In this document: positions 1 to 30,759 of the stretch, piece after piece
Numbering within the stretch: the stretch's first letter is position 1
Layout of the letters: each line of letters starts with the position of its first letter
Made by a program: the position numbers and the translations under genes
UHGV virus genome: UHGV-0286058
Strand: one strand, 5' to 3'
Origin: a virus
Length of the DNA stretch: 30,759 bases
The notes under the pieces: generated by a model
Told to the model about the DNA's origin: nothing
The model's database searches: none
The model's input: the letters and a program-made list of their open reading frames with translations, nothing else

Positions 1-285
1 GTGATAATTCGGGTGGATGTATTCTGCGTGTTCTTTTAAAAACTTTTCAAGTTCAAATCGGGAAAGATTTTTACTAATTAAAACATCCTCGACAACTATT
101 TTTTCAAATCCGCTTGTTTGTGCAGCAATTGCAAATATATCGCGGAGTGTCTGTGATTTCCCACTGTTATTAGGTCCGACAATGATTATTTTATCATTCT
201 CACCAAGATGTATGGTTTTACCACATTTAAATATTATTTTCTTGAAATTAATTGTTGGTAGAGGGAGGGTGTTCGTATAATTCAT
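1..285 (-). CDS. P-loop NTPase, N-terminal 95 aa only (gene runs off the window start)
   Basis: Reverse-strand ATG at 285-283, 2 nt after the int stop; translation MNYTNTLPLPTINFKKIIFKCGKTIHLGENDKIIIVGPNNSGKSQTLRDI... contains Walker A GPNNSGKS. AT-rich compared with flanking phage genes. The plus-strand ORF 17-280 in the track is its antisense shadow. Confidence 0.55.
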   Translation of the reverse strand, partial: MNYTNTLPLPTINFKKIIFKCGKTIHLGENDKIIIVGPNNSGKSQTLRDIFAIAAQTSGFEKIVVEDVLISKNLSRFELEKFLKEHAEYIHPNYH

Positions 286-286
286 A

Positions 287-1294
287 TTATATCTCCTTTA
301 CATATAATGGATTCAAAGTTACAGCATCTTCCAAATGGTTAGGTGCAAAGTGTGAGTAACGCATTGTCATTTTTATATCGGTATGACCGAGTATGCGTTG
401 AAGAACCAGAATATTACCACCATTCATCATAAAGTGACTGGCGAAGGTATGACGCAAAACGTGGGTAAGTTGCCCTGCCGGTAGTTCGATACCTGTTCTT
501 TCCAAAGCAGACCGGAATGCGCCATAGCAATCACTAAACAAACGACCTTTTTTATCATCAGGCAGAGACTCGTAGATCTCTTTGCTGATTGGAACAGTGC
601 GGTTTTTTCTACCTTTCGTGTTGGTGTATGTGATTTTGTATTTTGCGAGCTGGTTTTTTTTCAGACTCTCGGCCTCAGACCACCGTGCGCCAGTGGCGAG
701 ACAGATTCTTACCACAGCTTCTAAATCAGGGTTGCCATGTCGTTTACACTCTCCGAGCAGTTGCGAAATTTGGTCGTGAGTTAGCCAGGCCATTTCCAAT
801 TCTTCTGTGCGGAATGGGCGCATATTTTTCAGTGGGTTTTCACCCTTCCATTCTCCGAGACGGTTTAGTTCATTGAACACAGCCCGGAAGTAGGCCAGCT
901 CAAGGTTAAGAGTGCGAGGCGACACCTCTTTCACTCTGTTTGAACGGGCATACTCACCTTTTAACCGTTTTTCTCGGTAGCGGGAAAACATCTGCGCATC
1001 GAAATCGCGTGCGAGTGGTTCTCCCATACACTCAAAAGCATGGTGTATGGCTAACTGGCGTTTCAAGCCGTCTTTCAGCGTAATACCATGAGCGCTATAC
1101 CATGAATCAACCAGCTCTTTTAACGTGCGCCTGTCTTCCCTTTCTTCCTGCCATGGGTTTTGAACGGTGTACTGTTCAAACGCCAGAGCCTCGCCTTTAG
1201 TTGCGAATTTCTTTCTGATACGTTTGCCTTTTGCACCATTTGGGTAGATCTCACAAATCCAGCCGCCAGCCGGATTTTTACGGACAGTCATCAA
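287..1294 (-). CDS. int: tyrosine integrase (P2/186 type)
   Basis: 335 aa; C-terminal HVLRHTFAS ... LGHTDIKMTMRYSHF matches the tyrosine recombinase R..HxxR..Y catalytic region; position next to cI as in P2/186. Confidence 0.85.
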   Translation of the reverse strand: MMTVRKNPAGGWICEIYPNGAKGKRIRKKFATKGEALAFEQYTVQNPWQEEREDRRTLKELVDSWYSAHGITLKDGLKRQLAIHHAFECMGEPLARDFDAQMFSRYREKRLKGEYARSNRVKEVSPRTLNLELAYFRAVFNELNRLGEWKGENPLKNMRPFRTEELEMAWLTHDQISQLLGECKRHGNPDLEAVVRICLATGARWSEAESLKKNQLAKYKITYTNTKGRKNRTVPISKEIYESLPDDKKGRLFSDCYGAFRSALERTGIELPAGQLTHVLRHTFASHFMMNGGNILVLQRILGHTDIKMTMRYSHFAPNHLEDAVTLNPLYVKEI

Positions 1295-1971
1295 TTAACC
1301 TCGCTGTATACACCCACTACACGGCCAATCGTTTTTATCTCATCTATCCCGCACTCAAACGGTACTTTGCCGCCCGCAACGTGTAACTTTTTGCCGGGTA
1401 GGAGCGTCAATTCTCTGATGCTGGTAGCCCCCTCAATATCAACCAACCAAAGGCCATCAGAAAGTGAGGCATCTTGTTCTATGAAGTGCAGCTTTCCATC
1501 AGCGCGAACAGCAATACCTTTTGACATTTGCTTGCTAAAAAAACTGGCATCAATACTCAATGGTGAATTTTCTTCGAGTTTTCCATCACTCAGAGTGAAT
1601 GAGTCTATCGTTTTCGGAGCCGTTGGAGACGGTTTGCCATCATATTGAGAGCCTTGCCCCGTAAGAAGCCATAGCAGGCTTGCTCCGGTTTCTAGTGCGC
1701 ACTGTACGGCGAAATCATAAGAAACAGTGCCTCGCGTGTAGCGGTTTTGTAGGGAACTGGCGGCAATATTGAAGTGCCGGGCTAGCTGGATTTTTTGAGT
1801 AAAACCATATACTTGACAAATTCTATCCAGTAACTCGTCGTTATTCACCTGAGCATCAAGTATCAAAATATATTCCTTTGGGTATTTACTAATACTCGAT
1901 TGGGTATTAGTATCATTGCTAATTCGGGCAATCAGTGGCATAAGTTGGCAAACAGAGACCATTGATTGCAA
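1291..1971 (-). CDS. cI: CI-type immunity repressor (186 CI-like, HTH N-terminus)
   Basis: Divergent from apl/cII, directly upstream of int; helix-turn-helix-like segment QKIQLARHFNIAASSLQNRYTRG. Track start at 1971 is TTG; true start may be ATG at 1962 or 1941. Confidence 0.6.
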   Translation of the reverse strand: MQSMVSVCQLMPLIARISNDTNTQSSISKYPKEYILILDAQVNNDELLDRICQVYGFTQKIQLARHFNIAASSLQNRYTRGTVSYDFAVQCALETGASLLWLLTGQGSQYDGKPSPTAPKTIDSFTLSDGKLEENSPLSIDASFFSKQMSKGIAVRADGKLHFIEQDASLSDGLWLVDIEGATSIRELTLLPGKKLHVAGGKVPFECGIDEIKTIGRVVGVYSEVN

Positions 1972-1998
1972 ACATTGTCAAAATGGGAATCATGCAAC

Positions 1999-2262
1999 AT
2001 GGCTTCTGAAATCGCAATCATCAAAGTGCCTGCACCTATCGTTACTCTGCAGCAATTCGCAGAGCTTGAGGGTGTTTCTGAACGTACCGCTTACCGTTGG
2101 ACGACCGGCGACAATCCTTGCGTACCAATCGAACCTCGCACTATCCGTAAAGGCTGCAAGAAAGCCGGTGGCCCGATTCGTATTTATTACGCACGCTGGA
2201 AAGAAGAGCAGTTGCGTAAGGCGTTGGGGCATTCCCGTTTTCAACTCGTCATCGGCGCTTAA
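1999..2262 (+). CDS. apl: Apl/Cox-type excisionase and switch regulator
   Basis: 87 aa from ATG 1999 (MASEIAIIKV...), first gene of the rightward operon opposite cI, same position and size as 186 Apl. Confidence 0.55.
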   Translation: MASEIAIIKVPAPIVTLQQFAELEGVSERTAYRWTTGDNPCVPIEPRTIRKGCKKAGGPIRIYYARWKEEQLRKALGHSRFQLVIGA

Positions 2263-2292
2263 TTCACTTTATGTGAATTGTAAGGATGCAGC

Positions 2293-2802
2293 ATGTTTGA
2301 TTTTCAGATTTCCAAACATCCCCACTATGACGAAGCGTGCCGGGCTTTTGCGCAGCGTCACAACATGGCGAAGCTGGCCGAGCGCGCGAGTATGAATGTT
2401 CAGACGTTACGCAACAAACTCAATCCGGAACAGCCTCACCAGTTTACGCCGCCTGAATTGTGGCTGTTGACTGACCTGACCGAAGACTCGACCCTCGTTG
2501 ATGGTTTTCTGGCGCAGATTCATTGCCTACCATGCGTGCCGGTTAATGAGCTGGCTAAAGAAAAATTGCAGTCTTACGTTATGCGCGCAATGCGTGAACT
2601 CGGCGAGCTGGCGAGCGGTGCGGTATCTGATGAGCGTCTGACCACTGCCCGTAAGCACAACATGATTGAAAGCGTTAACTCTGGCATCCGCATGTTGTCA
2701 TTGTCGGCTCTGGCGCTGCATGCGCGTCTGCAGACTAATCCCGCTATGTCGAGTGTGGTCAATACCATGAGCGGTATTGGCGCATCGTTTGGTCTGATTT
2801 GA
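2293..2802 (+). CDS. cII: CII-like lysogeny establishment regulator
   Basis: 169 aa, AAGGA RBS, second gene of the rightward early operon; size and position as 186 CII. Confidence 0.5.
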   Translation: MFDFQISKHPHYDEACRAFAQRHNMAKLAERASMNVQTLRNKLNPEQPHQFTPPELWLLTDLTEDSTLVDGFLAQIHCLPCVPVNELAKEKLQSYVMRAMRELGELASGAVSDERLTTARKHNMIESVNSGIRMLSLSALALHARLQTNPAMSSVVNTMSGIGASFGLI

Positions 2803-2809
2803 GGTGCGT

Positions 2810-3037
2810 ATGCTGAAAGGTGAACCGTCATTCGCGTCTCTGCTTGTTAAGCAAAGCCCTGGCATGAACTACGGACACGGCTGGATCGCAGGTAAGGACG
2901 GCAAGCGCTGGCATCCGAGTCGCTCACAGTCCGAATTATTAAAAGGGCTGAAAACAAAGTCGCCGAAATCGTCAGGTTTTTTAATTGTTCGTATTGTCCA
3001 CTTTGTTATTAAAGGAGTGAAACATGTCACGCGATGA
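2810..3037 (+). CDS. small early protein, function unknown (position of 186 fil/dhr-type genes)
   Basis: ORF in track (GTG 2804, ATG 2810), 1-nt gap after cII, lysine-rich. Confidence 0.35.
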   Translation: MLKGEPSFASLLVKQSPGMNYGHGWIAGKDGKRWHPSRSQSELLKGLKTKSPKSSGFLIVRIVHFVIKGVKHVTR

Positions 3038-3224
3038 ATTAAGAATTGTTTTAGGTGCCATGATTCCAAATATGGAGGAAGGTTTTGAAATTAAAACCCG
3101 CGACGGCGCAATACTTCGCGTTGACCCTGAGTGGGAGTGCTGCAAAGAATTTAAGGATGGATTAAAAGCCGAAATCATCAAGCAGTTAAAAAGCAAACCT
3201 GCTGTTGTATTTGGATACAGTTAA
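3024..3224 (+). CDS. small early protein, function unknown
   Basis: 66 aa ORF with AAAGGAG RBS 7 nt upstream of ATG 3024. Confidence 0.4.
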   Translation: MSRDELRIVLGAMIPNMEEGFEIKTRDGAILRVDPEWECCKEFKDGLKAEIIKQLKSKPAVVFGYS

Positions 3225-3290
3225 TTAATTAAACGTAATTACTTGGCGTAAACCCGCCGGGCTTCTTATTGCCAAAAATCAGGAGGATAT

Positions 3291-3524
3291 ATGAGTCGAA
3301 CTATTTATTTATCAACGCCGAGTAGTGCTGGCGACCACGTGCTGGAGTCTTTGTTTAAAGAAGCCAAAAAAGAAGAGCGCAAAGACCGCGCTCTTGCCGT
3401 TTCAATCCGTCTCGAAGCTCTGGCAGTTCACATTACCAATTCAGATATGACCTGCAAAGAAGCGGCCGAACTTCTGCGCCGCGAAGTAGCCCGCTTTGAG
3501 AACGAATCACAGGAGCTGCACTAA
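3291..3524 (+). CDS. small early protein, function unknown
   Basis: 77 aa ORF with AGGAGG RBS; stop overlaps next start (TAATG). Confidence 0.4.
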   Translation: MSRTIYLSTPSSAGDHVLESLFKEAKKEERKDRALAVSIRLEALAVHITNSDMTCKEAAELLRREVARFENESQELH

Positions 3525-3745
3525 TGGCCGACACAATTGATTTAGCCCAACAGCGTGAGCAGGAAGACCGCGAGCGCTACATCAATAAAGCGCGCAGCCG
3601 TATCGCTGCACCTTCCCGTTTTTTCTGCGAAAAATGTGACGCACCAATCCCGGAAGCTCGCCGCATTGCTATTCCGGGCGTGGATTTGTGCGTGACCTGT
3701 CAGCAAATCGACGAGCTCAAATCTAAGCATTATCGGGGGGTATGA
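3524..3745 (+). CDS. TraR/DksA-family C4 zinc-finger protein
   Basis: 73 aa with CEKCDAPIPEARRIAIPGVDLCVTCQ, a CxxC-N17-CxxC pattern typical of phage TraR/DksA-like proteins; translationally coupled to upstream ORF. Confidence 0.55.
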   Translation: MADTIDLAQQREQEDRERYINKARSRIAAPSRFFCEKCDAPIPEARRIAIPGVDLCVTCQQIDELKSKHYRGV

Positions 3746-3746
3746 A

Positions 3747-5330
3747 TTGGCTGTTCAGTTCGCGTTTCCGTGGAATGCTCCACGGTCGGCAATAACCAGT
3801 CCATATCTTACCTACGACCAACAGTATCGCCGCGACCGTATGTTCGCGGCTTTGCTGCATGCGAGAAAGGTGCTTTCTCTTCAGCCTGAGTGCGTGCGTT
3901 TTGATGTTTATCGAACCGCTGCGGTGCTGGAGAAAAATCAGGGCAGTCAACGAGCCAATGCTTTTTTAATCAGCTTCTGCAAAAAGGCATTGCCGCGTCT
4001 TGAATTGGTCGCAAAAAAATACGAGTGCGTGGGTATTAACAGCAATGTATCTGCCGCTGTTTTCGATGGTCATTTTGATACCCAGCTTATGCAATATCTG
4101 GCGTCACGCATGGTCAATATGGTCGCCAGATTTAACCGCCTCCCGGATATGTCGCGCGCCGATATTGACCTGCTGGCCGCTGATATAGCTAATTTCATTC
4201 GTGCTGAACTGGCTGATATTGATGACACCGGATTTAGCGAACTCAAAACGCTGTACACCTGGTACATGCGCGCCGGTTTTATTTCCCTGCAATTCAACAT
4301 TACACCGCCGAAATGGGAGCGTGTGACTAAAAAATATTTTGGCGAGGATGAAATCGCACCGGCAGTAATGCGTATGTTTAATGAGGTTTGGTGGCGCGAT
4401 CGTTTACGTCGTATTGCGTCTGCGTGGCGCGAACACCTGCACATTGCCGTTGGCAGCGTCAGTAAGAGAAAACACGTCTATGCTAGTAAAAACTGCGTGA
4501 CTGACTGGCGCGAGCAAAAGCGCCGCACGCGCGAATTTCTCAAGGGGCTGGATCTCGAAGACGAAGACGGCAACCGCATTAGCCTGATTGAAAAATACGA
4601 CGGCTCGGTAGCTAATCCAGCAATACGCCGCTGCGAGCTGATGACCCGCATCCGTGGGTTTGAAAACATCTGCAATGAGCTCGGTTATGTCGGTGAGTTT
4701 TACACCCTTACTGCACCGTCTAAATATCACGCCACCACCAAAGCGGGCTACCGTAATAGAAAATGGAACGGTGCCAGCCCGTCGGACACGCAGAGCTATC
4801 TAACCGGCCTATGGGCACGCATACGCGCTAAGCTACACCGGGAAGAAATCCGCATTTTCGGCATCCGTGTTGCCGAGCCTCATCACGACGGAACGCCTCA
4901 CTGGCACATGCTTATGTTCATGTTGCCGGAAGATGTCGAGCGCGTGCGCCTCATCATTCGCGATTATGCGTGGGAGGAAGACCGACACGAGCTGAGAAGT
5001 GATAAGGCCAAAAAGGCACGTTTTCATGCCGAGGCCATTGACCCGGAAAAGGGCAGCGCTACCGGCTATGTTGCTAAATACATTTCCAAAAATATCGACG
5101 GCTATGCTCTCGATGGTGAAACCGATGACGAAAGTGGTGAGTTCCTAAAAGAGACAGCCCCCGCTGTTTCAGCATGGGCGGCGCGCTGGCACATCCGACA
5201 ATTTCAGTTTATCGGCGGTGCGCCTGTGACGGTCTACCGTGAGTTGCGTCGTCTCGCTGATACCGAGACCGCGCACGGTTTGAGTATTGAGTTTGCCGCC
5301 GTTCATGACGCCGCTGATGCCGGTGATTGA
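3747..5330 (+). CDS. A: replication initiator A, catalytic part (HUH rolling-circle endonuclease); ends at an in-frame TGA
   Basis: 527 aa; HUH-like motif PHWHMLMFM and paired tyrosines GYVAKYISK (YxxxY) as in P2 A protein. Track start is TTG. Same reading frame continues into 5379-5963. Confidence 0.75.
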   Translation: MAVQFAFPWNAPRSAITSPYLTYDQQYRRDRMFAALLHARKVLSLQPECVRFDVYRTAAVLEKNQGSQRANAFLISFCKKALPRLELVAKKYECVGINSNVSAAVFDGHFDTQLMQYLASRMVNMVARFNRLPDMSRADIDLLAADIANFIRAELADIDDTGFSELKTLYTWYMRAGFISLQFNITPPKWERVTKKYFGEDEIAPAVMRMFNEVWWRDRLRRIASAWREHLHIAVGSVSKRKHVYASKNCVTDWREQKRRTREFLKGLDLEDEDGNRISLIEKYDGSVANPAIRRCELMTRIRGFENICNELGYVGEFYTLTAPSKYHATTKAGYRNRKWNGASPSDTQSYLTGLWARIRAKLHREEIRIFGIRVAEPHHDGTPHWHMLMFMLPEDVERVRLIIRDYAWEEDRHELRSDKAKKARFHAEAIDPEKGSATGYVAKYISKNIDGYALDGETDDESGEFLKETAPAVSAWAARWHIRQFQFIGGAPVTVYRELRRLADTETAHGLSIEFAAVHDAADAGD

Positions 5331-5378
5331 GCTGGATATGTCAATGCGCAGGGTGGTCCGTTTGTCCGTCGTGATGAT

Positions 5379-5963
5379 TTGCAGGTGCGCACGCTGTATG
5401 AACCGCGCACTGAGTTTAACCAGTATGGTGAGGAAACCGTCTGCATCCGTGGCGTGTACGATTCCTCTGTAGGTTCTGGCACCCCGATTTTAACCAGGCT
5501 AACGCAGTGGAAAATTGTGCCGAAGCGTGCCGTTGATTTGGCCGTTGACGTTAAGGGCGCTCCTGCGCCCTCTCGGAGTTCTGTCAATAACTGTACGAGA
5601 AGCGAAAGCGATCCACCGATACTGGATTTAACAAAACCTCTGAGTCGGCGTGAGAGACGAGAGCTGACCAACCGACTCAGGAAGCAAAAGCCAGCAATAC
5701 GGCGAAAATTCATCCACGGAACGGATGAGCAAAATGCAGCTATAGCGAAAACCATCGACGAGATACATCTGACAACCGGCATCGCAATTAGCCGGGGCGA
5801 AGCCCTGCATCTGATGGCGGGTGGTAAAAGTTGTTATGGCGGTAAGTGGCTACGCGGAACAGCCAAAGGCGAAATATTTTCTGCAGCGCCATCACACCAA
5901 GTTAAAGCTAAGAAAATCCTCAATCGTGTGGCGGCTTTAGCTGAAATGACAACCAAAATGTAA
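5379..5963 (+). CDS. A: replication initiator A, C-terminal part (same frame as 3747-5330, separated only by one TGA)
   Basis: 5379 minus 3747 is divisible by 3; no other stop between 5331 and 5378; combined length 738 codons fits P2/186 A proteins (about 700-760 aa). Confidence 0.55.
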   Translation: MQVRTLYEPRTEFNQYGEETVCIRGVYDSSVGSGTPILTRLTQWKIVPKRAVDLAVDVKGAPAPSRSSVNNCTRSESDPPILDLTKPLSRRERRELTNRLRKQKPAIRRKFIHGTDEQNAAIAKTIDEIHLTTGIAISRGEALHLMAGGKSCYGGKWLRGTAKGEIFSAAPSHQVKAKKILNRVAALAEMTTKM

Positions 5964-6043
5964 CCCTTAATATTTATCCATATCATGTACATACAGCGTA
6001 TTTAATCGTGATTTTTTTCTTCACATCTTTTGTTAATACGTGC

Positions 6044-6063
6044 TACTGTATGTTTATACAGTA
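6044..6063. promoter_or_regulatory. LexA (SOS) operator overlapping the tum promoter
   Basis: TACTGTATGTTTATACAGTA is a perfect CTGT-N8-ACAG palindrome; TTGTTA (-35-like) lies just upstream and TATACA (-10-like) overlaps the box. Confidence 0.75.
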
Positions 6064-6108
6064 TCTCGTAGTGGAGGTTGTGTGGATAGAGAGTTAAGCG
6101 AGCACGTT

Positions 6109-6522
6109 ATGATTGAGCGGGTCGAAATGATTGCGCGTCTGACGGCTGAAGGCGCTTGTAAGGAAAGAGACCGCGAAATCGCATTGAATTTAATTGCGGA
6201 GATAGCAAGAAGGAACTTAATGAAAAACAACTCCTTCTCGGTTGTTTTCTCCCCAACGCCTATTGAAGAACGATTAAAAAGAGGGGGCGAGGTGAGGGTA
6301 AATATCATATTAGATAAAGACCAAAAAATAGGCCAGCCGGTGATTGATGCTTTTCAATGCGAATTGGCTAGGCGAGTACAGTCTATTTTCCCGTCAACGC
6401 GCGTTACAGTTAAAAAGGGATCCATGACAGGTGTGGAGCTGATGGGATTCGATAAAGATTCAGATCGAGAGGCGCTTGATAGTATCCTTCAGGAAGTGTG
6501 GGAGGATGAGAGCTGGCGTTAG
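6109..6522 (+). CDS. tum: Tum-like SOS-inducible antirepressor with DinI-like C-terminal domain
   Basis: C-terminal 80 aa (VRVNIILDKDQ...LDSILQEVWEDESWR) resembles DinI-family proteins; LexA box immediately upstream. Track ORF starts at GTG 6040 inside the operator; in-frame GTG 6082 would give 146 aa, ATG 6109 gives 137 aa. Confidence 0.6.
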   Translation: MIERVEMIARLTAEGACKERDREIALNLIAEIARRNLMKNNSFSVVFSPTPIEERLKRGGEVRVNIILDKDQKIGQPVIDAFQCELARRVQSIFPSTRVTVKKGSMTGVELMGFDKDSDREALDSILQEVWEDESWR

Positions 6523-6605
6523 TTCCTGAAAAATGTACAAACCGTGCCCCCATGTTTGATAGCATGGGGTTGTTTTTTTATGGGGATTACAAACAAAGGA
6601 AAATC

Positions 6606-7337
6606 ATGGATACCGTTATAGCATTTTTATCTCTGGTGCTCTTTCTTGCTTTTATCGTGGGTTTAATCAAGCCGTCGCTGGTTCGAATGCCGAACCGTAA
6701 GCGCTCCAGTGCGGTTTATCTCGGTGGCTGTCTGGCGCTGGGTGTTATTGGCTCAATCTTATGGCCGACTGAAAAAAGTCAGCCTGTGGCAAAAAACGAT
6801 GTACCGGCGGTTAAAGCGGAACCGGCTACGCCAACGTTTGAGTACGCAGATAAAACACTCAAAGAATATCGCAACGAGCCAAAAGAAACCCGGCACGATA
6901 TCGTTAAAGGATATGTTGGCTTCAAAGGTGTACCGGCCAGCTCTGCTGATGCCTTTTATGCCTGTATGAGTGAGTACACTTTTACTAAAGATGATGCGTT
7001 AAAGCTCGGTGATGTGTTGGGGTGGTGTTTTAACGACTTCGAGAAGGATCCACAATCTCTGAATAATAAAATCAACCTTGACGCATTTCAGGGTAATTTC
7101 AGCGGTTGGGATGGCTCTTATCGCCCGTTAGAGATGCTGATAAAAGCCAGCATGAATGATGATTCCTCTTATAAACATGTTTCAACGGTCTACCATCTGA
7201 TTTTGAATAAAGACCCGCATGCCATTGTAAAAACGACGTTTCGCGGCACTAATGCTTATGGTGGCGTGGTCAAACAGACCGTAGCTGCGCGCGTCAACGT
7301 GCGAACGGGTGAGGTCGATTCGATACTCGACAATTAA
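6606..7337 (+). CDS. membrane-anchored accessory protein, function unknown
   Basis: ATG 6606 with AAGGA RBS; N-terminal hydrophobic helices (VIAFLSLVLFLAFIVGLI, AVYLGGCLALGVIGSILW) followed by about 170 aa soluble domain with no motif I recognise. Lies between tum and cos, the position of old/tin in P2. Confidence 0.5.
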   Translation: MDTVIAFLSLVLFLAFIVGLIKPSLVRMPNRKRSSAVYLGGCLALGVIGSILWPTEKSQPVAKNDVPAVKAEPATPTFEYADKTLKEYRNEPKETRHDIVKGYVGFKGVPASSADAFYACMSEYTFTKDDALKLGDVLGWCFNDFEKDPQSLNNKINLDAFQGNFSGWDGSYRPLEMLIKASMNDDSSYKHVSTVYHLILNKDPHAIVKTTFRGTNAYGGVVKQTVAARVNVRTGEVDSILDN

Positions 7338-7446
7338 ATAATATAGTGACAAACGCCGCCGGTGCTGAAACTCGTTTTCCGTGCTGGCGGGGTTGAACAA
7401 CGAGCCTGCGAGGCGTTAGATACATATAATCGAAAGAGGATGGATT

Positions 7447-7995
7447 ATGTCAAAGTTTACAGAGTTGTGCAGCGCATATACTGAGTTTCAGAACAAACTT
7501 TCTGATACTCGACTTGCTGCGTTTAACTTTTCTAGTCTCGTGATTAAAAATTATTTAGATTATCTTGGTATTGATAATGTAGAAACATATAAATTAATCC
7601 CGTTAGATAAAGATGAAAAACTAAATACGAAATATACACCCGCTGGAGCTACTCATTTAGGGGATGATGGGTTCTGGCATTTAGGATTTGTATTGACTGT
7701 CTATAAAGACTCTAATACTTACCCGCAGTCGCCTTTCCAAATAGATTTCAAATTCAGAAAAAATGATGATGGCTCATATACATTTGGTGTTGATAGCATA
7801 GATTTTGCAACAAAAATTACCTCTCTCAGTAACTCAAATGAATTCACACCTGTATTTGATAAAATTCAAGAGTGCATTCTAGGGCACTTTAAAGAATTTG
7901 AAGACTTTCTTGTTGGTAAGCATGACAAGATGTCATCCATTGGATTCATTCAAGAAGGTATTTTTGCGAAAATTAACAGCGAAAAAAATGCGTAA
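7447..7995 (+). CDS. AT-rich accessory protein, function unknown
   Basis: 182 aa, AGAGGA RBS, visibly lower GC than neighbours, followed by hairpin plus T-run; no transmembrane segment, no recognisable motif. Confidence 0.55.
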   Translation: MSKFTELCSAYTEFQNKLSDTRLAAFNFSSLVIKNYLDYLGIDNVETYKLIPLDKDEKLNTKYTPAGATHLGDDGFWHLGFVLTVYKDSNTYPQSPFQIDFKFRKNDDGSYTFGVDSIDFATKITSLSNSNEFTPVFDKIQECILGHFKEFEDFLVGKHDKMSSIGFIQEGIFAKINSEKNA

Positions 7996-8013
7996 AGAGT
8001 ACACAAGTAAATG

Positions 8014-8038
8014 ATGCATGCCTTAGGTGCATTTTTTT
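8014..8038 (+). terminator. putative intrinsic terminator after the accessory gene
   Basis: ATGCATGCC-TTA-GGTGCAT stem-loop followed by TTTTTTT. Confidence 0.4.
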
Positions 8039-8138
8039 GCATGCCCCAGCCGTGCCAGTTCTGAGCGTATACTGTCAGAGCTGGCGCGGATCCAGAGTAG
8101 TCATGCAACTGCATTAAAACCGACACATAAAGCGGGCA

Positions 8139-8157
8139 GGCGTGGCGGGGAAAGCAT
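8139..8157. other. cos cohesive-end site (186/P2 type)
   Basis: GGCGTGGCGGGGAAAGCAT, recalled as the 19-nt cohesive end of 186 (P2 differs at two positions); located just outside portal gene Q as in P2. Confidence 0.5.
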
Positions 8158-8333
8158 TGCGCGCCAGCGGTGGTGCGTAATAATAAAAATTATCCTCTGA
8201 GCGCGTCGTGATGGCGCTGTCGTGGATGCTGTAGGCTCGTTGGTGGTCTGGTGTAGCCGTGCGCGTGTGGTGCGTCTGAGGCGTGATGATGGCGGGGTAT
8301 GAAAAAGCCGCCATGCTGGCGGCTTGAGGGGGA

Positions 8334-9380
8334 TTATTCCGGGTTGTCGAGGGTGTACTCTTTGAATCTGATGACCTCCATGCCGAGCCAGTCGTTTACC
8401 TCCCTGAACCTGTCCTGCAGGGGTGACAGCTCGTTACGAACGAATACCTTTGCCACCTTCTCAACGTCACCGAGTGAACCGATATTCTCGGGCTTGCCGC
8501 CCATAAGCTGGAACGGCACGCGGTGCGCGTCCATCAGGTCGGCAGCGCTGGCTTTCTTAATGTTGAAAAAGTCATCCTTTGTGGCGACCTCGCTCAGTGG
8601 CACGATTTTGATGCCGTCCGGTTTTCCGCCGGGTGCGTAGAAAAACAGGTTCTTAAAGTTGCCGAGCCCTTTCGAGTTGCGCATCGCCTCGCGCAGCGAT
8701 TCGACGTCGGTCGCGCTCTGCGCCGGGTCGGTCACATACATGATGTAACCAGCATGCGCTCCGTTCTGGTAATACTTGCGGCGGAACAGCGTCGCAGCTT
8801 CATTCAGCCAGGCGGAATTAAGCGCGCTGAGATATTCAGGCAGGCCGTAAATTTCCTGATTAATGTCGGGCTCAAGCAGGTGAAACACGGTATCAGGCGC
8901 GAACTCATGCGGCCGCGTGAAGTTTTCCACAAACCAGAAAATCGAGTCGTCGACCCCGCGCCGGGTGTATTTGGCCGGTGAGGCCAGTAGCTTGATTAAC
9001 TGGCCGGTGACGCTGTTGCGCTGCTCAAGAAAGGCATTGCCGAAAACCAGATAGTCGAGTGCAAAACGGCTGAAATCCTGACGGGATAGCAACGGGTGCG
9101 GAATGTAGGTGCTTGCGAGTACGTTGCGCTTAACATAAATCGGTGAGCTGTGATGCACGGCAGAGCGCAGGCTCTTTGCCAGCCCGGAGAAGCTTACTGG
9201 CGGCTCGTACCATTTGCCGTTACTGATGCACTCGACGTAATCCAGAATATCGCGCTTATCGAGTACCGGCACCGGCTCGCCGAAGGTGAACGCTGTCGTT
9301 TTTGGCGGTGCGCTGGCGGTAAGTTGTTGTGGCTTGCTGGCCTTCTGCGCAGCGGCTTTACGGGATTTTTGCTTACCCAT
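8334..9380 (-). CDS. Q: portal protein
   Basis: 348 aa (P2 Q about 344 aa), leftward, immediately followed by terminase P; P2 synteny. Confidence 0.85.
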   Translation of the reverse strand: MGKQKSRKAAAQKASKPQQLTASAPPKTTAFTFGEPVPVLDKRDILDYVECISNGKWYEPPVSFSGLAKSLRSAVHHSSPIYVKRNVLASTYIPHPLLSRQDFSRFALDYLVFGNAFLEQRNSVTGQLIKLLASPAKYTRRGVDDSIFWFVENFTRPHEFAPDTVFHLLEPDINQEIYGLPEYLSALNSAWLNEAATLFRRKYYQNGAHAGYIMYVTDPAQSATDVESLREAMRNSKGLGNFKNLFFYAPGGKPDGIKIVPLSEVATKDDFFNIKKASAADLMDAHRVPFQLMGGKPENIGSLGDVEKVAKVFVRNELSPLQDRFREVNDWLGMEVIRFKEYTLDNPE

Positions 9381-9381
9381 T

Positions 9382-11151
9382 TTAGTTGAACTCCAGAATA
9401 GATTTAGGCTGCATGCCGCTACCGGCGGAAAGCGGTTCGTTTAACAGGGCGTGCATAGTCGCCCATGCGATATCGGCGTGACTGGCTTCCTCGGTGCGGC
9501 TGGCCTCGTACGTGGCGCTGCGCCCGCTGCTGGTCATAGTTTTGCGGATGGACATAAACGACTGCGTGACGTCGGTCGCACCGGCGTCATACTCCAGACA
9601 GCCACGGCGAATGGTGTCTTTTGCCTTGAGCACCATCGCGGTTTTCATCTCAGGCGTGTAACGGATGCCGCGCGCCGCCGGGTAGAATGAGCGCACCAAC
9701 TGGAACACGCCGAGACCGAGGCCGGTTGCGTCAATGCCGATGTATTCGACGTTGTATTTCTCGGTCAGTTTGCGGATGCCCTCTGCCTGCGCAGCAAAGT
9801 CCATGCCTTTCCACTGGTGACGCTCCAGCATGCGGAACTTGCCACCCGAGACCACCGGCGGTGCGAGTACGACGCACCCGGCACTGTCGCCGGTGTGTGA
9901 CGGGTCGTAGCCAACCCAGACAGGACGCGAGCCGAACGGATGGTCGGCGAACGGGGCAAAGTCCTCCCATTCTTCCATCACGTCGACCATGCAGCGCTGC
10001 AGCTCCTCGAACGGGAATACCGACGCTTTATCGTCGACAAACTCGCACATAAACAGGTTTTTAAAATCCTCATCACTGTTTTCGCGTTTGAGCTGGTCGA
10101 GGTCGAACAGGGTGCAGCCACCGGCAAGGGCGTCCTCAATGGTGACAATCTGCCGCCACTGGCCATCGTCGCAGAGCTGGCCACCGACGAGCGCGTTGTG
10201 ACTGATGTCGATTTCGATGCGGTCGGCAATACGGCTGCGCCCCTTGTTGAACAGCTCGCCAGACCAGAAGGGGTAAGCGCCGTGCGCCAGCGTGGAAGGT
10301 GTAGAAAAGTAGGTTGAGCGCAGGTGCTTCTGAGAGGCCATGCCCGAGGCGACTTTGCGCAGCTTCTGAAAATTCGGGATCCAGAATATTTCATCGACAT
10401 ACAGGTCGCCGTTATGGCTCTGCGCGGTGTTGGAATTGGTACCGAGAAAAATCAGCTTTGCGCCGTTGTTGCCGATGACAATCGGGTCGCCTGTCAGGTC
10501 GACGTCGACCAGTCGCGCAAACTGGATGATGTATTCGCGGAACACGTAAGCCTGCGTTTTACTGGCCGACAGAAAGATTTGGTTATGACCGGTCTTGAGC
10601 GCGCGCAGCAGTGCCTCGCGGGAAAAATAGAACGTCGCGCCAATCTGTCGGGATTTGAGAATGTCGCGAATACGGTGTTCCAGCCCTGCACGGTACCACT
10701 GCAACTGGTACTCGAAAGACTGGTCGAAAAATAATTCATCCAGTTTCTCGATAGCCTCATCGCTGAAAAAATTCTTTTTCGGCTTCTTACGCTCGCCCTT
10801 GTTGCGATTGGCAACATTGGGGTTAAGGTCGACCTCGTTGCCGGTCTGGCTGTAGCGGTTAACGCGCGCCAGTCGCTCAATTTGTCGCCCGAGCAGGTCA
10901 ATCTCTTTGAAGTCGCCGCCTGACTTTTGCGGCTTGGCGATGAGCTGAATCAGGCGCGCCTCAAGGCTGCTTTCAACGCGGGAAATCGGTGCGATACCGT
11001 CCCAGCAGTCGCGCTGCTTCCAGCTCTGCACGGTCGGGCGCTTGACCTGCAGCATTTCGGCAATCTGTGGCACGGAAAAACCCTGCCAGTAAAGCAGCGA
11101 TGCCTGCCGTCGCGGGTCATGCAACAAGGTTGTATCGGTGGAAATGGTCAT
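9382..11151 (-). CDS. P: terminase large (ATPase) subunit
   Basis: 589 aa (P2 P about 590 aa), 1-nt gap to Q, divergent from O as in the P2 late region. Confidence 0.85.
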   Translation of the reverse strand: MTISTDTTLLHDPRRQASLLYWQGFSVPQIAEMLQVKRPTVQSWKQRDCWDGIAPISRVESSLEARLIQLIAKPQKSGGDFKEIDLLGRQIERLARVNRYSQTGNEVDLNPNVANRNKGERKKPKKNFFSDEAIEKLDELFFDQSFEYQLQWYRAGLEHRIRDILKSRQIGATFYFSREALLRALKTGHNQIFLSASKTQAYVFREYIIQFARLVDVDLTGDPIVIGNNGAKLIFLGTNSNTAQSHNGDLYVDEIFWIPNFQKLRKVASGMASQKHLRSTYFSTPSTLAHGAYPFWSGELFNKGRSRIADRIEIDISHNALVGGQLCDDGQWRQIVTIEDALAGGCTLFDLDQLKRENSDEDFKNLFMCEFVDDKASVFPFEELQRCMVDVMEEWEDFAPFADHPFGSRPVWVGYDPSHTGDSAGCVVLAPPVVSGGKFRMLERHQWKGMDFAAQAEGIRKLTEKYNVEYIGIDATGLGLGVFQLVRSFYPAARGIRYTPEMKTAMVLKAKDTIRRGCLEYDAGATDVTQSFMSIRKTMTSSGRSATYEASRTEEASHADIAWATMHALLNEPLSAGSGMQPKSILEFN

Positions 11152-11316
11152 TGATGCCTCGCCGTAGTGGATTCAGGGCAAGGCTACTTAATGGCCGTCA
11201 GTGATTCGCTAAGGTGCTGTTGTGTGGGCGGTTGTCCAGTCGTCATTGGTGGTCTGGCGTGTCCTGAGTCTGGAAACTGGCGTTGACCAGTAACCCCAAC
11301 CTCAGGACTCCTGACA

Positions 11317-12171
11317 ATGGCAAAAAAAGTCTCAAAATTCTTTCGCATCGGCGTCGAAGGTGACACCTGCGACGGCCGCATTATCAGCGGTAACGATATT
11401 CAGGAAATGGCCGAATCGTTTGACCCTCGTGTCTACGGTTGCCGTATTAACCTTGAGCATATTCGCGGCCTCTTTCCCGATGGCGATTTCAAACGCTTAG
11501 GCGATGTGGTCGAGCTGAAAGCCGAGAAGATTGACGACGATTCTGCGCTTAACGGCAAATGGGCGTTGTTCGCCAGAATCACCCCGACAGACGACCTGAT
11601 TGCGATGAATAAAAAATTGCAGAAGGTCTACACCTCAATGGAAATTCAGCCGAATTTTGCCAATACCGGCAAATGCTACCTCGTCGGTCTTGCGGTCACC
11701 GATGACCCGGCGAGCCTCGGCACTGAATACCTCGAATTCTGCCGCAACGCGAAACACAACCCTCTGCAGCGCTTTAAGGCCAACCCTGAAAACGTCTTTT
11801 CCGCTGCCACGCTGGCCGAGTTGGAATTTGAAGACGTTCCTGACACGGTACTCAACAGCCTGGCGGATAAGGTGAAAGCCATTTTCAGCCGTAAGCAGGT
11901 CAGCGACGATGCGCGCCTGAATGATGTGCATGAAGCGGTGACCACCGTCAGCGAACATGTGCAGACTAACCTGACCAAACAGGACGAGCGTCTTTCCGCT
12001 ATGGAAACCGCGTTTGCCACTTTCAAACAGGAACTGACCGGCAAGATTGAAGAAACCAGCCAGGCATTTTCCACTCTGAAAACCACCCTCGACAAAACAG
12101 AAAGTTTCAGCCAGCCGCGACGCACGAAAGCCAGCGGCGGTGGTGGCGATGAGCTGCTGACTGACTGCTGA
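11317..12171 (+). CDS. O: capsid scaffolding protein
   Basis: 284 aa, same as P2 O; first gene of the rightward head operon. Confidence 0.8.
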   Translation: MAKKVSKFFRIGVEGDTCDGRIISGNDIQEMAESFDPRVYGCRINLEHIRGLFPDGDFKRLGDVVELKAEKIDDDSALNGKWALFARITPTDDLIAMNKKLQKVYTSMEIQPNFANTGKCYLVGLAVTDDPASLGTEYLEFCRNAKHNPLQRFKANPENVFSAATLAELEFEDVPDTVLNSLADKVKAIFSRKQVSDDARLNDVHEAVTTVSEHVQTNLTKQDERLSAMETAFATFKQELTGKIEETSQAFSTLKTTLDKTESFSQPRRTKASGGGGDELLTDC

Positions 12172-12246
12172 TAAACCGCAGACCTAAACCGGGCGGTAAC
12201 CCCGCCCGATGCTGTGACTAACCGATTAATTCAAACAGGAAATACT

Positions 12247-13314
12247 ATGCGTCAGGAAACCCGTTTTAAGTTCAATGCCTATCTGACCCAGCTCGCCAAA
12301 CTGAACGGCATCAGCGTTGATGATGTCAGCAAGAAATTCACCGTTGAGCCGTCCGTCACGCAAACGCTGATGAACACAGTGCAGGCGTCATCCGCATTTC
12401 TGCAGATGATTAACATTCTGCCGGTCGCAGAAATGAAGGGCGAGAAAATCGGCGTCGGTGTGACCGGCACCATCGCCAGCACGACCGACACATCAGGTGA
12501 CAAGGAGCGCCAGACCGCAGATTTCACCGCGCTTGAGTCCAACAAGTACGAGTGCAACCAGATTAACTTTGACTTCCACCTGACCTATAAACGCCTCGAC
12601 CTGTGGGCGCGTTTCCAGGACTTCCAGCGCCGTATTCGCGACGCCATTGTCCAGCGTCAGGCGCTCGATTTCATCATGGCCGGGTTCAACGGTACCACCC
12701 GTGCTGACACCTCAGACCGCAGCAAAAACCCGATGCTGCAAGATGTGGCCGTCGGCTGGCTGCAGAAGTACCGCAACGAAGCCCCGGCGCGCGTGATGAG
12801 CAAAATCACCGCTGAGGGCGGTAGCGTTATTTCTGACGTGATTCGCGTCGGTAAGAATGGCGACTATGAGAACCTCGACGCACTGGTGATGGACGGTACC
12901 AACACCCTGATTGACGAGATTTATCAGGATGACCCGAAACTCGTTGCTATCGTTGGCCGTAAGCTGCTGGCCGACAAATATTTCCCGCTGGTGAACAAGC
13001 AGCAGGAAAACACCGAGTCGCTCGCGGCGGATATCATCATCAGCCAGAAGCGCATCGGCAACCTGCCTGCCGTGCGTGTGCCGTATTTCCCGGCGAATGC
13101 GGTATTCGTGACCACGCTGGAAAACCTCTCTGTCTACTTCATGGATGAGAGCCATCGCCGCAGCATTGATGAGAACCCGAAAAAAGACCGTGTGGAAAAC
13201 TACGAGTCGATGAACATCGACTATGTGGTCGAGGCGTATGCCGCCGGGTGCCTGCTGGAAAATATCACCCTGGGTGATTTCACCGCACCTGCAGTACCAG
13301 AAAGCGGAGAGTAA
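12247..13314 (+). CDS. N: major capsid protein
   Basis: 355 aa from ATG 12247 (P2 N about 357 aa); track ORF starts 33 nt upstream at 12214. Confidence 0.85.
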   Translation: MRQETRFKFNAYLTQLAKLNGISVDDVSKKFTVEPSVTQTLMNTVQASSAFLQMINILPVAEMKGEKIGVGVTGTIASTTDTSGDKERQTADFTALESNKYECNQINFDFHLTYKRLDLWARFQDFQRRIRDAIVQRQALDFIMAGFNGTTRADTSDRSKNPMLQDVAVGWLQKYRNEAPARVMSKITAEGGSVISDVIRVGKNGDYENLDALVMDGTNTLIDEIYQDDPKLVAIVGRKLLADKYFPLVNKQQENTESLAADIIISQKRIGNLPAVRVPYFPANAVFVTTLENLSVYFMDESHRRSIDENPKKDRVENYESMNIDYVVEAYAAGCLLENITLGDFTAPAVPESGE

Positions 13315-13319
13315 GCCCA

Positions 13320-14068
13320 TGACGAGCCCCGCACAGCGTCACATGATGCGGGTTTCGGCCTCTCAAGCCGCGCAGCGGGAACAAGCCCCGCTGCGCCATG
13401 CAACCGCCTATGAGCAGATGCTGGTAAAGCTGGCCGAAGACCGCCGCACGTTAAAAAACATACGTTCAAATGAGCGTAAGGCCGAGAAAAAGCGCGAGCT
13501 GCTGCCGTTCTATGCGCCGTGGGTCGCCGGTGTGCTGGCTGATGGCCGTGGTGCGCAGGATGACATTGTCATGACCGTCATGCTGTGGCGTCTCGATGCC
13601 GGTGAGATTGCTGGCGCGCTGGAAATTGCGCCCTACGCGCTGAAATACGGCCTCACCTCTGACCATCGTCGCACCACGCCTTACATGCTGGTTGAGGAAG
13701 TGGCGCTTGCGGTACTGCGCCTGCGCGATTCCGGTGAGCCTGTCGACCTCGCATTATTGCTGACCACCCTCAGCCTGACCGACAGCGCTGACGTTCCCGA
13801 TATGGTGCGCGCCCGTCTGCATAAGGTGACCGGCCTGACCCTGCGCGATGCCGGTCAGAGCGCCGAAGCGCTGGTGCAGTTTCAGCGCGCGATGCAGCTC
13901 GACCGCAATGCTGGTGTACGCAAAGAGATTGAGCGGCTGGAGCGCGCATTGAAGCCAAAGCCAGAGGCGGCCCCCCGCAAAAAGACTAAACCGCGCACGC
14001 GCAAACCTGCCACCAAACCGGCAACAAAGCGCGGGCGTCTACCAAAGGCGGTCAAAACCGCCGGTTAA
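13320..14068 (+). CDS. M: terminase small (endonuclease) subunit
   Basis: 249 aa from ATG 13320 right after the N stop (P2 M about 247 aa); basic C-terminal tail. Confidence 0.8.
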
Positions 14069-14161
14069 CTGAACGCTCCCCGAGCCGGGCGGCACGCCGG
14101 TCAAAGCGGGCATTGACCCTGACGGCGACCGGCGTCCACCGCCCAACCTAATGAGGTTGTC

Positions 14162-14671
14162 ATGACGACAGTAATACTGAATCAGCCCGACGAACCGCAG
14201 GACGTACCGGGCGTGGTGATTCCCTCACCGGAGACGGGCGACGCAGTGATTAAAAACACGTTCTTTTTCCCTGATGTGGATCCTAAGCGCGTGCGTGAGC
14301 TGATGCGCCTTGAGCAGACAGTTTCCGATGCGCGACTGCGCAACGCCATCAAGACTGGTATGGCGGAAACCAATGCGGAGCTTTACGACTACCGACAGCT
14401 CCAGATTGCAGCAGGGTTTAAGCAACTGGCCGACGTGCCTGATGCCGAGGAAATCGACGGCGAGAATGTGCGTGTTTTCCACTACCTCAGCGCCGTGACG
14501 GCGATGGCGACCGCCACCCTGTATGAGCGTTATCGCGGGGTTGAGGCCACCGGCAAGGGCGACAAAAAAGCCGACAGCGTCGAAACCACGATTGATGACC
14601 TGTGGCGGGATATGCGCTGGTCGGTCTCGCGCCTGCAGGATAAGCCGCGCTGCATCGTGGGGCAGCTCTGA
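14162..14671 (+). CDS. L: head completion/stabilisation protein
   Basis: 169 aa, same as P2 L; synteny. Confidence 0.75.
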   Translation: MTTVILNQPDEPQDVPGVVIPSPETGDAVIKNTFFFPDVDPKRVRELMRLEQTVSDARLRNAIKTGMAETNAELYDYRQLQIAAGFKQLADVPDAEEIDGENVRVFHYLSAVTAMATATLYERYRGVEATGKGDKKADSVETTIDDLWRDMRWSVSRLQDKPRCIVGQL

Positions 14672-14874
14672 TGAAAGTCTACGCGATGCAGGGCGACACC
14701 CTCGACGCGCTTTGCGCTAGGTATTACGGGCGCACTGAGGGGGTGGTCGAGACGGTGCTGCGGGCTAATCCCGGTCTGTCTGAGCTGGGCGTCATTCTGC
14801 CGCATGGCTCGGCGATTGACCTGCCCGACGTTGCATCGTCACCCATAACAGAAACTATCAACCTTTGGGAGTAA
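14671..14874 (+). CDS. X: tail protein X
   Basis: 67 aa, same as P2 X; start overlaps the L stop (TGATG). Confidence 0.6.
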   Translation: MKVYAMQGDTLDALCARYYGRTEGVVETVLRANPGLSELGVILPHGSAIDLPDVASSPITETINLWE

Positions 14875-14877
14875 ACC

Positions 14878-15174
14878 ATGACAGAAGGGGAAAAAGGCGT
14901 CCTGTCACTGTTTGTGATTGGCGTGATGATTGTTGTCGGAAAAGTGCTGGCAGGTGGTGAGCCCATCACCCCTCGCCTGTTTGTCGGGCGCATGCTGCTC
15001 GGCGGTTTTGTCTCTATGGTCGCGGGTGTCGTTCTGGTGCAGTTTCCTGATATGTCACTGCCTGCCGTGTGCGGGATTGGATCCATGCTCGGCATTGCCG
15101 GTTATCAGGTGGTGGAAATCGCCATACAGCGCCGCTTTAAGTCACAGAAAGGGGGCGACGATGCCGGTCATTAA
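14878..15174 (+). CDS. Y: holin
   Basis: 98 aa with hydrophobic helices, directly upstream of the endolysin. Confidence 0.6.
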   Translation: MTEGEKGVLSLFVIGVMIVVGKVLAGGEPITPRLFVGRMLLGGFVSMVAGVVLVQFPDMSLPAVCGIGSMLGIAGYQVVEIAIQRRFKSQKGGDDAGH

Positions 15175-15658
15175 TACTCACCAGAATATCGCCGCGTTTC
15201 TGGAAATGCTGGCCTATTCCGAAGGGACGGCGACGCATCCGCTAACGAAAAATAGTGGTTACGACGTCATTGTCACTGGCCTTGATGGTAAGCCGGAAAT
15301 TTTCACCAACTACAGCGACCACCCTTTCGCACATGGCAGACCAGCGAAAGTGTTTAATCGACGCGGCGAAAAATCCACGGCATCGGGTCGTTACCAGCAG
15401 CTTTATCTCTACTGGCCGCACTATCAGAAACAGCTCGCATTGCCTGATTTCAGCCCGTTGTCGCAGGACAAACTTGCGATTCAGTTAATCCGGGAGCGCG
15501 GTGCCATTGAGGATATTAAGACGGGACGTATTGAGCTAGCAATTTCACGTTGCCGGAATATTTGGGCGTCGTTACCGGGTGCCGGTTACGGACAACGTGA
15601 GCACAGCCTCGACAAACTTGTCACCGTATGGCGCACCGCTGGCGGGGTAATGGCATGA
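15161..15658 (+). CDS. K: endolysin (lysozyme)
   Basis: 165 aa from ATG 15161 (MPVINTHQNIAAFLEMLAYSEGT...), same length as P2 K. The track's 5' extension to 14930 overlaps the holin and is rejected. Confidence 0.75.
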   Translation: MPVINTHQNIAAFLEMLAYSEGTATHPLTKNSGYDVIVTGLDGKPEIFTNYSDHPFAHGRPAKVFNRRGEKSTASGRYQQLYLYWPHYQKQLALPDFSPLSQDKLAIQLIRERGAIEDIKTGRIELAISRCRNIWASLPGAGYGQREHSLDKLVTVWRTAGGVMA

Positions 15659-16068
15659 AAATCCTGATAACACTGCTGGCGCTGGCCGTGCTTGGGCTGC
15701 TGTGGTTGCGCCATGAGAACGGCAATTTATCCCGCTCCTTTGAGACAGCAAACCGTGTCGCGAGCGACCAAAAGACGACGATTGGCATGCTGAAAAATCA
15801 GCTCAGTGTTGCCGGTACGCTTGCCCGACGTAATGAATCCGCGCAGGTGGAACTGCGCGACCAGCTCGCAAAGGCAAGCGCAGAGGCCAGCCGCCGCGAG
15901 CAGACGATAACGAGGTTACTTAATGAAAATGAAGCCTTTCGCCGCTGGTATAACGCTGCTCTGCCTGACGTTGTGCGTCGGCTGCACACCCGCACCGCCT
16001 GCGCCAGTGCCGGTGATTGTGGTCAACGGATGCCCGAGGGTGAGCCTTTGCCCGATGCCGGGAAGTGA
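15655..16068 (+). CDS. lysB: LysB (Rz-like spanin, inner-membrane component)
   Basis: N-terminal membrane helix MKILITLLALAVLGLLWL followed by charged coiled-coil-like region; position after K. Confidence 0.55.
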   Translation: MKILITLLALAVLGLLWLRHENGNLSRSFETANRVASDQKTTIGMLKNQLSVAGTLARRNESAQVELRDQLAKASAEASRREQTITRLLNENEAFRRWYNAALPDVVRRLHTRTACASAGDCGQRMPEGEPLPDAGK

Positions 16069-16213
16069 CCCGAAAACCAATGGCGACCTGAGCGCGGATA
16101 TCCGCCGTCTTGAGGGCGCGCTGACCGCCTGCGCGCTGCAGGTCAAAACCGTCAAACACTGTCAGGATGAACTCGATGCAGAAGCACAAAAGCCTGCGCA
16201 AAGCGCTGATTAA
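15923..16213 (+). CDS. lysC: LysC (Rz1-like outer-membrane lipoprotein spanin), embedded in the +1 frame of lysB
   Basis: Signal peptide with lipobox LCVGC and proline-rich mature region; begins inside lysB and runs past its end. Confidence 0.5.
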   Translation: MKMKPFAAGITLLCLTLCVGCTPAPPAPVPVIVVNGCPRVSLCPMPGSDPKTNGDLSADIRRLEGALTACALQVKTVKHCQDELDAEAQKPAQSAD

Positions 16214-16643
16214 CGCCGTGCCGCAGCTCAGGAATAACCCCGATATGCTGCGCCTGTTTGCCGACAACGGCCATACCGATTCCCGATTGGCGAGCTCGCT
16301 GTCGTTTGAAAAGGTGTACGTGCTTAACATGGTGGTGACCGACTTCACCGGCGACCTCGATTTGATATTCGTGCCGGTGCAGGCGTGGCTGCGTGAACAT
16401 CAGCCGGACATTATGACCACCGACGACGGTCGGGAAAAAGGATTCACCTGGATTATTGATATCAATAACGACGATTCGCTCGATATCAGTATCAGCCTGA
16501 GGCTCACCGAGCGCACGCTCGTCAAAGAGGTCGACGGTGCGCTGCATGTCAGCTATGCCCCTGAACCGCCGCTGCCAGAGCCGGTGACGCGACCGGTCGA
16601 GCTGTACGTTAACGGTGAACTGGTGAGTAAGTGGGATGAGTGA
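16167..16643 (+). CDS. R: tail completion protein R
   Basis: 158 aa (P2 R about 155 aa); synteny. Start may be ATG 16176. Confidence 0.7.
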   Translation: MNSMQKHKSLRKALINAVPQLRNNPDMLRLFADNGHTDSRLASSLSFEKVYVLNMVVTDFTGDLDLIFVPVQAWLREHQPDIMTTDDGREKGFTWIIDINNDDSLDISISLRLTERTLVKEVDGALHVSYAPEPPLPEPVTRPVELYVNGELVSKWDE

Positions 16644-17085
16644 GTTAACCGCACTGCAGGAACATCTTGCCGGTCTGATTGCCAGCCTGTCACCGGCGGC
16701 GCGTCGGCAAATGGCGGCTGAGATTGCGAAAAAGTTGCGTACAAGTCAGCAACAGCGCATCAAGCGCCAGCAGGCACCCGACGGCACCCCATATTCGGCA
16801 CGAAAGCGCCAGCCGGTGCGGGGCAAGAAAGGTCGGATTAAGCGTGAAATGTTCGCCAAACTGCGCACCAATCGCTTTATGAAAGCCAAAGGCAGCGACA
16901 GTGCGGCGGTTGTGGACTTTACCGGCAAGGTGCAGCGCATGGCGCGGGTGCATCAGTACGGCCTAAAAGACCGGCCAAACCGCAACAGCCGGGATGTGCA
17001 GTACGAGGCGCGCCCGCTGCTGGGTATTAACGCTGATGATGTTTCTGTTATTAATGATATTATCATTGGATCTTTATCAAAATAA
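16636..17085 (+). CDS. S: tail completion protein S
   Basis: 149 aa (P2 S about 150 aa); overlaps R stop. Confidence 0.7.
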   Translation: MSELTALQEHLAGLIASLSPAARRQMAAEIAKKLRTSQQQRIKRQQAPDGTPYSARKRQPVRGKKGRIKREMFAKLRTNRFMKAKGSDSAAVVDFTGKVQRMARVHQYGLKDRPNRNSRDVQYEARPLLGINADDVSVINDIIIGSLSK

Positions 17086-17110
17086 TAGTGTTAAAAGGTA
17101 GCGGCGAAAA

Positions 17111-18154
17111 ATGGGTGATGCATATTTATTCGATATCATAAAGGACATGCTGCCAGTTTTATCAGGCCTACTAGGAGTGTTGGGTATTCTCAATGTGTTT
17201 AAAACTTCGAATAATCGCCTTAGCTTTTGGGGATGGCTGGCTGTTTTTGTAATTGTGATCTCCACGATTGCAACACTGCTATTAGCGAAAAAGGAAAAAA
17301 ATGATAATGAGCGGGAAAAGATACAACTCCAAAACAAAATAGATAACATATTAAGAGACGTAGCCAAGGCTCGTGAGCCAATTGGGGAGGTTTCCATAAC
17401 CTATTGGTCGCTGCTTCCTGATTCGAATCAACTGGTTCGAAAATACAAAGACTATCTTAATGAAAAAGCAAGAGGTGAGGTCGAAAATTTTTCATTCCAT
17501 AACCTAACGAAGACTAATAAAGATTATTTCGGGACTACAATCGATTTGGATGGGAAGCTCGCCGTTTTTAGCATTGATGAAAAAAATAAGTATTGGCCCT
17601 CGGGTTCTTTCTCTGAAATCGGTCTTTTGGCCTCAAATTTTTCAATAATGCTCTGTATCAATTCCAAACACACTAATGCTAAGGATGTGCGTTTTATCAT
17701 AGGGGCAAGGAACAACTTAGATTGGTGTGCTCTTGCCTTGCTGCCAAGAACAAGTGATATCTTTTATGACGTCAAAAAAGATAAAATTGGATTGGCAACA
17801 ACCATTACATATGACAAAAAATGGGTGTATTCCAATGGCGTTATTTCCTCGGTTAGAGATTTCTTCGGTTCGGATGTCTTTTTTGTTCTTCCCTCTACAG
17901 ATTCTCGATTTTTGAATGACTATCTAAAGTCCATAGGAGCACCTCAGACGCTTATAGAGTCAAATAAAATAAAGTCCGAGATCATTGCTGGTATGAGCAC
18001 AGAGTCAGTGAGCGTCAAAATGGGGGATGGCCAACGTTTTAATATCTCAGGAGAACATCTAAAAAAATATAACTCGAAAGATGGCAGAACTTTTTTCTAT
18101 ATCAAAATGCCTTTGTCAGAAAAAGAAGTTAGTGAGCTCGAGACAAAAAATTAG
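17111..18154 (+). CDS. AT-rich membrane-anchored accessory protein, function unknown (moron between S and V)
   Basis: 347 aa; two N-terminal hydrophobic helices (LPVLSGLLGVLGILNVF, WGWLAVFVIVISTIATLLLA) then about 280 aa Lys/Asn-rich domain; GC visibly far below flanking tail genes; sits where P2 carries orf30. Confidence 0.55.
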   Translation: MGDAYLFDIIKDMLPVLSGLLGVLGILNVFKTSNNRLSFWGWLAVFVIVISTIATLLLAKKEKNDNEREKIQLQNKIDNILRDVAKAREPIGEVSITYWSLLPDSNQLVRKYKDYLNEKARGEVENFSFHNLTKTNKDYFGTTIDLDGKLAVFSIDEKNKYWPSGSFSEIGLLASNFSIMLCINSKHTNAKDVRFIIGARNNLDWCALALLPRTSDIFYDVKKDKIGLATTITYDKKWVYSNGVISSVRDFFGSDVFFVLPSTDSRFLNDYLKSIGAPQTLIESNKIKSEIIAGMSTESVSVKMGDGQRFNISGEHLKKYNSKDGRTFFYIKMPLSEKEVSELETKN

Positions 18155-18249
18155 CACGGACCATTAGTATAGTTTGATTCAGGTTTGTGTCATGCCTCAC
18201 AGATAGGAAGAAAGTTGTTCATCACTTCTCCTATCTGCATTCTGTCCGT

Positions 18250-18885
18250 ATGAATACTTTAAACAATATCCAAGAACTGGCCCGCGCGATTCGCAACCTC
18301 ATCCGCTCAGGCGTGGTGACGGAAGTCGACACCGTAGAGGGGCTGTGCCGCGTACAAAGCGGCGGGATCCAGACTACATGGCTGAACTGGCTGACCACCC
18401 GCGCCGGTCGTTCGCGGACGTGGTGGGCTCCCTCGGTCGGTGAGCAGGTTCTGCTGCTGGCAATCGGTGGCGAGCTTGATACCGCTTTCGTGCTGCCGGG
18501 TATTTTCTCCGACGATAACCCCGCCCCGTCTGCCTCGGCGGATGCGTGGCATGTGGCTTTCCCTGATGGTGCGGTCATTGAGTACGAGCCCGAGACCAGT
18601 GCGCTGACGGTCAGCGGCATAAAAACGGCCGACGTGACGGCATCGGAATCCATCATCGCAACCGTACCGCTGGTACTGGTGAAAGCCTCAACCAGTATCA
18701 CCCTCGACACCCCGGAGGTGATTTGCACCAACAAGCTAACGACGACGACGCTTGAGGTGCAAAAAGGCGGCACGATGAAAGGCAACATTGAGCATACCGG
18801 CGGGTCACTGTCGTCAAATGGCAAGGTACTCCATACCCATAAACACCCCGGCGACAGCGGCGGGACGACGGGGGCGCCGATATGA
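18250..18885 (+). CDS. V: baseplate assembly protein V (spike)
   Basis: 211 aa from ATG 18250 (P2 V 211 aa); track's upstream extension from 18187 rejected. Confidence 0.8.
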   Translation: MNTLNNIQELARAIRNLIRSGVVTEVDTVEGLCRVQSGGIQTTWLNWLTTRAGRSRTWWAPSVGEQVLLLAIGGELDTAFVLPGIFSDDNPAPSASADAWHVAFPDGAVIEYEPETSALTVSGIKTADVTASESIIATVPLVLVKASTSITLDTPEVICTNKLTTTTLEVQKGGTMKGNIEHTGGSLSSNGKVLHTHKHPGDSGGTTGAPI

Positions 18886-19229
18886 CAGTGCGCTATCAGG
18901 GTATGAATCGAAATACCGGACTCGGTATCAGCGACACTGAGCACATCAGCCAGAGCATGCGCGACATACTGCTGACGCCGGTCGGTTCGCGGGTGATGCG
19001 TCGTGAATATGGCTCGCTGCTGTCGACGCTGATTGATATGCCGCAAAACCCGGCGCTCAGGCTGCAAATTATGGTGGCGTGCTATTCGGCTATCCAGAAG
19101 TGGGAGCCGCGCATCAGGCTTACCGCTATCAGCTTTGAGACCGGCGGCGCTGGCGAAATGTATGTCGATATTACCGGGATGCGTACCGATACTGGTGCGT
19201 CAGTTTCAACCACTGTTTCACTGAGTTAA
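18882..19229 (+). CDS. W: baseplate wedge protein W
   Basis: 115 aa, same as P2 W; start overlaps V stop. Confidence 0.8.
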   Translation: MTVRYQGMNRNTGLGISDTEHISQSMRDILLTPVGSRVMRREYGSLLSTLIDMPQNPALRLQIMVACYSAIQKWEPRIRLTAISFETGGAGEMYVDITGMRTDTGASVSTTVSLS

Positions 19230-19235
19230 ATCACT

Positions 19236-20144
19236 ATGGCAACCGTTGACCTGAGTCAGTTACCCGTTCCCGACGTGGTTGAGGAACTGGACTATGAAAC
19301 CATCCTTGCGGAGCGCAAAGCGATACTGATTTCGCTCTATCCCGAAGACCAGCAGGAGGCCATTGCCCGGACACTGGCACTTGAGTCGGAGCCGATTGTT
19401 AAACTGCTGCAGGAAAACGCCTACCGTGAAGTTATCTGGCGTCAGCGGGTAAACGAAGCCGCGCAGGCGGTGACGCTGGCCTATTCCGCCGGTAACGACC
19501 TCGACGTCGTGGCCGGGAACAACAATACCGAACGCCTGACCATCACCCCGGCGGATGACACCACCATTCCGCCGACACCTGCCGTTATGGAATCCGATAC
19601 CGACCTGCGTCTGCGCACGCAACAGGCGTTTGAGGGCCTGAGCGTGGCGGGACCGGTCGGAGCATACGAGTATCACGGTCGCAGCGCCGACGGGCGGGTC
19701 GCTGACGTTTCGGTCGCAAGCCCGTCGCCAGCCTGCGTGACGATTACAGTGTTATCCCGGGAGGGTGACGGCACCGCCAGCCCTGATTTACTGGCGATTG
19801 TTGATAAATCGCTGAATGCCGAAGATGTGCGCCCCGTGGCCGACCGGGTGACTGTCCAGTCAGCCGAGATTGTGCCGTACCAGATTGACGCGACGCTCTA
19901 CGTCTACCCCGGCCCGGAATCTGAGCCCATCAGGCAGGCATCAGAGCAGAAGCTGCAGAGCTACATCAGTGCGCAGCACCGCCTCGGGCGAGATATTCGC
20001 CTGTCAGCCATTTACGCGGCGCTGCATGTTGAGGGGGTGCAGCGTGTCGAGCTGGCATCACCGCAGGCCGATATTGTGCTGAGTAAGTCGCAGGCGTCGA
20101 ACTGCACCGAGTATCAGATAACTATCGGGGGCTCGGATGAGTGA
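19236..20144 (+). CDS. J: baseplate assembly protein J
   Basis: 302 aa, same as P2 J; synteny. Confidence 0.8.
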   Translation: MATVDLSQLPVPDVVEELDYETILAERKAILISLYPEDQQEAIARTLALESEPIVKLLQENAYREVIWRQRVNEAAQAVTLAYSAGNDLDVVAGNNNTERLTITPADDTTIPPTPAVMESDTDLRLRTQQAFEGLSVAGPVGAYEYHGRSADGRVADVSVASPSPACVTITVLSREGDGTASPDLLAIVDKSLNAEDVRPVADRVTVQSAEIVPYQIDATLYVYPGPESEPIRQASEQKLQSYISAQHRLGRDIRLSAIYAALHVEGVQRVELASPQADIVLSKSQASNCTEYQITIGGSDE

Positions 20145-20745
20145 CCGGCTGTTACCCGTTGGCTCGTCGCCGCTGGAAGTTGCCGCCGCTACTGCACTCT
20201 CTGAGATTCAGCGCGTACCGGTACCGTTGCGCACCCTGTGGAACTGGCGTACCTGCCCGGTAAACCTGCTGCCGTATCTGGCGTGGGCGCTATCGGTCGA
20301 CCGGTGGGATGAAAAGTGGCCGGAGGCGACAAAGCGCAGCGTCTGCGCATCCTCGTTTTTCGTCCATCAGCACAAAGGCACCATCAGCGCATTACGTCGG
20401 GTGGTCGAGCCGCTCGGCTTTCTGATTGAGGTGCGCGAATGGTGGCAACTCAATGAGGAGCCTGGAACATTCCGTCTCGTTGTCGGTGTGCTCGACAGCG
20501 GCATCACTGACGAAATGTATCAGGAACTTGAGCGCCTGATTGAAGACGCCAAACCGGCAAGTCGTCACCTGACGGGGCTGGCTATCAGTCTGAGTGCAAC
20601 CGGCGAGCTGTACGTCGGCGTGGGATGCTACGACGGCGACGCGCTGACCGTTTACCCCTACACCCCCGAGGAAATTGTCGTCGGCGGTGAATATTACCCG
20701 GCCTCGGCCATCCATTTGATTGATAACCTGAGAGTGAACGCATGA
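20137..20745 (+). CDS. I: baseplate/tail protein I
   Basis: 202 aa; overlaps the J stop; synteny. Confidence 0.75.
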   Translation: MSDRLLPVGSSPLEVAAATALSEIQRVPVPLRTLWNWRTCPVNLLPYLAWALSVDRWDEKWPEATKRSVCASSFFVHQHKGTISALRRVVEPLGFLIEVREWWQLNEEPGTFRLVVGVLDSGITDEMYQELERLIEDAKPASRHLTGLAISLSATGELYVGVGCYDGDALTVYPYTPEEIVVGGEYYPASAIHLIDNLRVNA

Positions 20746-21767
20746 CCGCAAAATATTTTGCCATTCTGACCAATCAGGGCGCGGCGCGGCTGGCGAACGC
20801 GGCGGCTCTCGGTACCAGACTCAACCTGACGCAGATGGCCGTCGGTGATGCGAATGGTACGCTGCTGACCCCTGACCCGGCGCAGACGAAGCTCATTAAC
20901 CAAAAGCGCATCGCGTCACTGAACCTGCTGACCGTTGACCCGGCCAATACCAACCAGATTATCGCGGAACAGATTATTCCCGAGAATGAGGGCGGTTTCT
21001 GGATCCGCGAGATTGGTCTCTACGATGACGACGGCATTCTGATTGCCGTGGCGAACTGCCCGGAGACCTACAAGCCGCAATTGCAGGAGGGAAGCGGCCG
21101 CACACAGACCATTCGCATGATTCTGATTGTGTCGAACACATCGGCCATCACCCTGAAAATCGACCCGTCGGTCGTACTGGCAACGCGTCAGTATGTCGAC
21201 GATAAGGTTATTGAGGTCAAAGTCTATGCCGATAGCCTGCTGGCCGCACACCTCACCGCCTTGAACCCGCATTCGCAATACCTGCAAATCGCCGATATTG
21301 CGAAATATACGCCGGTAGGTATACCACTTCCTTTCCCGTCAGCAACGCCGCCGACAGGCTGGCTGAAATGCAACGGCGCGGCATTTGATAAGGTGAAATA
21401 TCCGGGGCTGGCTGCTGTATTTCCGTCTGGTTATTTGCCTGATTTACGTGGTGAGTTTATTCGCGGTTGGGATGACGGGCGCGGTATTGATTCAGGCCGC
21501 ATGTTACTGAGCGCGCAGACGGGAATGCTGGAAAGGCACCGACACTTCATCGTCGCGAATACTGCATATGAGGAAACCGATGAATGGGATATTGGTGTCA
21601 TTTATCGTTCTACATACGTGCAGGGACGCGGGCTTGATGCATCTTCGACTGGAGGTAGCTTGATTCCTACCCCGACCCTTCACTCTAAAGGTCGTGTAGG
21701 TAATACCGGCGGAGCTGAAACACGACCGCGTAACATCGCATTTAATTACATCGTGAGGGCGGCATAA
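20742..21767 (+). CDS. H: tail fibre protein H (short variant)
   Basis: 341 aa; conserved N-terminus MTAKYFAILTNQGAARLANA typical of P2-like H, but about half the length I recall for P2 H (about 669 aa). Confidence 0.7.
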   Translation: MTAKYFAILTNQGAARLANAAALGTRLNLTQMAVGDANGTLLTPDPAQTKLINQKRIASLNLLTVDPANTNQIIAEQIIPENEGGFWIREIGLYDDDGILIAVANCPETYKPQLQEGSGRTQTIRMILIVSNTSAITLKIDPSVVLATRQYVDDKVIEVKVYADSLLAAHLTALNPHSQYLQIADIAKYTPVGIPLPFPSATPPTGWLKCNGAAFDKVKYPGLAAVFPSGYLPDLRGEFIRGWDDGRGIDSGRMLLSAQTGMLERHRHFIVANTAYEETDEWDIGVIYRSTYVQGRGLDASSTGGSLIPTPTLHSKGRVGNTGGAETRPRNIAFNYIVRAA

Positions 21768-22363
21768 TGGCGAAAGCAACATTGAATAAAATCGGTATTG
21801 CCACAAAAGCCGGTGATATGACTGTTTATAACTACGACGGGGAAACGCGCGAGTTTCTGTCGACTTCCACCGAGTTTCTAGCGGTGGGCGTGGGGATTCC
21901 TGCCAATTCCTGTACCGATGCGCCGGTCGATGAGAAAGAAGGTTTTGCCATTTGCCGCACGGCCAGCCTTGATGGGTGGGATTATGTTGTCGACCACCGG
22001 GGCGAGACTGTGTATGACACCGAAACCGGCCAGCCTGTCGAGATGACAGGGCTTGGTGATTACCCTGATAATGTGACCACCATCGAGCCGCTGACGCCTT
22101 ATGACCGCTGGAATGGTAACGAGTGGGTTACAGATGCGGATGCGCAGAAAAGCGGCCAGGTTGCAGCGGCTCAACAGAAAAAAAACTCATTGCTGGCCGA
22201 GGCGCAAAGAACTGTCAGCCTGTGGCAAACCGAGCTGCAGCTCGGCATCATCAGCGACGATGACAAAGTCAGCCTGATTGCATGGATGAAATACATTCAG
22301 GCGCTGAACGCGGTCGACACCTCCACGGCACCGAGTATCGAGTGGCCGGTTAAACCGGAGTAA
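21767..22363 (+). CDS. G: tail fibre assembly chaperone G
   Basis: 198 aa; start overlaps the H stop (TAATG); position after H. Confidence 0.7.
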   Translation: MAKATLNKIGIATKAGDMTVYNYDGETREFLSTSTEFLAVGVGIPANSCTDAPVDEKEGFAICRTASLDGWDYVVDHRGETVYDTETGQPVEMTGLGDYPDNVTTIEPLTPYDRWNGNEWVTDADAQKSGQVAAAQQKKNSLLAEAQRTVSLWQTELQLGIISDDDKVSLIAWMKYIQALNAVDTSTAPSIEWPVKPE

Positions 22364-22365
22364 TG

Positions 22366-22392
22366 CTGGGCGGGCTAATGCCCGTCTTTTTT
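22366..22392 (+). terminator. putative intrinsic terminator after G
   Basis: GGGCGGGC-TAAT-GCCCGTC stem-loop followed by TTTTTT. Confidence 0.45.
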
Positions 22393-22494
22393 ATGATTTG
22401 TTTATGTGCCATCGGCTATCCATCGCCGACAAATAGCCCCTCTCAAGACCAGCCAGGACAATAACACTCGCCCACTAACCACGGAGTTAACCGG

Positions 22495-23673
22495 ATGAGT
22501 GATTTTCACCACGGCGTGCAGGTGCTTGAGATTAACGACGGCACCCGCGTCATTTCCACTGTTGCAACCGCAATTGTCGGCATGGTCTGCACGGCCAGCG
22601 ATGCGGATGCCGAAACATTCCCCCTCAACGAACCGGTACTGATTACCAATGTGCAAAGCGCCATTGCGAAAGCCGGTAAAAAAGGCACGCTGGCCGCGTC
22701 CCTGCAGGCCATCGCCGACCAGTCAAAACCTGTCACAGTTGTCGTGCGTGTTGCCGAAGGTACCGGAGAAGACGCCGAAGCGCAGACCATTTCCAATATC
22801 ATCGGCGGCACGGATGAGAACGGTAAATATACCGGCATCAAGGCGCTGTTGACTGCCGAAGCGGTCACCGGCGTTAAGCCGCGCATTCTCGGCGTGCCGG
22901 GTCTCGATACCAAAGAGGTCGCAGTCGCACTTGCTTCGGTCTGTATCAGCCTGCGCGCCTTTGGCTATATCAGCGCATGGGGTTGTAAAACCATTTCCGA
23001 GGCGATGGCCTATCGCGAGAATTTCAGCCAGCGCGAGCTGATGGTCATCTGGCCTGATTTCCTTGCATGGGATACCACCACAAACGCCACCGCACCGGCA
23101 TACGCAACTGCGTGCGCACTCGGCCTGCGTGCCTATATCGACCAGACCGTCGGCTGGCACAAAACCCTGTCTAACGTCGGCGTGCAGGGTGTTACCGGCA
23201 TCAGTGCGTCAGTGTTTTGGGATTTGCAGGCATCCGGCACCGATGCTGATCTGCTCAACGAGGCCGGGGTTACGACACTGGTGCGTAAGGATGGCTTCCG
23301 CTTTTGGGGTAACCGCACCTGCTCTGATGACCCGCTTTTCCTGTTTGAGAACTACACCCGCACCGCGCAGGTGCTGGCCGACACGATGGCCGAGGCGCAC
23401 ATGTGGGCGGTCGATAAGCCCATCACCGCATCACTTATCCGTGACATTGTCGACGGCATTAACGCCAAATTCCGCGAGCTGAAATCAAACGGCTACATCG
23501 TGGACGGTGAATGCTGGTTCGACGAGGAATCGAACGATAAGGAAACCCTCAAGGCCGGGAAACTGTATATCGACTACGACTATACACCGGTTCCACCACT
23601 GGAAAGCCTAACCCTGCGCCAGCGTATCACCGATAAATATCTGGTGGATCTGGCCGAATCGGTCAACAGCTAA
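22495..23673 (+). CDS. FI: contractile tail sheath protein
   Basis: 392 aa (P2 FI about 396 aa); followed by tube gene. Confidence 0.85.
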   Translation: MSDFHHGVQVLEINDGTRVISTVATAIVGMVCTASDADAETFPLNEPVLITNVQSAIAKAGKKGTLAASLQAIADQSKPVTVVVRVAEGTGEDAEAQTISNIIGGTDENGKYTGIKALLTAEAVTGVKPRILGVPGLDTKEVAVALASVCISLRAFGYISAWGCKTISEAMAYRENFSQRELMVIWPDFLAWDTTTNATAPAYATACALGLRAYIDQTVGWHKTLSNVGVQGVTGISASVFWDLQASGTDADLLNEAGVTTLVRKDGFRFWGNRTCSDDPLFLFENYTRTAQVLADTMAEAHMWAVDKPITASLIRDIVDGINAKFRELKSNGYIVDGECWFDEESNDKETLKAGKLYIDYDYTPVPPLESLTLRQRITDKYLVDLAESVNS

Positions 23674-23688
23674 GGAGCCTGAAACAAC

Positions 23689-24207
23689 ATGGCACTACCC
23701 CGCAAACTTAAATATCTGAACATGTTCAATGACGGCCTTAGCTACATGGGCGTTGTGGAATCCGTGACGCTGCCGAAGCTGACCCGCAAGCTCGAAAACT
23801 ATCGCGGCGGCGGCATGAATGGCGCGGCGGCGATTGACCTTGGTCTCGACGATGATGCGCTCACCGTCGAATGGTCTGTCGGTGGCCTGCCTGATGTGGC
23901 GCTGTGGGCGCAGTACGCCGCGCCGGGTGCTGACGCTGTGCCGTTGCGTTTTGCTGGCTCTTACCAACGTGACGACACTGGCGAAATCGTGGCGGTCGAG
24001 GTGGTCATGCGTGGCCGTCATAAAGAAATCGACGGCGGCGAGAATAAGCAGGGTGAAAACACCTCGACCAAACTGTCGACCGTATGCACCTATTACCGCC
24101 TCACGATTGATGGTAGCGACGTCATCGAAATCGACACCGTCAACATGGTTGAGAAGGTGAACGGCATCGACCGTCTGGAACAGCACCGCCGCGCAATCGG
24201 GCTGTAA
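23689..24207 (+). CDS. FII: tail tube protein
   Basis: 172 aa, same as P2 FII. Confidence 0.8.
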   Translation: MALPRKLKYLNMFNDGLSYMGVVESVTLPKLTRKLENYRGGGMNGAAAIDLGLDDDALTVEWSVGGLPDVALWAQYAAPGADAVPLRFAGSYQRDDTGEIVAVEVVMRGRHKEIDGGENKQGENTSTKLSTVCTYYRLTIDGSDVIEIDTVNMVEKVNGIDRLEQHRRAIGL

Positions 24208-24269
24208 TTCCCTGACCGGTCAGCACTGCTGGCCGGTTATTAATCCCCATTCAGAGCAGAGAAAACATC

Positions 24270-24605
24270 ATGGCAAAAGCACCCCGCAAAACCGCTGAAT
24301 TTATTGATACGGCTGGCAATGAAATTGAAACCGCAAACCCGAACGTCGTGACTCTCGACAAACCGATTAAACGCGCCGGTCAGACGATTGATAAAGTCAC
24401 CCTGATTGAGCCGAATGCCGGCACCCTGCGCGGCGTCAGTCTGGCGGCGGTGGCGCAGTCCGAAGTCGATGCACTGATTAAAGTCCTGCCCCGCATGACC
24501 TATCCCGCGCTCACCACGCAGGAGCTAACCGCGATGAACCTGCCCGATATGTTATCGCTGGCCGCTAAGGTGATTGGTTTTTTGTCACCGGCTTCGGCGG
24601 AATAG
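24270..24605 (+). CDS. E: tail assembly chaperone E
   Basis: 111 aa; carries slippery TTTTTTG near its 3' end; position before tape measure. Confidence 0.7.
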   Translation: MAKAPRKTAEFIDTAGNEIETANPNVVTLDKPIKRAGQTIDKVTLIEPNAGTLRGVSLAAVAQSEVDALIKVLPRMTYPALTTQELTAMNLPDMLSLAAKVIGFLSPASAE

Positions 24606-24757
24606 ACTTCCCGCCCGACCTGTCGACCGATGACCTGATGGCGGATATCGCAGTGATATTCCACTGGCCGCCATCAGAGCTTTATTCCCTGAGCCTGACC
24701 GAGCTCATCACATGGCGCGAAAAGGCGCTGCAGCGTAGCGGACACCACAATGAGTAA
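24270..24757 (+). CDS. E': tail assembly chaperone E+E' made by programmed -1 frameshift at TTTTTTG (24578-24584)
   Basis: After a -1 slip the frame stays open for 57 codons (VTGFGGIDFPPDLSTDDLMADIAVIFHWPPSELYSLSLTELITWREKALQRSGHHNE) and stops at TAA 24755-24757, overlapping the T start, as in P2 E/E'. Confidence 0.6.
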
Positions 24758-27194
24758 TAACCTGAGACTTGAGGTTTTGCTGAAAGCGGTCGACCAGGCA
24801 ACCCGACCGCTTAAATCCATCCAGACCGCGAGTAAAACCCTGTCGGGCGATATTCGCGACACACAAAAAGGGCTGCGTGACCTGAACGGGCAGGCCGCGA
24901 AAATCGACGGCTTTCGCAAAAACAGCGCTCAACTGGCCGTAACCGGCCAGTCGCTGGAGAAGGCAAAGCGCGAGGCTGAAGCGCTTGCCACGCAATTCAA
25001 AAATACTGAGCGCCCGACGCGAGCGCAGGCACAGGTGCTCGAATCCGCAAAACGTGCCGCCGAGGGGCTGCAGGTTAAATACAACAGCCTCACCGAGTCG
25101 GTTAAACGCCAGCAACGCGAGCTGGGTGCCGCCGGTATCAATACCCGCAATCTGGCAAACGATGAGCGGGGGCTTAAAACACGCATCAGCGAGACGACGG
25201 CGCAGCTCAACAGGCAGCGTGAAGCATTGGCGAAGGTCAGCGCACAGCAGGCGCACCTAAACCGAGTGAAAGAGCGATATAAATCGGGTAAGGAGCTTGC
25301 CGGTAACATGGCCGCTGCAGGTGCTGCCGGGGTCGGTATTGCGACAGCGGGAACGATGGCCGGGGTTAAATTGCTGATGCCCGGTTATGATTTTGCGCAA
25401 AAAAACTCCGAGCTGCAGGCTGTGCTCGGGGTCGATAAGCAGTCGCCAGAAATGCAGGCGTTACGCAAACAGGCGCGCCAGCTCGGTGACAATACAGCCG
25501 CTTCTGCTGATGATGCAGCCAGTGCGCAGATTATTATCGCCAAAGGGGGCGGCGATGCGGCAGCCATTCAGGCGACGACACCGGTCACCCTCAATATGGC
25601 GCTTGCCAACCGTCGCACGATGGAAGAAAACGCCGCATTACTGATGGGGATGCGCTCTGCGTTTCAGCTTTCCAATGAAAAGGTGGCGCACATTGGCGAC
25701 GTTCTGTCGACGGTGATGAATAAAACTGCTGCCGATTTCGACGGGCTGAGCGATGCGCTGACATACGCCGCGCCGGTGGCGAAAAATGCCGGTGTCAGCA
25801 TTGAAGAAACTGCCGCAATGGTGGGCGCCCTGCATGACGCCAAAATCACCGGCTCGATGGCCGGCACCGGGAGCCGTGCGGTTTTAAGCCGCCTGCAGGC
25901 TCCGACCGATAAAGCGTGGGATGCGCTTAAGGAGCTGGGTGTCAAAACTTCCGACAGTAAAGGCAACACGCGCCCGATTTTTACCATCCTCAAGGAAATG
26001 CAGGCCAGTTTTGAGCGTAACAATCTCGGCACAGGTCAACAAGCCGAATACATGAAAACGATATTCGGTGAGGAAGCCAGTTCGGCGGCGGCGGTGCTCA
26101 TGACTGCCGCCTCAACCGGCAAACTTGACCAGCTAACCTCCACCCTGAAAGCCTCAGACGGAAAAACTGCAGAGCTTGTTAAAATTATGCAGGACAACCT
26201 CGGCGGTGATTTTAAAGAGTTCCAGTCTGCTTATGAGGCTGTCGGTACCGACCTTTTTGACCAGCAAGAGGGCTCGCTGCGCAAACTCACCCAAACCGCC
26301 ACACAATACGTGTTGAAGCTCGACGGCTGGATCCAGAAAAACAAAGGGCTGACGACAACTATCGGGATTATTGCCGGTGGTGCGCTGGCGCTGATTGGTA
26401 TCATCGGCGGCATTGGTCTCGTTGCGTGGCCGGTTGTCATGGGGATTAATGCCATTATCGCCGCTGCTGGCGTGCTGGGTACGGTCTTTACTGTCGTCGG
26501 TAGTGCCATTGCGACAGCGCTCGGTGCGATTACTTGGCCGATAGTGGCCGTCGGTGCGGCGATTGTGGCGGGGGCGCAACTCATCCGTAAATATTGGGAG
26601 CCCATCAGCGCATTTTTCTCGGGAGTGATTGAGGGCATCATGAGTGCCTTTGCCCCAGTCGGGGAAATGTTCGCTCCACTGGCTCCCATTTTTGATGGTC
26701 TCGGCGAGAAACTGCGCGGCGTCTGGCAGTGGTTTAAAGACCTGATAGCACCGGTTAAGGCCACGCAGGAAACGCTTGATAGCTGCAAAAATGTCGGCGT
26801 CATATTTGGTCAGGCACTGGCCTCTGCCTTGATGGCTCCGCTCAATGTTTTTAACAAGCTGCGCAGCGGTGTCGACTGGCTTCTCGAAAAGCTCGGCATC
26901 ATCAACAAAGAGTCGGACAGCCTCGACCAGACCGCCGCCAAAACCAATGCCGCCACACAGGGTAATTCCTACATCCCGGCAACCAGCACATATGGCGGCT
27001 ATCAGGCTTATCAGCCAGTTACCGCACCGGCGGGGCGCTCTTACATTGACCAGAGCAAAAGCGAATACAACATCAATCTGCCGGGAGGTGTTGCGCCGGG
27101 GCATCAGCTTGACAGACAACTACGCGACACGCTCGAACAGATTGAGCGCGATAAACGCGCCCGCCAGCGTGCCAACATGACCCACGACTATTGA
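24750..27194 (+). CDS. T: tail tape measure protein
   Basis: 814 aa (P2 T about 815 aa); coiled-coil N-terminal region and Gly/Ala-rich hydrophobic segment. Confidence 0.85.
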   Translation: MSNNLRLEVLLKAVDQATRPLKSIQTASKTLSGDIRDTQKGLRDLNGQAAKIDGFRKNSAQLAVTGQSLEKAKREAEALATQFKNTERPTRAQAQVLESAKRAAEGLQVKYNSLTESVKRQQRELGAAGINTRNLANDERGLKTRISETTAQLNRQREALAKVSAQQAHLNRVKERYKSGKELAGNMAAAGAAGVGIATAGTMAGVKLLMPGYDFAQKNSELQAVLGVDKQSPEMQALRKQARQLGDNTAASADDAASAQIIIAKGGGDAAAIQATTPVTLNMALANRRTMEENAALLMGMRSAFQLSNEKVAHIGDVLSTVMNKTAADFDGLSDALTYAAPVAKNAGVSIEETAAMVGALHDAKITGSMAGTGSRAVLSRLQAPTDKAWDALKELGVKTSDSKGNTRPIFTILKEMQASFERNNLGTGQQAEYMKTIFGEEASSAAAVLMTAASTGKLDQLTSTLKASDGKTAELVKIMQDNLGGDFKEFQSAYEAVGTDLFDQQEGSLRKLTQTATQYVLKLDGWIQKNKGLTTTIGIIAGGALALIGIIGGIGLVAWPVVMGINAIIAAAGVLGTVFTVVGSAIATALGAITWPIVAVGAAIVAGAQLIRKYWEPISAFFSGVIEGIMSAFAPVGEMFAPLAPIFDGLGEKLRGVWQWFKDLIAPVKATQETLDSCKNVGVIFGQALASALMAPLNVFNKLRSGVDWLLEKLGIINKESDSLDQTAAKTNAATQGNSYIPATSTYGGYQAYQPVTAPAGRSYIDQSKSEYNINLPGGVAPGHQLDRQLRDTLEQIERDKRARQRANMTHDY

Positions 27195-27207
27195 GGGGGA
27201 TTAAACG

Positions 27208-27693
27208 ATGATGCTTGCTCTCGGAATGTTTGTGTTTGAACTTCGCACCCTGCCTTACCAGTCGATGCAGCATTCGAAAGATTATCGCTGGGTGTCCAAT
27301 GACCGGGTGGGTAAACCACCTGCCTATCAGTTTCTTGGCGAGGGGGAAACCTCGATACAGCTTGCTGGTACGCTATACCCCGCTATCACTGGCGGTTGGA
27401 TCTCACTAAAGGCTGTAGAGGTGATGGCCAATGAAGGCAGAGCGTGGCCGTTGATAGAGGGAACCGGAAATATCCTCGGGATGTATATCGTCGATAAAGT
27501 ATCGACTACACGCACCGAGTTTTTCAGTGATGGTGCGGCCAGAAAGATTGATTTCACGCTTTCGCTAAAACGGGTTGATGAATCGCTGACAGAGATGTTT
27601 GGTGACCTGAATAAACAGGCCAGTGAGCTTCTCGGCTCTGCCGGTAATTTGACAGATAAACTGCAGGGTATGCCCGGAGGTTTCACTGCATGA
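27208..27693 (+). CDS. U: tail protein U
   Basis: 161 aa; synteny with P2 U. Confidence 0.75.
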   Translation: MMLALGMFVFELRTLPYQSMQHSKDYRWVSNDRVGKPPAYQFLGEGETSIQLAGTLYPAITGGWISLKAVEVMANEGRAWPLIEGTGNILGMYIVDKVSTTRTEFFSDGAARKIDFTLSLKRVDESLTEMFGDLNKQASELLGSAGNLTDKLQGMPGGFTA

Positions 27694-28859
27694 TAACGGG
27701 GATGGCAATTGACGCCGGTGCCAGCCTTGCACCGGCTTTTATGCTGACGCTGAACAGTCAGGACATTACCAGCAACTTCAGCGACCGGCTGATTTCTCTC
27801 ACCATGACGGACAATAGGGGCTTTGAAGCTGACCAGCTCGACATTGAGCTCGATGACACCGATGGGAAAGTCGAGTTACCCCTGCGCGGGGCAGTGCTGA
27901 CGTTGTGGCTTGGCTGGCAGGGTTCGGCGCTGCTGAATAAGGGGGATTTTACGGTCGATGAGATTGAGCACCGGGGGGCTCCTGATACCCTGACCATCCG
28001 GGCGCGCAGCGCGGACTTTCGCGGCACGCTAAATTCCAGGCGTGAAGAGTCATGGCACGACACCACCATCGGCGAACTGGTCAGTACCATCGCAAAGCGC
28101 AACAAACTGACGGCCAACATTGCGGAATCGCTGAAAAAAATCCCGGTACCGCATATCGACCAGTCGCAGGAATCCGACGCGGTATTTTTGAGTCGACTGG
28201 CTGACCGCAACGGGGCAACGGTATCGGTGAAGGCAGGGAAACTGTTGTTTCTGAAAGCCGGTAGTGCGATGACGGCCAGCGGCAAACCCGTCCCGCAAAT
28301 GACGCTGACCCGCAGTGATGGTGACCGTCATCAGTTTGCCATTGCCGACCGTGGGGCTTATACCGGCGTCACTGCTAAATGGTTGCACACCAAAGACCCG
28401 AAGCCACAAAAGCAGAAAGTAACGCTGAAACGCAAGCCAAAAGAGAAGCACCTGCGCGCACTGGAACACCCAAAAGCAAAGCCGGTCAGCAAAAAGACAA
28501 AGGTCAAAAAAGAACAGGAAGCACGTGAGGGTGAGTACATGGCCGGTGAAGCCGATAACGTGCTGGCGCTTACGACGGTCTACGCATCAAAGGCACAGGC
28601 GATGCGCGCCGCTCAGGCTAAGTGGGATAAGCTGCAACGAGGTGTTGCCGAGTTTTCAATTACGCTGGCGCTCGGTCGCGCTGATTTATTTCCCGAGACG
28701 CCAGTGCGCGTATCAGGCTTTAAGCGCGTCATAGACGAGCAATCTTGGTTACTCAGTAAGGTAACTCACAATCTGAATAATAATGGCTTCACGACGGGCT
28801 TAGAGCTTGAGGTTAAACTCTCCGATGTGGAGTACAACGCCGAATCGGATGATGAATAA
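27690..28859 (+). CDS. D: tail protein D (late control gene D)
   Basis: 389 aa (P2 D about 387 aa); overlaps the U stop. Confidence 0.8.
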   Translation: MITGMAIDAGASLAPAFMLTLNSQDITSNFSDRLISLTMTDNRGFEADQLDIELDDTDGKVELPLRGAVLTLWLGWQGSALLNKGDFTVDEIEHRGAPDTLTIRARSADFRGTLNSRREESWHDTTIGELVSTIAKRNKLTANIAESLKKIPVPHIDQSQESDAVFLSRLADRNGATVSVKAGKLLFLKAGSAMTASGKPVPQMTLTRSDGDRHQFAIADRGAYTGVTAKWLHTKDPKPQKQKVTLKRKPKEKHLRALEHPKAKPVSKKTKVKKEQEAREGEYMAGEADNVLALTTVYASKAQAMRAAQAKWDKLQRGVAEFSITLALGRADLFPETPVRVSGFKRVIDEQSWLLSKVTHNLNNNGFTTGLELEVKLSDVEYNAESDDE

Positions 28860-28926
28860 AATACATTCACAAAAAGTGAATTAATCTTTATTATTGATTC
28901 ATTATTTGAGAGTTATGGGGTGTGTT

Positions 28927-29145
28927 ATGTTTCATTGTCCAAAGTGCCATCATGCCGCACATGCGCGAACAAGCCGCTATTTAACCGAGAATACGAAAGA
29001 GCGTTACCATCAATGCCAAAACATCAACTGTAGTTGTACGTTTATGACAATGGAAACGCTTGAACGCTTTATTGTTACTCCGGGAGCAACTGACCCAGCA
29101 CCACCTCACCCGACAGTAAGCGGTCAAAGACCACTCTGGCTCTGA
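28927..29145 (+). CDS. ogr: Ogr/B-type zinc-finger late-gene activator
   Basis: 72 aa from ATG 28927: MFHCPKCHHAAHARTSRYLTENTKERYHQCQNINCSCTF has the CxxC-N22-CxNxxC zinc-finger pattern of Ogr/Delta/B; last phage gene before the att region. Confidence 0.75.
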   Translation: MFHCPKCHHAAHARTSRYLTENTKERYHQCQNINCSCTFMTMETLERFIVTPGATDPAPPHPTVSGQRPLWL

Positions 29146-29168
29146 TCTAAGCCCGCTTCGGCGGGTAA

Positions 29169-29816
29169 CTACCTCAAAAGGCCTTCAGTCAATTCTTCGC
29201 CCGTACAGAATTGATATAGTGCACGAAGGTTCTCTTCAATCCACGTTATCTCTTTTAATGCATAACCTGAGAAACCGATCATAATATTTTCTATTTCAAT
29301 GAGTTGTGCAGAGTCTTTGTTATCTACAATCGAATCATAAAAGTGCTTTAACTCAACTATAGCTTTAAAGGCTGCATCCATCTTTTCATAAAAAACTGAA
29401 TCAGTTTTCGATACATCGTATAAAAATCTTGAGAAATTTTCCGTAGATGGTTCTGGAAGGAGGCCACCTGATTGTTTTCTTCCACTTTTTAATACTATGT
29501 AACGTGTTTTTCCTGCAGTGGTTTTGAACACTTGAAGATCTAATATACGTTCATGTTGTGGTTTTTTTTCATATGGCTCAAATGTTTCGCAAAGCTTTTT
29601 GATCTGCCCGTTGATATGCCAAGCAACCTGGCACTCCCGAGCAAATATTTGCTTTAAGGCGCGAATCTCATTTTTTCTCGCTTTAGATTTACGACGACAA
29701 TCTAACAATTCCCTAATAATGAAGAGAAAGATTGCAACAAAAGCAGATGCTGGAATGAGCGTTCCACTCGTCAAAAGGCTAACCCAATCACATTGTGTTG
29801 CAGTTTCTACCGCCAT
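29169..29816 (-). CDS. AT-rich accessory protein with N-terminal membrane anchor, function unknown
   Basis: 215 aa from ATG 29816 (track start 29858 would overlap the tRNA terminator); helix LIPASAFVAIFLFII then soluble domain; convergent with ogr; low GC. Confidence 0.5.
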   Translation of the reverse strand: MAVETATQCDWVSLLTSGTLIPASAFVAIFLFIIRELLDCRRKSKARKNEIRALKQIFARECQVAWHINGQIKKLCETFEPYEKKPQHERILDLQVFKTTAGKTRYIVLKSGRKQSGGLLPEPSTENFSRFLYDVSKTDSVFYEKMDAAFKAIVELKHFYDSIVDNKDSAQLIEIENIMIGFSGYALKEITWIEENLRALYQFCTGEELTEGLLR

Positions 29817-29844
29817 TTTATCGCCACCCCGAAATTGATAAACA

Positions 29845-29875
29845 AAAAGGCCACCCAAGTGAGTGGCCTAACTGT
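29845..29875 (-). terminator. intrinsic terminator downstream of the tRNA
   Basis: Minus strand reads AGGCCACTCACTTGGGTGGCC followed by TTTTTGTTT, directly after the tRNA 3' end. Confidence 0.4.
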
Positions 29876-29885
29876 CGGTATTTAC

Positions 29886-29961
29886 TGCTTAAATTTGGTG
29901 GCCCCTGCTGGACTTGAACCAGCGACCAAGCGATTATGAGTCGCCTGCTCTAACCACTGAG
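29886..29961 (-). tRNA. ileX: tRNA with CAU anticodon, identical in my recollection to E. coli tRNA-Ile2 (ileX/ileY); not an elongator tRNA-Met sequence
   Basis: 76 nt GGCCCCTTAGCTCAGTGGTTAGAGCAGGCGACTCATAATCGCTTGGTCGCTGGTTCAAGTCCAGCAGGGGCCACCA on the minus strand; anticodon loop CUCAUAA; divergent mug-like gene upstream matches the E. coli mug-ileX neighbourhood. Confidence 0.8.
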
Positions 29962-30095
29962 CTAAGGGGCCGTGGCGGTGAATTATAAAGTAACTCCCCT
30001 CAGCAATCCAGCCATTCACACCTGCCTGCTGTTTTTATAAACAACGCATAATCAATCCTTTATACTTATCTTAAGATGCATAGACAGGAGTAGAG

Positions 30096-30224
30096 ATGAT
30101 CAACGATATTCTGGCCCCTGGCCTGCGGGTGGTGTTCTGCGGTATTAATCCGGGCAAGTCATCGGCGCACACCGGTTTTCACTTTGCTCATCCGGGAAAT
30201 CGCTTCTGGAAGGTGATCCACTAA
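30096..30224 (+). pseudogene. mug: mug (G/U mismatch DNA glycosylase) 5' fragment, truncated after 42 codons
   Basis: [42 protein letters not shown] closely resembles the N-terminus of E. coli Mug (168 aa); stop TAA is the first 3 nt of the tRNA-derived repeat. Confidence 0.6.
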
Positions 30225-30262
30225 TCGCTTGGTCGCTGGTTCAAGTCCAGCAGGGGCCACCA
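30222..30262 (+). repeat. 41-nt copy of the tRNA 3' half (anticodon loop to CCA), inverted relative to the intact tRNA; att-core-like repeat
   Basis: TAATCGCTTGGTCGCTGGTTCAAGTCCAGCAGGGGCCACCA is identical to tRNA positions 36-76; the sequence after it is homologous but diverged from that after the intact tRNA. Confidence 0.6.
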
Positions 30263-30287
30263 AATTTTAGCTTTAGAATCATCCAGT

Positions 30288-30316
30288 TAAGCCACTCGAT
30301 TGAGTGGCTTTTTTGT
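30288..30316 (+). terminator. intrinsic terminator following the partial tRNA copy
   Basis: AAGCCACTC-GATT-GAGTGGCTT followed by TTTTGT; a diverged paralogue of the terminator at 29845-29875. Confidence 0.4.
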
Positions 30317-30480
30317 AAGTAATCCACCACACGTAGCCCGGCCTGCCGCTTCCCCTCACAAACCCTAAAAACTAAAGAAATCCCCCATCGCGCCGATCAT
30401 CATCCGTGTGTATTATTTCCTGTAGCTTTTACAACAACTAACCTTAACTCAAATACTTAAGCGCCAGAGCGAAAGGCATC

Positions 30481-30648
30481 ATGAGCACACCGATCAAACG
30501 GCTAGAAATCATTAAAAATGCCATTGAGCTGGAAGATGACGACATCATCCGGAGCCAGCTGAAACGTCTCAAAGAGGAAGCCTTTGACGATGATCTCCTG
30601 TCCATCGTCGCGGCGCTTGAGTCTCCGCCTGCTGACGACGCAGGTTAA
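30481..30648 (+). CDS. small acidic hypothetical protein (55 aa)
   Basis: ATG with GAAAGG 6 nt upstream; an overlapping minus-strand frame is also open to the window end, so the coding strand is unresolved. Confidence 0.25.
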   Translation: MSTPIKRLEIIKNAIELEDDDIIRSQLKRLKEEAFDDDLLSIVAALESPPADDAG

Positions 30649-30759
30649 GCTCCGCCAGCGTTTTACGCAGGGCGAGGATCTGCTGCATCAACGGCCCGAG
30701 GCGGGAGAAATAAAGATCGTTGAACTCATCTAGCTGCTGTACCCGGGCGTTACGGCGAT

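What the first reader, a model, noticed from the sequence alone, without database searches (positions are those of the whole stretch)
1..286. P-loop ATPase gene immediately downstream of the integrase, truncated by the window edge
A gene starting 2 nt after the int stop encodes an N-terminus with Walker A motif GPNNSGKS preceded by a short beta-strand-like segment. That arrangement is typical of AAA_21/ABC-like ATPases found in OLD-family nucleases, Gabija/Septu-type and abortive-infection systems. P2/186 have no such gene after int, so this is prophage-borne cargo at the attL-proximal end, and its partners probably lie just beyond the window.
Basis: partly seen in the sequence, partly recalled or inferred. 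Interest (0 to 1): 0.5.

Follow-up and report, generated by a model that had tools for sequence, protein, structure and literature searches.

The report
OLD-family defence nuclease on 186-like prophage
The cut-off gene at the window's left edge is the start of a 580-residue OLD-family ATPase-nuclease, a known kind of anti-phage protein, carried as cargo right after the integrase gene of a phage-186-like prophage; it is a fairly ordinary find.

Summary
A minus-strand ORF starts at ATG 285..283, one base after the int stop codon. It has an AGGAG ribosome-binding site and the Walker A motif GPNNSGKS, and it runs 95 codons to the window edge.

A public contig, L010, is 99.9% identical to window 1-2616 and continues past the edge. 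There the gene is 1743 nt (580 aa) and identical to an E. coli "ATP-dependent nuclease". Seventy-four bases after its stop lies the displaced 3' half of the tRNA (attL). There is no partner gene.

The full protein has an ABC-type ATPase fused to an OLD-like TOPRIM nuclease. The support comes from Pfam, the PADLOC "Old" model, and a fold match to Thermus OLD, GajA and the Retron-Eco8 OLD. It is therefore a single-gene ("class 1") OLD nuclease, only about 29% identical to P2 Old in the conserved core.

It sits in the int-attP slot. That slot holds orf69 in phage 186, is empty in some relatives, and holds many other defence-like genes in the rest.

The most likely role is a defence nuclease made in the lysogen from the cI-int operon, acting by abortive infection. 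Its trigger and substrate are unknown.

Verdict: a new member of a known kind, of modest interest.

The parts
1..285 (-). 5' end (codons 1-95 of 580) of a class 1 OLD-family ATPase-TOPRIM nuclease gene, cut by the window edge. Walker A GPNNSGKS is at codons 37-44 (window 177..154).
   Evidence: Translation. The residues are 100% identical to P0124 residues 1-95. L010 is 99.885% identical and continues to a 580-aa ORF.
293..297 (-). Shine-Dalgarno AGGAG, 7 nt upstream of the OLD ATG and embedded in the last codons of int.
   Evidence: Read directly from the sequence. Purine-rich SD-like sequences sit at the same place in L004, L005, L006 and L002.
287..1291 (-). Tyrosine integrase of the phage-186 type. 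Its TAA stop (289..287) is 1 nt from the OLD start, and its ATG (1291..1289) overlaps the cI stop by 1 nt.
   Evidence: Pfam Int_N and Phage_integrase. About 92-93% nucleotide identity to 186 int.
1291..1971 (-). CI repressor gene, the first gene of the lysogenic operon cI-int-OLD.
   Evidence: Homology to 186 cI.
1989..2017 (-). Counterpart of the 186 pL promoter (-35 TTGCGA at 2017..2012, -10 CATGAT at 1994..1989). Inferred to drive cI-int-OLD in the lysogen.
   Evidence: Both hexamers are identical to the annotated 186 pL in alignment A5 (annotation). No promoter-like or terminator-like site lies on this strand between pL and the OLD start.
29896..29971 (-). Complete tRNA (anticodon CAT, ileX/ileY type) forming the attR junction. 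Its 3' 46 nt is the sequence repeated at attL just beyond the window's left edge.
   Evidence: ARAGORN. The 46-nt repeat is found 74 nt after the OLD stop in L010 and in L004, L006, L007 and L009. The 186 attP annotation is.

Best explanation
**What it is.** Window 1-285 (minus strand) is the start of a 1743-nt gene for a single-chain OLD-family nuclease, genomic-context class 1. The N-terminal ABC-type ATPase carries Walker A K43, Walker B D245/E246 and H-loop H276. It is fused to a C-terminal TOPRIM nuclease with E341, D343/D345, K375 and D397xD399.

**Where it sits.** The gene is AT-rich cargo that exactly fills the slot between the int stop codon and the P' arm of attP in a phage-186-like (Eganvirus-type) prophage integrated at an ileX-type tRNA.

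**How it is expressed (inferred).**
- The gene is 1 nt from int, and int overlaps cI by 1 nt.
- The 186 pL promoter hexamers are conserved.
- No promoter-like or terminator-like site was found between pL and the gene.
- It is therefore probably made constitutively in the lysogen as the third gene of the cI-int operon.

**What it does (inferred).**
- By analogy with P2 Old and Vibrio cholerae Vc OLD, the protein probably stays inactive until another phage infects.
- ATP binding and hydrolysis would then license the TOPRIM site to cut nucleic acid.
- This would stop the infection at the cost of the infected cell (abortive infection), protecting the lysogen population and the resident prophage.
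- The trigger and the substrate are not known for this clade. P2 Old cuts tRNA anticodon stems and Vc OLD nicks DNA.

**Shown versus inferred.** Gene identity, domain architecture, conserved catalytic residues, position inside the att boundaries and absence of a partner gene are shown. Expression from pL, anti-phage function and the abortive mechanism are inferred.
For: **Identity and extension**
- The 95 codons are identical to P0124.
- L010 is 99.885% identical over window 1-2616. It gives the whole 580-aa ORF, then 74 nt, then the tRNA 3' fragment.

**Architecture**
- Pfam AAA_21 (52 bits), AAA_15 (42 bits) and OLD-like_TOPRIM (32 bits) all exceed their cut-offs.
- The best PADLOC model is Old, E=4e-27.
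- The best solved relative by sequence is Thermus scotoductus class 1 OLD, 6p74.
- The AlphaFold model has pLDDT 86.7. Its top Foldseek hits are all full-length OLD proteins: Retron-Eco8 OLD, 6p74 and GajA.
- Identity to P2 Old is 29% over Walker B to TOPRIM, E=3e-18.
- The ATPase and TOPRIM motif residues are invariant in 68 homologues.

**Single gene inside the prophage**
- The int-OLD-attL order recurs in L009 and L010, and int-OLD recurs in L001 and L005.
- It also recurs in prophage remnants L004 and L006-L008.
- The P' arm is conserved with 186.

**Cargo nature**
- The gene is 33-36% G+C against 52.7% for the prophage.
- The slot is empty in phages EtG and PHB48.
- The slot holds orf69 in phage 186.
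- In 23 IMG/VR prophages it holds at least 20 unrelated cargoes. Several match defence models: PD-T7-3, PDC-S49, PDC-S15, an Argonaute-associated nuclease and a TIR domain.

**Expression**
- The pL hexamers are conserved.
- No promoter or terminator matches lie between pL and the gene, or between the gene and attL.

**Function by analogy**
- P2 Old: PMC12445682.
- Vc OLD: PMC12392090.
- Class definitions: PMC10568477.
Against: - The window holds only 95 of 580 codons, so whether this copy is intact cannot be seen.
- Relatives with in-frame TGA stops exist (L001, L002). So does a split E. coli version of 137 + 420 aa. Inactive copies are therefore common.
- No member of this clade has been tested.
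- It is only distantly related to the two class 1 OLDs with shown anti-phage activity. It is 29% identical to P2 Old in the core.
- It is not Vc OLD. Vc OLD has K48/D313/D468/D470, against K43/D245/D397/D399 here.
- Transcription from pL is inferred from 186, not measured.
- Simple promoter scans are weak evidence of absence.
Confidence: 0.8

Rival explanations
1. The ATPase is one half of a multi-gene system whose partner lies beyond the window. Candidates are Gabija (GajA plus GajB helicase), Septu, PARIS (AriA plus AriB) or a retron-OLD system.
For: The 95-aa fragment alone gives weak hits to AriA, GajA, PtuA and MADS ATPases. The full protein also hits GajA and AriA models, at 1e-15 to 1e-16.
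Against: - In L010, the same phage at 99.9% identity, the gene is followed after 74 nt by attL and preceded by int.
- In L004, L006, L007 and L009, host genes follow attL.
- No helicase, reverse transcriptase or DUF4435 gene is present.
- The nuclease is fused and matches OLD-like_TOPRIM. No DUF4435 hit was listed.
- The AriAB-fusion model matches only residues 231-288.
Confidence: 0.04
2. OLD works together with the 215-aa membrane-anchored ORF on the other side of attP (window 29169-29858). The two genes are adjacent and co-oriented in the excised circular phage genome, forming a two-gene system split by integration.
For: - Both genes are AT-rich cargo flanking attP.
- Both occur together in the window and in the diverged prophage L001, where the ORF is 44% identical.
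- The longest-contig sizes of OLD variants and ORF homologues coincide in E. coli (307,396 nt) and Klebsiella oxytoca (1,316,663 nt).
Against: - E. coli A15 carries a 58%-identical homologue of the ORF paired with a different int-slot cargo, a 415-aa protein.
- The prophage remnants L004 and L006-L008 keep an intact OLD with no homologue of the ORF.
- The two genes lie about 250 bp apart in the phage genome, so close linkage alone explains co-occurrence.
Confidence: 0.08
3. The copy in this genome is a decaying, non-functional pseudogene, or a toxic gene kept silent, with no present role.
For: In-frame TGA stops occur in L001 and L002. L002 also has a frameshifted int. A split 137 + 420 aa version occurs in E. 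coli on 7 contigs. Only 95 codons are visible here.
Against: - The visible 95 codons are intact and identical to the intact 580-aa form, which is seen on 120 contigs.
- L010, 99.9% identical, is intact.
- Intact OLD is retained in remnants where the rest of the prophage has been lost, in loci whose OLD proteins are about 66% identical to each other (L004 against L006-L008). This suggests selection to keep it.
Confidence: 0.1
4. It is a host chromosomal (housekeeping) ATPase that merely abuts the prophage.
For: In Citrobacter (L004) and in L006-L008 the gene sits next to mug and the tRNA with no intact prophage.
Against: - Those loci still carry the int 3' remnant upstream and the attL tRNA repeat downstream. 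They are therefore prophage remnants.
- The gene is absent from all 5,426 complete E. coli genomes searched.
- Its G+C is 33-36%.
Confidence: 0.01

Closest known systems
P2 Old (class 1 OLD nuclease of phage P2, UniProt P13520)
   Same: Both are single-chain proteins of the same size (586 and 580 aa). [quoted passage not shown] Both are encoded by a P2-family temperate phage as non-essential lysogenic-conversion cargo with no partner gene. The best PADLOC model for this protein is Old.
   Different: - Identity is only 29% over 178 aa, from Walker B to TOPRIM. The N-terminal halves barely align.
- The locus differs. P2 old sits in the gpA-gpQ cos-proximal hotspot with its own promoter (PMC9122126). 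This gene sits in the int-attP slot, apparently within the cI-int operon.
- P2 Old's trigger (RecBCD inhibition) and substrate (tRNA-Thr anticodon stem; PMC12445682) are untested here.
Thermus scotoductus OLD (PDB 6P74), the structural archetype of class 1
   Same: It is the best solved relative by sequence. It is among the top three fold matches with a full-length alignment. The ATPase-TOPRIM order is the same.
   Different: About 12% identity in the structural alignment. Global TM-score is only about 0.4, so domain arrangement or inserts differ. TsOLD is chromosomal and has no known phage target (PMC10568477).
Vibrio cholerae Vc OLD (PMC12392090)
   Same: Class 1 context. Anti-phage activity needs the Walker A, Walker B and TOPRIM DxD residues. 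It is carried on a mobile defence element with an integrase.
   Different: It belongs to a different clade. The motif positions K48/D313/D468/D470 imply roughly 68 extra residues in the ATPase compared with K43/D245/D397/D399 here. The V. cholerae proteins that are 57% identical to this family are 565-aa proteins whose listed accessions do not include HAS2513945.1.
GajA (Gabija, class 2 OLD) and the Retron-Eco8 OLD (class 3)
   Same: Same fold family and the same ATPase-TOPRIM logic.
   Different: They need a GajB helicase, or a reverse transcriptase plus ncRNA, next door. Neither is present here.
Accessory-gene hotspots of P2-like prophages
   Same: A variable, defence-rich slot in a P2-family prophage. 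A "third hotspot between a tail protein and CI" has been noted by automated annotation (bioRxiv 10.1101/2024.10.15.618418). A cI-int hotspot is known in K139-like Vibrio phages (PMC9122126).
   Different: Here the slot is resolved to the nucleotide, from the int stop codon to the Int arm-type sites of the P' arm. Cargo ORFs abut or overlap the int stop codon. Some of them (OLD, and the 262-aa cargo of L059) read into the arm sites.

Membership tests
OLD-family nuclease | N-terminal ABC-type ATPase with Walker A, Walker B and H-loop | tested here: met
   - Walker A GPNNSGKS is visible in the window itself.
- In the full-length P0124, AAA_21 and AAA_15 exceed the Pfam cut-offs.
- G37, N39, N40, G42, K43, S44, D245, E246 and H276 are invariant in 68 homologues.
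- The fold matches Rad50/SMC-type ABC heads and OLD ATPases.
OLD-family nuclease | C-terminal TOPRIM domain with conserved acidic metal-binding residues (E ... DxD) on the same chain | tested here: met
   - PF20469 OLD-like_TOPRIM scores 32.3 bits against a cut-off of 23.2, at residues 333-399.
- E341, D342, D343, D345, G374, K375, D397 and D399 are invariant.
- The region aligns to the TOPRIM of P2 Old and of 6p74.
- This was tested on P0124, P0004 and L010, not on the window, which ends at codon 95.
OLD-family nuclease | ATP-dependent nuclease activity | not testable with these tools
   Needs purified protein and DNA or tRNA cleavage assays.
Class 1 OLD (single-gene context) | No adjacent UvrD/PcrA-like helicase (class 2), reverse transcriptase plus ncRNA (class 3) or separate AriB (class 4) | tested here: met
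   Upstream is int and downstream is attL, followed by host genes. This holds in L010, L004, L006, L007 and L009. The class definitions are from PMC10568477.
Class 1 OLD (single-gene context) | Anti-phage activity sufficient on its own | not testable with these tools
   Only P2 Old and Vc OLD have been shown to defend (PMC10568477, PMC12392090). This clade is untested.
PARIS (AriA/AriB or fused AriAB) | DUF4435-type TOPRIM effector, separate or fused | tested here: not met
   No DUF4435 hit in Pfam at E<=0.01. The AriAB model matches only residues 231-288.
Gabija | GajB helicase gene adjacent to GajA | tested here: not met
   No gene lies between OLD and attL, or between int and OLD.
Prophage cargo (moron) of a 186-like phage | Lies between the phage's att junctions, is absent from close relatives, and has atypical composition | tested here: met
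   - The attL repeat follows the gene.
- The gene is absent from 186, EtG and PHB48.
- Its G+C is 33-36% against 52.7% for the prophage.

The most novel reading that the evidence does not exclude
The int-attP slot of 186-like (Eganvirus-type) prophages would be a nucleotide-precise defence hotspot. Cargo would be expressed by coupling to the cI-int lysogenic operon, and cargo ORFs can run into the Int arm-type binding sites. This gives unrelated proteins the same disordered C-terminal tail (...GDKVAIEMADNE in OLD, ...GDIVAIDMANKR in the L059 cargo). The OLD carried here would represent an uncharacterised, widespread class 1 clade (about 1,100 clusters at E<=1e-30) with its own trigger and substrate. 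It would also be valuable enough to survive as a domesticated remnant after the prophage is lost.
Probability: 0.4. Interest if true: 0.45.

Novelty: new member of a known kind. Interest (0 to 1): 0.3.

Why it matters
Few class 1 OLD nucleases have been tested. Only P2 Old and Vc OLD have shown anti-phage activity, and the two differ in trigger and substrate. This gene belongs to a third clade that is well conserved and widespread. It sits in a genetically tractable coliphage relative, 186, whose lysogenic operon is among the best understood. It would therefore be a convenient model for asking two questions: what activates a stand-alone OLD, and what it cuts.

The survey also shows that the few hundred bases between int and attP in 186-like prophages form a rich slot of defence candidates, many of them unannotated. 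This adds detail to hotspots already reported for P2-like phages, but it does not change how the field views prophage-borne defence.

Tried and rejected
1. **Homologue search with the 95-aa fragment alone.** It returned only three short fragments and missed the 580-aa cluster. A longer query built from L002 found it.
2. **Nucleotide and protein searches of reference collections.** Neither 5,426 complete E. coli genomes nor 50,697 phage records match window 1-305. The gene is rare there, so the extension had to come from other collections.
3. **Look-ups with P0124.** I used the window's own fragment instead.
4. **Is this Vc OLD?** Rejected on motif spacing and on the accessions listed for the V. 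cholerae relatives.
5. **Is ORF229 an obligate partner across attP?** Rejected, because E. coli A15 and the remnants uncouple the two genes. A viral-contig scan for ORF229 found nothing.
6. **Is the inverted att copy at 30222-30316 an assembly hairpin?** Rejected, because the arms are only 85% alike. Its origin remains unexplained.
7. **Is the host E. coli?** The mug region is only 81-83% identical to E. coli, so the host is another enterobacterium. It was not identified.
8. **Are the in-frame TGA codons in L001 and L002 programmed recoding?** They lie at different positions, and the L002 codon is CGA in the window. Simple nonsense mutations or assembly errors are more likely.

Full report
**1. 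The observation**

The window is a phage-186-like prophage. On the minus strand, int occupies 1291..287 and its TAA stop is at 289..287. One base later, an ATG at 285..283 opens a frame that stays open for 95 codons to the window edge. An AGGAG at 297..293 lies 7 nt upstream of that ATG.

The product begins MNYTNTLPLPTINFKKIIFKCGKTIHLGENDKIIIVGPNNSGKSQ... Scanned alone, the fragment gives only sub-threshold ATPase hits (AAA_15 at E=6e-4, also SMC_N, ABC_tran and AAA_21). Its G+C is 33%, against 52.7% for the prophage.

**2. Extending past the window edge**

Neither 5,426 complete E. coli genomes nor the phage collection contain window 1-305. Their matches stop at the int stop codon.

A protein search with the fragment found only three short products. 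Their contigs were informative. In L001, a 186-like prophage has an ATPase-TOPRIM ORF after int, interrupted by an in-frame TGA. In L002, a frameshifted int is followed by an 84%-identical ORF that also carries a TGA.

A search with the longer L002 product found a large family of 555-600-aa "ATP-dependent nucleases". Its closest cluster contains P0124, a 580-aa E. coli protein seen on 120 contigs. The first 95 residues of P0124 are identical to the window's.

A scan of species-representative genomes with the window's own fragment then returned L010.
- L010 is a 4.4-kb metagenomic contig labelled as a Bacillota MAG, which is almost certainly mis-binned.
- It is 99.885% identical to window 1-2616 and continues leftwards.
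- In L010 the gene is 1743 nt, and its product is identical to P0124.
- Its stop codon is followed after 74 nt by ACTCATAATCGCTTGGTCGCTGGTTCAAGTCCAGCAGGGGCCACCA. This is the 3' 46 nt of the tRNA that stands complete at window 29896-29971.
- That repeat is attL. There is no further gene before it.

**3. What the protein is**

- Pfam: P0124 passes the cut-offs for AAA_21, AAA_15 and OLD-like_TOPRIM.
- PADLOC: the best model is Old (4e-27), ahead of AriA, GajA and others.
- Solved structures by sequence: the best relative is Thermus scotoductus class 1 OLD, 6p74.
- P2 Old: 29% identity over the Walker B-TOPRIM core, E=3e-18.
- Conserved residues: in an alignment of 68 homologues the invariant positions are G37, N39, N40, G42, K43 and S44 of Walker A. 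Also invariant are Q151, Q220-G-D-G223, D245-E246-P-E (Walker B) and H276. In the TOPRIM domain, E341, D342, D343, D345, G374, K375, D397 and D399 are invariant.
- Structure: an AlphaFold model of P0004 (91% identical to the fragment) has pLDDT 86.7 and pTM 0.82. Strand 32-36 leads into the P-loop and helix 43-55.
- Fold search: the best Foldseek matches are full-length OLD proteins, namely the Retron-Eco8 OLD, 6p74 and GajA. Rad50/SMC heads match the ATPase part only.
- Family size: an exhaustive search counts about 1,100 50%-identity clusters at E<=1e-30, so this is a substantial clade.
- It is not Vc OLD. That protein's catalytic residues (K48, D313, D468/D470; PMC12392090) imply a longer ATPase insert. 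The 57%-identical V. cholerae relatives carry other listed accessions.

**4. Context and class**

The order cI-int-OLD recurs in L005 (OLD 78% identical to the L002-derived query) and in L009 (56% to that query), where the tRNA 3' fragment (attL) follows 130 nt after the stop. It recurs in L001. In L062 the order int-OLD-attL recurs with an OLD 48% identical to P0124.

It also recurs in prophage remnants of the form mug - tRNA - 60-aa ORF - int 3' stump - OLD - attL: L004 (Citrobacter), L006, L007 and L008.

No helicase, reverse transcriptase or separate TOPRIM gene is adjacent in any of these loci. By the context-based scheme of PMC10568477, this is a class 1 OLD.

**5. The slot**

In phage 186 the lysogenic operon runs cI-int-orf69. 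attP follows, and the predicted operon terminator lies beyond attP.

Alignment A2 shows that the roughly 110-nt P' arm next to the core is conserved between 186 and the OLD-carrying loci. OLD replaces orf69 exactly.

Its last 13 codons are GAT GGC GAT AAA GTG GCG ATA GAA ATG GCG GAT AAC GAG TAA. They are written across the TGGCGRTA repeats that 186 annotates as Int arm-type sites. The corresponding tail (residues 566-580) is disordered in the model.

The slot's content varies widely:
- It is empty in phages EtG and PHB48.
- E. coli EC-1639 has a 301-aa protein there, and G47-1 has a DUF6602 plus SEC-C pair.
- Among 80 IMG/VR loci with a related int, about 20 are empty and 23 carry 0.5-2.5 kb of at least 20 unrelated cargoes.
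- Six of ten cargo representatives match defence or defence-candidate models: PD-T7-3, DzbB-like, a CAP12-type TIR, KAP-NTPase PDC-S49, an Argonaute-associated nuclease and FRG/PDC-S15.
- Only one of the 80 loci (L062) carries an OLD.
- One unrelated cargo (L059) also ends ...GDIVAIDMANKR, meaning it too reads into the arm sites.

A hotspot "between a tail protein and CI" in P2-like phages has already been noted (bioRxiv 10.1101/2024.10.15.618418). Rousset et al. describe related hotspots (PMC9122126). The hotspot itself is therefore not new.

**6. Expression (inferred)**

The cI stop and the int start overlap by 1 nt, and int and OLD are 1 nt apart. The 186 pL hexamers are conserved at 2017..2012 and 1994..1989.

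No promoter-like or terminator-like match lies on this strand between pL and OLD, or between OLD and attL. OLD is therefore most simply the third gene of the lysogenic operon, made in the lysogen.

**7. Mechanism (inferred)**

P2 Old is activated when RecBCD is inhibited and severs tRNA anticodon stems (PMC12445682). Vc OLD acts independently of RecBCD, nicks DNA in vitro and blocks phage replication. Both act by abortive infection, and the ATPase and TOPRIM residues are required for Vc OLD defence and for P2 Old killing of recBC cells (PMC12392090).

I expect the same general logic here. The trigger and substrate remain open.

Two patterns in the relatives are worth noting. Recurrent nonsense or split alleles fit a protein that is costly or toxic. 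Retention of an intact gene in prophage remnants fits a benefit.

**8. Rivals**

- *Multi-gene system with a partner beyond the edge.* Excluded by L010.
- *Host housekeeping gene.* Excluded by the att repeats.
- *Two-gene system with the 215-aa ORF across attP (window 29169-29858).* This looked possible, because both genes co-occur in the window and in L001. E. coli A15 pairs that ORF with a different int-slot cargo, and the remnants keep OLD without it.
- *Pseudogene in this genome.* Cannot be excluded from 95 codons.

**9. Verdict**

It is a new member of a known kind: a class 1 OLD nuclease carried as prophage cargo.

The modest points of interest are threefold. The clade is untested. The gene sits inside the cI-int operon. 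And the ORF runs into the Int arm sites.

Noticed in passing
window 29169-29858 (minus strand; likely real start ATG at 29816): A second AT-rich (38% G+C) cargo ORF of 215-229 aa sits between ogr/B and the attR P arm. It has an N-terminal hydrophobic stretch that looks like a transmembrane helix. It is absent from 186, EtG and PHB48, and has no Pfam or PADLOC hit. It belongs to a small Enterobacteriaceae-only family of 31 proteins. Homologues sit at the same position in L001 (44% identity) and in E. coli A15 (58%). It does not appear to be an obligate partner of OLD.
   Followed up: partly
window 30096-30316: mug is cut off at codon 42 (30221). It abuts an inverted second copy of the attR arm, made of the tRNA 3' ~45 nt plus the terminator hairpin, at 30222-30316. 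This copy is 85% complementary to 29842-29936. It looks like the scar of another 186-like integration or a rearrangement. It is not an assembly hairpin. Its origin is unexplained.
   Followed up: partly
window 30372-30757: This stretch matches L001 15186-15435 and, in reverse, L001 15580-15714. The host DNA to the right of the prophage is therefore rearranged relative to the closest available relative. The mug region is only 81-83% identical to E. coli, so the host is another enterobacterium, which I did not identify.
   Followed up: no
window 5379-7995: This is the gpA-gpQ region, the classical P2 old/tin defence hotspot. It holds a DinI-like ORF (6040-6522) and three ORFs (5379-5963, 6552-7337, 7447-7995) with no Pfam or PADLOC hit. 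These are possible further cargo.
   Followed up: partly
L001 10001-11740; L002 440-1861; E. coli proteins P0138 and P0127: OLD homologues in this slot are repeatedly broken. L001 and L002 carry in-frame TGA codons at different positions, and L002 also has a frameshifted int. A split 137 + 420 aa version occurs on 7 E. coli contigs. This suggests the gene is costly, although some breaks could be assembly errors.
   Followed up: partly
L004 8900-11870; L006 7200-9920; L007; L008: These are prophage remnants consisting only of tRNA, a 60-aa ORF, an 85-aa int stump, an intact OLD and attL, next to mug. They occur in Citrobacter and in metagenomes, with OLD alleles about 66% identical to each other. 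The intact OLD appears to have been kept after the phage was lost.
   Followed up: partly
L010 (JAEZXR010000087.1): This contig is labelled as a Bacillota MAG but is 99.9% identical to this enterobacterial prophage, so it is almost certainly mis-binned. Its first 228 nt match window 11704-11931 rather than the adjacent sequence, so the contig is also chimeric or comes from a recombinant.
   Followed up: no
L059 6999-7787; alignment A2: An unrelated 262-aa cargo protein in the same slot ends ...GDIVAIDMANKR. This tail resembles that of OLD, because both ORFs read through the Int arm-type sites of the attP P' arm.
   Followed up: partly

What the first reader, a model, noticed from the sequence alone, without database searches (positions are those of the whole stretch)
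3747..5963. Replication initiator gene A split by a single in-frame TGA
The two ORFs 3747-5330 and 5379-5963 are in the same frame and separated only by TGA at 5328-5330, with no other stop; together they give 738 codons, matching P2/186 A proteins. The HUH and YxxxY catalytic motifs are all in the upstream part. This could be a real nonsense mutation making the prophage replication-defective, a sequencing error, or opal read-through. A prophage that keeps intact morphogenesis and accessory genes but has lost replication would be a domesticated, host-retained element.
Basis: seen in the sequence. Interest (0 to 1): 0.45.

Follow-up and report, generated by a model that had tools for sequence, protein, structure and literature searches.

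The report
Fresh stop codon in prophage replicase
A single G-to-A change has turned an invariant tryptophan codon of a 186-like prophage's replication-initiator gene into a stop; it is a very recent change seen in one sample of an otherwise intact, common E. coli prophage, so it is ordinary early prophage decay and not a domesticated element.

Summary
Frame 3747-5963 is open for 738 codons except for TGA at 5328-5330. The codon is TGG (Trp) in six reference phages and in 68 of 68 intact homologues from other species.

An intact version of this exact allele exists. The 738-aa protein with Trp528 is on record as an E. coli replication endonuclease on 108 contigs, and a 707-aa call of it on 39 more. 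One metagenome contig matches the window over 10.5 kb except at position 5330.

The TGA allele appears only in the window and in two assemblies that probably come from one sample. Every other 186 homologue in the window is full length.

The stop lies inside the most conserved block of the protein. That block is downstream of the HUH and YxxxY motifs and 246 nt upstream of the origin. The 527-aa product is therefore probably inactive, apart from background UGA read-through by Trp-tRNA, which would restore the wild-type protein.

Domestication is not supported. The lesion is not shared by any other sample and has no accompanying decay. Gene A is broken in about 13% of related prophages, a rate per codon close to that of terminase and integrase.

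This is an ordinary, known phenomenon.

The parts
3747..5327 (+). 5' part of replication-initiator gene A (codons 1-527). It holds the Pfam Phage_GPA / HUH Rep domain (residues 139-453).
   Evidence: The TTG start at 3747 lies one base after the TGA stop of the upstream zinc-finger gene. The same start is used in the 738-aa E. coli protein P0026 and in phage BIS20.
3524..3745 (+). Upstream TraR/DksA-type zinc-finger gene. Its stop abuts the A start, which suggests translational coupling.
   Evidence: PF01258. The 186 record notes that translation to the end of the upstream ORF is needed for A translation. Coupling in this window is inferred.
4899..4907 (+). HUH motif (H385-W-H387, within PHWHMLMF)
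   Evidence: and read directly
5067..5081 (+). Two-tyrosine motif Y441-V-A-K-Y445
   Evidence: and read directly
5328..5330 (+). Premature opal codon TGA at codon 528. The ancestral state is TGG (Trp); the change is G to A at 5330.
5331..5963 (+). 3' remainder of gene A (codons 529-738 plus TAA). It stays in frame and has no further lesion.
   Evidence: It is identical to the intact allele.
5556..5600 (+). Presumed origin of rolling-circle replication (nick region) inside the 3' part of A. The 186 ori base maps to 5576.
   Evidence: 79 of 81 bases match the region around the 186 rep_origin at 28576, which the 186 record places by similarity to P2.

Best explanation
The window holds a 186-like (Eganvirus) prophage integrated at a tRNA-Ile2 (CAU) gene. 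A single G-to-A transition at 5330 has converted the invariant Trp528 codon of its rolling-circle initiator gene A (TGG) into TGA.

Translation therefore mostly ends after 527 residues. That product keeps the HUH/two-tyrosine nickase core but loses the second half of the most conserved block of the protein and the whole C-terminal third. It is probably unable to start phage DNA replication.

The only likely source of full-length protein is ordinary near-cognate decoding of UGA by Trp-tRNA(Trp). This would insert the wild-type residue, at roughly the per-cent level or below.

The mutation is very recent and is seen in one sample only. It represents the first hit of ordinary prophage decay, or a transient variant that the next lytic cycle would purge. 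It is neither a programmed recoding signal nor a sign of domestication.

Shown: the mutation, its ancestral state, its confinement to one sample, and the intactness of the remaining genes. Inferred: loss of function, the level of read-through, and the consequence for induction.
For: 1. TGA at 5328-5330 is the only interruption in the frame.
2. The codon is TGG in phages 186, EtG, Kp4852-2, Midge, PSP3 and BIS20. Trp is invariant in 69 of 69 aligned sequences, including 68 intact homologues down to about 50% identity, and in alignment A2.
3. The exact Trp528 version of this protein is on record as 'replication endonuclease [Escherichia coli]' on 108 contigs, and its 707-aa call on 39 contigs.
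4. Contig ERZ27318064 k141_65141 is identical to window 1-10522 except at 5330. GCA_017723835.1 also has G at 5330, as does the gut-metagenome contig OWOI01000087.
5. The TGA allele was found only in Logan SRR11412927 and in the ENA assembly of SAMN14445711, both 100% identical to the window. All four hits in the viral and metagenome scans carry G.
6. All other 186 homologues in the window are full length with no stop or frameshift.
7. Residues 454-610 form the most conserved stretch (88% and 79% mean identity to the window residue), so the stop falls inside a conserved block and not in a linker.
8. The RNA after the stop folds less well than shuffled sequences (z = +2.47), so no SECIS or stimulatory hairpin is present.
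9. UGA read-through in E. coli K-12 reporters is about 2% at 37 C. It is set by competition between Trp-tRNA(Trp) and RF2 (PMC10570021).
Against: The three TGA-bearing sequences (the window, L007 and L008) most likely derive from one sample, so they give no independent confirmation and no read-level support.

Loss of function is inferred from conservation only. No structure or domain assignment exists for residues 454-738. Pfam found nothing there, the PDB sequence and profile searches found nothing, and the AlphaFold model was too poor to use (mean pLDDT 43.7).

The catalytic core is retained, so residual nicking activity of the 527-aa product cannot be excluded.

Read-through in this codon context (UGA-G) and in a wild E. 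coli was not measured.
Confidence: 0.8

Rival explanations
1. Sequencing or assembly error: the true base at 5330 is G and the gene is intact.
For: The window differs from an intact sister prophage by exactly this one base over 10.5 kb. All TGA-bearing sequences probably come from one sample.
Against: Three separately produced assemblies agree: the window, the Logan contig and the ENA scaffold. The site is not in a homopolymer. Consensus substitution errors are rare in short-read assemblies (general knowledge). The Logan contig runs unbroken across the site.
Confidence: 0.08
2. Leaky opal that leaves the phage viable: background UGA decoding by Trp-tRNA restores wild-type A. Because A works catalytically and in cis, per-cent levels would be enough for delayed or reduced replication. 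The prophage would then be attenuated but not dead.
For: UGA is decoded by Trp-tRNA(Trp) at about 2-4% in K-12 reporters (PMC10570021). The residue inserted would be the ancestral Trp. The origin and the rest of the gene are intact.
Against: The K-12 figures come from reporter constructs, and this codon context and host strain were not tested. No stimulatory structure follows the stop. No relative has a stop here, so the family does not tolerate or use one. The A dosage needed for replication is unknown.
Confidence: 0.15
3. Selected inactivation (domestication or 'grounding'): host lineages that knock out the cis-acting nickase are favoured, so the prophage is kept for its cargo and tail or defence genes.
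For: Two other independent lesions hit gene A in near-identical prophages. One is a +1 A in an A5 run at 5083 (SRR24828662 and GCA_032210145.1). The other is a 23-bp deletion at 5276-5298 (SAMEA5617750). All other genes are intact. The prophage carries an OLD-family nuclease gene next to int.
Against: Those lesioned copies were found through a cluster of truncated A proteins, so the sampling is biased. The intact allele is far more common, on 108 and 39 contigs. Each lesion is confined to one lineage. The TGA copy has no other difference from an intact copy over 10.5 kb. Across 78 species-representative genomes, A is disrupted in about 10, against 6 of 51 for terminase, 4 of 56 for integrase and 1 of 53 for portal. 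Per codon this is no excess for A. The SOS-inducible tum gene and the lysis genes remain, so loss of A would not obviously spare the host; that last point is inference.
Confidence: 0.06
4. Functional split gene: the 527-aa nickase and a re-initiated C-terminal fragment (from TTG 5379 or GTG 5385) assemble into an active initiator.
For: In-frame TTG and GTG codons lie 49-55 nt after the stop. A gene caller did call a 192-aa ORF from 5385.
Against: No Shine-Dalgarno-like sequence precedes these codons (read). No relative is organised as two genes. The split would remove invariant residues 528-545 from both fragments.
Confidence: 0.02

Closest known systems
Gene A of coliphage 186 and P2 (rolling-circle replication initiator, HUH two-tyrosine endonuclease, Pfam PF05840 Phage_GPA)
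   Same: It shares 88% DNA identity with 186 A over 99% of its length. It also shares the Pfam domain, the HUH and YxxxY motifs, the position at the end of the early operon just before the SOS-controlled tum gene, and the origin sequence inside its own 3' part. P2 gene A is described as cis-acting with ori in the same region (Liu, Saha and Haggard-Ljungquist 1993, title as cited in PMC5694545).
   Different: It is interrupted by TGA at codon 528. It also lacks the 186 orf81/83/84 genes upstream, so A follows the zinc-finger gene directly, as in phage BIS20.
Intact sister allele: E. coli 'replication endonuclease' P0026 (UniRef UPI000F9B2CC5), 738 aa
   Same: It is identical at every residue except position 528. 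Its DNA is identical at every base of the gene except 5330.
   Different: It has Trp528 (TGG) instead of a stop. It is seen on 108 contigs, against one sample for the TGA allele.
Gene-A pseudogenes in other P2/186-like prophages, for example in Erwinia tracheiphila, Pantoea agglomerans, Pantoea stewartii and Hafnia paralvei genomes
   Same: They show frameshifts, stops or truncations of A in otherwise recognisable prophages. About 10 of 78 species-representative genomes are affected.
   Different: Their lesions are at other positions, and several carry multiple hits or also have broken terminase or integrase genes. Here there is a single hit in a pristine background.
Natural opal read-through by Trp-tRNA(Trp) in E. 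coli
   Same: It involves the same stop codon and the same near-cognate tRNA. The residue inserted equals the ancestral one (PMC10570021).
   Different: Nothing here indicates a programmed event. The stop is not conserved and no downstream element is present.

Membership tests
P2/186 gpA rolling-circle initiator (PF05840) | Significant match to the Phage_GPA profile | tested here: met
   E = 3.2e-134, residues 139-453, covering the full profile. PF23343 (Rep ORF2/G2P) also matches at residues 346-449.
P2/186 gpA rolling-circle initiator (PF05840) | HUH metal-binding motif and two catalytic tyrosines spaced YxxxY | tested here: met
   H385-W-H387 and Y441-VAK-Y445
P2/186 gpA rolling-circle initiator (PF05840) | Origin (nick site) located inside the 3' part of its own gene | tested here: met
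   the sequence around the 186 rep_origin matches at 79 of 81 bases, and the ori base maps to 5576. The 186 site is itself assigned by similarity to P2.
P2/186 gpA rolling-circle initiator (PF05840) | Uninterrupted ORF of about 690-790 codons | tested here: not met
   TGA at codon 528. Relatives are 707-786 aa.
P2/186 gpA rolling-circle initiator (PF05840) | Site-specific nicking, covalent attachment and cis action | not testable with these tools
   This needs biochemistry or genetics.
Programmed stop-codon recoding (opal read-through or selenocysteine) | The stop codon is conserved at the same position in relatives | tested here: not met
   Trp (TGG) in all relatives, and 69 of 69 in the alignment
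Programmed stop-codon recoding (opal read-through or selenocysteine) | A stable RNA element (SECIS or stimulatory hairpin) directly downstream | tested here: not met
   minimum free energy -15 kcal/mol against a shuffle mean of -22.2, z = +2.47
Domesticated / grounded prophage | The inactivating lesion is inherited by descent in several strains or samples | tested here: not met
   TGA is found in one sample only, while the intact allele is on more than 100 contigs
Domesticated / grounded prophage | Further decay of lytic functions while cargo is retained | tested here: not met
   every other 186 homologue is full length; no other difference from an intact copy over 10.5 kb.
Domesticated / grounded prophage | Purifying selection on the retained genes after inactivation | not tested
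   There is no divergence since the mutation on which to measure it.

The most novel reading that the evidence does not exclude
The three independent knock-outs of gene A in one near-clonal E. coli prophage lineage are TGA at 5330, +1 A at 5083 and a 23-bp deletion at 5276-5298. They might reflect host-level selection against a leaky, cis-acting nickase whose origin sits in the chromosome. In that case replication-initiator loss would be a preferred first step of prophage grounding in P2/186-like phages.
Probability: 0.07. Interest if true: 0.45.

Novelty: already known. Interest (0 to 1): 0.12.

Why it matters
It matters little beyond annotation. The gene should be labelled a pseudogene (or a possible leaky opal mutant) of replication endonuclease A, and this prophage copy should be predicted to be replication-defective or strongly attenuated.

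It is a clean example of how young such lesions can be: one base in 10.5 kb separates it from an intact copy. That is a warning against reading 'domestication' into a single stop codon.

The only wider question it raises is whether initiator genes are hit preferentially in dormant P2-like prophages. The cross-species comparison made here does not suggest so.

Tried and rejected
1. A 47-nt pattern around the stop (either allele) found nothing in the species-representative genomes. The lineage is not represented there.

2. The structure of the full-length protein was predicted from 29 close homologues. The model was poor (mean pLDDT 43.7, pTM 0.33), so I ran no fold search and drew no domain conclusion for residues 454-738.

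3. Searches of the PDB with the protein sequence and with a C-terminal profile found no meaningful relative. The first gave one chance-level hit at E = 0.67 and the second gave none. Pfam finds nothing in the C-terminal 192 aa.

4. Selenocysteine or programmed read-through is rejected. The stop is not conserved and no hairpin follows it.

5. I could not fix the host from the right flank. Only the tRNA-Ile part matches complete E. coli genomes, at 84-93% identity. The E. coli assignment rests on the source names given to the intact protein.

6. The capsid comparator was translated in the wrong frame and is discarded.

7. Literature searches for primary papers on 186 or P2 gene A mutants found nothing usable in the held library. 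Only a reference title was recovered.

Full report
**Observation.** The frame that starts at TTG 3747 runs to TAA 5961-5963, which is 739 codons including the final stop. Its only interruption is TGA at 5328-5330, codon 528. A 210-codon open continuation would arise by chance about 4e-5 of the time ((61/64)^210, my arithmetic). Nucleotide homology to complete A genes also crosses the stop without a break: 37 phage records match at 88-91% identity over 97-100% of the 2217 nt.

**What the gene is.**
- The window is a 186-like (Eganvirus) prophage. It matches Erwinia phage EtG at 92.6% and coliphage 186 at 90.5% over more than 80% of the first 25 kb.
- With Trp restored, the protein matches Pfam Phage_GPA over residues 139-453 (E = 3e-134) and the Rep ORF2/G2P HUH domain over residues 346-449.
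- The HUH motif is H385-W-H387 and the two tyrosines are Y441 and Y445.
- The origin annotated in 186 (base 28576, placed by similarity to P2) maps to window 5576 within a stretch identical at 79 of 81 bases. This is 246 nt downstream of the stop, inside the 3' part of the gene.
- The A start follows the stop of the upstream zinc-finger gene by one base. The same arrangement is annotated in phage BIS20 and in the E. coli protein record.

**Ancestral state.**
- The codon is TGG in 186, EtG, Kp4852-2, Midge, PSP3 and BIS20.
- I collected 78 loci from species-representative genomes, at 51-96% protein identity. The 68 with an uninterrupted A gene all have Trp at this column, so 69 of 69 counting the restored window protein.
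- Residues 454-527 and 528-610 are the most conserved parts of the protein (88% and 79% mean identity to the window residue). The stop therefore sits inside a conserved block and not in a linker.
- Part of the conservation around codons 609-616 probably reflects the origin sequence itself. This is inference.

**How old and how widespread the stop is.**
- An exact look-up of the 527-aa product found one Logan contig from SRR11412927. The 496-aa call of the same product found one ENA scaffold from SAMN14445711. Both are 100% identical to the window over 9.5 and 15.3 kb.
- The run and sample numbers suggest that these two, and probably the window, come from one sample. I could not verify this.
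- The Trp528 version of the protein is on record as 'replication endonuclease [Escherichia coli]' on 108 contigs, and as a 707-aa call on 39 more.
- Contig ERZ27318064 k141_65141 matches window 1-10522 at every base except 5330.
- GCA_017723835.1 also carries G at 5330. So does a gut-metagenome contig that is 99.98% identical over 12 kb.
- Scans of the viral and metagenome collections, using a 40-nt pattern that allowed either allele, returned only G.
- The change is therefore a single, very recent G-to-A transition found in one sample only.

**Rest of the prophage.** Every other 186 protein with a homologue in the window aligns full length without a stop or frameshift. This includes portal, terminase, capsid, lysis, tail, B, int, cI, apl, cII, fil, dhr, tum and orf97. 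Gene A is the only broken gene.

**Likely consequence.**
- Most ribosomes will terminate at codon 528. The 527-residue protein keeps the nickase core but lacks half of the conserved 454-610 block and the C-terminal third.
- I infer that it cannot initiate replication. This rests on conservation only. No domain, solved structure or usable model covers the missing part.
- UGA is the leakiest stop in E. coli and is misread by Trp-tRNA(Trp). Reporter values in K-12 are about 2% at 37 C and 4% at 25 C (PMC10570021). Read-through here would recreate the wild-type protein.
- Nothing suggests that this is programmed. The RNA after the stop folds less well than shuffled controls (z = +2.47), and no relative has a stop at this position.
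- Whether per-cent levels of a cis-acting initiator would be enough for replication is unknown.

**Domestication.**
- Two other lesions of A turned up in near-identical prophages. One is a +1 A in the A5 run at 5079-5083, found in SRR24828662 and GCA_032210145.1; these two share a further SNP, so they count as one event. The other is a 23-bp deletion at 5276-5298 in SAMEA5617750.
- This looks suggestive, but I found those copies through a cluster of truncated A proteins, so the sample is biased. The intact allele greatly outnumbers them.
- As a base rate, about 10 of 78 species-representative loci have a disrupted or truncated A. The comparable figures are 6 of 51 for the large terminase, 4 of 56 for integrase and 1 of 53 for portal.
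- Per codon, A is hit about as often as terminase and integrase.
- The TGA copy has accumulated no other change relative to an intact copy over 10.5 kb. There is therefore no evidence of retention after inactivation.
- The data fit ordinary mutation accumulating in a dormant prophage.

**Comparison with known systems and verdict.** The gene is a member of the P2/186 gpA family by every sequence criterion tested except an uninterrupted ORF. Functionally it is best called a pseudogene, or a leaky opal mutant, of replication endonuclease A. The phenomenon is well known, and the interest is low.

Noticed in passing
L101 (U32222.1, phage 186) 28700-28990: The reference 186 record annotates A as 694 aa with a C-terminus (…IHSDNRHHNQPGRSPAPDGRW) unlike any relative. 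The family-consensus C-terminus can be read in the other two frames of the same DNA (…TTGITISRGEALHLMAGGKSCFNGRW…, then …RKILNRVADLAELATKM). The 186 record therefore seems to carry two frame changes near the 3' end of A. These are either old sequencing errors or real differences.
   Followed up: partly
window 5079-5083 and 5276-5298, seen in L009/L012 and L010: Sister prophages at 99.8-99.97% identity from other samples carry other lesions in A while keeping TGG at codon 528. One is a +1 A in an A5 run (SRR24828662 and GCA_032210145.1, where no A protein is on record). The other is a 23-bp deletion (SAMEA5617750).
   Followed up: yes
L008 130-1872 (-), just left of the window; window 1-285 is its 5' part: A 580-aa OLD-family nuclease gene (AAA_21 plus OLD-like TOPRIM; PADLOC Old, E = 4e-27) sits between the left att repeat and int. 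In relatives that share the same early region, this slot holds other cargo: ApeA/HEPN, pP_pnuc, AAA_15 with WYL, or an unannotated 487-aa gene. This suggests a variable defence-gene slot next to int.
   Followed up: partly
window 29842-29971 and 30222-30316: ARAGORN calls a tRNA-Met (CAT) at 29896-29971 (-). E. coli annotations call the matching gene tRNA-Ile, the attB type used by 186. A 55-bp att repeat (window 29886-29941) recurs at the left end of the prophage (L008 1-55). A second, inverted, partial copy of the tRNA (87% identical) lies at 30222-30316. The last 440 bp of the window match no complete E. coli genome.
   Followed up: partly
window 17111-18154 (+), 7447-7995 (+), 29169-29858 (-): Three ORFs (347, 182 and 229 aa) have no 186 counterpart and no Pfam or PADLOC match. 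The first is inserted between the tail-completion gene O and the baseplate gene V.
   Followed up: partly
L022 2112-3869 (GCA_017723835.1): In one copy with an intact A gene, an ISL3-family transposase gene and a DUF1706 gene are inserted between A and tum.
   Followed up: no
L038 and L045: Genome records labelled Chryseobacterium sp. 18061 and Vagococcus sp. WN89Y contain 186-like A genes 82-84% identical in protein to the window. These are probably enterobacterial contigs contaminating those assemblies.
   Followed up: no
window 6041-6060: A LexA-box-like sequence (CTGTatgtttatACAG) lies upstream of the tum homologue (6082-6522), matching the position of p95/LexA in 186. The SOS induction circuit therefore looks intact even though the replicase is broken.
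   Followed up: no
L076 about 9564 (Pantoea agglomerans NBRC 102470): Another A gene has a TGA only 9 codons upstream of the Trp528 position. The family motif AAHDAA is readable there in a different frame, so this looks like a local frame change and not the same mutation.
   Followed up: partly

What the first reader, a model, noticed from the sequence alone, without database searches (positions are those of the whole stretch)
17086..18249. AT-rich 347-aa membrane protein inserted between tail genes S and V
The tail operon is otherwise tightly packed with overlapping start/stop codons, but here a single gene of strikingly low GC sits between S and V with its own spacing, and about 95 nt of non-coding sequence precede V. 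The protein has two predicted N-terminal transmembrane helices and a large domain with no recognisable catalytic motif. P2 carries a non-essential moron (orf30) at this same junction, so this is a known insertion point but the gene itself looks unrelated to anything I can name. A membrane-anchored single-gene abortive-infection or exclusion protein is the leading hypothesis.
Basis: partly seen in the sequence, partly recalled or inferred. Interest (0 to 1): 0.6.

Follow-up and report, generated by a model that had tools for sequence, protein, structure and literature searches.

The report
Rare membrane-protein cargo in P2-phage hotspot
A real, foreign, AT-rich gene sits at a known cargo-swapping site between two tail genes of a 186/P2-like prophage; it encodes an unnamed membrane-anchored protein whose fold matches nothing in the libraries searched, and it most likely blocks other phages at the cell envelope, though that function is untested.

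Summary
ORF 17111-18154 (+, 347 aa, GC 0.38 against ~0.60 in the flanks) lies between gpS and gpV of a complete 186-like prophage. The foreign block starts inside the 3' end of S (~17026). The 95-nt gap before V is the conserved late promoter P_V, not spacing that belongs to the gene.

The S-V junction is a genuine cargo hotspot. Of 60 listed 186-like junctions in E. coli, 27 are empty, 30 carry one of four other cargos (all antisense), and 3 carry this gene.

The protein matches nothing in Pfam, PHROGs, PADLOC, NCBIfam, PDB or BFVD. An exhaustive search nevertheless finds a divergent family of 111 cluster representatives with one architecture: a two-helix membrane hairpin, a stalk helix and an alpha/beta domain (AlphaFold pLDDT 90). 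Every relative of at least 31% identity occupies the same S-V slot, in the sense orientation.

Charge bias and repeated gain of cysteine pairs suggest the large domain is periplasmic. No catalytic motif is conserved. dN/dS is about 0.25, and the cassette has recently moved between phage backbones.

Best reading: an envelope-level superinfection-exclusion protein (confidence ~0.4). Abortive infection, a late-phase phage role or a host-fitness factor remain possible. Function is untested, so interest is moderate.

The parts
17026..17085 (+). AT-rich, recoded 3' end of gpS (last ~20 codons). This is the left edge of the exchanged cassette.
   Evidence: GC is 0.23 against 0.60 for the rest of S. 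The alignment to phage 186 and 613R3 breaks down here although the encoded peptide stays gpS-like.
17055..17063 (+). Candidate extended -10 promoter element TGaTATTAT, 53 nt upstream of the cargo ATG, inside the S coding sequence.
   Evidence: A TGnTAT[T/C/G]AT element occupies the equivalent place in 4 of 7 distinct loci (window/L018, L005, L007, L021). In L021 it has a 5/6 -35 hexamer at 16-nt spacing. Coding constraint on gpS is a confounder, and this is not evidence of function.
17111..18154 (+). Cargo gene: 347-aa membrane-anchored protein of an unnamed family (identical to a common E. coli allele, P0115).
   Evidence: ORF. Family of 111 representatives. AlphaFold with a 48-sequence alignment gives pLDDT 90 and pTM 0.78. 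dN/dS about 0.25. Every source names it 'hypothetical protein'.
17147..17200 (+). Transmembrane helix 1 (about residues 13-30), preceded by an acidic N-tail with no K/R and by the conserved K11.
   Evidence: Hydropathy, AlphaFold helix 3-29, family charge statistics.
17222..17287 (+). Transmembrane helix 2 (about residues 38-59), preceded by a short K/R-rich loop (residues 31-37).
   Evidence: Hydropathy peak 2.4. The loop averages 3.4 K+R against 0.8 in the N-tail across 69 members.
17288..17374 (+). Charged stalk helix (residues 60-88), continuous with TM2; carries the conserved E62 and a conserved basic residue at position 86 (K86 in the window protein, R in 90% of the family).
   Evidence: AlphaFold helix 39-88; conservation.
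17378..18151 (+). Alpha/beta globular domain (residues 90-347). It contains the signature motif NGxIxSxxD(L/F)xGxQ (N242-D255, with D250 invariant), the W162-P163 and D204-W205 motifs, and the clade-specific cysteine pair C182/C206.
18155..18249 (+). P_V late promoter region (phage backbone function), with an Ogr/B-type activator-site-like element, TGT-N10-ACA at 18186-18201, centred about 56 nt before the V ATG.
   Evidence: It aligns without gaps to the 'activator binding site' and 'transcription start site for V operon' annotated in P2. TTGT is invariant in six phages.
18200..18237 (+). Stable hairpin just upstream of the V start, and the first hairpin downstream of S. It may end the upstream late transcript.
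   Evidence: RNA fold of 18150-18252 gives z = -2.6. GC-rich hairpins of different sequence occupy the same position in L005 and L008. No structure is predicted between S and the cargo (z = +1.25).

Best explanation
This is an accessory ('moron') cassette in the S-V cargo hotspot of a 186-like (Eganvirus) prophage.

The protein. It encodes an inner-membrane protein anchored by an N-terminal two-helix hairpin. Its stalk helix and its ~260-residue alpha/beta domain most likely face the periplasm (N-out, loop-in, C-out), probably stabilised by a disulfide between C182 and C206. The domain has no catalytic signature, so it probably works by binding.

Proposed mechanism. The protein is an envelope-level superinfection-exclusion factor. 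It intercepts the genome-delivery step of incoming phages, either by binding their tail-tip or ejection machinery as it reaches the inner membrane, or by masking a periplasmic or inner-membrane host component they need. This would protect the lysogen, and with it the prophage.

Proposed expression. The gene is read through from the late P_O operon, because no terminator-like hairpin separates it from S. It may also be expressed in lysogens from an extended -10 promoter created by the AT-rich recoding of the last codons of S.

Shown by computation: the gene is real, foreign, dispensable and under purifying selection; the junction is a hotspot; the family architecture; the absence of known homologues or folds in the libraries searched; recent exchange of the cassette between backbones.

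Inferred: the topology, the disulfide, the promoter, and the exclusion function itself.
For: Hotspot and dispensability:
- Phage 186 has a 69-nt S-V gap.
- Seventy E. coli genomes carry the 186-like junction. Of the 60 listed, 27 are empty, 18 carry a pentapeptide-repeat protein, 8 carry HIT plus a hypothetical, 3 carry two hypotheticals, 3 carry this gene, and 1 carries another 261-aa protein.
- P2 has the unrelated orf30 there.

Foreign origin and mobility:
- GC 0.38 against 0.60.
- Cargo dS is 0.004-0.05, while flanking gpR and gpV have dS 0.12-0.30 in the same pairs.

Functional gene:
- dN/dS about 0.25.
- 111 family representatives; pLDDT 90.
- Intact on several hundred E. coli contigs.

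Fast divergence typical of conflict genes: the cargo is 31-47% identical where gpS is 66-70% and gpV 62-79%, in the same loci and always in the same slot.

Periplasmic orientation:
- The N-tail has essentially no K/R (0.04 per sequence before residue 9) and about 1.5 acidic residues. The inter-helix loop is K/R-rich.
- Cysteines in the C-domain occur as none (40 sequences) or pairs (21), rarely singly (7). There are 12 distinct pair positions against 7 single-cysteine patterns (p about 2e-4 against a Poisson expectation). Two subfamilies each have their own conserved pair: C182/C206 and C-x6-9-C.

Non-enzymatic: no conserved His, nucleophile triad or metal motif. The conserved positions are mainly Gly, Pro, Asp, Ser and Tyr.

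Precedent: prophage inner-membrane proteins that block DNA entry and diverge to below 30% identity (P22 SieA, PMC10883804).
Against: - No experiment or homology links the family to phage resistance. PADLOC gives only a TM-region hit to 'gop' at E 0.036.
- The charge rule is not decisive. The 15 residues after TM2 carry about 2.7 K/R, and three Lys follow TM2 directly in this protein, which disfavours export.
- Overall cysteine parity (14 even against 10 odd patterns) is not significant.
- The standard scan found no sigma-70 promoter upstream. The extended -10 may simply reflect codons for the gpS peptide 'DII'. If the gene is expressed only late in the lytic cycle, it would not protect a lysogen.
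- None of the other cargos at this junction is a recognised defence gene, so guilt by association is weak.
- Distant family members occur in non-phage contexts.
Confidence: 0.4

Rival explanations
1. Single-gene abortive-infection protein. The two-helix hairpin is a membrane-disrupting effector and the C-terminal domain is a cytoplasmic sensor. On recognising a phage component, the protein oligomerises and depolarises the membrane, killing the infected cell.
For: - The architecture (N-terminal 2-TM module plus a globular domain) resembles known membrane effectors of Abi systems; this comparison is from general knowledge and is not a homology result.
- Counting the K/R-rich segment after TM2, the charge balance slightly favours N-in/C-in.
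- The TM region is the best-conserved part (K11, G22, G41).
- One of three E. coli genome copies is disrupted by ISEc12 at its 5' end, which would fit a cost of carriage.
- One distant member lies 2 nt after a PIN-domain gene.
Against: - The N-tail is acidic and free of K/R, and the loop is K/R-rich.
- Cysteines were gained repeatedly in pairs, which is unexpected in a cytoplasmic domain.
- There is no nucleotide-binding, SAVED, TIR or other sensor-like domain, and no partner gene.
- No PADLOC match.
- A single IS insertion into AT-rich DNA is weak evidence.
Confidence: 0.2
2. An accessory function expressed late and serving the phage's own lytic cycle. As the last gene of the P_O late transcript, the protein would act in the envelope of the producing cell. 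It could exclude superinfecting phages during assembly, tune lysis timing, or prevent progeny from being wasted on cell debris.
For: - The gene is sense-oriented, 25 nt after S, with no terminator-like hairpin before it. The first hairpin comes after it.
- All members of at least 31% identity share this sense arrangement, while every other cargo at the site is antisense.
- No canonical sigma-70 promoter was found upstream.
Against: - The gene is dispensable and rare: 3 of 70 186-like junctions, and none of 50,697 phage records.
- The prophage already has a holin, endolysin, LysB and LysC.
- A plausible extended -10 promoter lies upstream.
- Distant relatives occur outside phages.
Confidence: 0.15
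3. A lysogenic-conversion or host-fitness factor unrelated to phage conflict. The periplasm-facing protein would modify or bind an envelope component (LPS, peptidoglycan or a transporter) and so change stress tolerance, colonisation or virulence of the host.
For: - The domain is probably periplasmic.
- Two of three complete-genome carriers are porcine ETEC/O141 strains.
- Other cargos at the site (pentapeptide-repeat, HIT family) are not obviously antiviral.
- Conserved polar residues (D204, N242, S247, D250, Q255, Y112) could form a ligand site.
Against: - There is no similarity to any known enzyme, adhesin or envelope-modifying family by sequence or fold.
- The gene also occurs in human and environmental isolates, in Enterobacter, Kosakonia, Serratia and Pantoea, and in soil metagenomes.
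- The host association rests on only three genomes.
Confidence: 0.15
4. Not a functional gene: a decaying remnant or a chance ORF in AT-rich filler DNA.
For: The ribosome-binding site is weak (AAGG 13-16 nt upstream) and no strong promoter was found. One copy is disrupted by an IS element, one allele carries D250N, and another carries C206G.
Against: - A 1,044-nt ORF in 38% GC DNA.
- A full-length conserved architecture in 111 cluster representatives.
- dN/dS about 0.25.
- A confident co-evolution-driven structure model.
- Intact on several hundred contigs.
Confidence: 0.02

Closest known systems
P2 orf30 and the 'three moron regions' of P2-like phages (Christie & Calendar, as cited in PMC6823313; P2 record NC_001895)
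   Same: Same genomic slot between tail-completion gene S and baseplate gene V. Non-essential, low GC, variable between relatives, function unknown.
   Different: No sequence or profile similarity (E 4.3, hhalign probability 0.2%). P2 orf30 is antisense and lies after an annotated O-operon terminator. This gene is in the sense orientation with no terminator-like hairpin before it.
P22 SieA-type superinfection-exclusion proteins (PMC10883804)
   Same: Prophage-encoded, single-gene, inner-membrane proteins with no catalytic motif. Sequence types diverge to below 30% identity. They act by blocking DNA delivery, which is the proposed analogy.
   Different: SieA is 162-164 aa, has three TM helices and lacks a large soluble domain. 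No PHROG or Pfam link was found. The genomic location and phage type differ. Function here is not demonstrated.
SNIPE membrane-bound nuclease (PMC13190303)
   Same: An N-terminal membrane anchor with a short periplasmic N-terminus, and a defence acting at the site of genome injection. This is a conceptual parallel only.
   Different: [quoted passage not shown] Neither domain is detected here or in any of 48 family members. The C-domain here is probably periplasmic and non-catalytic.
Validated P2-like defence hotspots: A-Q (old/tin) and fun(Z) (Rousset 2022, PMC9122126; Vassallo 2022, PMC9519451; Egorov 2024 preprint)
   Same: Small loci between conserved phage genes with high cargo turnover. 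The S-V junction behaves the same way, with five cargo types besides the empty state among 60 listed junctions.
   Different: None of the three studies names or functionally tests the S-V junction. No cargo found here matches a PADLOC model.

Membership tests
Moron / hotspot cargo of P2-like phages | Presence/absence polymorphism between otherwise collinear relatives, at a recurrent site | tested here: met
   Empty in phage 186 and in 27 of 60 listed junctions. Four other cargo types plus this gene occupy the same site.
Moron / hotspot cargo of P2-like phages | Base composition deviating from the phage backbone | tested here: met
   GC 0.38 and GC3 0.385, against 0.60 and 0.68-0.70 in the flanks.
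Moron / hotspot cargo of P2-like phages | Own promoter and terminator, allowing expression from the repressed prophage | tested here: inconclusive
   The standard scan finds no sigma-70 promoter and no terminator. A candidate extended -10 lies inside S at 17055-17063, recurring in 4 of 7 loci. The only hairpin is the one before V.
P2 Orf30 family | Sequence homology to P2 Orf30 | tested here: not met
   BLASTP E 4.3; hhalign probability 0.2%.
Known anti-phage defence systems (PADLOC v2.0.0) | Significant match to a defence-protein model | tested here: not met
   Only 'gop' at E 0.036, over the TM region. The library dates from 2023, so newer systems are not covered.
SNIPE | DUF4041 plus a GIY-YIG nuclease domain | tested here: not met
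   No Pfam hit in the protein or in 48 family members.
SieA-like / other phage exclusion families in PHROGs | Profile match to an annotated phage protein family | tested here: not met
   No PHROG at E<=1e-3 for the protein. One of 48 members hits a holin PHROG at 2.7e-4, which I read as a hydrophobic-region match although the output gives no coordinates.
Superinfection-exclusion proteins (functional class) | Expression in the lysogen and a block of adsorption or DNA entry of a superinfecting phage without cell death | not testable with these tools
   Requires transcript mapping and phage-challenge, adsorption and injection assays.
Exported (periplasmic) disulfide-bonded domain | N-out/C-out topology with paired cysteines | tested here: inconclusive
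   The acidic K/R-free N-tail, the K/R-rich loop and the excess of cysteine pairs (p about 2e-4) support it. K/R after TM2 and the non-significant overall parity do not. No model coordinates or DeepTMHMM were available.
P2-like virion or lysis proteins | Conserved presence in P2-like phages; homology to structural or lysis families | tested here: not met
   Absent from 50,697 phage records. Present in 3 of 70 186-like junctions. Holin, endolysin, LysB and LysC are present separately.

The most novel reading that the evidence does not exclude
The gene founds a new family of phage-borne, periplasm-facing, membrane-anchored anti-phage (entry-blocking) proteins, with a fold unmatched in the PDB and BFVD libraries searched. 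It would also mark the S-V junction as a third, so far unexplored, defence hotspot of P2-like phages. A further element is that its promoter is built into the recoded end of an essential tail gene, so the cassette can spread by homologous recombination between phage backbones.
Probability: 0.3. Interest if true: 0.65.

Novelty: new variant of a known kind. Interest (0 to 1): 0.45.

Why it matters
P2-like prophages are present in roughly a fifth of complete E. coli genomes. Two of their hotspots have already yielded many new defence systems. The third classical moron site, between S and V, has no functional data in the literature I could search.

This gene gives a concrete, clonable, single-gene candidate from that site. 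It belongs to a family with no name, no domain annotation and no structural relative in the libraries searched. It has a recognisable signature motif, and its architecture points to action in the envelope.

If it blocks phage entry, it would add a new fold and possibly a new target to the short list of mechanistically understood exclusion proteins. It would also justify mining the S-V junction systematically.

If it has no anti-phage phenotype, it is one more uncharacterised moron, and the result mainly documents the hotspot.

Tried and rejected
- Single-sequence AlphaFold gave pLDDT 42 and was unusable. It was replaced by the alignment-based model.
- The word-index homology search suggested only 3 clusters. 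This understated the family, which the exhaustive HMMER search showed to have 111 representatives.
- A profile built from all 48 sequences was too divergent for the search for related loci. An 8-sequence alignment was used instead.
- The AFDB Foldseek library was not available.
- The idea that the N-terminal anchor is a shared module fused to different C-terminal domains is rejected. The 'N-terminal-only' hits still contain the (N/D)GxIxSxxD(L/F)xG motif and have no other Pfam domain.
- A conserved partner gene is rejected. Upstream genes in distant contexts are unrelated to one another. The UvrD-like neighbour's GajB hits look like generic helicase matches (my reading), and no Gabija partner was found.
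- Guilt by association at the junction fails. None of the alternative cargos matches a defence model convincingly.
- The reading of the 95-nt gap as belonging to the moron is rejected in favour of the P_V promoter.
- Homology to P2 orf30 is rejected.
- A literature search for the RefSeq accession WP_000508390 found nothing.
Full report
OBSERVATION

The window is a complete 186-like (Eganvirus, Peduoviridae) prophage. Between gpS (16636-17085, Pfam Phage_tail_S, E 7e-37) and gpV (18250-18885, Phage_base_V and Phage_spike) lies one ORF, 17111-18154 on the + strand, encoding 347 aa. Its GC is 0.38 and GC3 0.385. The neighbouring genes have GC 0.60 and GC3 0.68-0.70. Neighbouring late genes overlap start to stop. 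Here 25 nt precede the ATG and 95 nt follow the stop. Two hydrophobic helices lie at about residues 13-30 and 38-59.

BOUNDARIES AND THE 95-NT GAP

Phage 186 has only 69 nt between the S and V homologues. Aligning the junctions shows that similarity to 186 is lost about 60 nt before the end of S. That segment has GC 0.23, although the encoded peptide remains gpS-like. Similarity resumes about 15 nt before the V start.

The P2 reference record annotates four features in this interval:
- an O-operon terminator after S;
- orf30 on the minus strand;
- a pV activator-binding site;
- a V-operon transcription start at the V start codon.

The window's 18155-18249 aligns without gaps to that promoter. 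TTGT is invariant in six phages, and TGT-N10-ACA is centred about 56 nt before the ATG. The gap is therefore the late promoter P_V, which is backbone, not spacing that belongs to the cargo.

THE JUNCTION IS A HOTSPOT

Seventy of 5,426 complete E. coli genomes carry this 186-like R-S...V region at 90% identity or more. The 60 listed junctions break down as follows:

| State of the S-V junction | Genomes | Strand of cargo |
|---|---|---|
| Empty | 27 | - |
| Pentapeptide-repeat protein | 18 | minus |
| HIT-family protein plus a 173-aa protein | 8 | minus |
| Two hypotheticals | 3 | minus |
| This 347-aa gene | 3 | plus |
| A different 261-aa protein | 1 | minus |

The literature lists S-V as one of three P2 moron regions (PMC6823313). 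The functional hotspot studies cover only the A-Q and fun(Z) loci, or a tail-cI locus (PMC9122126, PMC9519451, bioRxiv 10.1101/2024.10.15.618418). None of the alternative cargos matches a PADLOC model convincingly.

THE PROTEIN

Pfam, PHROGs, PADLOC and NCBIfam give nothing significant. The word-index search found three clusters. All public copies are named 'hypothetical protein', and they occur on several hundred E. coli contigs.

The exhaustive HMMER search found 111 representatives at E<=1e-3, 39 of them at E<=1e-10. Most are 330-350 aa and align end to end. A 48-sequence alignment shows one architecture:
- an acidic N-tail;
- TM1, with the conserved K11 just before it and the conserved G22 within it;
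- a short basic loop;
- TM2, with the conserved G41;
- a charged helix with E62 and a conserved basic residue at position 86 (K86 in the window protein, R in 90% of the family);
- a domain carrying P90, Y112, W162-P163, D204-W205 and the motif NGxIxSxxD(L/F)xGxQ, with D250 invariant.

No His, nucleophile or metal motif is conserved. Weaker hits that appeared to match only the N-terminus still carry the C-terminal motif, so there is no domain swapping.

With the alignment, AlphaFold gives pLDDT 90 and pTM 0.78. The model has helices 3-29 and 39-88 followed by a mixed alpha/beta domain. Structure and profile searches found no relative:

| Search | Best result |
|---|---|
| Foldseek against PDB | E 0.026, TM <=0.14 |
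| Foldseek against BFVD | E 0.0036, TM <=0.19 |
| Family profile against PDB sequences | E >=0.3 |
| Pfam on 48 members | only two isolated single-member hits (HTH_44, DUF6518) |
| PHROGs on 48 members | one holin hit, in a single member |

The AFDB library was unavailable.

WHERE RELATIVES LIVE

Every relative with 31% identity or more lies between gpS and gpV of a P2-like phage, on the sense strand, 25-70 nt after S. In one lineage it follows an extra 247-aa gene. These relatives come from E. coli, Escherichia sp., Enterobacter bugandensis, Kosakonia, a contig labelled Chryseobacterium, four IMG/VR contigs of about 32 kb, and several metagenome contigs.

They are rare:
- 4 of 185,579 species-representative genomes;
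- none of 50,697 phage records and none of 72,556 plasmids.

In the same loci the cargo is 31-47% identical, while gpS is 66-70% and gpV 62-79% identical.

More distant members (20-28% identity) occur in other settings, with no conserved partner:
- in a different phage, between the replication and packaging modules;
- next to a UvrD-like helicase and an SNase;
- directly after a PIN-domain gene;
- in soil contigs.

SELECTION AND MOBILITY

Against a 97%-identical allele, dN/dS is 0.25 (dS 0.052). In the same comparison gpR has no non-synonymous differences and gpV has a dN/dS of about 0.06. Their dS values are higher, at 0.12-0.15.

Against an IMG/VR prophage, the cargo dS is 0.004 while gpR has dS 0.30 and gpV 0.125. 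The cassette has therefore been exchanged recently between diverged backbones. This fits homologous recombination within S and the P_V region.

One genome copy is interrupted by ISEc12 near codon 7.

TOPOLOGY

Across the family, the N-tail has almost no K/R and about 1.5 acidic residues. The inter-helix loop is K/R-rich, at 3.4 against 0.8 in the N-tail. This favours N-out, loop-in, C-out.

The 15 residues after TM2 also carry about 2.7 K/R alongside about 3 acidic residues, so the charge rule alone is not decisive.

Cysteines in the C-domain are absent in 40 sequences, paired in 21 and single in 7. There are 12 different pair positions against 7 single-cysteine patterns (p about 2e-4 against a Poisson expectation). 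Two subfamilies each have their own conserved pair: C182/C206 in the P2-borne clade and C-x6-9-C in another.

I take this as moderate evidence, about two in three, that the large domain is exported and disulfide-bonded.

EXPRESSION

The standard scan finds no sigma-70 promoter upstream and no terminator on the sense strand in the interval. RNA folding shows no structure between S and the cargo. The first stable hairpin is at about 18200-18237, just before V, a position that also holds a hairpin in two other phages. The gene should therefore be part of the late P_O transcript.

An extended -10-like element, TGnTAT(T/C/G)AT, lies 53-69 nt upstream of the ATG in 4 of 7 distinct loci, within the recoded end of S. 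This is a candidate lysogenic promoter. It may equally be a by-product of the codons for the gpS peptide.

INTERPRETATION

The gene is real, foreign, dispensable and mobile, and it is maintained by selection. It diverges fast, is membrane-anchored, shows no sign of being an enzyme, and probably faces the periplasm.

The best-fitting mechanism is an envelope-level block of genome delivery by other phages, that is, superinfection exclusion. It would work like P22 SieA, which is an inner-membrane protein whose sequence types are below 30% identical (PMC10883804). It is not a member of that family, nor of SNIPE (PMC13190303).

Three rivals cannot be excluded without experiments:
- an Abi protein with a cytoplasmic sensor;
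- an accessory function in the late phase of the phage's own cycle;
- a host-fitness factor.

The functional guess is reasonable but untested, and several details are corrected: the spacing, the comparison with orf30, and the idea of a simple insertion.

VERDICT

This is a new, unnamed protein family in a known kind of locus. Interest is moderate (0.45). It is a well-defined candidate for experiment rather than a demonstrated new mechanism.

Noticed in passing
window 16636-18885; L026, L027, L028, L002: The S-V junction of 186-like prophages in E. coli is polymorphic. Of 60 listed junctions, 27 are empty, 18 carry a pentapeptide-repeat protein, 8 carry HIT family plus a 173-aa protein, 3 carry 140-aa plus 170-aa proteins, 3 carry the 347-aa gene and 1 carries a 261-aa protein unrelated to P2 Orf30. 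Every cargo except the 347-aa family is antisense to the late genes.
   Followed up: partly
L004 1505-3807 (E. coli LR-21-1); corresponds to window ~17132: An IS21-family element (ISEc12, istA/istB) is inserted near codon 7 of the 347-aa gene in one of the three complete genomes that carry it.
   Followed up: partly
window 5328-5330 (within 3840-5945): The replication gene A homologue matches a 709-aa relative over residues 1-702 in one alignment, but it contains an in-frame TGA. The prophage may be replication-defective, or this may be a sequencing error.
   Followed up: partly
window ~5964-8333: A second low-GC cargo region (GC 0.40-0.48) lies between gene A and the portal gene, the classical old/tin hotspot. 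It holds a DinI-like (Tum-like) 160-aa ORF (6040-6522) and ORFs of 261 aa and 182 aa with no Pfam or PADLOC match. The near-identical prophage in strain P13-6 instead carries a Ser/Thr kinase and other genes there.
   Followed up: partly
window 18200-18237; L005 ~2027-2048; L008 ~9107-9128: A stable hairpin lies between the P_V activator site and the V start codon in three phages. Its sequence differs in each but its position is the same. It may terminate the upstream late operon inside the next promoter.
   Followed up: partly
window 18193..18166 (minus strand): A sigma-70-like promoter (ATGACA-16-TATACT, 10 of 12 matches) points antisense into the 3' end of the cargo gene. Its -35 hexamer is the complement of part of the P_V activator element, so it may be coincidental. 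Alternatively it may be a relic of the divergent promoter that antisense cargos would use.
   Followed up: no
L008 7217-7960 (also L020, L024): One P2-like lineage has an additional sense-strand 247-aa gene between S and the family member. It gives weak HNH_5 and PDC-M01B hits. It is about the same size as the 741-bp ORF16 reported at this site in phage R18C.
   Followed up: no
L020 (CACSKA010000005.1): A 420-kb contig labelled Chryseobacterium sp. carries an enterobacterial-type P2-like prophage with 55% GC. This suggests a mislabelled or contaminated assembly.
   Followed up: no
P0125 and P0001 (alleles of the window protein): One E. coli allele has D250N at the only invariant family position. 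One metagenomic allele has C206G, which breaks the cysteine pair. Both may be inactivated variants.
   Followed up: no
L029 248-1730: A distant family member (26% identity) starts 2 nt after a PIN-domain (PIN_8/PIN_12) gene. This looks like a two-gene operon, but it was not seen in other contexts.
   Followed up: partly
window 29169-29858 (minus strand): A low-GC (about 0.41) 229-aa ORF near the right end of the window, beyond gene D. It has no Pfam or PADLOC match.
   Followed up: partly

What the first reader, a model, noticed from the sequence alone, without database searches (positions are those of the whole stretch)
29146..29885. Cargo gene between ogr and the attachment-site tRNA, convergent with the late operon
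In P2 ogr lies immediately beside att, with no gene between them. Here a 215-aa AT-rich minus-strand gene with one N-terminal membrane helix fills that gap and starts just inside the tRNA-proximal terminator. Its position at the prophage edge and its composition suggest a lysogenic-conversion or defence moron expressed from the prophage.
Basis: partly seen in the sequence, partly recalled or inferred. Interest (0 to 1): 0.55.

Follow-up and report, generated by a model that had tools for sequence, protein, structure and literature searches.

The report
Uncharacterised membrane gene at prophage edge
A phage-186-like prophage carries an optional extra gene between its late-gene activator and its tRNA attachment site; it encodes a small inner-membrane protein of a widespread family with no annotation, it may protect the lysogen, and its function is untested.

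Summary
A 215-codon minus-strand gene (29169-29816; 37.7% GC against 53.1% for the prophage) lies between the ogr/B homologue and the tRNA-Ile2 (ileX-type) attachment site. It replaces 66 bp of phage 186.

It is phage DNA, not host DNA. A 31.7-kb viral contig in circular order reads cI-int-attP-gene-ogr. The identical gene travels with the same prophage into different chromosomal junctions.

The gene is optional. It is absent from 186 and from 15 of 19 close relatives sampled. It is under purifying selection (dN/dS about 0.1). It is also far more diverged (43-66% identity) than the backbone around it (93-96%).

The protein has one N-terminal membrane helix (N-out, C-in by charge) and a cytoplasmic helical bundle with a three-stranded sheet. 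It belongs to a family of 307 clusters across Proteobacteria. None matches Pfam, NCBIfam, PHROG, PADLOC or PDB.

Its start codon and ribosome-binding site lie inside two Int arm-type sites, 31 nt behind the tRNA terminator, and no promoter was detected. Expression probably depends on read-through.

Best guess, untested: a lysogen-protecting exclusion or abortive-infection protein. This is an ordinary kind of feature (a moron) involving an unclassified protein family.

The parts
28927..29145 (+). ogr / 186-B homologue (72 aa, late-gene activator), convergent with the cargo gene
   Evidence: ORF list. 96% aa identity to 186 B. Ogr_Delta Pfam hit on the identical gene in L004.
29151..29166 (.). 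Short GC hairpin in the 23-nt gap between the two convergent stop codons. It replaces the 186 tB terminator and has no U-run on either strand.
   Evidence: Sequence. Alignment to 186. Fold. Not called as a terminator by the scan. Hairpin conserved in L012 and L025.
29169..29816 (-). Cargo gene: 215-aa bitopic inner-membrane protein of an uncharacterised family. TM helix about residues 20-38 (nt 29703-29759). Cytoplasmic helical bundle plus 3-stranded sheet.
29808..29829 (.). Two tandem Int arm-type sites, TACCGCCATTT and TATCGCCACCC (186 consensus YAYCGCCAYTY). They contain the cargo start codon (29814-29816) and its Shine-Dalgarno-like GGGGTGG.
   Evidence: 186 annotation. Six-way alignment A4. 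Sequence.
29838..29869 (-). Intrinsic terminator: 9-bp stem, 6 GC pairs, then UUUUUGUUUAU. It is homologous to the 186 'predicted terminator of lysogenic operon'. In the lysogen it ends the hybrid tRNA gene.
29896..29971 (-). tRNA-Ile2 (anticodon CAT; ileX-type, next to mug). Its 3' part is supplied by the phage.
29906..29941 (.). att core shared with 186 attP (186 20995-21030). The predicted crossover falls in the anticodon loop at 29934-29940. The phage/host junction is at 29941/29942.
   Evidence: 186 annotation. blastn map. 100% identity to L005 and L007 ends at 29941/29942.

Best explanation
SHOWN. The gene is an optional accessory gene (moron) of a 186-like (Eganvirus-type) temperate phage. 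It is inserted between the ogr/B gene and the P arm of attP. It encodes a 215-aa protein under purifying selection. The protein has one N-terminal transmembrane helix and a predicted C-terminal domain made of a long stalk helix, a three-stranded sheet and a helical bundle. It belongs to an unannotated family scattered through Proteobacteria as solitary genes that are AT-rich relative to their hosts.

INFERRED FROM ANATOMY.
- Topology is N-out/C-in, by the positive-inside rule.
- The gene has no promoter of its own, because the 31 nt between the upstream terminator and the ATG are taken up by Int arm-type sites.
- It can therefore only be transcribed by read-through of that terminator. In the lysogen the source would be the host tRNA-Ile2 promoter. 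In the circular phage it would be the cI-int lysogenic transcript, which runs int-attP-gene on one strand.

INFERRED, UNTESTED. The protein benefits the lysogen by acting at the inner membrane against superinfecting phages. The conserved transmembrane helix would be the effector or interaction surface. The fast-evolving sheet and loop region (residues 83-125) would be the specificity or sensing part. The action would be either a block to genome entry (superinfection exclusion) or membrane damage on infection (abortive infection).
For: Phage-borne and optional.
- A circular-order contig, L020, reads cI, int, attP, gene, ogr, D.
- The exact protein sits in the same prophage next to intact mug in E. 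coli, or next to other islands.
- The gene is a 659-nt replacement of 66 nt of 186.
- It is absent from 186 and from 15 of 19 close relatives.
- Only 2 of 5426 complete E. coli genomes carry a homologue.

Real protein.
- dN/dS is 0.095-0.111.
- Length is conserved at 215 aa in most of the 31 close clusters.
- ORF significance.

Architecture.
- AlphaFold pLDDT 83.8, pTM 0.72: helix 23-82, strands 92-119, helices 126-205.
- Hydropathy and charge asymmetry.

No own promoter.
- No promoter-like site was found.
- The start codon and SD lie inside conserved arm sites.
- The terminator fold is strong.

Arms-race-like pattern.
- Phages whose D protein is 93-96% identical carry cargo alleles only 43-66% identical.
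- The TM helix is the most conserved segment (entropy 0.61). The sheet and loop are among the most variable (1.31).

Host retention.
- In Enterobacter the whole prophage is deleted right after the cargo hairpin, yet the gene is intact.
- The same allele (95% aa) sits in an intact prophage in L025.

Mobile, solitary family.
- 307 clusters at 50% identity.
- Six distant contexts share no neighbour and show no phage genes.
- The gene is always 3.5-18.5 GC points below its locus.

Prior from the literature.
- Unknown genes in P4/P2 defence loci often prove defensive: 6 of 8 P4 loci tested (PMC13586616).
- The tail-to-cI interval is reported as a third P2-like hotspot (bioRxiv 10.1101/2024.10.15.618418).
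Against: - Expression is unproven. The upstream terminator looks efficient.
- In the tandem arrays L005 and L007 the gene is preceded by another island's arm, not by the tRNA. No promoter-like site is present there either.
- The locus holds only this one family in the sample, unlike a typical diverse defence hotspot.
- Distant members sit among housekeeping genes without other defence genes.
- A Salmonella diarizonae copy has decayed to 68 codons.
- Morons of P2-like phages can serve functions other than defence, for example neaT (PMC3573123).
Confidence: 0.4

Rival explanations
1. Lysogenic-conversion factor unrelated to phage defence. On this view the membrane-anchored protein changes host envelope or stress physiology, for example by binding a host inner-membrane complex, and so raises lysogen fitness in some niche.
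For: - An intact orphan copy is kept in Enterobacter after prophage loss.
- Distant relatives sit singly among housekeeping genes in non-phage contexts.
- There is precedent for AT-rich fitness morons in P2-like prophages: neaT (PMC3573123).
- A conserved helix face in the TM segment (P22, A28, F32, E36) would suit binding to a host membrane protein.
Against: - No domain or fold points to any physiological pathway.
- Alleles are far more diverged than the phage backbone. That fits antagonistic co-evolution better than a housekeeping-type interaction.
- The gene is very rare: 2 of 5426 E. coli genomes and 2 of 185,579 species representatives.
Confidence: 0.27
2. Phage life-cycle accessory. On this view it is the last gene of the lysogenic (cI-int) transcript in the circular genome. 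It would act early after infection or at induction, for example by modulating a membrane protease such as FtsH that controls CII-type lysogeny factors, or by affecting lysis or injection. It would not serve the established lysogen.
For: - In circular order it is co-directional with and downstream of cI-int.
- Its translation start is embedded in Int arm-type sites.
- It has no promoter of its own.
Against: - It is absent from 186 itself and from most close relatives, so it is not needed for the cycle.
- A terminator separates it from int.
- It is retained intact without any phage in Enterobacter.
- It is present in non-phage contexts in distant bacteria.
Confidence: 0.15
3. Host gene, or host DNA picked up by aberrant excision, that really lies outside the mobile unit.
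For: Homologues lie directly downstream of ileX with no prophage in Enterobacter. A fragment does so in Salmonella diarizonae.
Against: - Those orphan copies still carry the phage-type terminator and both Int arm-type sites between tRNA and gene.
- In L012 similarity to the prophage L025 stops just after the cargo hairpin. It is followed by a GGGCCACCA remnant of the tRNA end. This is the signature of a prophage deletion.
- The gene is inside a circular-order phage contig.
- E. coli sites without the phage have nfeF next to ileX.
- An ancient capture from some host cannot be excluded, but it is not what is present now.
Confidence: 0.03
4. Silent or decaying passenger with no current function.
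For: - No promoter was found.
- There is an efficient-looking terminator upstream.
- A truncated copy exists in S. diarizonae.
- AT-rich DNA is likely to be silenced.
Against: - dN/dS is about 0.1 across alleles whose synonymous sites are saturated.
- Length is conserved in most of the 31 close clusters, and the wider family (307 clusters) matches almost entirely at full length, about 195-205 aa.
- An SD-like sequence is conserved.
Confidence: 0.05

Closest known systems
Phage 186 B-attP interval (U32222)
   Same: - Backbone is 87-93% identical.
- Same order: D, B/ogr, arm-type Int sites, lysogenic-operon terminator, IHF site, truncated tRNA-Ile core, with the crossover in the anticodon loop.
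   Different: - 186 has 157 bp and no gene between B and the core.
- Here 659 nt replace 66 nt of 186. The lost segment includes the tB terminator and the third, inverted arm-type site.
Classical moron / defence positions of P2-like phages (old-tin between A and Q; Z/fun between G and FI; int-att and tail-to-cI intervals)
   Same: - An AT-rich, non-essential, variably present gene in a permissive gap of a P2-like genome.
- The tail-to-cI interval has been reported as a third hotspot.
   Different: - It sits on the ogr side of attP, a position not listed in PMC3573123 or PMC13586616.
- In the sample the gap is either empty or holds this single family, rather than diverse cargo.
- No match to Old, Tin, Fun or any PADLOC model.
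Inner-membrane superinfection-exclusion or abortive-infection proteins of temperate phages (P22 SieA, T4 Imm, HK97 gp15, lambda RexB; from my own knowledge, not tested here)
   Same: Small prophage-encoded inner-membrane protein, dispensable for the phage.
   Different: - No detectable sequence or structural similarity.
- Most of those proteins have two or more membrane helices or a partner protein. This one has a single helix plus a roughly 175-residue cytoplasmic domain, and it stands alone.
Conversion genes lying next to attP (for example ctx of the P2-like Pseudomonas phage phiCTX, or tox of corynephage beta; from my own knowledge)
   Same: Cargo sits immediately beside the attachment site at a prophage end.
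   Different: - Those genes are secreted toxins with their own promoters.
- Here the product is a membrane protein and the gene has no recognisable promoter.
- The chromosomal orphan copies found here are remnants of phages, not sources for them.
[not shown]
   Different: - Sequence identity is 3-13%.
- Foldseek finds nothing at E<=0.001.
- The three-stranded sheet insert and the conserved motifs (ARECxLxW, ELxH, LYxxCTG...RLR-COOH) have no counterpart.
- Chemoreceptor bundles are periplasmic, whereas this domain is predicted to be cytoplasmic.

Membership tests
Prophage moron (accessory gene carried inside the mobile unit) | Lies between attL and attR / is part of the circular phage genome | tested here: met
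   L020 has circular order cI-int-attP-gene-ogr. The gene lies on the phage side of the arm-type sites. The identical gene and prophage occur at different junctions.
Prophage moron (accessory gene carried inside the mobile unit) | Dispensable: close relatives lack it while flanks are conserved | tested here: met
   186 lacks it. 15 of 19 close relatives have about 150 nt between ogr and the core. E. coli G47-1 has 158 bp.
Prophage moron (accessory gene carried inside the mobile unit) | Own promoter and terminator (classical definition) | tested here: not met
   No sigma-70-like site between terminator and ATG. The downstream hairpin has no U-run. This was a consensus scan only, so weak or atypical promoters are not excluded.
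Prophage moron (accessory gene carried inside the mobile unit) | Deviant base composition | tested here: met
   37.7% against 53.1% GC.
Known anti-phage defence systems (PADLOC-DB v2.0.0) | Significant match to a defence protein model | tested here: not met
   0 families for the protein. Among 100 relatives there are only three isolated single-member hits at E 0.004-0.008.
Known anti-phage defence systems (PADLOC-DB v2.0.0) | Protects cells against phage infection | not testable with these tools
   Needs plaque and EOP assays.
Any curated protein family (Pfam-A, NCBIfam, PHROGs) or solved structure | Score above family threshold / significant fold match | tested here: not met
   Pfam best hit is 13.9 bits against a cut-off of 27. 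NCBIfam none. PHROG E>0.1, and 0 of 100 relatives match. Pfam on 100 relatives gives only scattered single hits. PDB profile search E>=0.28. Foldseek PDB and BFVD: none at E<=0.001.
Superinfection-exclusion membrane proteins | Inner-membrane location | tested here: inconclusive
   One strong hydrophobic helix and positive-inside charge bias. AlphaFold helix 23-82. This is prediction only.
Superinfection-exclusion membrane proteins | Expressed in the lysogen | not testable with these tools
   No promoter found. Read-through from the tRNA promoter is inferred.
Host gene outside the att core | Present at the empty site / absent from the free phage | tested here: not met
   Empty E. coli sites show nfeF next to ileX. 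The gene is present in a circular-order phage contig. The orphan copies keep phage arm sites and a deletion scar.

The most novel reading that the evidence does not exclude
The gene founds a new single-protein, membrane-anchored anti-phage (exclusion or abortive-infection) family spread through Proteobacteria. In 186-like phages it would be wired as an integration-dependent switch. Being promoterless and fused to the Int arm sites, it would be driven by the host tRNA-Ile2 promoter through a leaky terminator once the phage integrates. In the circular genome it would be driven by the cI-int transcript. In tandem arrays, or during lytic convergent transcription, it would be silent.
Probability: 0.15. 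Interest if true: 0.6.

Novelty: new member of a known kind. Interest (0 to 1): 0.35.

Why it matters
If the protein protects lysogens, it adds an unannotated single-gene family to the catalogue of phage-borne immunity. The family has 307 clusters at 50% identity and no Pfam or DUF entry.

It would also add a fourth cargo position, the ogr side of attP, to the P2/186 map.

The anatomy is a compact test case for how cargo can be squeezed against a recombination site:
- The start codon and ribosome-binding site are built from Int arm-type sites.
- The gene's upstream promoter changes with integration state.

The Enterobacter orphan copy is a clean example of a host keeping a single prophage gene after losing the phage.

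If no phenotype is found, this is one more hypothetical prophage gene.

Tried and rejected
- Family searches on the protein (Pfam, PADLOC, PHROGs, NCBIfam) gave nothing usable. The same libraries on 100 relatives gave nothing consistent.
- tblastn against 50,697 phage records found no match.
- A PDB profile search found nothing.
- Domain fusions were examined in ten longer relatives. None had a Pfam domain.
- Cluster look-up of ten distant relatives returned no names.
With the close alignment it returned only 2 species.
- Idea that the gene forms one system with the AAA_15 ATPase downstream of int, split by attP: rejected. L020 has the gene but no ATPase between int and attP.
- Idea of a Cys/His/Glu metal site (C62, H158, C204, ExxH): could not be tested because model coordinates are not exposed. 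Part of the motif (E63, N65, D151) is also not kept in the phage subfamily.
- Idea that the phage captured the gene from an Enterobacter chromosome: rejected in favour of prophage decay.
- The TTG-extended 229-aa reading: rejected. The extension runs through the terminator and arm sites, and the Enterobacter allele starts at a different ATG in another frame.

Full report
**1. The observation**

The window holds a 186-like prophage. blastn against phage 186 (U32222) gives 87-93% identity over almost the whole of 305-29146. Integrase and CI repressor are at the left end. The D and ogr/B homologues are at the right end.

ARAGORN finds one tRNA, anticodon CAT, at 29896-29971 on the minus strand. 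In E. coli the same gene is annotated tRNA-Ile and lies next to mug, so it is ileX-type.

Between the ogr stop (29145) and the tRNA lies a minus-strand ORF, 29169-29858. The conserved ATG at 29816 gives 215 aa.

The ORF is not a chance reading frame:
- No shuffle out of 2000 reached its length. P(no stop) is 6e-8 at this composition.
- It has full-length homologues.
- dN/dS is 0.095-0.111, with synonymous sites saturated.

GC is 37.7% against 53.1% for the prophage body. A single strongly hydrophobic segment spans residues 20-38. Net charge is -2 before it and +5 after it.

**2. What the interval looks like next to phage 186**

The 186 record annotates the following between B and int:
- the tB terminator;
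- three Int arm-type sites (consensus YAYCGCCAYTY);
- the 'predicted terminator of lysogenic operon';
- an IHF site;
- a truncated tRNA-Ile core, with the crossover in the anticodon loop.

The window matches 186 up to 29146 and again from 29806 to 29941. In between, 659 nt replace 66 nt of 186, a segment that includes tB and the third arm site.

The two remaining arm sites are TACCGCCATTT (29808-29818) and TATCGCCACCC (29819-29829). They are conserved in all six aligned loci. They contain the cargo start codon (complement of CAT at 29814-29816) and its Shine-Dalgarno-like GGGGTGG. This explains why the protein family begins M-A-V almost invariably.

The terminator hairpin has a 9-bp stem followed by a U-run (29869-29838, minus strand). 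It ends 31 nt upstream of the ATG. The consensus scan finds no promoter-like site there. The same junction in L005 has none either.

**3. Phage DNA or host DNA**

IMG/VR contig L020 (31.7 kb) is in circular order, with the first four features on one strand: CI (4125-4745), Int (from 4749), a tRNA 3' half with its terminator, and the gene (ATG near 6002, ending 6648). ogr and D follow on the other strand.

The exact 215-aa protein is indexed in 297 blocks of the assembly collection. In the places read, it sits in the same prophage. That prophage lies next to intact mug-rpoD-dnaG in E. coli, or next to P4-type integrase islands. Identity to the window stops at 29941/29942, the predicted crossover. 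The gene therefore travels with the phage.

Homologues also occur directly downstream of ileX with no prophage in Enterobacter. A 68-codon fragment does so in Salmonella enterica subsp. diarizonae. These copies still carry the phage-type terminator and both arm sites.

In Enterobacter L012, similarity to the prophage-bearing contig L025 (95% aa for the gene) ends just after the small hairpin downstream of the gene. It is followed by GGGCCACCA, the last bases of the tRNA. This is what a deletion of everything from ogr to attL would leave. The orphan copies are prophage remnants, not the source of the gene.

**4. How common it is**

- tblastn finds nothing in 50,697 phage records.
- Only 2 of 5426 complete E. 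coli genomes have a blastn-detectable homologue. Both carry a 58%-identical allele in the same position. By comparison, 76 records carry a close (80-95% nt) D-ogr segment.
- Only 2 of 185,579 species representatives match.
- Of the 80 IMG/VR loci retrieved with the ogr protein, 19 were close relatives (ogr at least 79% identical) that were informative for this interval. In 15 the tRNA core lies about 150 nt after ogr with no ORF. In 4 this family is present, with the core at about 750-775 nt where the contig reaches it.

The gap is thus bimodal: empty, or filled by this one family. It is not a diverse hotspot.

Phages whose D protein is 93-96% identical to the window's carry cargo alleles only 66, 64 and 43% identical. 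The cargo is much more diverged than its backbone.

**5. The protein**

AlphaFold2 on 29 sequences gives pLDDT 83.8 and pTM 0.72. The model has:
- a continuous helix 23-82 (membrane segment plus stalk);
- three strands (92-98, 104-110, 113-119);
- helices 126-138, 140-164, 166-173 and 179-205.

A profile search of 1.84 billion representatives finds 307 clusters at E<=0.001 and 187 at E<=1e-10. Nearly all are full-length at 195-205 aa. Named members come from Pelomonas, Sulfuriferula, Paraburkholderia and Sphingorhabdus, and all are 'hypothetical'.

Conserved features across the family:
- a helix face in the membrane segment (P22, A28, F32, E36);
- a basic stretch after the membrane segment;
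- the ARECxLxW motif (E61, C62);
- ELxH (H158);
- a C-terminal LYxxCTG...RLR.

None of 100 members matches Pfam, PADLOC, PHROGs or PDB consistently. Longer relatives add no known domain.

Within the enterobacterial subfamily the membrane segment is the most conserved part (entropy 0.61). The 83-125 sheet and loop region is among the most variable (1.31).

Six genomic contexts of distant members show no common neighbour, no phage genes and no adjacent tRNA. In every one the gene is 3.5-18.5 GC points below its locus. This fits a solitary, horizontally moving gene.

**6. Mechanism**

Shown: it is an optional phage gene that encodes a conserved bitopic membrane protein.

Inferred from anatomy:
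- The C-terminal domain is cytoplasmic.
- Transcription must pass the upstream terminator. In the lysogen it would come from the tRNA-Ile2 promoter. In the circular genome it would come from the cI-int transcript, because integration cuts the gene away from int and places it behind the host tRNA.

Caveat: in tandem arrays (L005, L007) the tRNA promoter is not upstream. Expression would then be context-dependent, or an unrecognised promoter exists.

The hairpin between the convergent ogr and cargo genes lacks a U-run. Lytic transcription from pB or the late promoters may therefore run antisense into the gene. This is speculation.

Function. I favour a lysogen-protecting role against superinfecting phages, either exclusion at the inner membrane or abortive infection. 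The reasons:
- The gene is dispensable and rare.
- Its alleles are hyper-diverged on a conserved backbone.
- It combines a conserved membrane helix with a variable soluble region.
- A host has kept it after losing the phage.
- Unknown cargo of P2/P4 elements often turns out to be defensive (PMC13586616).

Nothing links it directly to any known defence protein, so confidence is only about 0.4. Non-defence conversion (0.27) and a phage life-cycle role (0.15) remain open.

**7. Comparison with known work**

Published maps of P2-like phages list the following moron or defence positions:
- A-Q and G-FI (PMC3573123);
- int-att, int-primase and the tail genes (PMC13586616);
- 'between a tail protein and CI' (bioRxiv 10.1101/2024.10.15.618418).

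The present gene falls within the last, broad interval. It is on the ogr side of attP, and I did not find that side described specifically.

As a kind of object it is a prophage moron. It departs from the classical definition in lacking recognisable transcription signals of its own. As a protein it belongs to no described family.

**8. Verdict**

Novelty: a new member of a known kind. Interest is moderate to low (0.35). It would rise if a phage-resistance phenotype or the integration-dependent expression switch were demonstrated.

Noticed in passing
window 30096-30316: mug is cut after codon 42 (30221). Inside the anticodon-loop crossover ('TAA') it is joined to an inverted second copy of the tRNA 3' core plus an attP-type terminator (30222-30316). 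That copy is 86% identical to the 186 attP arm and 92-94% to L016/L017. It looks like a second integrative element inserted at a secondary site in mug. The tRNA-mug' flank is 91.7% identical to Enterobacter loci and 83% to E. coli.
   Followed up: partly
window 1-285 (-): An AAA_15-type ATPase ORF starts 12 nt after the int stop and runs off the window. It has weak PADLOC hits to mad8, AriA and NsnB. It is a second cargo, in the int-att position, where 186 has orf69.
   Followed up: partly
window 7420-8014 and 17026-18236: Two further stretches have no counterpart in 186. They hold ORFs of 182 aa (7447-7995) and 347 aa (17111-18154). Neither has a Pfam or PADLOC match.
   Followed up: partly
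window 3733/3761: The 186 segment 24875-26761 (orf81-orf84, annotated not essential) is missing from this prophage.
   Followed up: no
L012 7829-8700 (Enterobacter); L017 5846-6210 (S. enterica diarizonae): Orphan copies of the cargo gene lie next to ileX with no prophage. The Enterobacter copy is intact and has a deletion scar plus a GGGCCACCA core remnant. The Salmonella copy is truncated to 68 codons. Both keep the phage arm-type sites.
   Followed up: yes
L020 5874-5925; L001 6283-6330: The phage-borne tRNA 3' halves of two related phages carry a compensatory T-stem change (CTGG..CCAG to TTGG..CCAA) plus two T-loop changes. Integration therefore creates a hybrid tRNA-Ile2 with an altered but still paired T arm.
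   Followed up: no
L005 9640-10001; L007: The identical prophage also occurs in tandem behind P4-type integrase islands. These have a repeated GGGTCAGGTAA(T/C) arm motif. In that arrangement the cargo gene is not downstream of the tRNA promoter.
   Followed up: partly
window 29169-29816: 6 of the 18 Ile codons are ATA, the rare codon read by the adjacent tRNA-Ile2. This is probably just a consequence of AT-richness.
   Followed up: no
window 30356-30621: This stretch includes a 55-aa acidic ORF (30481-30648) with no family match. It is 99.2% identical to part of an Enterobacter hormaechei record in the plasmid collection, annotated 'molecular chaperone DnaJ'.
   Followed up: no
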